Shown here: positions 1 through 64,000 of the stretch, piece after piece
Layout: each line of letters opens with the position of its first letter
How positions within the stretch are numbered: the first letter of the stretch is position 1
NCBI GenBank assembly: GCA_944393135.1
Contig: CALXZC010000001.1
Coordinates: 9,501 to 73,500, forward strand
Direction of reading: 5' to 3'
Source of the DNA: an uncultured Clostridia bacterium
GTDB taxonomy: Bacteria > Bacillota > Clostridia > TANB77 > CAG-508
Length of the DNA: 64,000 nucleotides
Position numbers and translations under genes: made by a program
Notes under the pieces: model-generated
Databases searched by the model: none
Told to the model about the DNA's origin: nothing
Seen by the model: the letters and a program-made list of their open reading frames with translations, nothing else

Positions 1-10699: not shown

Positions 10700-11140
10700 A
10701 TGTTAGTTTTTATAGGATGTGGAAAGAAGAAAAATTATTTAACGTGTGAGGCTAAAAATATGTATTTAGGAAATTATTTTTCAACTTGTTTACAGTATGC
10801 CAAAACATTAACAAGTGAAAACAATATTTATATATTATCAGCAAAATACGGTGTTTTACATCTTAACGATATTATTAGTCCTTATAATTTTACTTTAAAT
10901 GAAGCTACCAAAGAACAATACACAGAATGGAAAAATAAAGTTTTAAATCAATTTAAAGTTTTAAATATTACAGGTAAGGAAGAAGTTACTTTTTTATGTG
11001 GTAAAAATTATTATAAAGAATTATTATCTTATTTCGGTAATGTACATATACCTTTAAAGGAGTATAGTGGAATGGGATATCAAATTAGTTTTATGAAAAA
11101 ACAAATAATGAAAACTAAACGTTCATTATTTAACATATAA
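10700..11140 (+). CDS. hypothetical protein inside the deazaguanine cluster
   Basis: 146-aa ORF tightly packed between queC and the transporter gene. Confidence 0.5.
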   Translation: MLVFIGCGKKKNYLTCEAKNMYLGNYFSTCLQYAKTLTSENNIYILSAKYGVLHLNDIISPYNFTLNEATKEQYTEWKNKVLNQFKVLNITGKEEVTFLCGKNYYKELLSYFGNVHIPLKEYSGMGYQISFMKKQIMKTKRSLFNI

Positions 11141-11191
11141 AAGTTGTATGCAAATCCGACCAACTATAAAAATACTAGGAGGAAGTTAATA

Positions 11192-11863
11192 ATGTTAGAA
11201 AAATTAAGAAAAATAAAATTATCTAATTGGTTAGTAATAATCACAGCTTGTTATGTAGCAGGTTCTGTATTACAAAATATACTAGCTGTAAAAACATTTG
11301 GAACAAGTGTACTAGCTATTACAACTGGTGGAACTTTAATATCTTGGTTAGTTTTTGCTTGTATGGATGTTATAACAGAAGTATTTGGTCGTAAAAAAGC
11401 TATAAAAACATTTACAGGTAGTGCTATTTTTAATATATTATTTAATGTAATATGTTGGATTGCAATAATTATACCTGGAACAAGTACTTTTATAAATGAT
11501 GCTTATACAATAGTATTAGGAACAGGATGGAGAATAGCGATAGCATCTATAATAGCCTTTTTATTAGGAAATTTTGTTAATACTCAAATAATGTACATTA
11601 TGAAAGTACACAGTAAAGATTCTAGAAATTCTAAAGGATTTATGGCAAGAGCTATCCTTTCTACAGTATTAGGACAACTTGTTGATAATGGATTATTTTA
11701 TTTAGTTGCATTTGCTCCTTTAGGAATTGCTGGAACAGTAGAAAATTCTTGGCAAATGATTGGTACATTAGTATTATGTACTACATTAATCGAAACATTA
11801 GTGGAATCTGTTGTTTCTCCTTTAACAGCTAAATTTGTTAAACATTTAAAAAATATACAATAA
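11192..11863 (+). CDS. yhhQ: queuosine-precursor transporter, YhhQ/VUT (DUF165) family
   Basis: Multi-pass membrane protein with MDVITEVFG and QLVDNGLFY motifs; ATG 11192 follows TAGGAGG. Confidence 0.65.
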   Translation: MLEKLRKIKLSNWLVIITACYVAGSVLQNILAVKTFGTSVLAITTGGTLISWLVFACMDVITEVFGRKKAIKTFTGSAIFNILFNVICWIAIIIPGTSTFINDAYTIVLGTGWRIAIASIIAFLLGNFVNTQIMYIMKVHSKDSRNSKGFMARAILSTVLGQLVDNGLFYLVAFAPLGIAGTVENSWQMIGTLVLCTTLIETLVESVVSPLTAKFVKHLKNIQ

Positions 11864-11870
11864 TATTATA

Positions 11871-11910
11871 ATGTTAGAGTTTAAGTGATTAATATTTTAA
11901 ACTCTAACAT
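11871..11910 (+). terminator. hairpin after transporter gene
   Basis: 14-bp stem ATGTTAGAGTTTAA / TTAAACTCTAACAT. Confidence 0.45.
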
Positions 11911-11939
11911 ATGTTTAATATTTAGGAAAGGATATTTTT

Positions 11940-12464
11940 ATGGATAAAAATTTAAGGGATGAAAAAGATATAACAGTTGTTAAAGAGTATGTAACTTGGA
12001 CCGATGTTGATGTTTTTATAAACAGTTTAGATACTTTTATACAACAAAATACGTTTAACGGTGTGTACGGTCCAGCAAGAGGTGGATTATTATTTGCTGT
12101 AATGATATCACATAAGTATAATTTACCATTTTTAGGAGCACCGCAGAAAGGTTGTTTAGTTGTAGATGATATTATAGATACAGGTAAAACAGCTGAAGCT
12201 TGGAAGGATAAAGGTTACACTATAGCAAGTATGTATTATAAAAAGAATAATTTAGTGGAACCCGATTTTTGGGTAAAAGAAAAAACAGATAAATGGATAG
12301 TATTTCCTTGGGAAGAAGTAAGAACAACAAAGGATATAAATGAAGCTGAAAATTTTTTATTAAGTACAATAGAAGAAGCCTATCCGATACAAAGTAGTTC
12401 TTCTTTTTTAGAGGATTACAATAAAGCTATAACAGCTTTAGAAGTAGTAAAAGGAGGACAATAG
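11940..12464 (+). CDS. purine phosphoribosyltransferase-like protein
   Basis: PRPP-binding motif CLVVDDIIDTGKT preceded by GPARGG. Confidence 0.7.
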   Translation: MDKNLRDEKDITVVKEYVTWTDVDVFINSLDTFIQQNTFNGVYGPARGGLLFAVMISHKYNLPFLGAPQKGCLVVDDIIDTGKTAEAWKDKGYTIASMYYKKNNLVEPDFWVKEKTDKWIVFPWEEVRTTKDINEAENFLLSTIEEAYPIQSSSSFLEDYNKAITALEVVKGGQ

Positions 12465-12466
12465 AA

Positions 12467-12943
12467 ATGAATAAATATATGCAAATGGCAAATGAATTAA
12501 GTAAACAAAATTTATTAACAAATGCTGGAGGACCCTTTGGTGCTGTTGTAATAAAAAATAATACAGTTGTAGGTGTAGGAAATAATCAAGTATTAAAAAA
12601 TAATGACCCAACAGCACACGCAGAAGTAATGGCTATTAGAAACGCTTGTAAGAATTTAAATACTTATGATTTAACAGGTTGTGAATTATATACAAGTTGT
12701 TATCCTTGTCCTATGTGTTTATCCACAATTATATGGGCTAATATTAAAACAGTATATTACGGTAATACAAAAGAAGATGCTGCCGATATAGGATTTAGAG
12801 ATGATATGATATATAAATTTATACAAAATATAGATGATGAAAATTGTACAAGTAGCATATTAAAAACTATTCCTATGGATAGAGAGGAAACTATACAAGT
12901 ATTTAATAAATTTAAAAATAAAGAAGATAAAACAATATACTAA
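12467..12943 (+). CDS. guaD: guanine deaminase-like (CDA-fold, GuaD type)
   Basis: GGPFGAVV...DPTAHAEVMAIR...SCYPCPMCLSTIIWA closely matches the Bacillus GuaD pattern as I recall it. Confidence 0.8.
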   Translation: MNKYMQMANELSKQNLLTNAGGPFGAVVIKNNTVVGVGNNQVLKNNDPTAHAEVMAIRNACKNLNTYDLTGCELYTSCYPCPMCLSTIIWANIKTVYYGNTKEDAADIGFRDDMIYKFIQNIDDENCTSSILKTIPMDREETIQVFNKFKNKEDKTIY

Positions 12944-12947
12944 GGTT

Positions 12948-13664
12948 GTGATACAAATGAGTTATAAAAATTTACAACATTATAGACATACAGTTCATAG
13001 ATATTTAGATGCTATATGGTTAGTAGGTTCTAGTAAAAAGAAAGCTAGGAGTACAATGTATAAATGGTTAAGTACTAAAATGAACTTAGATATAGAAGAC
13101 ACACACGTATCTAAATTTAATCGAGAACAATGTAAACAAGCTATAAAAATATTAAGACCTATGTATATACAGTTATATGGACAAGACCTTACATATAAAA
13201 AGAAAAGAAAGGAAGAAATAAATATGAATTTACAAACAACTTGTACACAAACTTTTGAAACAGCACATATATTACCGAAAGCTAATACTAAATATGATGG
13301 TTTATATAGTAGAACATATAAATTAAAAGTTACAGTAGAAGGACCTCAAATACAACCAATAGGAATGATAATTCCACAAGAGGAATTAAAAGAAATATTA
13401 AGTAAAGCGGTTCCTGACAGGCAATTTATTTTTAATATAAATAATCCTGTATGTAAAGAAATTGCTTATATATTACAAAGGTATGATATACCATATATAG
13501 AATTAGATAAAGAAGTAGTAGCAGAAAATTTAATACAATATTTAAAAGATAAAATAGAATATTATTTATATGAAGTATACCAATATTCTAAAGATATAAA
13601 AATAGTTGAAATGGAATTATCTTCAATTAAGGATGAATATTCTACAAAATTAATATTAAAATAG
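12948..13664 (+). CDS. hypothetical protein; C-terminal half PTPS/QueD-like but lacks the HGH motif
   Basis: FETAHILPKANTKYDGLYSRTYKLKVTVEGP resembles the QueD N-terminal strand pattern; start uncertain (GTG 12948 or ATG 12957). Confidence 0.45.
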   Translation: MIQMSYKNLQHYRHTVHRYLDAIWLVGSSKKKARSTMYKWLSTKMNLDIEDTHVSKFNREQCKQAIKILRPMYIQLYGQDLTYKKKRKEEINMNLQTTCTQTFETAHILPKANTKYDGLYSRTYKLKVTVEGPQIQPIGMIIPQEELKEILSKAVPDRQFIFNINNPVCKEIAYILQRYDIPYIELDKEVVAENLIQYLKDKIEYYLYEVYQYSKDIKIVEMELSSIKDEYSTKLILK

Positions 13665-13676
13665 GAGGATAATATT

Positions 13677-14025
13677 ATGTATTATGTATCAAAGAGAATG
13701 GAAATTGCTGGAGCACATAATTTAACTTTAAATTATGAAAGTAAATGTCAAAATTTACATCGGACATAATTGGATAGTAACTGTATATTGTAAGTCAAAA
13801 ACATTAAACGAAAATGGTATGGTTGAAGATTTTACTAATACTAAAAAGATGATACACGATAAATTAGACCATCAATATATAAATAAAGTTCCAGAATTAC
13901 AAGGAATAAATCCAACAGCAGAAAATATAGCAAAATGGATATGTGAACAAATAGTAACTTGTTATAAAGTTACAGTACAAGAATCTGAAGGAAATATAGC
14001 AACTTATGAGGAGGACGAAGATTAA
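13677..14025 (+). CDS. queD: 6-carboxytetrahydropterin synthase, read through a +1 shift at CGG 13761
   Basis: MYYVSKRMEIAGAHNLTLNYESKCQNLH then cgg; skipping the C gives GHNWIVTVYCKS..., restoring the C..LHGH Zn motif; RBS TAGGAGG. Confidence 0.8.
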
Positions 14026-14754
14026 ATGAAAGTTGTTGAAATTTTTAATAGTATAGATGGAGAAGGAAAAAGGGCTGGAGAATTAACAACATTTATTAGG
14101 TTATTTGGATGTAATTTACGTTGTGTATATTGTGATACACCTTATGGTTATGACATAGAACAAAGCGATTATAGAGAAATGTCTATAACAGAAATATTAA
14201 AGGAATGTAAAAAATATGCAACACATAATATTACTTTAACAGGAGGAGAACCTTTAATTCACGAAGATGTTCAATATTTATTAAGAGCTTTATCCGAGAA
14301 CAATTATAATGTAAATGTTGAAACAAATGGGTCTGTGTCTATAAAGAAATATTTTAATTTTGACGGTACTCCTAAGGATGAATATAAAAATGTTTGGTTT
14401 ACAGTTGATTACAAATGTCCATATTCACAGATGTCACAAAATATGGATATGGATAATTTTGATGTTAATAAATATAATTATGAAAATATAGTTTATAAAT
14501 TTGTAGTAGCTAATTTACAAGATTTAGAAATGGCAAAAGAAATAATAACAAAATATATTTTTCAAAAAAATGAACATATAAATAAAAATTATAATAATAT
14601 AGTATATTTAAGTCCTGTGTTTGGAGAAATAGAACCTAAAACAATAGTAGAATATTTACAAAATACACCTGAGTTAATAAATTCATTTACACCTGTTAGA
14701 GTACAATTACAATTACATAAATTTATTTGGCCTGTAGAACAAAGAGGAGTATAA
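14026..14754 (+). CDS. queE: 7-carboxy-7-deazaguanine synthase (radical SAM)
   Basis: IDGEG...FIRLFGCNLRCVYCDTPY cluster motif, LTGGEP. Confidence 0.9.
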   Translation: MKVVEIFNSIDGEGKRAGELTTFIRLFGCNLRCVYCDTPYGYDIEQSDYREMSITEILKECKKYATHNITLTGGEPLIHEDVQYLLRALSENNYNVNVETNGSVSIKKYFNFDGTPKDEYKNVWFTVDYKCPYSQMSQNMDMDNFDVNKYNYENIVYKFVVANLQDLEMAKEIITKYIFQKNEHINKNYNNIVYLSPVFGEIEPKTIVEYLQNTPELINSFTPVRVQLQLHKFIWPVEQRGV

Positions 14755-14771
14755 GGAAGGTGTTATTAAAT

Positions 14772-15503
14772 ATGAGTTTAATTGAAAAAATGTGTAATAA
14801 ATTAGGTTATTATAGACCGGCATCAGGTAAGTATTATTTATCTAAAGAAAATAATATAAATGTAGTTGTAGATGAAAAACAATTTAAAGAAGTACATAAA
14901 TTTGATTATAATGGAGTAAAACAAGCTACAACTATGTTATTAACAGCTATGGGGCAGGATATATCTAGACCTGGGTTAGTAGAAACTCCAAGAAGAGTTG
15001 CTGGGTACTGGAAAGAATTGTTAGAAGGAGAAAATTATACTAATCAAGAAATAGCCGATATGTTTAGAAAAGATTTTCAAGTTAGTTTTGACCCAATAGT
15101 ATTTAAAGAATGTAAAAATGTATTTTCACATTGTGAACATCATTTAGCTTTAATGTTTAATGGAACAGTATATGTAGCATATATTCCAACTTATTGGAAT
15201 GGTAAAGATAACAGTGATGGATATAGAGTTATTGGATTAAGTAAAATACCTCGAATAGTAGATATGTGTTCTAAGAGATTACAATTACAAGAAAAGTTAG
15301 TTGCCGATATAGCAGAGTGTATAGAATTAGCAACAGGTTCAACACAAGTGTATGTAGAGGCAATATTAGACCACGGTTGTGTATCTGCAAGAGGTGCTAA
15401 GTCAAGTGGTATTACAGAAACAACATATATGTCTCCAGCATTAAGAAATAATAAAGAAGCTAGACGTGAAATACAAAATAAAGTAATTATAACAAAAAGT
15501 TAA
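14772..15503 (+). CDS. folE: GTP cyclohydrolase I
   Basis: GLVETPRRVAGYW, CEHHLA, SKIPRIVD...RLQLQEKL motifs. Confidence 0.9.
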   Translation: MSLIEKMCNKLGYYRPASGKYYLSKENNINVVVDEKQFKEVHKFDYNGVKQATTMLLTAMGQDISRPGLVETPRRVAGYWKELLEGENYTNQEIADMFRKDFQVSFDPIVFKECKNVFSHCEHHLALMFNGTVYVAYIPTYWNGKDNSDGYRVIGLSKIPRIVDMCSKRLQLQEKLVADIAECIELATGSTQVYVEAILDHGCVSARGAKSSGITETTYMSPALRNNKEARREIQNKVIITKS

Positions 15504-15561
15504 TAACAGTAGTAATACTGATATTATAAATAAATATATTTTTAAAGGAGTGTAAAAGTTT

Positions 15562-17082
15562 ATGGAATCTAATATGCAAAGCACAACAACAAATTTAAGT
15601 CAAAATGTACAAAATAATGTACAACAACCACAACAACCTGTTACAAATACATCTGGATATGTACAACCAGTGGTGAATAATGTACCACAACAACCTGTAT
15701 TTAATAATACAACTACAACAATGAATAATGTACCACAACAACCACAACAACCACAGCAACCAGTGTTTACACAAACAGTTGCTGGGGAACCACAAACTAT
15801 ACAAATAAATACACAACCAGTTCAACAAGTAGTACAACCTGTATCTCAAGTTACAAATATATCACAACAACCTGTAGAAGAAACTATTTCAACAAATACA
15901 GATATGGTACAAGTTGCTACTCAAGAGGAAGAACCTCCAGTTGTAAAACATCAAATTACAGATAAAGTAATTATGGATGTTACAAAATTACAGTATATTG
16001 CAACTCAAATAAAACAAGTGGCAAAGGATGAAGGGCTTACACCTATTTCTCAAATATGTTACATAGTTGCTAATAAAGATGGATTTAGAGTATATGCTAG
16101 TAATAAAGACCAAGTTATCGATGTAATAGATGACACATATAGTTATACAACAGAGTTTAACATATCTGTTAGTGCTAAAAAATTTATTAATTTAGTTTTA
16201 AATTTAGACCCAGGTCAAGTAGAATTTATATTTGATGAAACACAAAAAGTTTTAACTATAAAAACAGAAACAGGAAGATTCCAATTTGCTGAACAAGCTG
16301 ATATGAGTACAGGATTAGCTTTAACAATAAATCATACAATTCCAGTAGATTATAATACAATGGAACCTATAGATTTTAATAGTTTATTAGAAAGTATTGA
16401 TAAATCTAAATCAATAAGAACTTATGCTAAAGGATTATCAAGTTCTCCAGAAAGTAGAGTAGACGGTGTTTACTGTGAGGATGGTATCCTATTTAGTACA
16501 GATAGTAACTTTGTTTTAATGCAACCAGCAACACAAGGTTTAACAAATAAGAATTTTGCTATGAGTTCTGAATTAGTAGATATTATTACAGCTTTAGCAT
16601 TTGACAACAATAATGTAAAATTCGGTTTAGTAGAAAATCAAGGTATTGTATTAACTGATGGAAAGATAACTTTAAGTAGTATATTTGGTCAACCTCTAGA
16701 CGAAAATGTTAAACAAGTTTGTTTAAGTTTCTATAATGTAGATTATAATATAAAAATGATAATCGATACTAAAAAATGTTTAGGTATTCTAAAAAGGGTA
16801 ACACCATTTATTGAAGTAGGTACAGATGATGATAATGTATTATATAAAATAAACGGTAACCTATTACAAGTTGAATCATTACAAGGTTCAGGTTTGGATA
16901 CAGTAAATATAGAAAATACACAAAATTACAATACAAACTTTAAATTACCTGTTCAACGTACACAAAAGTTATTAAGTACCTTAACAGATAGTACATTTGT
17001 TTTAACTATTAATCCAGAACAACAACAAACGGTATGTTTTAATTTTGAGAATTTTAAATGTGTAGCTTCATTATCTGAATAA
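15562..17082 (+). CDS. putative sliding clamp (DnaN-like) with Q/P/V-rich N-terminal extension
   Basis: About 100 aa of NNVPQQP-type low complexity. The following ~370 aa have a beta-clamp-like alternating pattern (ISQICYIVANKDGFRVYASN..., LTIKTETGRFQF). Replication-gene neighbourhood. Confidence 0.4.
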   Translation: MESNMQSTTTNLSQNVQNNVQQPQQPVTNTSGYVQPVVNNVPQQPVFNNTTTTMNNVPQQPQQPQQPVFTQTVAGEPQTIQINTQPVQQVVQPVSQVTNISQQPVEETISTNTDMVQVATQEEEPPVVKHQITDKVIMDVTKLQYIATQIKQVAKDEGLTPISQICYIVANKDGFRVYASNKDQVIDVIDDTYSYTTEFNISVSAKKFINLVLNLDPGQVEFIFDETQKVLTIKTETGRFQFAEQADMSTGLALTINHTIPVDYNTMEPIDFNSLLESIDKSKSIRTYAKGLSSSPESRVDGVYCEDGILFSTDSNFVLMQPATQGLTNKNFAMSSELVDIITALAFDNNNVKFGLVENQGIVLTDGKITLSSIFGQPLDENVKQVCLSFYNVDYNIKMIIDTKKCLGILKRVTPFIEVGTDDDNVLYKINGNLLQVESLQGSGLDTVNIENTQNYNTNFKLPVQRTQKLLSTLTDSTFVLTINPEQQQTVCFNFENFKCVASLSE

Positions 17083-17092
17083 AATATTAAGG

Positions 17093-17458
17093 GTGATAAT
17101 ATTGGGAAGAATAAATAGCAAACAAAAAGGTAAAAACGGTGAGTTAGAGTTTGCTCACGAATGTGAAAAATATGGATTTACAGATGTACATAGAACAGCT
17201 CAAACAAACGGTAAATTAGAACAATCTTTAGCTGATTGTGAAGGTTTACCTGGAATTCACATAGAAGTAAAACGTGTGGAACAATTAAACATCGATAAAG
17301 CTATGGAACAAAGCATTAGAGACTTAAAAACTAAAAAGGAAAAAAGGATACCTGTTGTGTTTCATAGAAAAAATAGAAAACCTTGGAAAGCTACAATGTT
17401 ATTTGAAGATTGGATAGAGCTATATAAATGTTGGTTAGAATATCATAAAGATAAATAA
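17093..17458 (+). CDS. small PD-(D/E)XK-type nuclease (possible junction resolvase)
   Basis: KGKNGELEF...DCEG...IHIEVKRVE pattern. Confidence 0.4.
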   Translation: MIILGRINSKQKGKNGELEFAHECEKYGFTDVHRTAQTNGKLEQSLADCEGLPGIHIEVKRVEQLNIDKAMEQSIRDLKTKKEKRIPVVFHRKNRKPWKATMLFEDWIELYKCWLEYHKDK

Positions 17459-17482
17459 TAAATTAATTAGGAGTTGTAAAGT

Positions 17483-17977
17483 ATGGAAGATAAATTAGGA
17501 AACACAATGAATCAGGATGCTACAAAGGATATGGAAAAAGTAATAAGGTCTATAGTAGAATCCAAAACAAAGGACATATCAATTATAATACATAAAATTC
17601 AAATGTTATTAAAAGATAATACACAAGAATTAACAGATGCCGAAATTGATGATATACTTTTACAACTTCCTATTGTTTTATATGATTCAATGGAAGAACA
17701 AGAAATTGTAGGTATGCAGAGTGATATGGCAAACCAAGTTTATAAACAAGCACAATCAGAGGCTTATAAAATGGCAAGAGGAACTATTAGTGATAAAAAT
17801 GCTGCTGCCGATATACAAACTCGTCAAGAACAATTAGAAAAAATATTGTTCGATAGAAGTTATAAAATTATTAAACAAAAATTTGAAATGGCATTAGAAA
17901 CTTTAAATGCTGTTAAAAAAGTACAGTCAAGTAGGCAGCAAAGATATGACTTAAGTAAATTTAGTAATAGATTTTAA
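17483..17977 (+). CDS. hypothetical protein
   Basis: 164-aa ORF with RBS TAGGAG. Confidence 0.5.
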   Translation: MEDKLGNTMNQDATKDMEKVIRSIVESKTKDISIIIHKIQMLLKDNTQELTDAEIDDILLQLPIVLYDSMEEQEIVGMQSDMANQVYKQAQSEAYKMARGTISDKNAAADIQTRQEQLEKILFDRSYKIIKQKFEMALETLNAVKKVQSSRQQRYDLSKFSNRF

Positions 17978-18006
17978 TTACGATAAAGCTGAGGTAGAAA
18001 AAAAAA

Positions 18007-18378
18007 ATGATAAAAAATTCTAATGGTAATATAATTATCAATATATTAATTGTGTTAGTTGTTTTAGTAATTATAGGTTTCGTATTTTATTGTTATACAA
18101 TAGAGTACCAAAATAAAGAAGTAATAGAAATAACTGTAAAAGATAAATATGTAAAAAGAAATGGTGAATCAGATTTATATTTAGTAGCAACAGAAGAAGG
18201 AGAAACGTATAAGATTGAGGATTTATTCTTTAAAGGAAAATTTAATAGCACAGATTTATATAACGAATTAGATATAGGTAAAAAATATAAAGTAGAAGTA
18301 ACAGGAATTAGAATACCTTTCCTTAGTATGTATAAGAATATAAATACTGTAGAACTTATCGAAGAGGAGGAAAATTAG
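18007..18378 (+). CDS. membrane-anchored DUF1523-like protein
   Basis: N-terminal TM helix; YLVATEEGETYKIEDLFFKGKFNSTDLYNEL...GIRIPFLSMYKNI resembles DUF1523 as I recall it. Confidence 0.45.
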   Translation: MIKNSNGNIIINILIVLVVLVIIGFVFYCYTIEYQNKEVIEITVKDKYVKRNGESDLYLVATEEGETYKIEDLFFKGKFNSTDLYNELDIGKKYKVEVTGIRIPFLSMYKNINTVELIEEEEN

Positions 18379-19509
18379 ATGTCTAAACTAGATGTTTTAA
18401 TGAAGGATATTGTTAAAAAATACGGAGCAAATACAGCAGGTTATGGAATAGTACAAGAAGAATACGATAAAATACCTTTTACTTCTCCGCGTTTAAATTA
18501 TATGTCTTTTGGAGGATTGGCAACTGGAAGAATATATGAATTTAGCGGTCCAGAAGGTTCTGGGAAAACAACAACAGCTATGGACATAATGAAAAATGCT
18601 CAAATTAAATTTCAAAAAGAATACGAAGAACACCAAAAAAATGGAGATACAGATTTTCAAGAGAAGAAAGTATTTTTTGTAGATGAGGAAGGTACATTTG
18701 ATAGAGTATGGGCTAAAAAGTTTGGTGTGGATGTGGAAAAAGTAGCATTTTTTAGACCACAAGGAGAAAGTGCAGAAGAAGTTTTAGATGTATTAAGAAA
18801 TGCTATTGAAACAGGTGAAGTAGGTTTAGCAGTTTTGGATTCTGTTGCAACATTAGTATCAGGACAAGTATATGAAGAATCTTTTGATAAAAAAGCCTAC
18901 GGTGGAATAGCACAAACATTAACTAGATTTGTAAACGTTATAAAAGGAACATTATTAAAATATAATTGTACTTTAATAATGATAAACCAAGTAAGAGAAA
19001 ATCTTAATAGTATGTTTGGAGGAACAATAACTCCAGGTGGAAAAGCCTTTAAACACGCTTGTTCTGCCAGATTTGAGTTTAGAAAAGGAAAATTTGTTGA
19101 TAAGGATGGAAAAGAATTAACAAATAATGCTGAGAATCCAGCTGGTAATCTAATACATATGGTAGTAGTAAAAACAAAAATATTTGAACCTACAAGAAGA
19201 GTTGGATATTATACAGTTAATTATTTACACGGACCGGAAATTATAAGTGACTACATAGACTTAGGAATACAATTAGGAGTAATTAACCAAAGAGGTGCTT
19301 ATTTTGATATTATAGACCCATCAACAGGTGAAATATTAAACCAGGATAAAATACAGGGGAAAGTAAAATTAAAGGAATCATTAGAAGCAAATCCACAATG
19401 GAGACATATTATAGATAATGTTATGGAAGGTAAAGATGTACAAGAAGTTATAGACGAAGAAGTATTAGCACAAGCTAATAAAACTATAAACGAAAATAAG
19501 GATGAATAA
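18379..19509 (+). CDS. recA: RecA/UvsX-like recombinase
   Basis: Walker A FSGPEGSGKTTTAM, Walker B LAVLDSVATL, MINQVRE loop region. Confidence 0.85.
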   Translation: MSKLDVLMKDIVKKYGANTAGYGIVQEEYDKIPFTSPRLNYMSFGGLATGRIYEFSGPEGSGKTTTAMDIMKNAQIKFQKEYEEHQKNGDTDFQEKKVFFVDEEGTFDRVWAKKFGVDVEKVAFFRPQGESAEEVLDVLRNAIETGEVGLAVLDSVATLVSGQVYEESFDKKAYGGIAQTLTRFVNVIKGTLLKYNCTLIMINQVRENLNSMFGGTITPGGKAFKHACSARFEFRKGKFVDKDGKELTNNAENPAGNLIHMVVVKTKIFEPTRRVGYYTVNYLHGPEIISDYIDLGIQLGVINQRGAYFDIIDPSTGEILNQDKIQGKVKLKESLEANPQWRHIIDNVMEGKDVQEVIDEEVLAQANKTINENKDE

Positions 19510-19511
19510 TT

Positions 19512-19910
19512 ATGTATATAAAGTATGAATTATTTAGAAGTAAAAACAATGAAATATTTAATTCTGGTATGGTAGAAATAGTATTAAGTAACGATAAAGA
19601 TTTAATAGCTTTAGATGATATAATATCTGGAGTTATGAAATACCATATACAACAATTACCGGAGATTAAAAAATATGGAACAGGTTATGTTGGTAGATGT
19701 AAATTAGTTAGTATTGTTATAAATGATAACGATTATGTCAGTGACCTTAATGAAGAAGCATTTAAAGGGTATGTGGCAAACATAAATCAAAATATAACAG
19801 TTGAATGGAATAGAACAACAAATAACATCACAAAGGAAGAAAAACCTGTTAAAATTGAACCTCAGAAGAAAAAGAGAGGTAGAAAGAAGAAGGTAGATAG
19901 TAATGGGTAG
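19512..19910 (+). CDS. hypothetical protein with basic C-terminal tail
   Basis: 132-aa ORF; tail KKKRGRKKKV. Confidence 0.5.
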   Translation: MYIKYELFRSKNNEIFNSGMVEIVLSNDKDLIALDDIISGVMKYHIQQLPEIKKYGTGYVGRCKLVSIVINDNDYVSDLNEEAFKGYVANINQNITVEWNRTTNNITKEEKPVKIEPQKKKRGRKKKVDSNG

Positions 19911-20014
19911 ATGTACTTTATGTGGTATCTACCCATTTTGTAAATATATAGATGAGAATAGGGTAGGTATAGACAATAATTGTGAAAAATTTATAAAAAG
20001 GAGTTTGGAAAGCA

Positions 20015-20350
20015 ATGTACAAATCTACGAGGGACGCAAGTTCAAAACAAGAGAAAGCAATAGCAAAAAGTCTTAATGCAAGAAGAACTTCTAATAGTGG
20101 TGCTACAAAATTTGATAAAGGTGATTTATATGTAGGACAGGAATGGCTTATAGAAGCTAAAACTTGTATGCAACCTAAAAAATCTTTTTCAATAAAACAA
20201 GAATGGCTACAAAAAATGAAAGAAGAACAATTTGCTACAAATAAAATGTATAGTGCTTTATGTTTTGATTTTGGAGACGAAGGACAAAGATATTATATAA
20301 TTAATGAAAATACTTTTAAACAATTAATTGAATTATTAGATAAACAATAA
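20015..20350 (+). CDS. small PD-(D/E)XK-type nuclease (RecU/resolvase-like)
   Basis: SNSGATKFDKGDL...WLIEAKTC pattern; RBS AAGGAG. Confidence 0.4.
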   Translation: MYKSTRDASSKQEKAIAKSLNARRTSNSGATKFDKGDLYVGQEWLIEAKTCMQPKKSFSIKQEWLQKMKEEQFATNKMYSALCFDFGDEGQRYYIINENTFKQLIELLDKQ

Positions 20351-20394
20351 GGTGTTTAAATATATAGTAATATTTTATAGGAGGTGTAAGATAT

Positions 20395-30524: not shown

Positions 30525-31369
30525 ATATTGAAAAGATAATGAAAAATATAGCAAATAAATTTACACCCGAATATTTGGAAAAATTATCTAAAAACCATTA
30601 CAATGAAGACCGAAATTACCCAGAAAATTTCTCTAATTGGTATCCACATATAAAAAGTTTTGGACAATTTAAAAATGCTAAAATTATATATAATCAAGTA
30701 TTTACTTTGCAAGAAGTAAACACAATGCAAGAAACAGATAATATAAGTGATGTAAATTGGAATAAACTTAATCTTATATTAAAACCCACATTAGATAAAA
30801 TGAACGATTATAAGTTATATAGTATTAAAAATGGTTGTTTTTCAAATAAGTTTGATTTTAGCACTTGTATAACAGATAAAAAACATTTAGCCGAAAATTT
30901 ATGGAAATTAAATTATGTTTCTTCTATGTATGATACTGGTGGGTATACGGAATTAGTTGTTAGGGAATTAATACCCTATAATAATAGAGTTACACCTACA
31001 ATATATAATGGAATGCCTTTGAGGACAGAGTTAAGAGTATTTTATAATATGGATAAAAAGAAGATTGAATATGTTACAGATTATTGGGATTATGATTATT
31101 GTTATGAAAATCTACCAAATATAACGGATAAAATAATATTTAAATGGTTTCATCAACAAGATAGTACTATTGAACGTTTAAAGTATATAACAGATTATAT
31201 TTATAAAAATATACATAGTTTGGAATTTGATGATACCTTGAAGGGTATATGGAGTATAGATTTTATGTTGTGTACAGATTGTGAAGATAACTATAATGGT
31301 ATATATTTAATAGATATGGCAAGAGGATTTAGAAGTGCCTACTGGAATAAAGATAAAATAGAGGAGTGA
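30509..31369 (+). CDS. hypothetical protein (possibly ATP-grasp-like)
   Basis: Roughly 287-aa ORF; TELRVFY...WSIDFM...YLIDMARG pattern is suggestive only. Confidence 0.35.
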   Translation: MENNLDIEKIMKNIANKFTPEYLEKLSKNHYNEDRNYPENFSNWYPHIKSFGQFKNAKIIYNQVFTLQEVNTMQETDNISDVNWNKLNLILKPTLDKMNDYKLYSIKNGCFSNKFDFSTCITDKKHLAENLWKLNYVSSMYDTGGYTELVVRELIPYNNRVTPTIYNGMPLRTELRVFYNMDKKKIEYVTDYWDYDYCYENLPNITDKIIFKWFHQQDSTIERLKYITDYIYKNIHSLEFDDTLKGIWSIDFMLCTDCEDNYNGIYLIDMARGFRSAYWNKDKIEE

Positions 31370-31374
31370 TTTAT

Positions 31375-31665
31375 ATGGGTATGGCAATGAGAGGTGTAAC
31401 ACATTGTAGTGAATGTGGAAGTCCTTTGGGAATGGGTGAATTTGGTATATGTCAAACGTGTATAAATGAAAAGAATAATAAAGTTAAACAAGAACAAGAA
31501 AAAAGATTAGAAAGAGTATTAAGTATATTTGATGGTGTTACAAATAAAGAGATTGTAGCATTTAGAAGATTTTTAAAAACATTAGATAAAGAAGAAAGAA
31601 AAAAGGAAATACAATATAGAATGTTAGAGCTACAAAAGGAATTAGATAATTTAAATAAGGAGTAA
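31375..31665 (+). CDS. zinc-ribbon / coiled-coil protein
   Basis: CSECGSPL...CQTC motif. Confidence 0.45.
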   Translation: MGMAMRGVTHCSECGSPLGMGEFGICQTCINEKNNKVKQEQEKRLERVLSIFDGVTNKEIVAFRRFLKTLDKEERKKEIQYRMLELQKELDNLNKE

Positions 31666-31669
31666 TTAA

Positions 31670-32131
31670 ATGAGAGATATAACAAGTAATATAAAGTCAT
31701 TTTTTACAAAAACATATAATAAAGATGATACAACTCCTTATGCTTGGTATAATACACAATATAAAAAACTAAATGAAGAACAAATAAATAAATTAAAAGA
31801 ATATTGTTTTAATAAAAAATTTATTAGGTGTTTATTTATAGTAAACAACATAGAAGAAACTAGACCACAAAGAACTTGGGGAAGTATGCCAGAATGGTTT
31901 AGACCAAATAGTATGTTTCATAGTTTTCATAATAGTCCAGTAGATAATAGTTTTGTATTTGCTATATATTATACAGCTGAAACTTGGACATATTATACTG
32001 CAGAAGAAATATTAGATAGTATAGAAAGTTTTCCAAATAAGTGTGAAGTATATTTTTATTATAAAGATAAATTAAATGTTAATAATTTATCAGACAAATT
32101 TAATTTTAATTTAATAATAGAAGGGGAGTAA
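31670..32131 (+). CDS. hypothetical protein
   Basis: 153-aa ORF, RBS TAAGGAG. Confidence 0.5.
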   Translation: MRDITSNIKSFFTKTYNKDDTTPYAWYNTQYKKLNEEQINKLKEYCFNKKFIRCLFIVNNIEETRPQRTWGSMPEWFRPNSMFHSFHNSPVDNSFVFAIYYTAETWTYYTAEEILDSIESFPNKCEVYFYYKDKLNVNNLSDKFNFNLIIEGE

Positions 32132-32133
32132 GT

Positions 32134-32340
32134 ATGAATAGTGGAATTTATATAAGAGTAGATAAGAAAAATATGTTATTAGAACAGATGACGGAGGAAC
32201 AAAGAACAGAATGGTTAAAAACATTAAGTACAGAAGGATTAATAAGAACAGTAAATATATTAGCAAATGTATTACAATATATAGAAACAGAAACAGATAG
32301 ATTAGACTTAGAAGGAGATTACGACGATTATACAGAATAA
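32134..32340 (+). CDS. hypothetical protein
   Basis: 68-aa ORF, RBS GGGGAG. Confidence 0.4.
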   Translation: MNSGIYIRVDKKNMLLEQMTEEQRTEWLKTLSTEGLIRTVNILANVLQYIETETDRLDLEGDYDDYTE

Positions 32341-32352
32341 AGGAGTAGATAT

Positions 32353-33012
32353 ATGGAAATATGGTTACATTCAAATCCTAAATATACAAAAAGAGAATCA
32401 ATACCTATTAAATATGATATAAATCCTGGAATAACAATGTTAATAGGTCCAAATGGGAGTGGAAAAACAACAGCATTGTCCCAACTACGTTCATTGTTTT
32501 CTACAGAGGATGATTTAGTTAAAAAGTGGAATACAATAGAAATTAACGATAGTATTAGAAATTTATATAGTTCTTATTTATATGATAATGTATATGAGGA
32601 AACATTTACAAAATCCACTTGGGGAGCTACAGATCATATAGATAGAGTAGCACAAACATTTGAAAATTCTGAAGGACAAAATATGTATGATTACTTATAT
32701 TACAAAATAAATGAAATAGGACAAGCTGTTACAAAAGCTATTAAAAATAATAAAAAAGGTATATTCTTATTATTTGATGGATTAGATTCAGGTTTATCTT
32801 TAGATGTAATAAATACAATAAGAAAAAGTGTATTAGAATTTATAATAGAAACAGAAAAGAAAAGAAGTAACTTAGAAGTTTATATTGTATGTTCAGCAAA
32901 TAGTTATGAATTTTGTAACAATTACGATTGTATAGATGTAACAAATCAAGAACATATTACTTTTACTAATTATGAAGATTATAGTAAATATTTTATAAAG
33001 GAAGATGTTTAA
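32353..33012 (+). CDS. P-loop ATPase (ABC/AAA-like)
   Basis: Walker A LIGPNGSGKTT; Walker B-like FLLFDGLDSGLS. Confidence 0.6.
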   Translation: MEIWLHSNPKYTKRESIPIKYDINPGITMLIGPNGSGKTTALSQLRSLFSTEDDLVKKWNTIEINDSIRNLYSSYLYDNVYEETFTKSTWGATDHIDRVAQTFENSEGQNMYDYLYYKINEIGQAVTKAIKNNKKGIFLLFDGLDSGLSLDVINTIRKSVLEFIIETEKKRSNLEVYIVCSANSYEFCNNYDCIDVTNQEHITFTNYEDYSKYFIKEDV

Positions 33013-33242
33013 TGGATAGAAAAGAACAAAGTAAATTAATTATTCATAATTTAACTAATTTAAGTGATTGGGATGTATTACATTATATTATAAAAGTTGT
33101 ACAAGAAGGTTTAGTTAGTGAAACTAAAAATGGTAAACAATATAGTTTTGCAACAACATTTACAAATGGATATACAGTCGTTGCCAGTAAAAATAAACAA
33201 AATACTCATACATTTTGGATATATAAAGAAAGTAAGGAGTAA
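33012..33242 (+). CDS. hypothetical protein
   Basis: 76-aa ORF, start overlaps upstream stop. Confidence 0.4.
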   Translation: MDRKEQSKLIIHNLTNLSDWDVLHYIIKVVQEGLVSETKNGKQYSFATTFTNGYTVVASKNKQNTHTFWIYKESKE

Positions 33243-33245
33243 TAA

Positions 33246-33509
33246 ATGGAGAATGAATTTGTAAAAGGATTAAGTGGAATTAATATTAAATACATAGGAC
33301 AGCATTTAAATCATTATCATATATGTGAAATTTGGTTATTAGGTAAATTATTTAATCATAGAGCTAGAACTATACAAATGTATTGTCCACATAATATTAA
33401 ATGTATTAATATGGGACATTCAGAATATTGTGATAATTGTAAACATTATAGAAGATTTAATTTAACTGATAACGGTAATCATATAACAAATTTAGTAGAT
33501 AAGGAGTAA
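33246..33509 (+). CDS. Cys/His-rich small protein
   Basis: 87-aa ORF, RBS TAAGGAG. Confidence 0.4.
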   Translation: MENEFVKGLSGINIKYIGQHLNHYHICEIWLLGKLFNHRARTIQMYCPHNIKCINMGHSEYCDNCKHYRRFNLTDNGNHITNLVDKE

Positions 33510-33511
33510 TA

Positions 33512-34048
33512 ATGGAAAAAATAGATTTAAATAATTATATAAGTAATAATGGAAGTATAATTTATATATTTTTAGATGTTGATGGTGTTTTAAATAGTGA
33601 AAATTATATTATTAAATGTTATGAAAAACATTATAAGCCAATGCATATGAACCACGTTCCATTTGACCCAAAATGTTTAAATAATTTAATGTTGTTAGTA
33701 CAAGAATTGGAAAAACATACATTAAAAGATGTAAAAATAATTTTAAGTTCTACTTGGCGATTAAGTGAAGTAGATTATGAAATTGTAAACGCAAGACTTG
33801 CGGAATATGGTTTAACATTAAGTGGTAAAACATCTTACATACACGGAGAACGTGGTAAAGAAATAAAAGAGTATTTAGATTCTTTAAGATATAAATGTTA
33901 TAATTTTATAATATTAGACGACGATATAAATGATATTATACCTTATTTTCCTAACAATTTAATTAGAACAACTAGCAAAACAGGATTTTCAAAAAGATAT
34001 TTAAATAAGGCTTTAAAATTCTTTAATATAGAGGAGGAAGTTAGATAG
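33512..34048 (+). CDS. HAD-superfamily phosphatase-like protein
   Basis: Motif I IFLDVDGVLN; later SSTWR and ILDDD motifs. Confidence 0.5.
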   Translation: MEKIDLNNYISNNGSIIYIFLDVDGVLNSENYIIKCYEKHYKPMHMNHVPFDPKCLNNLMLLVQELEKHTLKDVKIILSSTWRLSEVDYEIVNARLAEYGLTLSGKTSYIHGERGKEIKEYLDSLRYKCYNFIILDDDINDIIPYFPNNLIRTTSKTGFSKRYLNKALKFFNIEEEVR

Positions 34049-34530
34049 TGGAGAATGATAAAATTATAATTAAAAAATCACCAAATGCTGATACAAGAAC
34101 AGCTAAAGAGGAAGTAACTAAAAAAGAATTATTACAGCAAACATATTCTCATATAGATGATGTAAATAATGTAGGCAATTTTTTAGCTAATAAATTTAAA
34201 GAACAAATAAAACAACACGACCATACAAAAGTAGAAGGAATAGACCAATTCTATGAAGATTTTACAAGTGGTAAAAAAGATAAAGATTTTAAAGAACTAC
34301 CTTGGTGGCAATTACATATGACAGAAAGACACCATTTAAATGATAGTGTACCAGAAGATGTAAATTTATTAGATGTATTAGAAATGGTAGTAGATTGTAC
34401 AGTAGCAGGACTTGCAAGAGGAGGAAGTGCCGACAAAATATATCCAATAACTATTCCACAAGAAGTATTAGAACAGGCAATAGATAATACAAAACAATTA
34501 ATAATTGATAATACAAAATTGGAGGATTAA
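34048..34530 (+). CDS. hypothetical protein with His-rich motif
   Basis: QHDHTKV...LHMTERHHL; RBS GAGGAGG. Confidence 0.45.
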   Translation: MENDKIIIKKSPNADTRTAKEEVTKKELLQQTYSHIDDVNNVGNFLANKFKEQIKQHDHTKVEGIDQFYEDFTSGKKDKDFKELPWWQLHMTERHHLNDSVPEDVNLLDVLEMVVDCTVAGLARGGSADKIYPITIPQEVLEQAIDNTKQLIIDNTKLED

Positions 34531-34533
34531 TAA

Positions 34534-34968
34534 GTGAGAGATATAGAATTTAAAGGTAAATTAAAGAATTCGGGTGAGTGGGTTTTTGGAAACTTGTGTA
34601 AAAGAGTTAATAGTGGATATATAATAACTCCCGATGAAACACCGATAGGAAAATACGGTGCAATACAAGAAGGAACTGAATCACAGTACACAGGAATAAA
34701 TGATATAGAAGGAAATAAAATATATGAAAATGATATATTGGAAATGACAGAAGAAGGAAGAATACTATTTGGTTCAGATAATTATCCTTGTTCTAAGTAT
34801 CAGTTAGTGGGATTTAATGATGGATGTTTTATGACAAGTAGAAACGAAATAGCACCTAAAACACATTATGATACTTATTTATGGGTAATAAAAGATTATG
34901 TAAAAGTAGTAGGAAATAAATTCGATAATCCTGAACTGTTAGAAGAAGGTGATAAAAAGTATGTCTAA
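34534..34968 (+). CDS. YopX-family protein
   Basis: QYTGINDIEGNKIYENDIL and terminal GNKFDNPELLE are YopX hallmarks. Confidence 0.7.
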   Translation: MRDIEFKGKLKNSGEWVFGNLCKRVNSGYIITPDETPIGKYGAIQEGTESQYTGINDIEGNKIYENDILEMTEEGRILFGSDNYPCSKYQLVGFNDGCFMTSRNEIAPKTHYDTYLWVIKDYVKVVGNKFDNPELLEEGDKKYV

Positions 34969-35179
34969 AAAGAAAAATAAAGATATATTGGAAGTATGGT
35001 TTACCTTAAAAGACAATAAACAAAAATACGAAGTAAGAACATTTTATAATGAAAAAGATAGATATGTAACAGTAGAAATAAAAGATATGTCAAAAGAACA
35101 AGCCGAAAATTATATAAATACATTAAAGAAAGAAATGTATATGTATAAAATAGAAGTTAGTCGGAAGAATAATATATAG
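34961..35179 (+). CDS. hypothetical protein; contains the ninth in-frame CGG (35162) five codons before its stop
   Basis: ORF ...YKIEVS-cgg-KNNI*; the +1 alternative reads GRIIYRHKELYNKIFPKK*. Confidence 0.4.
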   Translation: MSKKKNKDILEVWFTLKDNKQKYEVRTFYNEKDRYVTVEIKDMSKEQAENYINTLKKEMYMYKIEVSRKNNI

Positions 35180-35210
35180 ACATAAAGAATTATATAATAA
35201 AATATTTCCA

Positions 35211-35247
35211 AAAAAGTAAATATTATATATTTACTTTTTATTTTTTA
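35211..35247 (+). terminator. intrinsic terminator
   Basis: AAAAAGTAAATA / TATTTACTTTTT stem followed by ATTTTTT. Confidence 0.7.
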
Positions 35248-35257
35248 TTAAAAACAC

Positions 35258-35286
35258 TTTACAAATTTTTAAATATATTATAAAAT
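35258..35286 (+). promoter_or_regulatory. sigma-70-type promoter (family 1)
   Basis: CACTTTACAAATTTTTAAATATATTATAAAAT = TTTACA, 17-nt spacer, TAAAAT. Confidence 0.6.
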
Positions 35287-35349
35287 ATATTACAACAGGT
35301 GTTATAAAAATATGTAAAGGATATTAGTAAATTAAGGAGGTAAAATAAT

Positions 35350-35832
35350 TTGAAAAATTTAAAATATACATCTACACAAAGAAAAGTGTATTATGATATG
35401 GATGGATTAGAATATGAAGAAGGTGATATCGTGAAAAATACCTTCTTTGGAGATTTATGGGTAGTAAGATATTCAGAACCCGAAGATGAAACAGATTGTT
35501 TATATCAATTAGTATTATGGGATGATAGAAAACAATACAGTATGGATATAGATGAACCAACTCAATTTAAAATAATATGTAAAAGAAATAATCTAGAATA
35601 TAAACAAATATTAAAAGATATTAAACAAGTAAAGAAACATAGAAGAAAGAAAGATAGATGTTGTAAAACTTGGTATAAAGTTTTAAAGGCTTTGTTAAAA
35701 GTAGTAGCTTGTTTGATATTTATGTCTTTATTTGTATTATCAGCAATATTTATACCTGTAATATCAACCACGATAACTATTGTTGTAATACTTATTTTCT
35801 TATTTATACATTTTTATACTGAGGAGGGATAA
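35350..35832 (+). CDS. C-terminally membrane-anchored protein
   Basis: TTG start after AAGGAGG; two C-terminal TM helices. Confidence 0.5.
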   Translation: MKNLKYTSTQRKVYYDMDGLEYEEGDIVKNTFFGDLWVVRYSEPEDETDCLYQLVLWDDRKQYSMDIDEPTQFKIICKRNNLEYKQILKDIKQVKKHRRKKDRCCKTWYKVLKALLKVVACLIFMSLFVLSAIFIPVISTTITIVVILIFLFIHFYTEEG

Positions 35833-35834
35833 TA

Positions 35835-36350
35835 TTGCATTATGCAGATATAAAATATCCAGATGTAGCAAATGGGTTAGGTGTTCGAGTATCTTTATTT
35901 GTAAGTGGATGTAGAAGAAATTGTCCTGAATGTTTTAATAAAGAGGCACAAGATTTTAAATATGGAAAACCATTTACAGATAAAGAAATAGATTTTATAG
36001 AAAGTAAATTAAAATTACCTCAAGTAAGAGGATTAACTTTACTTGGTGGAGAACCTATGGAAAAAGAAAATGCAGCAGAGTTACTACCATTGTGTAAATA
36101 CCTAAAAAGTATATACACAAATAAAGATATATGGTGTTATACAGGATACACTTATGAAGAATTGGTTAATAGAAATAGTTCTGTAGTAAACGAATTATTA
36201 CATTATATAGATGTATTAGTAGATGGAGATTATCAAAAGGATAAACACGATTTAAGTTTAAAGTTTAGAGGTTCAAGTAATCAAAGAATAATAGATGTAC
36301 AAAAAACATTAAAAACAAAAAATATAGGATTAGTTAGGGAGTTAATGTAA
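35835..36350 (+). CDS. nrdG: anaerobic ribonucleotide reductase activating protein (radical SAM)
   Basis: DVANGLGVRVSLFVSGCRRNCPECFN cluster motif and LTLLGGEP. Confidence 0.85.
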   Translation: MHYADIKYPDVANGLGVRVSLFVSGCRRNCPECFNKEAQDFKYGKPFTDKEIDFIESKLKLPQVRGLTLLGGEPMEKENAAELLPLCKYLKSIYTNKDIWCYTGYTYEELVNRNSSVVNELLHYIDVLVDGDYQKDKHDLSLKFRGSSNQRIIDVQKTLKTKNIGLVRELM

Positions 36351-37283
36351 ATGAGTAAAAATAGAAAACTTATTGAAAGTTTATTTAAACAAATAGAAAA
36401 GGACTTAGGATATCACATTGTAGATGAACAATATGGAAATTGTTATTTTATAGTAGAGAGTAAAGAACCTGATACCATATGCCATTTTCATATAAAAGAG
36501 TTACCAGGATATTTATTTGGAATATGGAATATATGTAGATACAATACAATACAGTATGAAGTAGAAAATAATTTATCTTTATGGTCAGATAACCTACATA
36601 TTAGTAGTAAATCAGAACTAATATTTTTTACTCAATATGAAAAAGAAGTAGATAAATTTAAGCCTTCACGTTCTGGAATGGTAACTGGGTTAAGAAGAAT
36701 AACATATGAAGAGGATGATAAATTAATAACAGAGTGGGATATAAATGAATTAGAAGTTGTGTTAAATTATATGAAAAAGCATAAGTATAAAGCTTATGTT
36801 AATATTTATAATGAGAATAAATTTGTGTATAAAGAGTATAGTAGTTTTATATGTTTTAGAATTTATTATAGACATAAATGGAATAGATTTACAACTAATA
36901 TTAAGAATAATTTAAAATTAAAAATACAAATTTATAAAAGTAAAAAGTTAGTTAGAAGATTAAAAGATGCATATTATTACATTTTAGATTATAGGGAAAA
37001 TTGTTATCCTAGAATACATATAATTGTTAGAAGAAAACCAGATATAGATATTGATACATTTATAGATAATATAAATATGTTACAAAAATTTGATTATGAT
37101 AATACAGATATTTCTGTTTTTTGGATGGATATGGATATTTCGGAAAGATTAAATAAAAAGGAAAGAATTGAGGATAAGGATTTACTTAAAAGGTTTAATG
37201 ATATACAAAGTAATCTTATGGAAGAAGCTAACGACCCTGAAAATGATGAACCTAGAATATTAATAGAAACAAACGTTAAGTAA
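36351..37283 (+). CDS. hypothetical protein
   Basis: 310-aa ORF abutting the nrdG stop. Confidence 0.5.
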   Translation: MSKNRKLIESLFKQIEKDLGYHIVDEQYGNCYFIVESKEPDTICHFHIKELPGYLFGIWNICRYNTIQYEVENNLSLWSDNLHISSKSELIFFTQYEKEVDKFKPSRSGMVTGLRRITYEEDDKLITEWDINELEVVLNYMKKHKYKAYVNIYNENKFVYKEYSSFICFRIYYRHKWNRFTTNIKNNLKLKIQIYKSKKLVRRLKDAYYYILDYRENCYPRIHIIVRRKPDIDIDTFIDNINMLQKFDYDNTDISVFWMDMDISERLNKKERIEDKDLLKRFNDIQSNLMEEANDPENDEPRILIETNVK

Positions 37284-37307
37284 ATTTATAAATTTAATTA
37301 TAAACCC

Positions 37308-37336
37308 TTTACAAATTTAAAAATATAATATATAAT
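37308..37336 (+). promoter_or_regulatory. sigma-70-type promoter (family 1)
   Basis: CCCTTTACAAATTTAAAAATATAATATATAAT = TTTACA, 17-nt spacer, TATAAT. Confidence 0.65.
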
Positions 37337-37369
37337 TCATCTAAATAATGTGGAAAGGAGGTTATTAAT

Positions 37370-37594
37370 ATGAATAGTGATGCTTTTACTATACAAGTAC
37401 CATTTGAAATTGGAGATATAATACGTCCACAAGGATTTATAAATACTTATAAAATTTTAGATATAATAACAATATATTATTCTAAAACTAAAAAAGTAGA
37501 AGTTATATTACAATTAAAAGATTTAGACTTTAATACTGTTAATTACTATATTTATCCAGAATACAAATGGGATTTAGTAGTATGTAACAATTAA
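37370..37594 (+). CDS. hypothetical protein
   Basis: 74-aa ORF, RBS AAAGGAGG. Confidence 0.45.
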   Translation: MNSDAFTIQVPFEIGDIIRPQGFINTYKILDIITIYYSKTKKVEVILQLKDLDFNTVNYYIYPEYKWDLVVCNN

Positions 37595-37613
37595 AACGAG
37601 GAGGATTTGAATT

Positions 37614-39140
37614 ATGGAAAACACAAAGGATATATTATGTCCAGATTGTGAATCTGAATACATTTCATCTTTAAGATTTTATAAAAAAGGTAAATGTGTT
37701 CAATGTGAACGTAGACAAAAGATGGCAGAAAAGAAAGGTAAAGAATATATACCTATTTGTAAATTATCAAAAAAAGAACAAAAATCTATATTTAAAAGAA
37801 GAAAAGCTAAAAAAGTAAATGTTACTAAAAGTGTTAGTACACAAAATAAAATTAATACAAAACAAAAACTAGTAGTAAGAGGAGCCGAAAGAAAATATAG
37901 TAATGAATTATTAGAATATTGTATTAATTTGAAACAACAAGGTTATACAGGTAATCAAATAGTAGAAGAAGTACAACAAACTAAAGATGCTAATATAAAT
38001 AAAAAAGGTTTATTAAGTGCTATATGGAGATATGAAAATAATAAATATAATGAAAATAATAAAATTGGTAACAAATCATCAAAAGTTAATCCTATAATAA
38101 AAACAACTATTATTAATAAGGATAATTTGGATAAAATAGGTGTTAATATAAAGGAAGAAGATTTAGTAGAAAAAGATAAGCAATTTAAACAAATTTATAA
38201 AGAAGGTGTAATGCTACAACAAGAAAAACAAAATTTAATAAAAGATTATATGGAAACTAAACAAGAATTACAAAATTTAGATGAGGACGCTGTAATGTTA
38301 CAATTAAAACACAAAGTAGATAAAGTAGCTGAGAAAAAATTTATTACTTTAAATTGTAATGAACCTGAAACATATAATACAGACTCGTATATTCAAATGT
38401 TAGAAATGTTACAGTATTTATCTTATAATGTACAACAAATATTAAAAAGTAGGCAAACACAACACGATATAATGAATGCTTATCAAGATGATGTATTACA
38501 CGAAATTGAAAAAAGTGAAATTGTAAAAGGGGATAATTTATTACAAGCTAAATTACAAATAGTTAGAAATAAAAGAAGATATTACGAATACGATTATAAC
38601 GATATAGGTATAATGAAACAATTTTTAGAATGTATAGATTTAAAAAAATTGGGTATAGTTTTAGGTCAATTAAAAAAATTTAAGGAAGTTAGAGAACATC
38701 CTGTATTTATACCAAGTGTGGATGATGAAATGATAAATAAATATGATTGGGTTGTAAAGCCTAAAAAAGAGATTAATATAAGAATGTCTAAAATTACTTC
38801 AACAGTTTCCGTAATACATAAAGTAGAAGAAATGGTAGAAAAAGATGAAACTGTATTGGCAGATAAATTTAAACAAAAGTTTACAACACCCGAAGAGTTT
38901 TTTCAAATTAATAAAGATACCAAAGTTATTAAAAGAAAGCAACCGGTTGTAAATAAATATAGAGTAAGTTGTAAATTAAGTGGTGGAGGATTTGGAGCGT
39001 TTAGACTTTGGTACAAAGATTATACTTGTATAAATGAAGAATTAGCTGAATCTTTTGCTAAACAAGAATTAGAAAATTTAAAGAAAAAACATAAAGGTAT
39101 ATTAATAACAGAGTTGGATGTTACAAAAATAAATACATAA
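37614..39140 (+). CDS. hypothetical protein with N-terminal zinc ribbon
   Basis: CPDCES...CVQCE; 508-aa K-rich ORF; RBS GAGGAGG. Confidence 0.5.
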   Translation: MENTKDILCPDCESEYISSLRFYKKGKCVQCERRQKMAEKKGKEYIPICKLSKKEQKSIFKRRKAKKVNVTKSVSTQNKINTKQKLVVRGAERKYSNELLEYCINLKQQGYTGNQIVEEVQQTKDANINKKGLLSAIWRYENNKYNENNKIGNKSSKVNPIIKTTIINKDNLDKIGVNIKEEDLVEKDKQFKQIYKEGVMLQQEKQNLIKDYMETKQELQNLDEDAVMLQLKHKVDKVAEKKFITLNCNEPETYNTDSYIQMLEMLQYLSYNVQQILKSRQTQHDIMNAYQDDVLHEIEKSEIVKGDNLLQAKLQIVRNKRRYYEYDYNDIGIMKQFLECIDLKKLGIVLGQLKKFKEVREHPVFIPSVDDEMINKYDWVVKPKKEINIRMSKITSTVSVIHKVEEMVEKDETVLADKFKQKFTTPEEFFQINKDTKVIKRKQPVVNKYRVSCKLSGGGFGAFRLWYKDYTCINEELAESFAKQELENLKKKHKGILITELDVTKINT

Positions 39141-39167
39141 TAAACATAAGAAGGAGGAGTTTAAATA

Positions 39168-39344
39168 ATGGTAAGACAATGTCCAAGATGTGGGAAAACT
39201 TATTATGATTATCCTGCAGTATCAAGAAAAGATAATAAAACAGAAATATGTCCAGAATGTGGACTTGCTGAAGCTTTACTTGCTATAACTGGAGAAAAAG
39301 ATAGAAAATGGTTTAAAGAACCAGAAACAAAGGAGGAAGATTAA
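39168..39344 (+). CDS. small zinc-ribbon protein (not in ORF track)
   Basis: ATG after AAGGAGGAG; MVRQCPRCGKTYYDYP...CPECG; 58 codons then TAA. Confidence 0.5.
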   Translation: MVRQCPRCGKTYYDYPAVSRKDNKTEICPECGLAEALLAITGEKDRKWFKEPETKEED

Positions 39345-39830
39345 TTGGGTAAAGTAATTTATGAATTTAAAAAAGGAAGCAGAATAAATTTAAATGCAGA
39401 GAAAACTTATGAAGAATTACAAACAATAAAAAGAAATAATATATCAAATATATTAGAACCTCCGGAAGTAGTAGAATATGCAAGAAATAATCCACAATCA
39501 GAATTACATAAAGGTTTTGAATGGAACGATTCAAAAGCGGCAGAACAATATAGATTACAACAAGCAAGACAAATTATATATAATATAAGAATTATACAAG
39601 TTGAGGATGATGTAAATGTAGATGTTGCGAAAACAGTAGAATATATTCCATACACACATTTAGATACTATAAGTGGTTATAAATCAACTATAGAAGTGTA
39701 CAAAAATGAAGAAGATTATGAACAATTAAAACAACAAGCATATAGAGATTTATTATATTGGTCTAAGAAATATAATAATATTGTAGAGTTTAAACAAATA
39801 TTTGAAGATATAGAAAATTTAAACTTTTAG
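39345..39830 (+). CDS. hypothetical protein
   Basis: TTG start after AAGGAGG; conserved-looking HKGFEWNDSKAAEQYRLQQARQII. Confidence 0.5.
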   Translation: MGKVIYEFKKGSRINLNAEKTYEELQTIKRNNISNILEPPEVVEYARNNPQSELHKGFEWNDSKAAEQYRLQQARQIIYNIRIIQVEDDVNVDVAKTVEYIPYTHLDTISGYKSTIEVYKNEEDYEQLKQQAYRDLLYWSKKYNNIVEFKQIFEDIENLNF

Positions 39831-39834
39831 TATA

Positions 39835-40460
39835 TAAGTGGTAGGTTGGTGGATGTTATTTTGGATTAAAGTTCATTAATGTGTTGTTGTGTCATTTGTA
39901 ATATATTATATTAATGAAAGGAATATTTAATTAATATTCCTTGGAGTTAATAAACTAAATTATTAATTGCAAGGAGTATTAATTACTTCGGTTGGTGGGA
40001 GGATGATTGAGTCTGATGGAGTGTATTTAGTTAAAATACTATGAGATGAAATAAAGTATTTATAACTATTCACAAGATAAGAGGATATGTTAATGTCCTC
40101 TAAAGATAATAATTGTATATTTTATAGAGTATAAATATTTAATATTCTGGTAGGTTGGTGGATGTTAGCGTGGTTTATGTTCTTGTAAGGTTTGTTATGT
40201 TGGATTGTAGTTTTGTTCGGTTTATATAGGGTATTTATACCCTATAAAGTGTATGATTATTATTTTTAGAGAATATTAATAGTATTCTGGTAGGTGGAGG
40301 ATGTTTATGTATTTCGGTGTATTGAGCTTTCAAGTGAAGACAAATATTGTGATTTGGAATAGATTACATTAATAGGACATTTAATGTCCTACTGAGTTAA
40401 TAAATTAAAATATTAATTGAGTAGAATATTAAATGTGTGAATAGGTTTAATATTCTTAAT
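39835..40460 (+). repeat. array of hairpins and four copies of a GG-run motif (GGTAGGTTGGTGGATG-like)
   Basis: GG-run copies at 39840-39855, 39990-40005, 40149-40164 and 40289-40303; at least seven perfect or near-perfect hairpins; duplicated GAGTTAATAAAYTAAAWTATTAATTG at about 39944 and 40394. Confidence 0.7.
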
Positions 40461-40488
40461 AAAATTTAAGAAAGGAGTTGACCAAGAT

Positions 40489-41184
40489 ATGGCAACAAAA
40501 ACAGAATCAAAACAATTAGTATTTGCTCCAAGGTGGAAACATTTAACAGTAACGATAAAAGGAGAAGCACCATTGGCAATGCAAAACAGACCACAGTCAG
40601 TAATTGAAAATTTAAGAAGAAAGGATAATGGATTACCTGTCATTAAATATAAAAATAGTGATTGGAGAAGATTTATAGATTCTATTCATTGGATAGATGA
40701 ATCTAAAAAACCAAATACATTAGATGATTCAATTACAGAAGAGCAATATCAAGAACAATTTAATAAACTTTTAAAAGAAAGTGAGGAAACAGGAGAACCA
40801 TTATTCTATATACCTACAGAAGCATTCAAAGAAAGTATTTGTAGTGGAGCATATAGAAACGGTATAACTAAGGATAAAGTTAGTATGAGAGGTTCTTTTA
40901 TAATAATTGGTGATAAAGCACCCATTAGATTTTCAAGTGTGGAAATGGAAGCGGTACCTACCATAAATAAAAATGCAAAAGGAGCTATGGTGGTAAGTGT
41001 ATATTCTAAATTTAACAATTGGGAAACCACATTAAAGATAAATTATAATGAAGAATTAATTTCCGCAGAAAATTTAATAAATATAATATGTGCATCTGGA
41101 TTAAGTGTGGGTGTACTTGCCAGAAGAACAGAATTAAGTTTTGGAAAATATGGTACATTTACAGCAACACAAGTTAAGAAATAA
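40489..41184 (+). CDS. hypothetical protein
   Basis: 231-aa ORF, RBS AAAGGAG. Confidence 0.55.
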   Translation: MATKTESKQLVFAPRWKHLTVTIKGEAPLAMQNRPQSVIENLRRKDNGLPVIKYKNSDWRRFIDSIHWIDESKKPNTLDDSITEEQYQEQFNKLLKESEETGEPLFYIPTEAFKESICSGAYRNGITKDKVSMRGSFIIIGDKAPIRFSSVEMEAVPTINKNAKGAMVVSVYSKFNNWETTLKINYNEELISAENLINIICASGLSVGVLARRTELSFGKYGTFTATQVKK

Positions 41185-41234
41185 ATCATTATAGGTGTTA
41201 TAATATATGTAGATATAAAAAGTTCCTTTTCTTT

Positions 41235-41309
41235 TGATAGGTAGCCTAGAGGGTTAGGCATAGGGCTCATAACCCTAATACGTGGGTTCGAATCCCACCT
41301 TATCAGCCA
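41235..41309 (+). tRNA. tRNA-Met(CAU), initiator-like, CCA encoded (cargo of cassette 1)
   Basis: Manual cloverleaf: TGATAGG TA GCCT AGAGGGTT AGGC A TAGGG CTCATAA CCCTA ATAC GTGGG TTCGAAT CCCAC CTTATCA G CCA. Three G:C pairs close the anticodon loop, as in tRNA-fMet. Confidence 0.85.
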
Positions 41310-41461
41310 TTTGTTACTTTTCATCTATATTCAAATTAGGGTATAAAAAGTTCCTTTTTGAGGGTAGTAACCCACAATTTTTTGGAAATTGAGTAATATT
41401 ACTTTTCACCCTATTTAATTTAATAATTAATTTTATACAACATAAAAAGTTCCTTATAACA

Positions 41462-41566
41462 ATTAGGGTCAAGCAGCCTGTCACTGGTTCGAGTCCAGTC
41501 TAGTGTAAATATTTATAAACGCGACTATATTTACGCTAGTAGCTCAGTTGGTAGAGCAGCCGCACA
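41462..41566 (+). tRNA. circularly permuted tRNA-like gene (cargo of cassette 3), anticodon not assignable
   Basis: T arm ACTGG TTCGAGT CCAGT, acceptor 3' strand CTAGTGT and A (41483-41507) lie upstream of acceptor 5' strand ACGCTAG and D arm TA GCTC AGTTGGTA GAGC (41533-41557); 7/7 acceptor pairs including one G-U. Confidence 0.5.
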
Positions 41567-41622
41567 TATTTTACTTTTCGTTGTATATATGTAATAATAG
41601 GCATAGAAACTTCCTTTAAAAA

Positions 41623-41665
41623 TGGTTAATCTTGGTTCGAATCCAAGAGTAGTGATTTAGCTACT
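41623..41665 (+). ncRNA. closed acceptor/T-arm minihelix (cargo of cassette 4)
   Basis: CTTGG TTCGAAT CCAAG T arm followed by hairpin AGTAGT-GATTTA-GCTACT; no D or anticodon arm. Confidence 0.35.
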
Positions 41666-41724
41666 TTAGTTAGTTTCAGCCTATATAATATTAAAAATGG
41701 TGGTATAAAAAGTTCCTTTATTTT

Positions 41725-41877
41725 GGTCTTGAAAACCGGTACATTGTAGGTTCGAATCCTACCTCCCCCACCAAACCCTTTAATTAGGGTTAATTCCAAC
41801 ATTATATTAATTTAGTGTGTTAAGTTTAAATATTTAACATACTAAATATGGGGGAGTGGCGGAATGGTAGACGCGCC
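41725..41877 (+). tRNA. circularly permuted (or split) tRNA gene, anticodon UGA (cargo of cassette 5)
   Basis: 3' part 41725-41773 is GGT CTTGAAA ACCGG TACATT GTAGG TTCGAAT CCTAC CTCCCCC A CCA. 5' part 41850-41877 is GGGGGAG TG GCG GAATGGTAGA CGC G CC. Acceptor pairs 7/7. Joining CC+GGT completes the anticodon stem CCGGT/ACCGG. Confidence 0.6.
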
Positions 41878-42013
41878 TTACATACTTTTCACCACATATT
41901 ATATACAATAGTGAGTTATAAGATGTTCCTTTTAATCCCTGATAAGGATTAGCCTTTTAAGCTAAATTATATTTACATCTCAACTCACTTTTATTTATTT
42001 AAAGGAGGATAAT

Positions 42014-42481
42014 ATGAAACAATTAAATTCTTATCAGCTTTGTTATGTAGAAGGTGGTAGATGGATGGATGAGGATATAACATTATATTTCACAGAGAGG
42101 GACGTTAAAGACCAGTGGGGTGATGGTTGGTCAAGACATCCATACGAACACAATGCTGGAACACCTTATGATGAGGATACTAGTGTTGAATTAGGTGTTG
42201 AAAATGGTAGAGGAGTATATCCAAAAATAGATATATTTAAAGTAATATTAACAACGAATGAATATAGTTATTTAATTACACCTTGTTCTAATACAGATAA
42301 TTCTATCTATTCTGTAAAGGATATAAATAGTAAATCCATACCTTGGGTAACTATTAAAAAAGATGATACTGTTGTATCTTTGTATGCTGGAACTACATAT
42401 AAAAAATTTTTAAGTTTAGTTAAAGATTTAGATTTTATTGAAATAATGGTTCCATATCATAGGTTTATTAAAAAGAAATAA
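42014..42481 (+). CDS. hypothetical protein
   Basis: 155-aa ORF, RBS AAAGGAGG. Confidence 0.55.
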   Translation: MKQLNSYQLCYVEGGRWMDEDITLYFTERDVKDQWGDGWSRHPYEHNAGTPYDEDTSVELGVENGRGVYPKIDIFKVILTTNEYSYLITPCSNTDNSIYSVKDINSKSIPWVTIKKDDTVVSLYAGTTYKKFLSLVKDLDFIEIMVPYHRFIKKK

Positions 42482-42504
42482 ATATATAATTTAGGAGGTA
42501 GAAA

Positions 42505-44583
42505 GTGATGAGAGATATGTTAGAAAAACAAATTATATCTTGTTTAAGATTATTTAAAGGTTATTTGCCTAATTGTACAAATGAATTAGACGTATGTAAA
42601 ACAGTGTTGGAATTTAAAGAAGATATGTTAAAAAGAGGCTTATTATTTGTAACAAAAACAACAGAGGATATATCGCCAAAAGTTGTAGAGTTGGCTGTAA
42701 ATATGTATGGAGTTAAAGAAGAGGAATGGAATCAAACATTTCATAAATCATTTGCAACAGTAAGAGATACCGATATAGAAACATTAGTAGTGCAACAAAT
42801 AGTACATTATATAACAACCTATGGATTTGAAGCATTAGGTATATATGATAAAGACACAGTATATATTCCAAAAGAGGAACTAGAAATACCGGAATTAGAC
42901 AGGGATATACCTTTAGTTGTTATTAAAGAATTAACAGAGGAAGAATTAGGTGAAAAATTATTAACATTATTAACATCAGGAATAGCCTTAAGTGAACAAA
43001 CAGTACAAGACGTTATGAATTTAAGTGATTATATACCTAAAACTAAATTTGATGATATTAAAAATAAAGAATTAAGAACAGCATTGTATGATAAATATAA
43101 TATTGTTCCAAGAAATAATGTAGAATTTTTAAGATATATGATTTATAAATTAACTAGTTCAACATTATTAATAAAGAATCAACAAACAATAAAAACTTTA
43201 AAAGAAGCTAATACAGAACAAGTGTATAATTTATTACATAGTTATCTAACTAATACATCAAATGGATATATAAAATTAGCGGAAATCTTCTTAAGATATA
43301 AGGATTTATTTTTAGCTTTAAAAAGGTCCGATGATAGTGTAGATATATTTAGTAAAACATCTTTTAAAGAAAATAAACAAATTAATAAAATTATTAATAA
43401 AATTAGTAAATTAGCTAAAAAATATCATAAACCTTTACAACCACAAATATTAGACCAATTAACACAATTATCTAGTACAAAAGTAATGGAAAAAGAATCT
43501 GAAATATTAGAAGAATTAAATAAGGTAACAATATTTAGAGAGTTAAGAATATTAAATGGTTTATTATATAGATTACAAAATCCTGAAAATATGTTATATA
43601 AGATAAGAAATGGAAAAGGTTATGTAAAATCATCTAAAAATTATAAGGTTGTTGATAGTAATTATAGTAAATATCAATATATTTACAATTTAGTATATAA
43701 ACATTTAGTACAAAGATTAACACTAATATTAAAAGATAAAACAGCTTATATTCCAGAAAATATAAATTATGCCTTACCAACATCTGAAAAACAATTTAAT
43801 GAAAATATACCTGAAGGCACATATATAGAGATACCTAGAACAACAAATATGGTTATAGGTGTACATTGGAAAAATACAAGTGGTAGAGTTGATTTAGATT
43901 TACACGCACAAAATAAAGACCAACAATTTGGATGGAATACAAGCTATAGAAGTGTAAGTGGTTCTGAATTTTATTATAGTGGTGATATTACAAGTCCAGA
44001 TGTGGAATATGGAGCAACAGAAGTATTTTATATAGGTCAAAGTTTAGAACAAAAAGCTTTTTTACTAACATTAAATGATTATTCAAGTCCTAATGAAGAT
44101 ATACCTTATGAGTTTTTTGTAGCAGAAACAGATAGAGAACAAGTGGATAAAAGTTATATAGTAAACCCAAATAAAGTTAAATTTATAACTACAGAAAAAT
44201 TTAAATATATACATTCTACAAAACAATTTGAATCTAGACAAAAAGTATTAGCATTTATAGTTATTAATAAAGATAGTATAAAAGTATATTTTAATGATTT
44301 TTCTTTAGGAAATTCTATTGTTACAAGACAAAATAATATTACACAAGGTGCTTTTAAATGTTTACAAATAGAGGCAGATAATAGATTAATGTTAAAAGAT
44401 ATTTTAGTAGATTGTGGTGTTAAATTAGTAGATAGTCCAACATATGATGAATTTATTAAAGATGAAACAATGTTAGACAAGGATGGACAACCTGTATACA
44501 AAAAGATAACACATAAAGTCGATTACGATTTATCATTAGAAAATATAGATAAAACAACTTTTATAAATTTATTAAATAGTTAA
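42505..44583 (+). CDS. large hypothetical protein; C-terminal TerD-like segment possible
   Basis: 692-aa ORF; VHWKNTSGRVDLDLHAQ...YYSGDITS...GATEVFYI resembles the TerD-domain pattern. Confidence 0.5.
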   Translation: MMRDMLEKQIISCLRLFKGYLPNCTNELDVCKTVLEFKEDMLKRGLLFVTKTTEDISPKVVELAVNMYGVKEEEWNQTFHKSFATVRDTDIETLVVQQIVHYITTYGFEALGIYDKDTVYIPKEELEIPELDRDIPLVVIKELTEEELGEKLLTLLTSGIALSEQTVQDVMNLSDYIPKTKFDDIKNKELRTALYDKYNIVPRNNVEFLRYMIYKLTSSTLLIKNQQTIKTLKEANTEQVYNLLHSYLTNTSNGYIKLAEIFLRYKDLFLALKRSDDSVDIFSKTSFKENKQINKIINKISKLAKKYHKPLQPQILDQLTQLSSTKVMEKESEILEELNKVTIFRELRILNGLLYRLQNPENMLYKIRNGKGYVKSSKNYKVVDSNYSKYQYIYNLVYKHLVQRLTLILKDKTAYIPENINYALPTSEKQFNENIPEGTYIEIPRTTNMVIGVHWKNTSGRVDLDLHAQNKDQQFGWNTSYRSVSGSEFYYSGDITSPDVEYGATEVFYIGQSLEQKAFLLTLNDYSSPNEDIPYEFFVAETDREQVDKSYIVNPNKVKFITTEKFKYIHSTKQFESRQKVLAFIVINKDSIKVYFNDFSLGNSIVTRQNNITQGAFKCLQIEADNRLMLKDILVDCGVKLVDSPTYDEFIKDETMLDKDGQPVYKKITHKVDYDLSLENIDKTTFINLLNS

Positions 44584-44593
44584 TATATATAAT

Positions 44594-44632
44594 AAGAAGT
44601 TATTTACTATAAAAGTAATTAACTTCTTTTTT
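44594..44632 (+). terminator. intrinsic terminator
   Basis: 15-bp stem AAGAAGTTATTTACT / AGTAATTAACTTCTT (one mismatch) followed by TTTT. Confidence 0.7.
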
Positions 44633-44652
44633 AATTAATTTTATAAAAACCC

Positions 44653-44681
44653 TTTACATATTTTTAAATATATAGTATAAT
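44653..44681 (+). promoter_or_regulatory. sigma-70-type promoter (family 1)
   Basis: CCCTTTACATATTTTTAAATATATAGTATAAT = TTTACA, 17-nt spacer, TATAAT. Confidence 0.7.
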
Positions 44682-44716
44682 ACTATTAATAAGAAAATTA
44701 TAAGGAGGTTTTTAGT

Positions 44717-45106
44717 ATGAGTAAATTAACTGAAAGTTTTGAAAAATTTGATAATAAACAAAATAGGTATCTTAAATTATTAGCGGATATAGCTGAGTTT
44801 GAATTATTAAATAAGGATAACGAAATACTAAAAAAGTATAGACAATTATTAAAAAAGAAAGAGGATATCGAAAAAAGTATAAAAGAGGACAAAGATATAC
44901 TTTATACACAAATGTTAGAGGAAGATATGGATTTATTAGAAGGAAAATATATAAATGTATCCTTAAAAAGACCTTATTATAAAACAGATTTTGATTTAAC
45001 ACAATTTAAGAAAGATTATAAACCAACTTCTTCAATGTATAAAAAATATGTAAAACAAAAATTAGTAAAAGGTAACATTATTATAAAAGACCCACAAAAA
45101 GAATAA
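44717..45106 (+). CDS. hypothetical protein
   Basis: 129-aa ORF, RBS TAAGGAGG. Confidence 0.5.
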   Translation: MSKLTESFEKFDNKQNRYLKLLADIAEFELLNKDNEILKKYRQLLKKKEDIEKSIKEDKDILYTQMLEEDMDLLEGKYINVSLKRPYYKTDFDLTQFKKDYKPTSSMYKKYVKQKLVKGNIIIKDPQKE

Positions 45107-45122
45107 TGTAAAATAGTATTAA

Positions 45123-45150
45123 AGAGGTAGAAAAACTACCTCTTTTTTTA
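45123..45150 (+). terminator. intrinsic terminator
   Basis: AGAGGTAG-aaaaa-CTACCTCT followed by T7. Confidence 0.8.
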
Positions 45151-45164
45151 TTTAGTTTATACCC

Positions 45165-45227
45165 TTTACAAATTTTTAAAAATATTTTATAAAAACCCTT
45201 TACAAATTTTTAATAATATGTTAATAT
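45165..45227 (+). promoter_or_regulatory. two tandem family-1 promoters
   Basis: CCCTTTACAAATTTTTAAAAATATTTTATAAA (TTTACA at 45165) and CCCTTTACAAATTTTTAATAATATGTTAATAT (TTTACA at 45199). Confidence 0.6.
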
Positions 45228-45276
45228 AATATTGTAGTTGATAAGACTACAATAAAATTTTAGGAGGTAAAAACAA

Positions 45277-45579
45277 ATGAAAGGAAGAAATTTAGGAAAA
45301 CAATTAGAGGAGATTGTTAAATTAAAACAAAAAGCAGAAACACAAACAGAAAAATTAGGAAAGGAGTATGTATTAACGGCAACAAAGTTAGCTAAAAATA
45401 CTATCACACAGTTAGATAAAGTTTTACAAACTTTAGATGATAAAAATACACAATTAGATTCTATATCAATTGCTGATAGTATATATAAAATTTTAGTGGA
45501 CCAAGATTATAAGCAATTAGAAAAAGTAAAGGATAATTACGATGTATGGTCAGATTTAAACGATAAGTTTAATTCGTAA
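45277..45579 (+). CDS. hypothetical protein
   Basis: 100-aa ORF, RBS TAGGAGG. Confidence 0.5.
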   Translation: MKGRNLGKQLEEIVKLKQKAETQTEKLGKEYVLTATKLAKNTITQLDKVLQTLDDKNTQLDSISIADSIYKILVDQDYKQLEKVKDNYDVWSDLNDKFNS

Positions 45580-45609
45580 ATACATATAAAAAGAAACGAG
45601 GGATAAAAA

Positions 45610-46392
45610 ATGAAAAGAACAAGATATAATAAAAAAAGAAGTAGAAAAACGAAAAGAAGTAGAAAAACGAGCGGTGTATATAAACCTGTCTCGACTAAAA
45701 AGTACATATTTATATTATTTATGTTTTTTATAATTATGTTGGCATTATATTACATAGTTCCTGATAGTATAACTTTTACTGTTGGAGTAGATGAATATAA
45801 AAAAGACGAAATTAAAGAAATTGTACGTGAAGTTTTAAAAGAAGAAACAAATAACACTGATACAGAATTAAATTCAGTTACAAGCGAACCTAACGTTAAT
45901 ACAGACGAACAAATTACACAACAAGAACAACAAGTTGAACAAACAGTTCAAGTAACAAGTAGAAGTAACGAACAACCTAGACAAAACAATAGTATAACAT
46001 TAACTAATTATAGAATCACATCTTATCACCCAGGAGATAATTGTTTAAGTGGTACAAAAACAGGTAGTGGTAAAACTATAAATGATTTTAGTACAATACA
46101 AATAAGTGGTAAAGATGTTTATACATATAAAGGAAAAATAGTTGTGGCAACAGCAACAGAAGAATTATTAAAGTCGGGTTATAATGTTAAAGGTGGAGGA
46201 ACAAGACAAGAAGGAAAACATTATTTTAACTATTATGATGAGTTAAAAATTAATATAGACGGTACATACTATGATGCTATTGTATTAGATAGTTGTGGTG
46301 CTGCAATGTGGACAGGAGAATATAGAATAGATTTATATGTTCCAGAGGCATCCGATGTTATAAATAGAAGTAATATAACAGTTAAAATTTAA
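45610..46392 (+). CDS. membrane-anchored 3D-domain (MltA/RlpA-like DPBB) protein, possible cell-wall hydrolase
   Basis: Basic N-terminus and TM helix; ITSYHPGDNCLSGTKTGSGK...VVATAT...AIVLDSCGAAMW...IDLYV fits the 3D-domain pattern. Confidence 0.55.
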   Translation: MKRTRYNKKRSRKTKRSRKTSGVYKPVSTKKYIFILFMFFIIMLALYYIVPDSITFTVGVDEYKKDEIKEIVREVLKEETNNTDTELNSVTSEPNVNTDEQITQQEQQVEQTVQVTSRSNEQPRQNNSITLTNYRITSYHPGDNCLSGTKTGSGKTINDFSTIQISGKDVYTYKGKIVVATATEELLKSGYNVKGGGTRQEGKHYFNYYDELKINIDGTYYDAIVLDSCGAAMWTGEYRIDLYVPEASDVINRSNITVKI

Positions 46393-46422
46393 TGTAAAAT
46401 ATTACTATAAGGAGGATTTTAT

Positions 46423-46878
46423 ATGAGTAAATTAGTTAATTTTAAACAAATAGATAGTAATTCAGTTTTACAACATTTATTTTTAGAAGGAACTAAAAAA
46501 ATCCCGTTAATTATAAATGTGGATGATAGAGTTGAAGATATACCACAATGTCACATATATTATAAAATTGAAGAACACGAAGAAGAAAATGTGTATAATG
46601 TTTATGATATTAGATGTAGTGTACGCGGAGATTATGTAGTACTAGAAGAAGACGATTTTCGTTTTATAACAGATGATGAAAATATGTTTATACAACATTG
46701 TATAGGAGTATTTACAGATTTTTATTACGACAATATAAAGGAAGAAGATGCAACACAAGCCAGCGCTTTTGGTGGTAGAGTATCCTTGTTTGGAGATAAA
46801 GATGATGTAAATTTTAATTATAATGATTGGTATAATCAGTTATTTGAGTTTAAAGACGAAAATGAAGAAACTAATTAA
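46423..46878 (+). CDS. acidic hypothetical protein
   Basis: 151-aa ORF, RBS TAAGGAGG. Confidence 0.5.
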   Translation: MSKLVNFKQIDSNSVLQHLFLEGTKKIPLIINVDDRVEDIPQCHIYYKIEEHEEENVYNVYDIRCSVRGDYVVLEEDDFRFITDDENMFIQHCIGVFTDFYYDNIKEEDATQASAFGGRVSLFGDKDDVNFNYNDWYNQLFEFKDENEETN

Positions 46879-46936
46879 AAGTAATATTTTAAGTTTGTAA
46901 GGTGTTATAATAATATATTATAGGAGGTAATATATT

Positions 46937-48706
46937 ATGATAACAATAGAGTTTGGAGCAGCTGAGAATCAAACATTAGATAGAAATAGTTTATTTATTA
47001 GATTTATGGGGAATGATTTTAGAGAAAATTTAGATAAAATAAAGTCATTTTGGAATAGAACATATTTAAAACAAACTTATGAGTGGGAAGTTCCATTTAG
47101 TTGTTGGGGTGAAATTAAGGAGTTATACAAAGATACAGAAATTAAATACCTTAATGAACCCCCAAAAGCTAAACAAGTTACAGACAATGATATTTTAGAA
47201 GGTTTAGATTTTAATGGTTATAATTTATATGATTACCAATTAGACGGTGTTAAGTATGGATTAAACCATTATAATTTTTTACTACTTGATGAACAAGGTT
47301 TAGGAAAAACACTACAACTTATTTCTTTAGCTAGATATAAAAAAGAACATAGAGGATTAAAACACTGTTTAATAATATGTGGTATAAATTCTTTAAAATG
47401 GAATTGGGTTAAGGAAATACATAAGTTTTGTAAAAATGAGGATGCTGTTGTTTTAGGTACAAAAGTTAATACAAAAGGAAAAGTTGTACCAATTACAGTA
47501 GAAGAAACAAAACAACAAATAGATAGTTGTCCTGAACAATTTTTTTGGATAATAAATATAGAGAGAATAAGATTAAATAAGGAAGACGAAAAAAATAAAA
47601 CAGGTATTGTACATCATTTAAATAAACAAATAGAACAAAATAATTTGGGAATGATAGCAATTGATGAATGTCATAAAGTAAAATCTATAACATCATCACA
47701 GTCAAAAGGGATTCTTGCCTTAGATAATAAAGCTAGTAAAGTTGGAATGACTGGTACATTACTTGTAAATAATCCATATGATTTATATTGTCCAATGAGT
47801 TTTATAGGATTAATAAATTATAATAAATGGTTATTTGAAAGAAAATTTGTTATTAAAGATGAATGGCATAATATAATAGGTTATCAAAATATGGAAGAAT
47901 TACATAATATATTATATAAAAGTAGTATTAGAAGAACAAAAGATTTATTAGATTTACCGGAAAAAATGTATAAACAAGAATGGCTAGAATTTAGTAAAGA
48001 AGAACAAAGTGTATTTAATCAAGTGATAGGACAAGAAGAATTTAAATTAGATAAAATAGATGAACCTTTAGAAATAATGGCTATAATAACTAGAATGAGA
48101 CAGGCAACAGTAGCAAGTGAATTATTAACAACAAAATGTACTAAGAGTACAAAATTTGATAGATTAAAAGATATACTTGAAGAAGCTAAAAATAATAATG
48201 AAAAAGTATTAGTATTTTGTCCATTTACACAAGCCTTAGAGTTAGGTTTAAATTATTGTAAAGAGTATAGTCCTAAAATAGTAAAAGGTGGAATGGGACA
48301 AGGTGTACAACAAGTAGTTGATGAACACGAAAGTACAGAAGGTTTTTCAGTACTGTTTGCACAAGAAGCTACACTTGGTGTAGGATACACATTAACCAAT
48401 ACAAGTATAGTTGTATTTTTAAGTCCACCTTGGAGTAGAGCCACATATGACCAGTGTTGTGATAGATGTCATAGAATTGGACAAAAGAAAACTGTACAAA
48501 TAATAGATTTATTAATACAAGATACTTATGATGAAATGATATACAAAAAGTTACACGGAAAAGGTGCAATGTCTGATGTATTAATAGATGGAGCCGAAAT
48601 GGATTCTGTAAAACAATATTTCACAGATATGGGTATAGAATTTAAAAAACAAAGTATAGAAAAAGAAAAAGATGTTAAAACTTTATTAGATGGACTTATA
48701 GAGTAA
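46937..48706 (+). CDS. SNF2-family helicase/ATPase
   Basis: Motif I LLLDEQGLGKTLQ, motif II IAIDECHKVK, C-terminal helicase motifs including QCCDRCHRIGQKKTVQI. Confidence 0.85.
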   Translation: MITIEFGAAENQTLDRNSLFIRFMGNDFRENLDKIKSFWNRTYLKQTYEWEVPFSCWGEIKELYKDTEIKYLNEPPKAKQVTDNDILEGLDFNGYNLYDYQLDGVKYGLNHYNFLLLDEQGLGKTLQLISLARYKKEHRGLKHCLIICGINSLKWNWVKEIHKFCKNEDAVVLGTKVNTKGKVVPITVEETKQQIDSCPEQFFWIINIERIRLNKEDEKNKTGIVHHLNKQIEQNNLGMIAIDECHKVKSITSSQSKGILALDNKASKVGMTGTLLVNNPYDLYCPMSFIGLINYNKWLFERKFVIKDEWHNIIGYQNMEELHNILYKSSIRRTKDLLDLPEKMYKQEWLEFSKEEQSVFNQVIGQEEFKLDKIDEPLEIMAIITRMRQATVASELLTTKCTKSTKFDRLKDILEEAKNNNEKVLVFCPFTQALELGLNYCKEYSPKIVKGGMGQGVQQVVDEHESTEGFSVLFAQEATLGVGYTLTNTSIVVFLSPPWSRATYDQCCDRCHRIGQKKTVQIIDLLIQDTYDEMIYKKLHGKGAMSDVLIDGAEMDSVKQYFTDMGIEFKKQSIEKEKDVKTLLDGLIE

Positions 48707-48749
48707 AATATTAGTAGAGTAATAAATAAAATAAAAGGAGAGTATAGTT

Positions 48750-50708
48750 ATGAATAATACAATTAATGAAGAAAAAACACAAAATAATATTAATAGTGGT
48801 TCTTTAGAAAATGCTATTAATATGGTAGACAATGTGTATAATCAACTTATGGATGCTTTAGAATTAAGACAACAAGATACATCTAGTCCAACATCACTAA
48901 TATCCACATCACAGTTAAATAAAATTACAGATTATTTAGGAACAAGTTTAGATATCTTAAAAGAATTAGATACTAAGGGTGTTTTTGTAACAGATAAGAA
49001 AAAACAAACAGAAGGTTTAGAATCAGAATATGCTGTTAATGTATTTAAAAATGGAACAAGTGTAAATTATGTAGAATTTGACGATTTAGGTGAAGCTGAG
49101 GAATATGCAGAGCAAATGTCAAAAGAAGGAAAAGAAGCACGTATAGAAAATACATTTAGTAAAGAAACTATTGAAGTATACGGTAATGAAGAAAATAATT
49201 TAACAGAAGCAAAAACAGGTGTTGATAGTGCTGTAGAAACTATTATGTCGTTACATAAAGACGGCAATGAGGAAGAATTAGATGAACAATGGTTAAATGA
49301 TGACATACAATTAACAATACAAAATACAGAAGAGTTAGCAAATGCTGTTAATAATACAAGACGTCCAGCACATTCTGTAGCATATCAAGGATTATTACAA
49401 GCCTTAAATAATAGAAGTGATGTTACATTAACAGGAAATCAAATACAATCAGCTTTCAAAAAATTAGGATTAGACTTTAAACAAGTAATAAAACCAACAG
49501 TAGATTGGATAGAAGAAGAAAGAAAAGATAATAAAGAAGAATCTAAAAAAGTTGAAAGTGAAGAGTTAACACCAGAAACAATAAGTACGGATAGTGTAGA
49601 AACACCTGATGTAAATAATATTGTAAATCCAAATGATGAAGGTTACTATGAAAATAATTATACTGTAAATGTAGTTCCAGGTACAGAAATGTCTTCAAAA
49701 CAATACGATGTTTTTGCAAATAATGAAGAACAAGCACTTGCAATATTGTGTGCCTTTTTAGAACAAGAATGTCCAGATTGTTTAATAAATTGTGAGGATG
49801 TAACACCAGAGGAAACAAATCTAATATATGTAGATGGAACAGAATATGGTGCAACAAAACCTTATTATATAAATATACAAGAATCTGTTAGCCCTTTAAC
49901 AGAAGGTTTAGAAGATACAAACGATTTATCAGACGAGGTATATGAGATAGCAGAATATATGTATGACGAATCTGAACAAGATTTAGATTACATACCAGAT
50001 ATTGAAGACATACAAGATACAATTAATGAAGAATGTAACGAAGATATGTATAATAAAGCTGTAAATATTGTAAAAAATATAATTGAAAGTATCGAATATT
50101 ATGAAGATACTCGTAATAAATATATACAACTAAGTGATAATCATACAATGTATGAATTAAACAGTGATGTTGAAATAACTTTTGACCAATATTCTTCATT
50201 AGTGGAAACATTTTTACAACGTTTACAAGATGAAATTAATGTTACAGTTTATGCTTTAGGAAGAAGTGGTAGACATATTTGTATAGATAATACGTTTGAT
50301 AACGCTTTAAATTACAATAAATATGTTGAAGCACAATCTAAATACGAACAAGAAATGATAAATTATATTAATGAAAATTTTGGCAGTAAGACAGAGAGTA
50401 AAGAATTAACAGAAGCAGATGAAGTGGAGGAAGAACAACCAGAGGAAGAAACACTATTAGATGCTTTACAAAATAGAATAGGACAATCAATAAGTGTAGG
50501 AGAGTTAAATACTTTATTGCAAAATTTATTTGGACAATATGATAAGATATTTTTAACAATAAGTGAGTTGTATGATATAGAAGATTGGGACGAACCACAA
50601 GAGTTAATAATAGAGGACGACAGAGATATGTATATAATTACATATACAGTAAATATGAACGATATAGAAAATCCATTAATTGAAATAACAGATGTAGAAC
50701 TTGAGTAG
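48750..50708 (+). CDS. large acidic hypothetical protein
   Basis: 652-aa ORF, RBS AAAGGAG. Confidence 0.55.
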   Translation: MNNTINEEKTQNNINSGSLENAINMVDNVYNQLMDALELRQQDTSSPTSLISTSQLNKITDYLGTSLDILKELDTKGVFVTDKKKQTEGLESEYAVNVFKNGTSVNYVEFDDLGEAEEYAEQMSKEGKEARIENTFSKETIEVYGNEENNLTEAKTGVDSAVETIMSLHKDGNEEELDEQWLNDDIQLTIQNTEELANAVNNTRRPAHSVAYQGLLQALNNRSDVTLTGNQIQSAFKKLGLDFKQVIKPTVDWIEEERKDNKEESKKVESEELTPETISTDSVETPDVNNIVNPNDEGYYENNYTVNVVPGTEMSSKQYDVFANNEEQALAILCAFLEQECPDCLINCEDVTPEETNLIYVDGTEYGATKPYYINIQESVSPLTEGLEDTNDLSDEVYEIAEYMYDESEQDLDYIPDIEDIQDTINEECNEDMYNKAVNIVKNIIESIEYYEDTRNKYIQLSDNHTMYELNSDVEITFDQYSSLVETFLQRLQDEINVTVYALGRSGRHICIDNTFDNALNYNKYVEAQSKYEQEMINYINENFGSKTESKELTEADEVEEEQPEEETLLDALQNRIGQSISVGELNTLLQNLFGQYDKIFLTISELYDIEDWDEPQELIIEDDRDMYIITYTVNMNDIENPLIEITDVELE

Positions 50709-50724
50709 GTAGGTTGATATAAAA

Positions 50725-51021
50725 ATGAGGTATGTAATAAATTTAAAACCAAAACAACAAATAGAATCATTAAGTGATTTAGAAAATAAAATAAAAAACG
50801 CTAGAAATAGTAACGAGTATGTGCAAGTTAATTTTGGACGAAAAGGTGAATTTATTAAATTAGCATTTTGTAAGGATATGACATATTGTATTGGGTTTAA
50901 TTTTTGGAATATGGAATTTCAAGTTAAAACAAATGTAATGTTAAAACAATATCCTAAGTCAGTACCTGCCAAATTATCTTCGTGGATGTTTGATTGGGTA
51001 AATAAATTAAATAGAATGTAA
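50725..51021 (+). CDS. hypothetical protein
   Basis: 98-aa ORF. Confidence 0.45.
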   Translation: MRYVINLKPKQQIESLSDLENKIKNARNSNEYVQVNFGRKGEFIKLAFCKDMTYCIGFNFWNMEFQVKTNVMLKQYPKSVPAKLSSWMFDWVNKLNRM

Positions 51022-51025
51022 GTTA

Positions 51026-51066
51026 AAATTACAAGTAACTTAGTTTGTTACTTGTAATTTTTTTTA
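51026..51066 (+). terminator. intrinsic terminator
   Basis: 14-bp stem AAATTACAAGTAAC / GTTACTTGTAATTT followed by a T-run. Confidence 0.8.
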
Positions 51067-51119
51067 ATATCTAAGTAAAATATTATTGATACAAAATATG
51101 AAAGGTGTGAGTATATTTA

Positions 51120-52457
51120 ATGGATAAGGAACAAGTAGATAGTATAGTAGAAAATATACATCAAATTCAACAACAACAAATCATAGATACATTAAAAGCT
51201 AAAGATATATGGTTTACAACAAAACAAGACCCAACATATATGGAACCATCTAGTTATTATGAATTAGATGAATATGGATGTCCAACAGAAAAATCCTTAC
51301 AACAAATAGAAAAGGATTGTGAAGATTTTGTAGGAGAAGGTGCTATTGATTTTAATGAAGCAATAGATATGTGGATAGAAAAATGTTTAGCAGAAGGAAA
51401 AATAGCTTATAAGGACTATTTAGTAACAAAATTTAAAGATAAACCAGTAGTGGATGAAATACAAGCTTATAATGTAAAAACAGAGAATAAAAAGATAGTA
51501 GAATCTTTTACAAAAGAACAAGCACAAGAATATACTAATAAAATAACTAGTATAGTTATAAGTAATTTAAAAAGTATACCTGGAATCAATTACGGTACAA
51601 AACCTACTTCAGCAAAATTACTTAATAGTAGAAAGGTTATACAAATAAAATATAGTATTACTAGTAAACAAAGAACAGTCGAAATTACAAATAATTTATT
51701 AGATATATGTGATACAATAAAAGAACAAATCGAAGCACAGGATTTTAGATTAGATAGTGTTAGTGTAACAATAGAAACAAACGAACAAGATACAGTATAT
51801 TTAACTATAGAATTAACACGTTTTAAAGAAGATGTAGAAGTAGCAGATTACACGATAGAGAATAAAAGTTTAAACGAAAGTGAATTTGCTAATGAAGATT
51901 TATTAAATGATTTTACACAATATGTAGCAAATAATGCTAAAGAAATAAATAACGGTGTATACGAAGTAGATGTACCACAATCTTTAGGATACGATAAAAT
52001 ATTAAACAAAGATATGTTAAAGAAAGCTTATATGAAAGTAAAACAATTATTACATTTAGATAATGGAGATACACAAATAGTATTCGAAAGTAAAGAATTA
52101 AAAACAGAAAATTATAAAACAAGATTAAAAGAAGAAAATACAAAAAGTTTAAATTTAATTAGTCAAATGTTTCAAGATGACGATTTTGATGCAAACAGTA
52201 ATGAAGGTAAAATAGTTGTTAAAACATCAACATTATTTAATACATTATCTGATAAAGGATATGATGTACAAGTTGCATTTGATAATGGAGATAGTCAAAG
52301 TACAATATTGTTAGGACAACAAGGTGGAAGTGTAAATATTACAATAACTGATGCAACTAAACCATTACAAGCATTTACATCAGGAAGTATAGAATTAAAT
52401 AATGATAATTTAAAAGTTTTACAAGATATAGTAGAAACTATACAAGATGTTAGATAA
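51120..52457 (+). CDS. hypothetical protein
   Basis: 445-aa ORF, RBS AAAGGTG. Confidence 0.55.
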   Translation: MDKEQVDSIVENIHQIQQQQIIDTLKAKDIWFTTKQDPTYMEPSSYYELDEYGCPTEKSLQQIEKDCEDFVGEGAIDFNEAIDMWIEKCLAEGKIAYKDYLVTKFKDKPVVDEIQAYNVKTENKKIVESFTKEQAQEYTNKITSIVISNLKSIPGINYGTKPTSAKLLNSRKVIQIKYSITSKQRTVEITNNLLDICDTIKEQIEAQDFRLDSVSVTIETNEQDTVYLTIELTRFKEDVEVADYTIENKSLNESEFANEDLLNDFTQYVANNAKEINNGVYEVDVPQSLGYDKILNKDMLKKAYMKVKQLLHLDNGDTQIVFESKELKTENYKTRLKEENTKSLNLISQMFQDDDFDANSNEGKIVVKTSTLFNTLSDKGYDVQVAFDNGDSQSTILLGQQGGSVNITITDATKPLQAFTSGSIELNNDNLKVLQDIVETIQDVR

Positions 52458-52471
52458 GGAGGAAATTAATT

Positions 52472-53971
52472 ATGAATTTAGAAGAAGCTACAATTAAAGC
52501 CTTACAAGAAACAACTGTAAAAGATATGTATAATCAATTAGATAATACAAAAGATATAAATAATGTAGAAGGTTTAGTTGATGATATATTAGTTGTAACA
52601 GACCCAGAAGTAACAAGTGAGGAATATGACGAAGTTATAGATAGAGCACAAGAAATAATTGAAGATACTCCAGAAGGAGAGATTCCATTTGATTCTAATT
52701 ATGTAGGACAATATTTATTAACTTGTCCAATATGTGGTACTACATTTACAAGTGAAACAATGTTAGAACCAGGAGCTACTTGTCCAGCTTGTATGGAAGT
52801 TCCAGAAGCTTTTGTTGTAAAAGGACAAGTACAAACAGATGAGGATGTTGCAATTGATAATGGATTACAAGTAGATGAGGACCAAGCAACAGAAGAGGAA
52901 GTACAACCACAATCAGATATAACTACTGATGAAGGTACAGATATGGACACAGATATAGAAGATGAAGATAACGAAGAAGAATCTGAAAGACAAGTAGCAT
53001 CCAAAGAAGTACCTCAAGGAAATAAATTACAAGAAACTAAGGAAGAGGATAAAACTATAAAAACTGAAGACACATACGAAGAAGGAATATTTTATGAAAT
53101 AGAAGAAGCATTAAGGGAAGCTGGATTGAATCCTGTAAGATTTACAGAGGATGGTGTTATGACAAATAATTTAGGTTGGACTGTAACAGGGGAAGATGGT
53201 ACTCAGCAACAAATTACTTGTGATGGTTCATATTTAACAGAAAGTAAATCAGAGGAAGTTACAGTAGGAAACATAAAACAAAAGGCACAAGAATTGTTAC
53301 CAACAGAAGACATAAAAACACACGAAGGTGATTTATATTTAAAAGTATCTGATAAATCTACAGAGCTTGTAAGTAAACTAAAAGATAAAGAAAGTGGTTT
53401 ATTAAAAACATTTAAAAGTGAAAAAGATAATAGTATGTGGTATGATATACCTTTTGCTAATATGGAAGATGATTATAAATTAAAAAACAATTTAAATGAG
53501 TGTGAAATAGATAATGATTTTAATGATTATTACGAATCTAAAAATGTAAAAACAGAGGATAACAATAATGATAGATTACCAGTAGAAGGTGATAATATAG
53601 AAGTAATAGTAACAGAAAATTCTGTAGGATATTTATTAAGAGGTTTAATTATAGATAAAAATAATAAACAATTTCAATATGTACAAGGACAAACATTACC
53701 ATTAGGAAAATATAAAAGAGTATCTAAAAATACAATGAGAAATACTATTAAACAATTACAAGACGAAGACTATACAGAATATAAAGGCAAAGATAGTATA
53801 TCTTTAGAAGAAAATGTTCCAGTTGCTAAATTTGAAAGATACCAAGTAAGAAAATTTGTAGAGGATAATAATACAAAATATGGTATTTATGATTTAGTTG
53901 AAAAGAAGTATGTTGAAACTAATGATTCATATAACATAATTAAAGAATCATATAACAACTTTAATAAATAA
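52472..53971 (+). CDS. hypothetical protein with zinc-ribbon and acidic linker
   Basis: CPICG...CPAC; D/E-rich central tract; RBS TAAGGAGG. Confidence 0.55.
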   Translation: MNLEEATIKALQETTVKDMYNQLDNTKDINNVEGLVDDILVVTDPEVTSEEYDEVIDRAQEIIEDTPEGEIPFDSNYVGQYLLTCPICGTTFTSETMLEPGATCPACMEVPEAFVVKGQVQTDEDVAIDNGLQVDEDQATEEEVQPQSDITTDEGTDMDTDIEDEDNEEESERQVASKEVPQGNKLQETKEEDKTIKTEDTYEEGIFYEIEEALREAGLNPVRFTEDGVMTNNLGWTVTGEDGTQQQITCDGSYLTESKSEEVTVGNIKQKAQELLPTEDIKTHEGDLYLKVSDKSTELVSKLKDKESGLLKTFKSEKDNSMWYDIPFANMEDDYKLKNNLNECEIDNDFNDYYESKNVKTEDNNNDRLPVEGDNIEVIVTENSVGYLLRGLIIDKNNKQFQYVQGQTLPLGKYKRVSKNTMRNTIKQLQDEDYTEYKGKDSISLEENVPVAKFERYQVRKFVEDNNTKYGIYDLVEKKYVETNDSYNIIKESYNNFNK

Positions 53972-54066
53972 AAATATGTAAATAGGTGTTATAATAAATG
54001 TATATAACACTTATTTTTTATGATTATTTTAACTTTATAAATTTTTAAAAATATTTATTAAAACAC

Positions 54067-54095
54067 TTTACAAAAATTAAAAAATATATTATAAT
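54067..54095 (+). promoter_or_regulatory. sigma-70-type promoter (family 1)
   Basis: CACTTTACAAAAATTAAAAAATATATTATAAT = TTTACA, 17-nt spacer, TATAAT. Confidence 0.7.
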
Positions 54096-54112
54096 ATGAA
54101 GGAGAAAGTAAT

Positions 54113-55012
54113 ATGAGTATTATTTTAATGGATGGTAAAAAAGTTTCACAAGAATTTTTACAAACACAAAAACATATAGATAATACATTAAGACCACCCT
54201 GTTTATGTATAATTACAGTTGGAAATGATATGGCGTCTAAGGTTTATATAAGAAATAAAATAAAAGCCTGTCAACAGTGTAATATAAATGTTATTCAGTC
54301 ACAATTTGATATAAATGTAACATATAGAACATTAGAGTTTTATATTAAAGAGTTAAATTCTAGTCCAAATGTAGATGGAATTATAATACAACAACCATTA
54401 CCGAAACAATTAAAAGGAATAGAACAATTAGTATTACCTGAAAAAGATGTAGATGGTTTTACAAATCAAAATTTAGGATATACATTAACAAATCAAAGTC
54501 AAGGATTACAGGCTTGTACATCACGAGGAATAATGTATCTACTAAAATATTACAATGTTCCATTAGAAGGAAAAACAGTTGTAATAATAGGTAGAAGTAA
54601 TATTGTAGGAAAACCTTTAATAGGATTATTATTACAAGAAAATGCAACAGTAATAAGTTGTAATTCATATACAGAATATTTATCAGAAGATACAGAACTC
54701 GCAGATGTGTTAATAACAGCCATAGGAAAACCTAAAATAATTGATATGTGTTATATAACAGATAGATGTTATTGTATAGTGGATGTGGGTATGAATAAAG
54801 ATGAAAATGGTAAAATTTGTGGAGATGTAAATTATAACCAAATTGTTAATGTTTGGAAATGTTGGCAAGAATTGTATAATGCACAAAGATTTATTACTCC
54901 AGTTCCTGGAGGAGTTGGACCAATGACTGTTGCAATGTTAATACATAATGTTAATTTAGCTTATCACAAAAATATAGAAAAACAATTACGTATAAAAACG
55001 GAGGAAGTATAA
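54113..55012 (+). CDS. folD: bifunctional methylene-THF dehydrogenase / methenyl-THF cyclohydrolase
   Basis: VGNDMASKVYIRNK, DGIIIQQPLP, VDGF, GRSNIVGKPL and PVPGGVGPMTVAML motifs. Confidence 0.9.
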   Translation: MSIILMDGKKVSQEFLQTQKHIDNTLRPPCLCIITVGNDMASKVYIRNKIKACQQCNINVIQSQFDINVTYRTLEFYIKELNSSPNVDGIIIQQPLPKQLKGIEQLVLPEKDVDGFTNQNLGYTLTNQSQGLQACTSRGIMYLLKYYNVPLEGKTVVIIGRSNIVGKPLIGLLLQENATVISCNSYTEYLSEDTELADVLITAIGKPKIIDMCYITDRCYCIVDVGMNKDENGKICGDVNYNQIVNVWKCWQELYNAQRFITPVPGGVGPMTVAMLIHNVNLAYHKNIEKQLRIKTEEV

Positions 55013-55016
55013 AGTA

Positions 55017-55484
55017 ATGGAAGCATTTAAAAGTTTATTAGATAGAAACGAAATAAGAAGACTTGAAAAAGCAGCACGTGAAAAAAATAAAAAACATTTA
55101 GTAGAATGGGCTATACAATTTGAACAGTCTATACATAAAATGTTGGATAAAGAACACGAACAAGAAACACAAATTAGTATGGATATTGTAATGATAGCTG
55201 TTGCTTATACTTTATATTTTAGTGAAGAAACAGTAATAAAAGATAAAAAAGATATAAGTGAATTTATGGCTGATTTATTTGTAACAATAGATTTATATAG
55301 AACAGGTGAATATAAACCACAGGAATATGAAGATATACTTAAAAGTGTTGGAGTTATTATAGATTCATATAATTATAGTAAACCTTATAAAGATAAAATA
55401 GCTAAGTTAGATACTTTAATAAAACAATACGAAGATTTAATACAACAAAAAAGTAGGTCTAATTTAAATAACAATCAAGAATAA
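55017..55484 (+). CDS. hypothetical protein
   Basis: 155-aa ORF, RBS ACGGAGG. Confidence 0.5.
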   Translation: MEAFKSLLDRNEIRRLEKAAREKNKKHLVEWAIQFEQSIHKMLDKEHEQETQISMDIVMIAVAYTLYFSEETVIKDKKDISEFMADLFVTIDLYRTGEYKPQEYEDILKSVGVIIDSYNYSKPYKDKIAKLDTLIKQYEDLIQQKSRSNLNNNQE

Positions 55485-55531
55485 ACCGTTTTTATATAAG
55501 ATTAATATTTTTTATAGGAGGATAAAATTTA

Positions 55532-64000: not shown

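What the first reader, a model, noticed from the sequence alone, without database searches (positions are those of the whole stretch)
41210..41989. Six tandem RNA cassettes clamped by covarying inverted repeats with a conserved core; cargos are whole, permuted or fragmentary tRNAs
Each unit reads H2 - ATA - H1 (6 nt) - TCCTTWW - cargo - H1' - C/A - H2'.
- H1/H1' is AAAAGT/ACTTTT in units 1, 2, 3 and 5. It is GAAACT/AGTTTC in unit 4 and AGATGT/ACATCT in unit 6, which are double compensatory changes.
- H2/H2' differs in every unit but is always complementary: TAGAT/ATCTA (41210/41323); TAGGGT/ACCCTA (41337/41408); TATACAAC/GTTGTATA (41434/41580); ATAGGC/GCCTAT (41597/41679); GTGGT/ACCAC (41700/41891) plus outer TATATAATAT/ATATTATATA (41682/41896); AGTGAGTT/AACTCACT (41910/41982).
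Pairing is preserved without sequence conservation, and the unpaired ATA and C are invariant. This argues for a selected RNA secondary structure: a processing or assembly stem enclosing each cargo. An extended -10-like AGGTGTTATAAT (41193) precedes the array. I do not know of a described equivalent flanking phage tRNA genes. It resembles rRNA processing stems, or the complementary tails that assemble Nanoarchaeum split tRNAs.
Basis: seen in the sequence. Interest (0 to 1): 0.93.

Follow-up and report, generated by a model that had tools for sequence, protein, structure and literature searches.

The report
Phage tRNA-mimic RNA array with partner protein
The six units are genes for small structured RNAs that share a conserved "handle" stem and carry tRNA or tRNA-like inserts, and they always sit next to one uncharacterised protein in many phages and some bacteria, so they look like a new counterpart of the Ro60/Y-RNA RNA-repair particles.

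Summary
Six tandem units (41209-41989, + strand) each have H2 - AUA - H1 - UCCU... cargo ...H1' - C/A - H2'.

About 160 distinct cassettes of the same design occur in related and very distant phages and in bacterial chromosomes. Stems covary freely (12 of 13 pairs). The A-N-A bulge, UCCU core and 3' C are conserved. G.U is tolerated and A.C is not, so the structure is selected in + strand RNA.

Two findings change the interpretation:
- About half of all cassettes carry only a 14-50 nt loop, so the clamp plus core (the "handle") is the functional unit, not a processing stem for tRNAs.
- The arrays are tied in both directions to a ~600-700 aa protein of unknown fold (window 42505-44583). In Chryseobacterium that gene follows the RNA ligase RtcB.

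tRNA-like cargos have the V-T-AS-D layout of YrlA (33.7 bits in window unit 3, 29-47 bits in relatives; gathering score 69). They lack the Rsr-binding motif, and no TROVE protein is present. Unit 5 is a circularly permuted tRNA-Ser with a conserved internal CCA.

Best reading: a new Y-RNA-like RNA-protein module, analogous to Ro60/YrlA. RNA-protein binding and function are inferred, not shown.

The parts
41196..41204 (+). Extended -10 promoter box TGTTATAAT. It would place the transcription start at about the first base of unit 1.
   Evidence: Read in sequence. Similar boxes lie directly upstream of arrays in relatives: GATGTTATATAAT in L128, L133 and L141; TTGACA-17-TGATATAAT in L158. 21 of 63 array-leading cassettes have TGnTAnnnT within 45 nt, against 9% of random windows. 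The consensus scanner did not list it because there is no -35 box.
41209..41328 (+). Unit 1: handle (H2 GTAGAT/ATCTAT, ATA, H1 AAAAGT/ACTTTT, core TCCTTTT, 3' bulge C 41322) enclosing a complete tRNA-Met(CAT) with encoded CCA (41235-41309).
   Evidence: tRNA 66.9 bits; MFE recovers the clamp.
41337..41413 (+). Unit 2: handle (TAGGGT/ACCCTA; AAAAGT/ACTTTT; C) with a 49-nt insert of short hairpins and no tRNA motif.
   Evidence: The MFE prefers an alternative fold, but the clamp is conserved in near-identical contigs L121-L126.
41434..41587 (+). Unit 3: handle (TATACAAC/GTTGTATA; AAAAGT/ACTTTT; C) carrying a YrlA-type permuted tRNA mimic. Parts: T-arm 41484-41500; acceptor-like stem closed into a long hairpin 41501-41540, with no CCA; D-arm 41543-41558.
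   Evidence: Rfam YrlA RF02553, 33.7 bits, E = 3.5e-5, below the gathering score of 69. MFE gives clamp, T-arm, closed acceptor and D-arm. Same layout as described for YrlA.
41597..41684 (+). Unit 4: handle (ATAGGC/GCCTAT; GAAACT/AGTTTC; 3' bulge A) carrying 'AUGGUUAAU', a T-arm (41631-41647) and an acceptor-like minihelix closed by a loop (41648-41665).
   Evidence: The same cargo type recurs in L141, L143, L156 and L175.
41699..41896 (+). Unit 5: handle (GGTGGT/ACCACA; AAAAGT/ACTTTT; C; plus outer helix 41682-41691 / 41896-41905) carrying a circularly permuted tRNA-Ser(UGA). The 3' part (anticodon arm, T-arm, acceptor 3' strand, A, CCA) is 41723-41773. An 76-nt spacer with two hairpins follows. 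The 5' part (acceptor 5' strand, D-arm) is 41850-41875.
   Evidence: z = -4.8. ARAGORN calls tRNA-Ser(tga) after un-permuting. Weak tmRNA_permuted hit, 21 bits. The internal N-CCA is conserved in L133, L143, L144, L152 and L178.
41910..41989 (+). Unit 6: handle (AGTGAGTT/AACTCACT; AGATGT/ACATCT; C) with two small hairpins that have 7-nt loops (CUGAUAA, CUUUUAA).
   Evidence: The same H1/H2 unit is the last cassette in L141 and L182.
42014..42481 (+). 155-aa ORF lying between the array and the partner gene. It is specific to this clade, has no family match, and is probably not part of the module.
   Evidence: In most other lineages the last cassette ends 17-36 nt before the partner gene.
42505..44583 (+). 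Candidate partner protein (692 aa): helical N-terminal half and beta-sandwich C-terminal half. It belongs to a conserved family with no Pfam, NCBIfam, PADLOC or PHROG match.
   Evidence: More than 1,400 homologs. 41-53% identical copies lie directly downstream of arrays in L128 and L133. 28 of 30 distinct loci have cassettes within 1.2 kb upstream. RNA-side search: 17 of 18. AF2 pLDDT 79. The only fold matches are phage proteins, one named 'tellurium resistant like'.

Best explanation
The array encodes six members of a family of small non-coding RNAs, transcribed from their own promoter on the + strand and co-oriented with a conserved ~690-aa protein gene downstream.

Each RNA has two modules:
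- A conserved 'handle'. The RNA's 5' and 3' ends pair to form H2 and H1, separated by an asymmetric internal loop (A-N-A on the 5' strand, a single C on the 3' strand). Invariant UCCU follows H1 and a conserved U precedes H1'.
- A freely exchangeable insert in the loop. This can be nothing but a short loop, a T-arm 'elbow', a YrlA-type permuted tRNA mimic with a closed acceptor end, a permuted tRNA-Ser with an internal CCA, or a whole tRNA.

Inferred: the handle is the binding (or processing) site of the co-encoded protein, and the insert is the effector part. The insert would present tRNA shapes to tRNA-binding enzymes, as a cofactor for RNA repair or as a decoy for tRNA-cleaving defence nucleases. 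That would make the module a functional analogue of Ro60/Rsr with YrlA, and of Band-7 with b7a-tRNA, both found in RtcB RNA-repair operons.

Shown: the structure, its covariation, its RNA-strand polarity, the modular inserts, and the two-way genomic linkage to the protein, including a position next to RtcB in bacteria.

Inferred, not shown: physical binding, processing, and the repair or decoy role.
For: Structure and selection in RNA:
- Own-partner test: 112 of 137 against about 6-10 with foreign stems.
- 12 of 13 pairs have changes on both sides; covariation score 0.81 against 0.24.
- G.U 30 against A.C 5 among single non-Watson-Crick positions.
- The clamp is recovered by MFE.

The handle, not the cargo, is conserved:
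- 61 of 118 cassettes have no tRNA motif, and loops go down to 14 nt.
- T30 and C37 are at least 90% conserved without being imposed by the filter.

Linkage to the protein:
- 28 of 30 distinct loci have cassettes within 1.2 kb upstream. Density is 2.39 per kb there against 0.027 per kb elsewhere. The last cassette ends 17-36 nt before the start codon in 18 loci.
- The array stays with the protein when both have moved relative to the 231-aa gene (L133).
- RNA-first search in IMG/VR: 17 of 18 closing clamps have the gene just downstream (the 18th locus is cut off), and 0 of 10 non-closing hits do.
- The pairing holds down to about 30% protein identity: cultured cyanophages S-CRM01 and S-CBWM1, gut phage Phass-1, GC-rich MAG contigs, and chromosomes of Leptolyngbya PCC 7376, Chryseobacterium and Epilithonimonas.

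RNA-repair context:
- In Chryseobacterium the order is RtcB, a tRNA-like RNA, two cassettes, then the protein, with a divergent WYL regulator and RlaP/R2K nearby.

Y-RNA analogy:
- The cargos have the V-T-AS-D order of YrlA and hit RF02553 at 29-47 bits in six loci: the window and L128, L133, L143, L156, L179.
- Published models hold that YrlA with Rsr, and b7a-tRNA with Band-7, act with RtcB, and that a tRNA-like domain could inhibit an anticodon nuclease (10.1101/312249; PMC7790460).
Against: - No experiment shows binding, transcription or processing.
- The protein has no recognisable RNA-binding or catalytic domain, and there is no solved-structure match, so its role is open: binder, nuclease, ligase, or something unrelated to RNA.
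- Tight upstream placement would also fit a cis-acting leader.
- The two most divergent protein homologs (28% identity; L197, L198) had no detectable cassette.
- The window itself contains no RtcB or Rnl ligase, so the repair link rests on one bacterial neighbourhood and on relatives.
- I could not read the main comparative survey of RNA-repair systems (Burroughs & Aravind 2016), so the family may already be mentioned there.
Confidence: 0.6

Rival explanations
1. Processing or assembly stems. The clamp is a cleavage or holding signal, for RNase III-like, RNase P/Z or a phage nuclease, whose purpose is to mature the enclosed tRNAs. This includes converting permuted precursors into functional tRNAs, possibly through a circular or two-piece intermediate.
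For: - Unit 1 and cassettes in L143 and L156 enclose real tRNAs.
- Permuted tRNA-Ser cassettes keep an internal N-CCA in six lineages, which suggests opening at the acceptor end.
- A YrlA with a 7-bp acceptor stem is an RNase P substrate that then receives CCA (10.1101/312249).
- The stems bring the 5' and 3' ends together, as in permuted pre-tRNAs.
Against: - Half of all cassettes have nothing tRNA-like to mature.
- Most tRNA-like inserts have acceptor ends closed by 3-5 nt loops and no CCA.
- The stems are short and interrupted, and there is no bulge-helix-bulge motif.
- Neighbouring ordinary tRNAs in S-CRM01 and in relatives lack the clamp.
- The conserved unpaired bases and the dedicated protein point to recognition of the handle itself.
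Confidence: 0.13
2. Cis-regulatory leader. The hairpins are repeated operators in the 5' UTR of the protein's mRNA, for autoregulation of translation or stability, and not independent RNAs.
For: - The last cassette ends 17-36 nt before the start codon in most loci.
- There is no terminator between the array and the genes in the window.
- The UCCUUU cores are complementary to the downstream AAAGGAGG ribosome-binding site (inverted repeats I4 and I6).
Against: - Up to seven units carry elaborate tRNA or YrlA-like inserts, which is hard to explain for an operator.
- Extra promoters lie inside arrays (L133).
- Cassettes also lie downstream of the gene or apart from it: S-CRM01 L179 4693-4746, L194, Phass-1, S-CBWM1 L180 277-333.
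- In the window a 155-aa ORF separates the array from the gene.
Confidence: 0.1
3. RNA-protein antagonist pair of the type III toxin-antitoxin kind. The protein is harmful or highly active, and the upstream RNA array is processed into units that hold it in check.
For: - The layout matches: a tandem array of structured RNA units directly upstream of, and co-transcribed with, one protein gene.
- It occurs in phages and in mobile islands, for example Leptolyngbya with transposases and an integrase nearby.
Against: - The units are not identical direct repeats; they are diverged, with different stems and inserts.
- The protein is 600-700 aa with no ToxN/AbiQ-like or PADLOC match.
- tRNA-like inserts and the RtcB context are not features of type III systems.
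Confidence: 0.07
4. Ordinary Y RNAs (YrlA) that bind a Ro60/Rsr protein encoded elsewhere in the phage or by the host.
For: - Sub-threshold RF02553 hits in several lineages, with the exact V-T-AS-D layout.
- YrlA genes are known in 22 phages (PMC4201824).
Against: - Scores of 29-47 bits fall short of the gathering score of 69.
- The Rsr motif GNCGAAN0-1G is found in 0 of 162 handle 5' regions.
- No TROVE hit was found in any window ORF of 340 aa or more, or among the 70 ORFs scanned.
- The conserved neighbour is a different protein, whose model does not match Ro60 structures.
Confidence: 0.05
5. DNA-level repeats: miniature mobile elements or recombination sites such as attC-like hairpins.
For: They are tandem units with inverted-repeat ends and conserved unpaired bases. 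The array has moved between genome positions (L133 against the window).
Against: - They are strictly on one strand, co-oriented with the gene: 0.027 per kb elsewhere on both strands.
- G.U pairs are tolerated 6:1 over A.C, as expected for RNA.
- Promoters lie directly upstream.
- There are no target duplications and no recombinase linkage.
Confidence: 0.02

Closest known systems
YrlA / bacterial Y RNAs with Ro60 (Rsr), as in the rsr-yrlBA-rtcBA operon (Rfam RF02553; PMC4201824; 10.1101/312249)
   Same: [quoted passage not shown]
- The effector module is a circularly permuted tRNA mimic (V, T-arm, closed acceptor stem, D-arm).
- One or several copies are encoded beside the protein partner.
- It is found in bacteria and phages and is linked to RtcB.
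   Different: - The handle sequence and shape are different (A-N-A/C loop plus UCCU, no GNCGAAN0-1G).
- The neighbouring protein is not a TROVE/vWA protein.
- Arrays reach up to 7 units.
- Half the members have no tRNA-like module.
- Some carry whole tRNAs or CCA-bearing permuted tRNA-Ser.
- Rfam scores are below the gathering threshold.
Band-7 protein with b7a-tRNA next to RtcB (Burroughs & Aravind 2016, as cited in 10.1101/312249)
   Same: It is a second known case of a tRNA-like non-coding RNA paired with a dedicated non-enzymatic protein beside RtcB. The bacterial version here (L226, L227) likewise starts with a normal-order tRNA-like RNA next to RtcB.
   Different: The protein family is different, and the handle motif is not described for b7a-tRNA. 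Relatives of this phage that lack the module do carry a Band_7 gene among their tRNAs (L137, L139), which may be that system.
Circularly permuted tRNA genes (Cyanidioschyzon merolae, some algae, Thermofilum) and two-piece permuted tmRNA
   Same: In unit 5 and its relatives the 3' half precedes the 5' half in one transcript. Un-permuting gives a standard tRNA-Ser. The internal CCA is followed by a spacer, as in permuted tmRNA genes.
   Different: There is no bulge-helix-bulge junction and no splicing endonuclease in bacteria. The junction is the handle, and it sits at position 26/27 in the window but in the variable-arm position in L133 and L143. There is no tag reading frame, and tmRNA_permuted scores only 21 bits.
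Type III toxin-antitoxin arrays (ToxI/ToxN) and CRISPR arrays
   Same: A tandem array of structured RNA units sits immediately upstream of, and co-oriented with, a protein that could bind or process them.
   Different: The units are not direct repeats. The protein is large and unrelated, and the inserts are tRNA-derived.
rRNA and tRNA processing stems cut by RNase III
   Same: Long-range pairing of the flanks encloses a structured RNA.
   Different: The helices are short and interrupted, with conserved unpaired bases. They are present even around near-empty loops and are tied to a specific protein gene.

Membership tests
YrlA (Y RNA-like, RF02553) | Reaches the Rfam gathering score (69 bits) | tested here: not met
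   Unit 3 scores 33.7 bits. Relatives score 29-46.8 bits.
YrlA (Y RNA-like, RF02553) | tRNA-like domain in the order V - T-arm - closed acceptor-like stem - D-arm, inside a stem formed by the RNA ends | tested here: met
   Unit 3. L128, L133, L143, L156 and S-CRM01 L179 2481-2602. Layout as described.
YrlA (Y RNA-like, RF02553) | Rsr-binding motif GNCGAAN0-1G near the 5' end | tested here: not met
   0 of 162 cassettes have it in the 5' 40 nt; 1 of 162 has it anywhere.
YrlA (Y RNA-like, RF02553) | Encoded within about 4 kb of a Ro60/TROVE-domain protein | tested here: not met
   No TROVE hit in any window ORF of 340 aa or more or in the 70-ORF scan. The adjacent conserved protein has no Pfam hit even at E <= 1 in 25 members, and there is no Ro60 structure among the Foldseek hits. 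The rest of the ~200-kb genome and the host were not examined.
Circularly permuted tRNA gene | The 3' half lies upstream of the 5' half on one strand, and the re-joined sequence is a canonical tRNA | tested here: met
   Unit 5, L143 2622-2751 and the L133 unit are called tRNA-Ser(tga or cga) by ARAGORN after un-permuting.
Circularly permuted tRNA gene | Bulge-helix-bulge junction processed by the splicing endonuclease through a circular intermediate | tested here: not met
   The junction is H2 / 3-nt against 1-nt loop / 6-bp H1, not 3-nt bulges 4 bp apart. A circular intermediate cannot be tested in silico.
Permuted (two-piece) tmRNA | Rfam tmRNA_permuted gathering score and a tag reading frame | tested here: not met
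   21.1 bits against 47, covering the T-arm/acceptor/CCA part only. ARAGORN finds no tmRNA in the window.
Type III toxin-antitoxin (ToxIN-like) | Near-identical tandem direct repeats followed by a ToxN/AbiQ-family endoribonuclease | tested here: not met
   The units share only the 15-20 nt core. The protein has no PADLOC, Pfam or NCBIfam hit.
RNase III processing stem | Extended, near-perfect duplex (about 20 bp) flanking the mature RNA, cleaved by RNase III | tested here: inconclusive
   The duplex is 6 bp plus 5-8 bp with an internal loop, which is shorter than typical sites. Cleavage cannot be tested here.
RtcB-linked tRNA-like RNA plus cofactor protein modules (Ro60/YrlA, Band-7/b7a-tRNA) | A tRNA-like RNA gene and a dedicated protein gene adjacent to an RNA ligase gene | tested here: met
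   Chryseobacterium L226: RtcB 4308-5690, tRNA-like RNA 5735-5834, cassettes 5872-5986, protein 6001-7752. Not met in the window itself, where no ligase was found within the 64 kb. Only three bacterial loci were examined.

The most novel reading that the evidence does not exclude
This is a third, so far unrecognised class of RNA-repair-type ribonucleoprotein, after Ro60/Y RNA and Band-7/b7a-tRNA. It is defined by a new RNA handle motif and a new protein family, and it is spread from T4-like cyanophages to ~200-kb gut phages and bacterial RtcB operons. Phages have expanded it into arrays that display tRNA parts. These include circularly permuted tRNA-Ser genes that would be opened at the acceptor end into two-piece, CCA-ended tRNAs, the first permuted tRNA genes in a bacterial virus. 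The arrays would serve to repair, replace or decoy tRNAs attacked by host anticodon nucleases.
Probability: 0.3. Interest if true: 0.92.

Novelty: new variant of a known kind. Interest (0 to 1): 0.82.

Why it matters
If the handle RNAs bind the adjacent protein, this defines a new, widespread RNA-protein module. The protein family has more than 1,400 homologs, and the cassettes are absent from Rfam, Pfam, NCBIfam, PADLOC and function-annotated PHROGs.

It would show that the 'protein handle plus tRNA mimic' design of Y RNAs evolved more than once. It would also offer a natural series from an empty handle to an elbow, a permuted tRNA and a whole tRNA, which could be used to dissect what the tRNA-like part does. 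That question is still open for Ro60/YrlA.

It provides candidate permuted tRNA genes in phages, and a likely new player in the tRNA-centred arms race between phages and bacterial defence nucleases.

It can be tested directly, because it is present in cultured systems: Synechococcus phage S-CRM01 (g174) and S-CBWM1, Chryseobacterium, and Leptolyngbya PCC 7376.

Tried and rejected
Searches that found nothing useful:
- blastn of the array against 50,697 phage records: no match.
- Locus searches with the two flanking proteins as single sequences in IMG/VR: nothing.
- Exact 14-mer core scan of IMG/VR: 120+ single hits, all chance; GC-rich coding DNA, no tRNAs, no closing stems.
- Protein function: Pfam (also at E <= 1 on 25 members), PHROGs, NCBIfam, PADLOC, PDB sequence profile and Foldseek against the PDB were all negative. 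My reading of a TerD-like motif in the C-terminal half is supported only by the name of one BFVD match and is not established.
- Literature: Burroughs & Aravind 2016 and the 2020 Ro60 review are not held. The cyanophage papers searched do not mention the elements.

Tests that were inconclusive:
- The G.U against A.C test on outer H2 positions had too few counts. It was replaced by the single-mismatch test.
- The internal handle in the bacterial tRNA-like RNAs (L226, L227) is visible in sequence but is not recovered by MFE. I treat it as tentative.

Ideas rejected by inspection of the alignment:
- Kink-turn: there are no tandem G.A pairs after the 3-nt bulge.
- Bulge-helix-bulge: the bulge sizes and spacing are wrong.
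- T-loop mimic for GUUCCU: positions 57 and 58 are wrong.

Ideas not excluded or not relevant:
- The UCCUUU core acting as an anti-Shine-Dalgarno mimic that pairs with the downstream ribosome-binding site (I4 and I6). This is less likely because the core is equally conserved in cyanophages and GC-rich lineages.
- The S-CBWM1 'pseudo-tRNAs' downstream of gp22 are not clamp cassettes.
Full report
**1. What is in the window**

The window is a low-GC (about 26%) phage segment with all genes on the + strand. Near-identical copies lie on contigs of about 202 kb from animal-gut metagenomes.

Between a 231-aa ORF (40489-41184) and a 155-aa ORF (42014-42481) there are six tandem units.

- Unconstrained MFE folding recovers the clamp in five of six units. 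Unit 5 with its outer helix has z = -4.8.
- ARAGORN and Rfam find one canonical tRNA, Met-CAT in unit 1.
- A permissive Rfam scan gave the first clue to a different reading. Unit 3 matches YrlA, the bacterial Y RNA-like family, at 33.7 bits (E = 3.5e-5, below the gathering score of 69). Unit 5 weakly matches permuted tmRNA.

**2. Relatives and covariation**

DNA searches with the array or its exact core gave nothing or only chance hits. The upstream flanking protein, however, has a graded series of homologs. Fetching their contigs showed arrays of the same design with different stems:
- L128-L131: three units with H1 GAAAGT/ACTTTC.
- L133/L134: four units plus a fifth read by eye, with H1 TAAAGT, AAATGT, AAGACT, GAAAGT and AGATGT, each with its complement.

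In total I collected about 160 distinct cassettes, with about 40 different H1 and 65 different H2 sequences.

Tests:
- **Non-circular test.** Candidates were defined only by the unpaired 5' motif. Of 137, 112 find their own partner within 330 nt, against 6-10 (maximum 18) with another cassette's stems.
- **Per-pair counts on 107 clamps.** 12 of 13 pairs change on both sides, with 434 compensatory cells against 130 +/- 10 in shuffles. The covariation score is 0.81 against 0.24 and collapses on sliding. The three outer H2 pairs, not imposed by my filter, still pair in 53-89% of cases.
- **RNA polarity.** Among single non-Watson-Crick positions, G.U occurs 30 times and A.C 5 times. The structure is therefore selected in RNA of the + strand.
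- **Conserved unpaired positions.** A-N-A (ATA 88, AAA 20, ACA 11), UCCU, a U before H1' and the 3' C (109 of 125).

**3. The handle, not the cargo, is the conserved unit**

Of 118 non-redundant cassettes, 61 have no tRNA motif. In distant lineages the loop is only 14-30 nt.

The inserts form recurring classes:
- A. YrlA-type permuted tRNA mimics with the acceptor end closed by a small loop (window unit 3).
- B. Permuted class-II tRNA-Ser with an internal N-CCA conserved in six lineages, then a 5-84 nt spacer (window unit 5). After un-permuting, ARAGORN calls tRNA-Ser(UGA or CGA).
- C. Whole tRNAs (unit 1; also in L143 and L156).
- D. 'UGGUUA' plus a T-arm plus a closed acceptor minihelix (unit 4).
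- E. 'UGGUUU' plus a T-arm only.
- F. Short hairpins or plain loops (units 2 and 6).

The position of the handle within the permuted tRNA-Ser differs between lineages. It sits between the D-arm and the anticodon arm in the window, and at the variable-arm position in L133 and L143.

This modularity argues against a stem that exists to process tRNAs. It fits a constant handle with exchangeable effector modules.

**4. A dedicated neighbour**

A protein of about 690 aa (window 42505-44583) lies immediately downstream of the array in every clade. That includes L133, where the array and the gene have moved together away from the 231-aa gene.

- **Family.** It has more than 1,400 members and no Pfam, PHROG, NCBIfam or PADLOC match.
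- **Structure.** An AlphaFold model (pLDDT 79) has a helical N-terminal half and a beta-sandwich C-terminal half. It has no significant PDB match. The only matches are phage proteins in BFVD, one named 'tellurium resistant like'.
- **Protein-first retrieval from IMG/VR.** 28 of 30 distinct loci have cassettes within 1.2 kb upstream. Density is 2.39 per kb there against 0.027 per kb elsewhere on both strands. The last cassette ends 17-36 nt before the start codon in 18 loci.
- **RNA-first retrieval with a degenerate clamp pattern.** There were 28 hits, of which 18 close into a clamp. 17 of those have the gene just downstream on the same strand, and the 18th locus is truncated. None of the 10 non-closing hits has the gene.
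- **Range.** The pairing persists at about 30% protein identity. It is seen in cultured cyanophages S-CRM01 (five cassettes upstream of g174 inside the tRNA cluster, one a textbook YrlA-type module, plus one downstream) and S-CBWM1, in gut phage Phass-1, in GC-rich MAG contigs, and in bacterial chromosomes.

**5. Functional context**

In Chryseobacterium joostei the gene order is: WYL regulator (divergent), HopJ, RtcB, a 100-nt tRNA-like RNA, two cassettes, then the protein. RlaP and R2K genes lie nearby. Epilithonimonas has the same arrangement without RtcB in the fetched stretch. Leptolyngbya has three cassettes by the scan, plus a fourth read by eye, upstream of the gene.

The bacterial tRNA-like RNA is in normal order. 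By eye it has the handle sequence in place of the anticodon arm, closed by a small loop. MFE does not recover this, so it is tentative.

This is the slot that Ro60/Rsr and YrlA/YrlB occupy in rsr-yrlBA-rtcBA, and that Band-7 with b7a-tRNA occupies in other bacteria (10.1101/312249). For those systems the literature proposes roles as RtcB cofactors, or as competitive inhibitors of an anticodon nuclease (PMC7790460).

Relatives of this phage that lack the module carry other elements in or near the same region: a phage tmRNA, 15-22 ordinary tRNAs, a Band_7 gene, Rnl1, PNK and Thg1.

**6. Membership**

The cassettes are not YrlA in the strict sense:
- Their scores are below the Rfam threshold.
- The Rsr-binding motif GNCGAAN0-1G is absent (0 of 162 in the 5' part).
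- There is no TROVE protein in the window.
- The conserved neighbour does not resemble Ro60.

They also fail the tests for algal or archaeal-type permuted tRNA genes (no bulge-helix-bulge motif), for tmRNA, and for type III toxin-antitoxin arrays. They work like Y RNAs in design and context, without being members of that family.

**7. Verdict**

The 'processing stem for tRNA cargo' reading is probably wrong.

The best-supported explanation is a new handle-RNA and protein module analogous to Ro60/Y RNA, expanded in phages into arrays that display tRNA shapes (confidence about 0.6).

What remains inferred: physical binding, RNA ends and processing, whether unit 5-type RNAs become two-piece chargeable tRNAs, and the biological role.

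Limits on the novelty claim:
- It rests on negative searches of Rfam 15, Pfam, NCBIfam, PADLOC and the held literature.
- The main survey of RNA-repair systems could not be read.

Noticed in passing
L135 11469-11825; L137 10743-11097; L139 10768-11119: More distant relatives of this phage have a phage-encoded tmRNA (tags AEKELIAA, ANEELVAA, ANAELIAA) in the slot just downstream of the 231-aa gene homolog, where the window has the cassette array. They also carry 15-22 ordinary tRNA genes.
   Followed up: partly
L137 6184-6999 and 20412-20708; L139 1-36, 6003-6818 and 15362-19417: The same relatives encode a Band_7 protein among their tRNAs, plus Rnl1-type RNA ligase, PNK/phosphoesterase and Thg1. 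This may be the known Band-7/b7a-tRNA repair module, an alternative to the module described here.
   Followed up: no
L226 5735-5834; L227 5725-5822: These bacterial tRNA-like genes (Rfam tRNA, 49-53 bits over about 100 nt) appear to have the anticodon arm replaced by the handle sequence in closed form (ACUUUU-C-GC-loop-GGC-AAA-AAAAGU-UCCU). In Chryseobacterium the element is directly downstream of RtcB. MFE does not recover the handle.
   Followed up: partly
L179 2656-2802 (S-CRM01 g173c): This annotated 48-aa antisense ORF in S-CRM01 lies on top of the cassettes upstream of g174. It is probably a spurious gene call.
   Followed up: no
window 42014-42481, with 41602-41620 and 41918-41936 against 41997-42016: A 155-aa orphan ORF sits between the array and the partner gene in this clade only. 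Its AAAGGAGG ribosome-binding site is complementary to the UCCUUU cores of units 4 and 6 (19-nt imperfect inverted repeats).
   Followed up: partly
window 21410-23401: The clamp-loader (DNA_pol3_delta2) ORF carries an inserted LAGLIDADG/Hom_end homing-endonuclease domain, which is intein-like. GIY-YIG/NUMOD3 endonucleases are also present in the window.
   Followed up: no
window, ORFs not mapped individually (Pfam summary of 70 ORFs): The phage encodes QueC, QueD-like (PTPS), QueE-like radical SAM, GTP cyclohydrolase I and a queuine tRNA-ribosyltransferase-like protein (a 7-deazaguanine pathway). It also has a HAD_SAK_2 'Swiss Army Knife RNA repair' domain and a YqeY protein.
   Followed up: no
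L137 2289-2402 and 7446-7625: Direct repeats spaced 66 nt apart (TTTTA..TATATAAAATTACAyAGTAsTAAAAG), 2 and 3 copies, lie among the tRNA genes of a related phage. Their nature is unknown.
   Followed up: no
L165 and L166, about 5991-6136: A 24-nt tandem repeat (GTGTGGGATTCCrTGG...) lies about 1 kb downstream of the partner-gene homolog.
   Followed up: no
window 12856-13076 (+), 9457-9612 (-), 17771-17893 (-): These three sites pass the relaxed clamp filter, but they lie inside ORFs far from the array. That is consistent with the chance rate of the filter (0.027 per kb).
   Followed up: partly

What the first reader, a model, noticed from the sequence alone, without database searches (positions are those of the whole stretch)
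41458..41572. Cassette 3 is a second permuted tRNA-like gene, with a non-canonical anticodon region
The T arm (ACTGG TTCGAGT CCAGT), acceptor 3' strand CTAGTGT and A (41483-41507) are followed by a 25-nt spacer that can extend the acceptor helix (AATAT/ATATT). Then come acceptor 5' strand ACGCTAG, TA and a canonical D arm GCTC AGTTGGTA GAGC (41533-41557). The acceptor pairs 7/7 with one G-U. No CCA is encoded. Applying the 11/6-nt rule joins ...GCCGCACA to ATTAGGGTCAAGCAGC.... This gives a stem GCCGC/GCAGC (with one C-A mismatch) closing a 14-nt loop ACAATTAGGGTCAA. No standard 7-nt anticodon loop can be drawn, and I cannot assign an anticodon. Enlarged anticodon loops are the classic feature of frameshift-suppressor tRNAs. 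A link to the CGG breaks is worth testing, but I found no CCG anticodon in a convincing loop position.
Basis: partly seen in the sequence, partly recalled or inferred. Interest (0 to 1): 0.7.

Follow-up and report, generated by a model that had tools for sequence, protein, structure and literature searches.

The report
tRNA-shaped decoy RNA in phage array
This is not a split tRNA gene waiting to be rejoined: it is a tRNA-shaped non-coding RNA of the bacterial "Y RNA-like" (YrlA) type, one of six small RNAs that each sit inside the same conserved stem "handle" just upstream of a conserved phage protein of unknown function, an arrangement present in many phages and, as far as I could find, undescribed.

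Summary
The sequence features are real. A T arm, a 7-bp acceptor helix, a canonical D arm and a 5-bp stem lie in permuted order. The unit is larger than reported (41434-41587).

It is closed by a bipartite handle: outer helix, AUA/C internal loop, 6-bp AAAAGU/ACUUUU helix, then an invariant UCCU. All six cassettes at 41207-41989 share this handle. One of them holds an ordinary tRNA-Met.

In cassette 3 the acceptor is a continuous 13-bp capped helix without CCA. Homologues cap it with 4-nt loops. No anticodon loop or conserved triplet exists. It therefore cannot be a decoding or frameshift-suppressor tRNA.

The architecture is that of YrlA. Rfam RF02553 matches over the full model length but below threshold. 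The Ro60-binding motif is absent and no TROVE protein was found.

Eight distant homologues give 98% pairing, with 22 of 32 pairs changed on both sides.

The array always lies next to a ~690-aa protein family (>1,400 members). The predicted fold is an alpha-solenoid plus a TerD-like domain. Members include g174 of the cultured cyanophage S-CRM01.

Best reading: a handle-tagged tRNA mimic that forms a particle with, or is processed by, that protein. This is a new variant of a known kind.

The parts
41196..41204 (+). Candidate extended -10 promoter element (TGtTATAAT) in front of the first cassette
   Evidence: Read directly from the sequence. The same TGTTATATAAT-type element precedes the arrays in L125 and L128. 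The consensus scan did not list it because no -35 box is present. This is an inference.
41207..41989 (+). Array of six handle-flanked RNA cassettes. c1 is 41207-41330 (tRNA-Met CAU, 41235-41309). c2 is 41337-41413. c3 is 41434-41587. c4 is 41597-41684. c5 is 41700-41895. c6 is 41910-41989.
   Evidence: Repeats, the motif scan, ARAGORN and Rfam for the tRNA in c1, and covariance-model hits on c1-c5.
41434..41441 (+). Cassette 3 handle: outer helix, 5' strand (TATACAAC). It pairs with 41580-41587.
   Evidence: 8/8 complementary. All five outer-helix pairs scored change on both sides among homologues.
41442..41444 (+). Handle: 3-nt bulge AUA, opposite the single C at 41579
   Evidence: The consensus is A-(U/A)-A in 194 unique cassettes, and the opposite base is C in 172 of 194.
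41445..41450 (+). Handle: inner 6-bp helix, purine-rich 5' strand (AAAAGU). It pairs with 41573-41578.
   Evidence: Compensatory variants occur in the same array: GAAACT/AGTTTC in c4 and AGATGT/ACATCT in c6.
41451..41472 (+). 5' joining strand (22 nt). It starts with the invariant UCCU (41451-54) and ends with UCAA.
   Evidence: UUCCU is identical in 116 of 116 unique covariance-model hits. YCAA precedes the stem in most cassette-3-type homologues.
41473..41477 (+). Anticodon-stem equivalent, 3' strand (GCAGC). It pairs with GCCGC at 41559-63, with a conserved central C.A mismatch.
   Evidence: Four of five pairs change on both sides. The same C.A mismatch occurs in L236 and L269.
41478..41482 (+). 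Variable-loop equivalent (CUGUC; G46, C48)
   Evidence: Direct reading; alignment.
41483..41499 (+). T arm (ACUGG-UUCGAGU-CCAGU)
41500..41539 (+). Closed acceptor arm. A 7-bp acceptor equivalent (41500-06 / 41533-39) is extended by AAAUAU/AUAUUU into a 13-bp helix capped by a 14-nt loop (41513-26). There is no CCA.
   Evidence: (repeat I9). All seven acceptor pairs change on both sides among homologues.
41540..41558 (+). U8-A9, D arm (GCUC-AGUUGGUA-GAGC) and A26
   Evidence: The D arm is identical to the D arm of the Rfam YrlA consensus.
41559..41563 (+). Anticodon-stem equivalent, 5' strand (GCCGC)
41564..41572 (+). 3' joining strand (ACAUAUUUU). The last U is nearly invariant.
   Evidence: U in 183 of 194; 115 of 115.
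41573..41587 (+). Handle 3' half: ACUUUU (inner helix), the single C (41579) and GUUGUAUA (outer helix)
42505..44583 (+). Gene for the 692-aa protein that accompanies the array in every locus examined. The predicted fold is an alpha-helical N-terminal part plus a beta-rich C-terminal part with a TerD-like domain.
   Evidence: Homologues lie directly downstream of arrays (blastp). There are 1,421 homologues, none with a Pfam domain. The linkage is shown.
42014..42481 (+). 155-aa ORF between the array and the 692-aa gene. It is found only in close relatives.
   Evidence: tblastn finds it only in L257, L258 and L307. It has no family match.
40489..41184 (+). 231-aa ORF directly upstream of the array. 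It keeps this position in some clades only.
   Evidence: It matches phrog_4652, of unknown function.

Best explanation
Cassette 3 encodes a stable, non-decoding, tRNA-shaped RNA of the YrlA type. YrlA is a circularly permuted tRNA with a capped acceptor stem and no anticodon loop.

The RNA's two ends are held together by a conserved bipartite handle. The handle consists of an outer helix, an A(U/A)A bulge opposite a single C, a 6-bp helix with a purine strand and a pyrimidine strand, and an invariant single-stranded UCCU.

It is one of six handle-closed modules transcribed as one array. The other five are an ordinary tRNA-Met, a second permuted tRNA-like RNA with CCA, a T-arm/acceptor minihelix, and two cassettes of anticodon-stem-loop look-alikes.

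I propose that the handle is the recognition site for the ~690-aa protein encoded immediately downstream. The protein would bind each module and possibly excise it from the precursor.

I further propose that the tRNA-shaped payload presents a tRNA elbow and acceptor surface to host or phage tRNA-binding factors. It would act as a tether or a decoy, in the way Ro60-bound YrlA is thought to work.

Shown: the fold, the handle, the array, and the genetic linkage to the protein. Inferred: protein-handle binding, processing between cassettes, and the decoy or adaptor role.
For: 1. Fold. The MFE structure reproduces every helix, with z = -3.0. On 8 distant homologues, 98% of cells are paired and 22 of 32 pairs change on both sides. 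No shuffle out of 500 reaches the observed values, and slid controls give 28-48% pairing.

2. YrlA-like architecture. RF02553 aligns over its whole length at 33.7 bits, E = 2e-5. Homologues in L259, L274, L236 and the S-CRM01 locus L320 score 31-41 bits. The published definition matches (PMC4201824; bioRxiv 10.1101/312249).

3. Handle. All six cassettes carry it, with compensatory changes. It was found in 194 unique cassettes. G.U pairs outnumber U.G pairs 48 to about 6, which indicates pairing in RNA read from the + strand. UUCCU is identical in 116 of 116 covariance-model hits.

4. Linkage.
   - The 692-aa protein family lies directly downstream of arrays in unrelated contigs.
   - All 20 IMG/VR loci found by protein similarity alone carry an array upstream.
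   - So do 38 of 39 metagenome and genome loci.
   - Cassette density is 4.8 per kb in the 800 nt upstream against 0.08 per kb elsewhere.
   - Handle cassettes also lie close to the homologous gene in Synechococcus phages S-CRM01 (g174) and S-CBWM1 and in Phass-1.

5. No terminator-like site lies between the array and the gene.

6. Precedent. Y RNAs are made from polycistronic precursors together with tRNAs, and several Y RNAs per locus is usual (PMC4201824).
Against: - No direct evidence shows that the protein binds or cuts RNA.
- The protein has no recognisable RNA-binding or nuclease domain.
- Its N-terminal part gives only generic alpha-solenoid matches.
- TerD domains are not known as RNA binders.
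- The handle also encloses bona fide tRNAs with CCA. A pure processing role would explain that more simply.
- There are no expression data for this phage.
- The Ro60 analogy rests on RNA architecture only.
Confidence: 0.55

Rival explanations
1. The handle is only a processing signal, comparable to rRNA processing stems or to CRISPR/Cas6 and ToxIN repeats. The ~690-aa protein, or a host RNase, excises each cassette. Cassette 3 then acts as a free tRNA mimic, or is a substrate mimic for a tRNA-modifying or tRNA-processing activity of the protein. No lasting particle forms.
For: - The same handle flanks ordinary tRNAs with encoded CCA, at nearly constant linkers of 10-12 nt and 5-8 nt.
- Short AU-rich spacers separate the cassettes.
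- In cyanophages, and in L274, the protein gene is embedded in large clusters of ordinary tRNA genes.
- Many invariant polar residues (H, K, D, E, R) suggest an enzyme.
Against: - No nuclease or modification fold is detectable.
- Most cassettes are not tRNAs: only about six real tRNAs occur among roughly 200 array cassettes.
- Host RNase P and exonucleases already mature tRNAs without such a handle.
- This reading is not exclusive of the main explanation.
Confidence: 0.25
2. This is a genuine Ro60/Rsr-Y RNA system. The cassettes are Y RNAs bound by a host Rsr, or by a phage TROVE protein that lies outside the window or is too divergent to recognise. One candidate is the N-terminal part of the 692-aa protein.
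For: - The YrlA-type architecture and the sub-threshold RF02553 matches.
- Arrays of Y RNAs with tRNAs are known (PMC4201824).
- A weak Foldseek match of the full-length model to a crAss-like phage TROVE protein: E = 0.065, probability 0.51.
- A Listeria phage with an HHpred-level Rsr next to abundant ncRNAs near its tRNA genes (PMC12282133).
Against: - The GNCGAAN0-1G motif is absent; UCCU takes its place.
- No TROVE hit occurs in any window ORF.
- The 508-aa ORF is a zinc-ribbon protein with no Ro60 match by profile search.
- Neither the full-length model nor the N-domain model finds Ro60 or Rsr structures in the PDB.
- The C-terminal domain is TerD-like, not vWA.
Confidence: 0.08
3. One reading: the cassette is cut at fixed distances from the flanking repeats and ligated. 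This would give a tRNA with a 14-nt anticodon loop that decodes unusually, for example as a frameshift suppressor at CGG.
For: - The permuted order is real.
- In cassette 5, the 11/6 spacing restores a perfect anticodon stem, CCGGU/ACCGG.
- CGG is extremely rare, 6 of 16,922 codons. Several +1 ORF overlaps contain CGG.
Against: - The acceptor is a closed 13-bp hairpin without a discriminator or CCA. Homologues have 4-nt caps.
- The strands to be joined are variable, with no conserved triplet and no CCG.
- The spacing is not exact in relatives.
- No RNA ligase or splicing endonuclease was found in the window.
- No bulge-helix-bulge geometry is present.
Confidence: 0.03
4. The cassettes are decaying tRNA pseudogenes or scrambled remnants of a tRNA cluster. 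Alternatively, they are DNA-level mobile cassettes bounded by recombination sites.
For: The region sits where phages usually carry tRNA clusters. The cassettes are bounded by inverted repeats.
Against: - Double-sided compensatory changes occur in every variable helix across contigs whose partner proteins are only 30-50% identical.
- The asymmetry between G.U and U.G pairs points to RNA pairing, not DNA pairing.
- Strand and position relative to the protein gene are always the same.
Confidence: 0.03

Closest known systems
[quoted passage not shown] 2014 (PMC4201824); Wang et al. 2018 (bioRxiv 10.1101/312249)
   Same: - The 5' and 3' ends pair into a terminal stem.
- The interior is a circularly permuted tRNA: variable loop, T arm, closed acceptor stem-loop, D arm.
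- The tRNA tertiary-interaction nucleotides are present.
- The D arm sequence GCUCA..GGUAGAGC is identical to the YrlA consensus.
- There is no anticodon loop and no free CCA.
- It occurs alongside other small RNAs and tRNAs in one transcription unit.
   Different: - The terminal stem carries a different conserved module: an AUA/C loop, a 6-bp helix and UCCU, instead of GNCGAAN0-1G.
- No TROVE/Ro60 gene is detectable nearby. The constant neighbour is a ~690-aa protein with a TerD-like domain.
- Up to seven modules share one handle, including real tRNAs, minihelices and anticodon-arm look-alikes.
- The Rfam score is half the gathering threshold.
Mycobacterium smegmatis YrlA, which is cut by RNase P and receives CCA (PMC4201824)
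   Same: It has a 7-bp acceptor equivalent. Cassette 5 and its relatives keep N-CCA, an AU-rich spacer and G1, and could be processed in the same way.
   Different: In cassette 3 the acceptor helix continues without a break for 13 bp and has no CCA. RNase P cleavage is therefore unlikely.
Circularly permuted tRNA genes of Cyanidioschyzon merolae and other algae and archaea
   Same: The 3' half is encoded upstream of the 5' half.
   Different: Those are matured through a bulge-helix-bulge junction and a circular intermediate into normal, aminoacylatable tRNAs with 7-nt anticodon loops. Here there is no bulge-helix-bulge motif, no opening of the acceptor end and no anticodon loop.
Two-piece (permuted) tmRNA genes (Rfam RF04321, RF01850)
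   Same: The T arm and acceptor 3' strand precede the acceptor 5' strand.
   Different: There is no tag reading frame, no pseudoknots and no CCA. Only cassette 5 gives a weak partial hit (21 bits).
Repeat-RNA arrays next to their dedicated protein: CRISPR/Cas6 and type III toxin-antitoxin ToxIN
   Same: An array of units shares a conserved structured element, lies immediately upstream of a protein gene and is on the same strand.
   Different: The conserved element here is split and encloses each variable payload. The payloads are tRNA mimics, not spacers or identical repeats. The protein is unrelated.
Stable RNAs C and D (species 1 and 2) in the phage T4 tRNA cluster (from my own knowledge)
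   Same: These are small, stable, non-tRNA RNAs co-transcribed with phage tRNAs, and their function is still unknown.
   Different: No shared handle or partner protein is known for them. I did not compare the sequences.

Membership tests
YrlA / bacterial Y RNA | tRNA-like domain in permuted order (V, T arm, closed acceptor stem-loop, D arm) with the tRNA tertiary-contact nucleotides | tested here: met
   Direct reading, the Rfam alignment, the MFE fold and covariation.
YrlA / bacterial Y RNA | Terminal stem formed by the 5' and 3' ends of the RNA | tested here: met
   An outer helix of 8 bp and an inner helix of 6 bp, both covarying. The RNA ends themselves are not mapped.
YrlA / bacterial Y RNA | GNCGAAN0-1G (Ro60/Rsr-contact) motif near the 5' end | tested here: not met
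   The 5' strand reads ...C AUA RRRAGU UCCU... in 194 cassettes. No GNCGAA is present.
YrlA / bacterial Y RNA | Encoded within about 4 kb of a TROVE/Ro60 gene on the same strand | tested here: not met
   No TROVE hit appeared in the ORFs scanned one by one or among the 25 families listed of 50 found for all 60 ORFs of 140 aa or more. Profile and fold searches of the two large neighbouring proteins found no Ro60. Only 64 kb of a roughly 200-kb genome was visible.
YrlA / bacterial Y RNA | Score at or above the Rfam RF02553 gathering threshold (69 bits) | tested here: not met
   33.7 bits over the full model length. Homologues score 31-41 bits.
YrlA / bacterial Y RNA | Physical binding to Ro60/Rsr | not testable with these tools
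   This needs immunoprecipitation or CLIP.
Canonical tRNA | Contiguous cloverleaf with a 7-nt anticodon loop; detectable by ARAGORN or Rfam RF00005 | tested here: not met
   Only cassette 1 (41235-41309) is called.
Permuted tRNA gene (C. merolae type) | The 3' half lies upstream of the 5' half | tested here: met
Permuted tRNA gene (C. merolae type) | After joining, a normal anticodon arm; the acceptor end can be opened to a 5' end and a discriminator-CCA 3' end | tested here: not met
   The acceptor is a capped 13-bp helix. Homologues have 4-nt caps. The joined 'loops' would be 10-15 nt and are not conserved.
Permuted tRNA gene (C. merolae type) | Bulge-helix-bulge motif at the junction for a splicing endonuclease | tested here: not met
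   The flank is a 3x1 internal loop plus a 6-bp helix with 9-nt and 22-nt single strands. This is not two 3-nt bulges 4 bp apart. No endonuclease or ligase was found.
Frameshift-suppressor tRNA | Aminoacylatable tRNA with an 8-nt anticodon loop or 4-base anticodon matching the shifted codon | tested here: not met
   No CCA end, no anticodon loop and no CCG.
Handle-flanked cassette family (defined here) | Outer helix, A(U/A)A opposite C, a 6-bp R-rich/Y-rich helix ending G-C then U-A, and UCCU; located in an array next to a homologue of the 692-aa protein | tested here: met

The most novel reading that the evidence does not exclude
The array and its ~690-aa partner form a previously unrecognised phage ribonucleoprotein system. 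One protein would load, through a universal UCCU-bearing handle, a set of interchangeable tRNA-part mimics. The set includes a whole L-shape with a capped acceptor, a CCA-bearing permuted tRNA, a T-arm minihelix, and anticodon stem-loops of Lys-UUU, Ile-GAU, Leu-CAA and Asn-GUU types. The system would intercept or titrate host tRNA-targeting factors during infection, such as anticodon nucleases and tRNA-modifying or tRNA-processing enzymes. It would be a functional analogue of Ro60-Y RNA that evolved with a different protein.
Probability: 0.3. Interest if true: 0.9.

Novelty: new variant of a known kind. Interest (0 to 1): 0.75.

Why it matters
Phage tRNA clusters are usually read as codon-usage aids or as spare tRNAs against anticodon nucleases. 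Here a large, widespread set of phages devotes a dedicated locus to RNAs that imitate tRNAs or parts of tRNAs but cannot decode.

The set includes gut phages of 45-220 kb and cultured cyanophages such as S-CRM01. All of these RNAs carry one conserved handle. All lie next to one conserved protein family of more than 1,400 members that has no annotation.

- This gives the function of YrlA-type tRNA mimics, unresolved since 2014, a second and independent system to study. That system is experimentally tractable, because S-CRM01 and its Synechococcus host are in culture.
- It defines a new structured RNA motif that is absent from Rfam 15.
- It assigns a testable, tRNA-related role to an uncharacterised protein family.
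- For annotation, it warns that 'permuted' or 'pseudo' tRNA fragments in phage genomes may be functional mimics.

Tried and rejected
- An exact scan for ATAAAAAGTTCCTT in IMG/VR gave only single chance matches.
- blastn of the region against 50,697 phage records found nothing.
- Protein-seeded locus searches with the 231-aa and 692-aa proteins as single sequences found nothing in IMG/VR. The alignment-based search later succeeded.
- The pattern GTTCCT N{15,40} GGTTCGARTCC returned mostly ordinary tRNAs. Re-scanning those hits with a structural filter exposed the first unrelated arrays.
- Ro60 hypothesis. Pfam, PHROGs, NCBIfam, profile-versus-PDB searches and two AF2 models with Foldseek gave no TROVE or Ro60 for the 692-aa protein. 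The only hint was a match to a viral TROVE protein with probability 0.51.
- The 508-aa ORF upstream was tested as a Ro60-sized candidate and rejected. It is a zinc-ribbon protein with no match.
- An exact '11/6-nt ruler' was rejected. Linkers are 10-12 nt and 5-8 nt, and junctions shift by 1-2 nt.
- A bulge-helix-bulge splicing motif was rejected on geometry.
- Known self-cleaving ribozymes and the cyanophage motifs manA, wcaG and abiF gave no Rfam match at E <= 10 on the array or E <= 0.01 on four related loci.
- Pairing of the invariant UCCU with a downstream AGG/GGA, as in the MFE fold, is not universal. L268 and the S-CRM01 cassette lack it. I left this open.
Full report
**Observation**

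These are the T arm (41483-99), the acceptor strands CTAGTGT (41500-06) and ACGCTAG (41533-39), U8-A9 plus a canonical D arm (41540-57), and GCCGC (41559-63) facing GCAGC (41473-77) with a C.A mismatch. No CCA is encoded. ARAGORN and Rfam at gathering thresholds call only one tRNA in the whole 64-kb window, tRNA-Met(CAU) at 41235-41309.

Two details differ from the description.
- The acceptor helix does not stop at 7 bp. CTAGTGTAAATAT pairs with ATATTTACGCTAG as a continuous 13-bp helix with a 14-nt cap (repeat I9). There is therefore no unpaired discriminator.
- The element extends beyond the reported coordinates.

**The cassette is closed by a conserved handle, and so are its five neighbours**

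Six units lie between 41207 and 41989. Each has the same frame, in this order:
1. an outer helix of variable sequence;
2. a 3-nt AUA bulge opposite a single C (A in cassette 4);
3. a 6-bp helix;
4. UCCU;
5. a payload;
6. a U;
7. the 3' strand of the 6-bp helix;
8. the 3' strand of the outer helix.

The 6-bp helix is AAAAGU/ACUUUU in four cassettes. It is GAAACU/AGUUUC in cassette 4 and AGAUGU/ACAUCU in cassette 6, which are compensatory changes within one array. For cassette 3 the outer helix is 41434-41/41580-87 and the inner helix is 41445-50/41573-78.

The payloads differ:
- cassette 1 holds the ordinary tRNA-Met, with CCA;
- cassette 5 holds a second permuted tRNA-like RNA with an intact UGA anticodon hairpin, N-CCA and a 76-nt spacer;
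- cassette 4 holds a T arm plus a capped acceptor minihelix;
- cassettes 2 and 6 hold hairpins with 7-nt loops that look like anticodon loops. In cassette 6 these are CUGAUAA and CUUUUAA.

**Relatives**

The window has about 26% G+C, and almost all ORFs are on the + strand. It encodes phage replication and queuosine-pathway genes.

The 231-aa protein upstream of the array has 48 homologues on contigs of about 200 kb. Their loci show related arrays in L125-127, L131-133 and L128-130.

A pattern scan of IMG/VR, followed by a structural filter, revealed the same handle in unrelated viral contigs: L144, L151, L158, L188, L205, L223, L236, L240 and L253.

From 194 unique cassettes the handle consensus is ...G-R-C | A-(U/A)-A | R-R-R-A-G-U | U-C-C-U-W-W ... 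U | A-C-Y-Y-Y-Y | C | G-Y-C.... In the inner helix, G.U pairs (48) greatly outnumber U.G pairs (about 6). This is expected for RNA pairing on the + strand and not for a DNA-level signal. UUCCU is identical in 116 of 116 unique covariance-model hits.

**Cassette 3 has true homologues and a strongly supported fold**

The same type has a 5-bp stem, no anticodon hairpin and a capped acceptor. It occurs in L125, L236 (5497-5608), L259 (1994-2104), L268, L269, L260 and L315, and in the cultured cyanophage S-CRM01 (L320, 2490-2595).

On an 8-sequence MAFFT alignment (A4), the structure I drew from the window sequence gives these counts:
- 98% of cells are paired;
- 22 of 32 pairs change on both sides;
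- 0 of 500 shuffles reach the observed values;
- slid controls give 28-48% pairing.

The central C.A mismatch of the 5-bp stem recurs in the window, L236 and L269, while the flanking pairs covary. The single-sequence MFE fold reproduces all helices (z = -3.0). A covariance model built from A4 finds 13 close relatives at 118-130 bits. It also finds about 65 further handle-flanked tRNA-like cassettes at 65-100 bits in 484 kb of loci.

**What it is not**

- The acceptor caps in homologues are as short as UUCG, UUAG, GUAA or, in L128, 2-4 nt. An aminoacylatable end cannot be produced.
- The two strands that the '11/6 rule' would ligate vary in length (implied loops of 10-15 nt) and in sequence. 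No conserved triplet is present.
- In relatives that retain an anticodon hairpin, the handle enters the 5' strand of the anticodon stem at positions that differ by 1-2 nt. In one Ser-like form (L259, 2131) it replaces the long variable arm.
- In cassettes with genuine tRNAs, the linkers are 10-12 nt and 5-8 nt.

The spacing is therefore a structural regularity, not a ligation ruler. CGG is indeed very rare (6 of 16,922 codons), and some +1 ORF overlaps contain it. Nothing in cassette 3 relates to CGG.

**What it resembles**

A permissive Rfam scan of the array gives one informative hit. RF02553, YrlA ('Y RNA-like'), aligns over its full 114 positions to 41456-41587 at 33.7 bits, against a gathering threshold of 69, with E = 2e-5. 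Homologues in four other loci score 31-41 bits.

YrlA RNAs are bound by the bacterial Ro60 orthologue Rsr. They consist of a terminal stem plus a domain described as a circularly permuted tRNA with a closed acceptor stem and no anticodon loop. In M. smegmatis the 7-bp acceptor is cut by RNase P and receives CCA. Y RNAs are co-transcribed with each other and with tRNAs (PMC4201824; bioRxiv 10.1101/312249). The architecture of cassette 3 matches, including an identical D arm.

**Membership tests that fail**

- The GNCGAAN0-1G Rsr-contact motif is absent.
- No TROVE domain was found in the window's ORFs.
- The Ro60-sized 508-aa ORF is a zinc-ribbon protein with no Ro60 match, even by profile search.

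**The constant partner**

A 692-aa ORF (42505-44583) follows the array after a 155-aa ORF. Its homologues lie directly downstream of the arrays in all the unrelated contigs (blastp, 28-77% identity). The family has at least 1,421 members in the 5.8-billion-protein set. None has a Pfam domain or a name.

Loci retrieved by protein similarity alone carry arrays immediately upstream in 20 of 20 IMG/VR cases and in 38 of 39 metagenome and genome cases. Cassette density is 4.8 per kb in the 800 nt upstream against 0.08 per kb elsewhere. Of 217 head motifs there, 207 have a paired tail.

tblastn against annotated phages finds the gene in Synechococcus phages S-CRM01 (g174) and S-CBWM1 (gp22), where it sits inside the tRNA gene clusters, and in gut phage Phass-1. 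All three carry handle cassettes close to the gene, directly upstream of it in the two cyanophages and about 1.3 kb downstream in Phass-1.

The AF2 model has a mean pLDDT of 78. It shows an alpha-helical N-terminal part and a beta-rich C-terminal part. Foldseek results are as follows:
- There is no significant PDB match for the whole protein or for the N-terminal part alone, only generic alpha-solenoids.
- In BFVD there are full-length matches to uncharacterised proteins of Campylobacter virus IBB35, Lactobacillus phage LpeD and a 'tellurium-resistance-like' protein.
- There are domain matches to TerD-like proteins.
- A TROVE protein appears only at E = 0.065.

**Mechanism**

Shown:
- a stable, covarying fold in which a conserved handle closes a tRNA-shaped body;
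- membership of an array of handle-closed modules;
- tight linkage to one protein family.

Inferred:
- The array is one transcript, based on the extended -10 element at 41196-41204 and the absence of terminator-like sites before the protein gene.
- Modules are separated in the short AU-rich spacers.
- The protein recognises the handle through its invariant UCCU, its bulge and its closing pairs.
- The tRNA-like body engages tRNA-binding factors as a tether or decoy, by analogy with Ro60-YrlA.

The main rival is that the handle is purely a processing signal and the protein a maturation enzyme. It is favoured by the presence of real tRNAs in handles and by the protein's location in ordinary tRNA clusters. 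The two readings are not exclusive.

**Novelty**

The RNA body is a known kind, a YrlA-type tRNA mimic. The handle, the multi-module array and the partner protein are not in Rfam 15, Pfam, PHROGs or NCBIfam. They are also absent from the papers I could search. I therefore rate it a new variant of a known kind, with a substantial chance that the whole locus is a new ribonucleoprotein system.

Noticed in passing
window 41910-41989 (cassette 6); also L128 5477-5540, L257 1749-1807, L259 2278-2341, L236 5637-5695: The last cassette of many arrays holds two hairpins with 5-bp stems and 7-nt loops identical to anticodon loops. Examples are CUGAUAA (Ile-GAU), CUUUUAA (Lys-UUU) and UUCAAAA (Leu-CAA). 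The stems covary while the loops stay fixed. They look like anticodon-arm decoys.
   Followed up: partly
window 41700-41895 (cassette 5); relatives L223 8188-8311 (- strand), L260 2347-2469, L274 2248-2371, L259 2131-2244: A second class of permuted tRNA-like cassettes keeps N-CCA, a short AU-rich spacer and a G1 acceptor start. RNase P cleavage and a free CCA end are therefore plausible, as in M. smegmatis YrlA. In L259 the handle replaces the long variable arm of a Ser-like tRNA.
   Followed up: partly
window 41452-41468; also 41335-41341 and 41783-41790: The MFE fold pairs the invariant CCUUA with UAGGG inside the 5' joining strand. The word (A)UUAGGGU occurs three times in the array. Many small cassettes carry AGG or GGA that could pair with UCCU, but some homologues (L268, S-CRM01) cannot. 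I could not resolve whether UCCU is single-stranded or masked.
   Followed up: partly
window, whole; overlaps at 7146-7243, 8552-8571, 23783-23850 and 54996-55012: CGG is almost unused (6 of 16,922 codons in long ORFs). Four +1 ORF overlaps contain a CGG.
   Followed up: partly
window 33512-34048: A 178-aa protein has a HAD domain of the 'Swiss Army Knife' RNA-repair type (PF18143, E = 1e-20), about 7 kb upstream of the array. No RNA ligase or kinase was seen in the window.
   Followed up: no
window 21410-23401: The clamp-loader (DNA pol III delta'-like) gene carries an inserted LAGLIDADG/Hom_end homing-endonuclease segment, probably an intein. Two GIY-YIG/NUMOD3 endonuclease ORFs are present elsewhere in the window.
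   Followed up: no
L121 4470-4830 and L123 3740-4100: In more distant relatives of this phage, a complete, non-permuted tmRNA gene follows the homologous 231-aa gene. It lies directly after the gene in L123 and about 0.75 kb downstream, past two small ORFs, in L121. No handle array was seen there.
   Followed up: no
L320 (Synechococcus phage S-CRM01, NC_015569) 2656-2802, - strand: The annotated hypothetical gene g173c lies on the opposite strand inside the handle-cassette array and is probably not a real gene. A further handle cassette follows g174 at L320 4702-4739.
   Followed up: no
L257 1411-1519 and L259 1590-1721: Handle-enclosed tRNAs with unusual anticodon loops lack U33: AAGAUAA in L257 and an AAU anticodon in L259. 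L128 and L259 also carry a 5' extra hairpin between the handle and the tRNA.
   Followed up: no

What the first reader, a model, noticed from the sequence alone, without database searches (positions are those of the whole stretch)
41721..41883. Cassette 5 is a circularly permuted (or split) tRNA gene whose two parts abut inside the anticodon stem; hybrid Leu-like/Ser-like features
The 3' part (anticodon arm remainder, 6-nt variable region, T arm, acceptor 3' strand CTCCCCC, A73, CCA; 41725-41773) lies 76 nt upstream of the 5' part (GGGGGAG TG GCG GAATGGTAGA CGC G CC; 41850-41877). The acceptor strands pair 7/7. Joining ...CGCGCC to GGTCTTGAAAACCGG creates a perfect anticodon stem CCGGT/ACCGG with loop CTTGAAA (anticodon UGA), for a 77-nt tRNA. 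The junction positions are 11 nt after H1 and 6 nt before H1'. These are the same distances that delimit the mature ends of the ordinary tRNA in cassette 1. The spacer holds two hairpins, AACCCT-TTAATT-AGGGTT and a 12-bp stem at about 41811-41846. It also has a weak TTAAGT, 17-nt spacer, TAAATA promoter-like element ending just before G1, so separate transcription (a split tRNA) is also possible. Permuted tRNA genes are established in Cyanidioschyzon merolae, some green algae and an archaeon, and split tRNAs in Nanoarchaeum; I am not aware of any in bacteria or phages. The D arm and A73 look like bacterial tRNA-Leu. The anticodon arm matches tRNA-Ser(UGA). The long variable arm needed by SerRS is absent, so the charging identity is an open question.
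Basis: partly seen in the sequence, partly recalled or inferred. Interest (0 to 1): 0.88.

Follow-up and report, generated by a model that had tools for sequence, protein, structure and literature searches.

The report
Permuted tRNA mimic on handle RNA
The "permuted tRNA" is real sequence, but it is one unit of a widespread, apparently undescribed family of phage small RNAs that mount tRNA parts on a conserved stem next to an unknown protein, so it is more likely a tRNA mimic than a decoding tRNA.

Summary
At 41725-41773 lie an anticodon arm, T arm, acceptor 3' strand and ACCA; 76 nt downstream lie the acceptor 5' strand and D arm. The rotated sequence is called a 77-nt tRNA-Ser(tga) by ARAGORN. 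Orthologues keep this order with compensatory acceptor changes.

It is not a stand-alone permuted tRNA gene. All six cassettes share a handle: P0, AUA/C internal loop, a 6-bp P1, then UCCUU. I found about 300 such cassettes in 141 phage-like loci, all on the coding strand. Nearly all abut homologues of the 692-aa ORF at 42505-44583. That protein has a TerD-like domain, no Pfam or PDB match, and sits inside tRNA/tmRNA clusters, including in cultured cyanophages S-CRM01 and S-CBWM1.

Payloads are tRNA parts: anticodon-like hairpins, T-arm minihelices, whole tRNAs and permuted tRNA bodies. In cassette-5 orthologues the "anticodon" is UGA, GCA, CGA, degenerate or absent, while N73-CCA is always kept.

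The best reading is a YrlA-like tRNA mimic, probably cut by RNase P into two pieces. It is not a YrlA member: the Ro-binding motif and a Ro60 gene are missing. Re-ligation into a decoding tRNA is unsupported.

The parts
41209..41987 (+). Array of six handle cassettes: C1 41209-41328, C2 41337-41413, C3 41436-41585, C4 41597-41684, C5 41699-41896, C6 41912-41987
   Evidence: Python handle scan. P0 and P1 differ between cassettes by compensatory changes. The same six-cassette order is kept in L130, L132, L134 and L328.
41699..41718 (+). C5 handle, 5' side: P0 strand G-GTGGT (41699-41704), internal-loop AUA (41705-41707), P1 strand AAAAGT (41708-41713), conserved UCCUU (41714-41718)
   Evidence: P0 and P1 are recovered in the MFE fold.
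41725..41739 (+). Anticodon-arm-like hairpin GGT-CTTGAAA-ACC, then GG, which pairs in trans with CC at 41876-41877
   Evidence: The loop varies among orthologues.
41740..41762 (+). 6-nt variable region TACATT and T arm GTAGG-TTCGAAT-CCTAC
41763..41773 (+). Acceptor 3' strand CTCCCCC, A73 and encoded CCA
   Evidence: N73-CCA is kept in all 8 C5-type cassettes although spacers range from 7 to 79 nt.
41774..41849 (+). 76-nt spacer closing the acceptor stem, with hairpin 1 (41774-41791) and hairpin 2 (41811-41846)
   Evidence: Both hairpins appear in the MFE fold. L132 and L134 keep them with different sequences.
41850..41877 (+). Acceptor 5' strand GGGGGAG, U8 G9, 3-bp D arm GCG-GAATGGTAGA-CGC, G26, C27 C28
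41884..41896 (+). C5 handle, 3' side: P1' ACTTTT (41884-41889), single C (41890), P0' ACCAC-A (41891-41896)
42505..44583 (+). 692-aa conserved neighbour (N-terminal helical domain plus TerD-like beta-sandwich); candidate protein partner of the handle RNAs
41186..41198 (+). Extended -10-like TGTTATAAT just upstream of cassette 1; candidate promoter for the whole array (seen by eye only)
   Evidence: Sequence. The motif recurs upstream of the arrays in L130, L132 and L134. The two-hexamer scan did not call it.

Best explanation
Cassette 5 is one unit of a co-transcribed array of 'handle' RNAs. Each unit is closed by a conserved stem: P0, a 3x1 internal loop (AUA opposite C), a 6-bp purine-rich P1 ending in G-U, then UCCUU. 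The apical position carries a payload built from tRNA parts. In C5 the payload is a whole tRNA body in circularly permuted order. The chain leaves the handle and enters the anticodon stem between positions 28 and 29. It then runs through an anticodon-like hairpin, the variable region, the T arm, the acceptor 3' strand and A73-CCA. A structured 76-nt spacer follows, then the acceptor 5' strand, the D arm and nucleotides 26-28, and the chain returns to the handle. Inferred steps: RNase P cuts 5' of G41850 and the 3' side is trimmed to the encoded CCA, as shown experimentally for M. smegmatis YrlA. The product would be a two-piece, tRNA-shaped RNA held together by the acceptor stem and the handle. 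It is not re-ligated and does not decode. The handle is most likely the binding site of the 692-aa protein encoded downstream. The tRNA-shaped payload would then act as a mimic, either a bait or a tether, for factors that recognise tRNA. Candidates include anticodon nucleases, RNase P, modification enzymes and synthetases. Shown here: the architecture, its conservation and covariation, the strand, and the two-way association with the protein gene and with tRNA/tmRNA clusters. Inferred: processing, protein binding and the mimic function.
For: Family membership: all six window cassettes share the handle, with compensatory P0 and P1 changes. In 88 IMG/VR loci there are 194 cassettes adjacent to the protein gene and 45 elsewhere on the + strand, against 0 on the - strand and 1 in shuffled sequence. 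In 53 GTDB loci there are 60 on + and 0 on -. From the RNA side, 30 of 35 cassettes found by a DNA pattern have the protein gene in the fetched DNA, in most cases a few hundred bases downstream, against 1 of 23 chance matches. No other protein family is conserved nearby; the best reaches 15 of 88 loci. tRNA link: the gene sits inside tRNA/tmRNA clusters in S-CRM01, S-CBWM1, L138 and L151. Payloads are enriched in T loops and anticodon-type 7-nt loops, 138 observed against 42 +/- 7 in shuffles. The permuted module is standard in the family: 34 distinct payloads have canonical T and D arms and covarying 7-bp acceptor stems. The end position is irrelevant: non-permuted versions exist in L124, L182, L206/L208 and L257/L258, and L137 has a different permutation point. 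Not a decoder: the anticodon varies or is absent while the body is conserved. Processing: N73-CCA is kept in 8 of 8 C5-type cassettes with spacers of 7-79 nt, and M. smegmatis YrlA gives the precedent (PMC4201824). Cassette 3 hits Rfam YrlA at E = 2.4e-5.
Against: There are no RNA-level data, so transcription, processing and ends are all inferred. Protein-RNA binding rests on synteny alone. The protein has no recognisable RNA-binding or catalytic domain. The handle matches no known protein-binding motif. In the window, C5 keeps a canonical 7-nt CU-NNN-AA loop, and its 165-nt payload is identical in a relative that shows changes in other cassettes (L328). This suggests the anticodon-like loop matters, and a translation-linked role cannot be ruled out. 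About 140 kb of this phage genome was not available, so an RNA ligase or a Ro60 gene could lie there. Cassette 1 carries a genuine tRNA in the same handle, which fits a processing or expression role for the handle as well as a binding role.
Confidence: 0.55

Rival explanations
1. True circularly permuted tRNA gene. The handle brings the precursor ends together, both strands are cut, and the ends are ligated at CC|GGT into a circle. RNase P and 3' trimming then open the circle at the acceptor to give a 77-nt decoding tRNA.
For: The rotated sequence is a valid cloverleaf by ARAGORN. A flanking helix juxtaposes the ends. CCA is encoded. The loop is canonical in the window, L132, L134 and L328.
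Against: The anticodon is UGA, GCA, CGA, degenerate or absent among orthologues that share one body. The body has a Leu-like D arm and A73 and lacks the long variable arm, so it fits neither Ser nor Cys identity rules (established knowledge). The handle has no 3-4-3 bulge-helix-bulge geometry. Pfam finds no RtcB, Rnl or PNK among the 40 ORFs scanned, which include every ORF of at least 206 aa. The same handle flanks 15-30-nt hairpins and a normal tRNA. Non-permuted versions keep the handle where the anticodon loop should be.
Confidence: 0.06
2. Functional two-piece (split) tRNA-like acceptor. After RNase P and CCA processing the two pieces stay paired. The molecule is aminoacylated by an anticodon-independent synthetase, for example LeuRS given A73 and the Leu-type D arm. 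It then serves in translation or as an aminoacyl donor for another enzyme.
For: N73-CCA is conserved. The 7-bp acceptor, T arm and D arm are canonical. The D arm resembles tRNA-Leu (plus established identity rules). Chen et al. raised possible aminoacylation of cleaved YrlA.
Against: Most permuted payloads in the family have closed acceptor stems with no free end. A roughly 12-bp arm emerging at positions 28/29 should clash with ribosomal P-site contacts (inference). N73 varies between A and G among C5-type cassettes.
Confidence: 0.12
3. The handle is mainly a processing and stability signal for a polycistronic RNA array, cut by a host duplex-specific RNase or by the neighbouring protein acting like Cas6. 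The released payloads, including C5, act on their own, for example as decoys for anticodon nucleases.
For: Cassette 1 is a bona fide tRNA inside the handle and must be released. Cassettes are packed 7-20 nt apart behind one promoter. Anticodon-type loops such as CUUUUAA, CUUGAAA and CUGUUAA recur.
Against: In most loci the payload is only a trivial 4-bp hairpin, so there is little to release. Non-permuted versions keep the handle as an internal hairpin where no release is possible. The conserved unpaired AUA/C and UCCUU look more like a recognition surface.
Confidence: 0.17
4. A type III toxin-antitoxin-like pair: the RNA array is processed and bound by the downstream protein to keep it inactive.
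For: The layout is promoter, tandem RNA units, T run, then protein gene in minimal loci. The RNA-protein linkage is tight.
Against: The units are not near-identical direct repeats. The protein is about 690 aa with no ToxN, CptN or TenpN resemblance. The tRNA-derived payloads and the location in tRNA clusters would be unexplained.
Confidence: 0.04
5. Decayed debris of tRNA genes scrambled by recombination, with no function.
For: The parts are hybrid Leu-like and Ser-like. ARAGORN and Rfam do not call it in its native order.
Against: Compensatory changes are seen in the acceptor, P0, P1 and spacer hairpins. The sequence is identical in independent metagenomes. Cassette order is conserved across relatives whose protein is 68-93% identical. 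The fold z-score is -4.97.
Confidence: 0.02

Closest known systems
YrlA Y RNAs (Rfam RF02553), the Ro60/Rsr-bound tRNA mimics of bacteria and mycobacteriophages, especially M. smegmatis YrlA
   Same: Both have a tRNA-like module in the order T arm, acceptor stem, D arm. The RNA ends lie in a stem that replaces or continues the anticodon stem. Both are encoded next to a partner protein gene on the same strand, often with several RNAs in tandem. M. smegmatis YrlA is cut by RNase P in the acceptor loop and carries CCA, giving two bound pieces (PMC4201824). Cassette 3 scores 33.7 bits against the YrlA model.
   Different: There is no GNCGAAN0-1G Ro-binding motif (0 of 214 cassettes have it in the 5' region). 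The handle has a different geometry: a 3x1 AUA/C loop, a 6-bp P1 and UCCUU. No Ro60/TROVE gene was found, and the neighbour is a novel-fold protein with a TerD-like domain. Payloads are modular, ranging from 15-nt hairpins to whole tRNAs. Some units keep an anticodon-type loop. CCA is genome-encoded.
Circularly permuted tRNA genes of Cyanidioschyzon merolae, some green algae and an archaeon (from my own knowledge)
   Same: The 3' part lies upstream of the 5' part on one strand. The rotated sequence is a canonical cloverleaf. Flanking sequences pair to bring the ends together.
   Different: Those precursors use a bulge-helix-bulge motif, the splicing endonuclease and a ligase, and they yield tRNAs with stable identity. 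Here there is no BHB, no ligase was found, and the anticodon is not conserved or is absent. The same flanks enclose non-tRNA payloads.
Two-piece (circularly permuted) tmRNA genes (Rfam RF04321, RF01850)
   Same: The T arm, acceptor 3' strand and CCA lie upstream of the acceptor 5' strand within one precursor. The mature RNA stays in two pieces. Weak Rfam hits cover 41746-41856 (21.1 bits).
   Different: The pair at 3:70 is G-C, not the G-U alanine determinant. There is no tag reading frame and there are no pseudoknots. ARAGORN finds no tmRNA, and the score is below the gathering value of 47.
Type III toxin-antitoxin and CRISPR-like layouts (RNA array directly upstream of its protein partner)
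   Same: A tandem array of small RNA units lies immediately upstream of, and is probably co-transcribed with, a protein gene that it always accompanies.
   Different: Each unit is an inverted-repeat stem with its own sequence, not a direct repeat. The protein is unrelated to ToxN or Cas families. The payloads are tRNA-derived.

Membership tests
Circularly permuted tRNA gene (C. merolae type) | 3' half upstream of 5' half on the same strand; rotation gives a canonical cloverleaf | tested here: met
   ARAGORN on the joined sequence gives tRNA-Ser(tga), 77 nt.
Circularly permuted tRNA gene (C. merolae type) | Bulge-helix-bulge motif (3-nt bulge, 4-bp helix, 3-nt bulge) formed by the precursor ends at the junction | tested here: not met
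   The flanks form P0, a 3x1 loop (AUA/C), a 6-bp P1 and an 11x6-nt loop. No 3-4-3 geometry is present.
Circularly permuted tRNA gene (C. merolae type) | Anticodon and identity elements conserved among orthologues, as expected of a decoding tRNA | tested here: not met
   The anticodon is UGA, GCA, CGA, degenerate or absent in orthologues sharing one body.
Circularly permuted tRNA gene (C. merolae type) | Ligated (circular, then linear) mature product | not testable with these tools
   This needs RNA-seq or RT-PCR. Pfam finds no RNA ligase among the 40 ORFs scanned, which include every ORF of at least 206 aa; the rest of the genome was not seen.
Split tRNA (Nanoarchaeum type) | The two halves are transcribed separately from their own promoters | tested here: not met
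   No + strand promoter is called in the spacer. Orthologous spacers are 7-30 nt.
YrlA Y RNA (RF02553) | tRNA-like module in the order T arm, acceptor, D arm, with the RNA ends in the stem that replaces the anticodon arm | tested here: met
YrlA Y RNA (RF02553) | GNCGAAN0-1G Ro60-binding motif near the 5' end (PMC4201824) | tested here: not met
   No match in 41200-41990. None of 214 distinct cassettes has it within the first 30 nt.
YrlA Y RNA (RF02553) | Encoded within about 4 kb of an rsr (Ro60/TROVE) gene on the same strand | tested here: not met
   No TROVE hit in any window ORF of at least 206 aa. The conserved neighbour has no Pfam hit and no PDB fold match.
YrlA Y RNA (RF02553) | Score at or above the Rfam gathering threshold (69 bits) | tested here: not met
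   C5 has no YrlA hit. C3 scores 33.7 bits.
Two-piece tmRNA (RF04321) | G3-U70 alanine identity, tag ORF, pseudoknots, and a score of at least 47 bits | tested here: not met
   The 3:70 pair is G-C. The score is 21.1 bits over the T arm and acceptor only. ARAGORN finds no tmRNA.
Handle-cassette RNA family (defined here) | P0 (at least 4 bp), ANA opposite one nt (C), 6-bp P1 ending G-U/A-C, UCCU(A/U), apical payload; + strand, adjacent to a homologue of the 692-aa protein | tested here: met
   C5 spans 41699-41896.

The most novel reading that the evidence does not exclude
The array and the downstream gene form a new, widespread class of phage ribonucleoprotein. Modular 'handle' RNAs display interchangeable tRNA parts: anticodon loops, elbows, and whole permuted tRNA bodies with CCA ends. 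A novel-fold protein with a TerD-like domain binds them. The system resides in phage tRNA/tmRNA clusters and works as a programmable set of tRNA decoys or tethers against tRNA-targeting host factors. Cassette 5 would be its most complete payload, a two-piece tRNA look-alike.
Probability: 0.4. Interest if true: 0.85.

Novelty: new variant of a known kind. Interest (0 to 1): 0.72.

Why it matters
Phage tRNA clusters are usually explained by codon usage or by replacing host tRNAs cut by defence nucleases. This finding adds a second layer that seems to have gone unnoticed. There are hundreds of structured small RNAs that reuse tRNA parts on a common scaffold, always next to one uncharacterised protein family with more than 2,000 members. 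The family occurs in cultivable cyanophages (S-CRM01, S-CBWM1), so it can be tested directly. If the RNAs are mimics, they would be a modular RNA-based counter-defence or regulatory system. They would also extend the Y RNA principle, a tRNA mimic on a protein-binding stem, beyond Ro60. The natural occurrence of permuted, non-permuted and differently permuted versions of one RNA architecture is also a clean case of circular permutation in non-coding RNA evolution. For annotation, these cassettes are invisible to tRNA finders and to Rfam 15.

Tried and rejected
- The exact 14-mer of the H1 motif in IMG/VR gave only single chance matches.
- The search for related loci with the two ORFs flanking the array found no relatives.
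- blastn of the array and tblastn of the upstream ORF against GenBank phages found nothing.
- Rfam at gathering and at permissive thresholds gave only tRNA, tmRNA and weak YrlA and tmRNA_permuted hits. No family matches the handle.
- Ro60/TROVE as the partner protein is rejected. There is no Pfam hit for single sequences or for 59 family members. There is no PDB sequence hit and no PDB fold match better than E = 0.08. NCBIfam and PHROGs gave none.
- A K-turn, a bulge-helix-bulge motif and known small ribozymes were considered for the handle. They are rejected on geometry and on the absence of Rfam hits.
- The handle as a tRNA intron in the non-permuted versions is rejected. Removing it leaves no 7-nt anticodon loop (L124), and it is far too small for a group I intron.
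- A DNA-level attC-like hairpin was considered. It is unlikely given the strict strand bias, the G-U pairs, and the promoter-cassette-T-run layout.
- Literature searches on YrlA, permuted tRNA with phage, tRNA mimics and decoys, S-CRM01, and anticodon stem-loop mimics found no description of this handle family. This does not prove it is unpublished.
Full report
**Observation**

The region reads exactly as described. After AAAAGT (41708-41713) and 11 nt come these elements:
- GGT-CTTGAAA-ACC-GG (41725-41739)
- TACATT
- the T arm GTAGG-TTCGAAT-CCTAC (41746-41762)
- CTCCCCC-A-CCA (41763-41773)

A 76-nt spacer with two hairpins follows (41774-41791 and 41811-41846). Then come GGGGGAG-TG-GCG-GAATGGTAGA-CGC-G-CC (41850-41877), 6 nt, and ACTTTT (41884-41889).

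ARAGORN and Rfam see only the ordinary tRNA of cassette 1 in the native order. ARAGORN calls the joined sequence a 77-nt tRNA-Ser(tga). The MFE fold of 41699-41896 contains the flanking helices, the T arm, the acceptor stem and both spacer hairpins. Its z-score is -4.97.

The whole array is base-identical in a contig from another sample (L332). The 165-nt C5 payload is identical in a relative whose neighbouring protein is 93% identical, although that relative shows substitutions in cassettes 2-4. The suggested spacer promoter does not pass the scan.

**The cassettes share a structured handle**

All six cassettes (41209-41987) have the same frame:
- a 5-7-bp outer helix P0 whose sequence differs in every cassette
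- AUA opposite a single C (A in C4)
- a 6-bp helix P1: AAAAGT/ACTTTT in C1, C2, C3 and C5; GAAACT/AGTTTC in C4; AGATGT/ACATCT in C6
- a conserved UCCUU

The payloads are:
- C1: a normal tRNA(CAU)
- C2: two small hairpins
- C3: T arm, closed extended acceptor stem, D arm
- C4: a D-loop-like strand plus a T-arm/acceptor minihelix
- C5: the permuted tRNA body
- C6: two hairpins with anticodon-type loops, CUGAUAA and CUUUUAA

Cassette 3 hits Rfam YrlA (33.7 bits, E = 2.4e-5, below the gathering score of 69). C5 weakly hits tmRNA_permuted over the T arm and acceptor.

**Relatives**

A pattern combining the handle with an early T loop found related arrays in IMG/VR (L121/L123, L124). All three lie upstream of a homologue of the window ORF 42505-44583.

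That 692-aa protein has more than 2,000 homologues, none with a Pfam domain, mostly on ~200-kb contigs. Contigs of close relatives (protein 68-93% identical) carry colinear arrays; L130, L132, L134 and L328 have all six cassettes.

A profile-based scan gave two further sets:
- 80 more viral loci
- 53 loci from GTDB genome bins, mostly gut Bacilli, Erysipelotrichaceae and Clostridia bins, with some cyanobacterial and archaeal bins

**Statistics of the family**

A simple detector was used. It requires P0 of at least 4 bp, ANA, a fully paired 6-bp P1 ending in [G/C]T, TCCT, and one nucleotide between P1' and P0'.
- In 88 viral loci it finds 194 cassettes adjacent to the protein gene and 45 elsewhere on the + strand. 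It finds none on the - strand and 1 in block-shuffled sequence. Eighty of the 88 loci have at least one adjacent cassette.
- The GTDB set gives 60 on + and 0 on -.
- Some features the detector does not require are nearly invariant: C opposite AUA in 227 of 238, U before P1' in 236 of 238, and a purine-rich P1 5' strand. P1 and P0 show many pair types per position.
- Starting from the RNA side, 35 of 58 matches to GGCATARRRAGTTCCTA lie in full cassettes. Thirty of those 35 have the protein gene in the fetched DNA, in most cases a few hundred bases downstream. Only 1 of the 23 chance matches does.
- No other protein family is conserved in the neighbourhood.
- Rfam 15 has no family for these cassettes.

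**The protein and its setting**

The AlphaFold2 model (pLDDT 80.8, pTM 0.78) has a helical N-terminal part and beta-sandwich C-terminal domains.
- Foldseek finds no PDB match better than E = 0.08.
- It finds full-length matches to uncharacterised phage proteins, including proteins of Campylobacter virus IBB35 and Lactobacillus phage LpeD.
- It also finds a TerD-like match for the C-terminal domain.
- Profile searches against PDB sequences, NCBIfam, PHROGs and Pfam (59 members) give nothing.

The protein is therefore not Ro60.

tblastn finds homologues in Synechococcus phages S-CRM01 (g174) and S-CBWM1 (gp22) and in gut phage Phass-1. In the two cyanophages the gene lies inside the large tRNA cluster. 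In L138, L151 and Phass-1 it is next to tRNAs and a phage tmRNA. Handle cassettes are present in all three GenBank phages and flank g174 in S-CRM01; one of them is a permuted tRNA-like unit.

In minimal loci the layout is -10 box, a single cassette with a 15-17-nt hairpin payload, a T run, a ribosome-binding site, then the start codon.

**What the payloads are**

Thirty-four distinct payloads are permuted tRNA bodies. They have canonical T arms, U8-A9, D arms, covarying 7-bp acceptor stems, and a 2-6-bp 'anticodon' stem formed in trans that leads into the handle. Most have acceptor stems closed by 2-9-nt loops.

Small payloads include T-arm hairpins, D-loop-like loops and stable tetraloops. 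Canonical tRNA-type 7-nt loops are enriched about threefold over shuffles. These include T loops and CU-NNN-AA loops such as CUUUUAA, CUUGAAA, CUGUUAA and CUGAUAA.

Five loci carry the same architecture in normal tRNA order, with the handle as a hairpin in place of the anticodon loop: L124, L182, L206/L208 and L257/L258. In L137 the chain break lies in the variable region instead. Where the ends lie is therefore not what matters.

**Cassette 5 and its orthologues**

Eight C5-type cassettes keep N73-CCA after the acceptor 3' strand although the spacer ranges from 7 to 79 nt. The acceptor stem shows double compensatory changes:
- GGGGGAG/CTCCCCC
- GGAGGAG/CTCCTCC
- TGGGGAG/CTCCCCA
- GAGGGAG/CTCCCTC

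The spacer hairpins are kept with different sequences in L132 and L134. The anticodon position behaves differently:

| Locus | 'Anticodon' |
|---|---|
| window, L328 | UGA |
| L132, L134 | GCA |
| L137 | CGA |
| L130 | degenerate loop |
| L126, L151, L138 | no loop; stem fully in trans |

This table draws. The body (Leu-type D arm, A73, no long variable arm) fits neither Ser nor Cys identity rules, which I take from established knowledge. A faithful decoder is therefore unlikely. A conserved free CCA end generated from the loop is likely.

**Comparison with known systems**

Chen et al. 2014 (PMC4201824) define YrlA by three features: a GNCGAAN0-1G motif, proximity to rsr, and a tRNA-like module of T arm, closed acceptor stem and D arm. 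They also show that M. smegmatis YrlA is cleaved by RNase P in the acceptor loop and carries CCA, giving two Rsr-bound pieces.

C5 has that architecture. It lacks the motif (0 of 214 cassettes), an rsr neighbour, and a passing Rfam score. It works like a YrlA but is not a member. It also fails the defining tests for C. merolae-type permuted tRNA genes, for split tRNAs and for two-piece tmRNA (see the membership table).

**Interpretation**

Shown:
- a conserved, covarying, strand-specific RNA family
- its two-way linkage to one protein family and to tRNA/tmRNA clusters
- payloads derived from tRNA
- permutation flexibility

Inferred:
- co-transcription from an extended -10 promoter upstream of C1
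- RNase P cleavage at G41850 and trimming to CCA
- binding of the handle by the 692-aa protein
- a mimic, bait or tether role for the payload

I put about 0.55 on this package. Most of the remainder goes to two alternatives: a processing-signal role for the handle with free decoy payloads, and a chargeable two-piece acceptor. The re-ligated decoding tRNA gets about 0.06.

**Limits**

There are no RNA-level data. Only 64 kb of a ~200-kb genome was seen. The cassette detector is a heuristic, although it was controlled by strand and by shuffling. The literature search covers open-access papers only.

Noticed in passing
window 41436-41585 (cassette 3): YrlA-like unit: T arm, a 13-bp extended closed acceptor stem whose loop keeps AACGCGACT in the window, L130, L126 and L328, and a D arm. 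It hits Rfam YrlA at 33.7 bits (E = 2.4e-5), below the gathering score of 69.
   Followed up: partly
window 41597-41684 (cassette 4): tRNA 'elbow' mimic: a single-stranded D-loop-like AAUGGUUAA, then a T arm and a 6-7-bp acceptor minihelix closed by a 4-nt loop, with no D stem. The P1 helix is compensatorily changed to GAAACU/AGUUUC. The (A/U)UGGUU motif upstream of the T arm recurs in several other loci (L134, L135/L136, L137, L138, L142, L151).
   Followed up: partly
window 41912-41987 (cassette 6): Two hairpins with anticodon-type 7-nt loops: CUGAUAA and CUUUUAA, the latter matching a tRNA-Lys(UUU)-type loop. The CUUUUAA hairpin is kept in L126, L128, L129, L130, L132 and L137. It is a possible anticodon-nuclease bait.
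   Followed up: partly
window 41209-41328 (cassette 1): A genuine tRNA(CAU) sits inside the same handle, 11 nt and 6 nt from P1. Orthologous first cassettes carry UAU (L134) or AAU (L137) anticodons, so it may be an AUA/AUN (Ile) decoder rather than Met.
   Followed up: partly
window 42505-44583: A 692-aa protein of unknown function with a TerD-like C-terminal domain and no PDB fold match. It has more than 2,000 homologues and is always next to handle cassettes. Homologues include g174 of cyanophage S-CRM01 and gp22 of S-CBWM1, both inside the tRNA clusters.
   Followed up: yes
L124 (- strand, about 2800-2960), L182:3830-3960, L206/L208:3620-3750, L257/L258:2790-2920: Non-permuted versions of the same RNA. 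They have normal tRNA order, with acceptor, D arm and anticodon stem, but the handle hairpin (P1'-C-P0'-loop-P0-ANA-P1-UCCU) replaces the anticodon loop.
   Followed up: partly
window 9967-15503: A gene cluster for 7-deazaguanine (preQ0/queuosine precursor) synthesis: QueC, a Vut_1/YhhQ-like transporter, a PTPS/QueD-like protein, a radical-SAM QueE-like protein and GTP cyclohydrolase I. It probably serves DNA or tRNA modification.
   Followed up: no
window 21410-23401: The clamp-loader (DNA_pol3_delta2) gene is interrupted by a LAGLIDADG/Hom_end domain, which is probably an intein.
   Followed up: no
window 5022-5864 and 7507-8163: Two GIY-YIG/NUMOD3 homing-endonuclease-like genes lie among the replication genes.
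   Followed up: no
L138:637-1060, L151:646-1071, L216:8572-9010: Phage-encoded tmRNA genes (Rfam 78-88 bits; ARAGORN gives the tag peptide GNILKQFSNKVKSLFTLNSVAFA) lie in the same tRNA cluster as the handle arrays and the protein gene.
   Followed up: no
L276, L277, L293, L297: Handle cassettes (2-4 per locus) with no detectable homologue of the protein in the fetched flanks. Either the partner is more divergent or these arrays stand alone. L276 comes from a 424-kb contig.
   Followed up: no
window 29220-29978 and 26441-27067: A proteasome-subunit-like ORF and a sigma-70 region-2 ORF are present in this phage.
   Followed up: no
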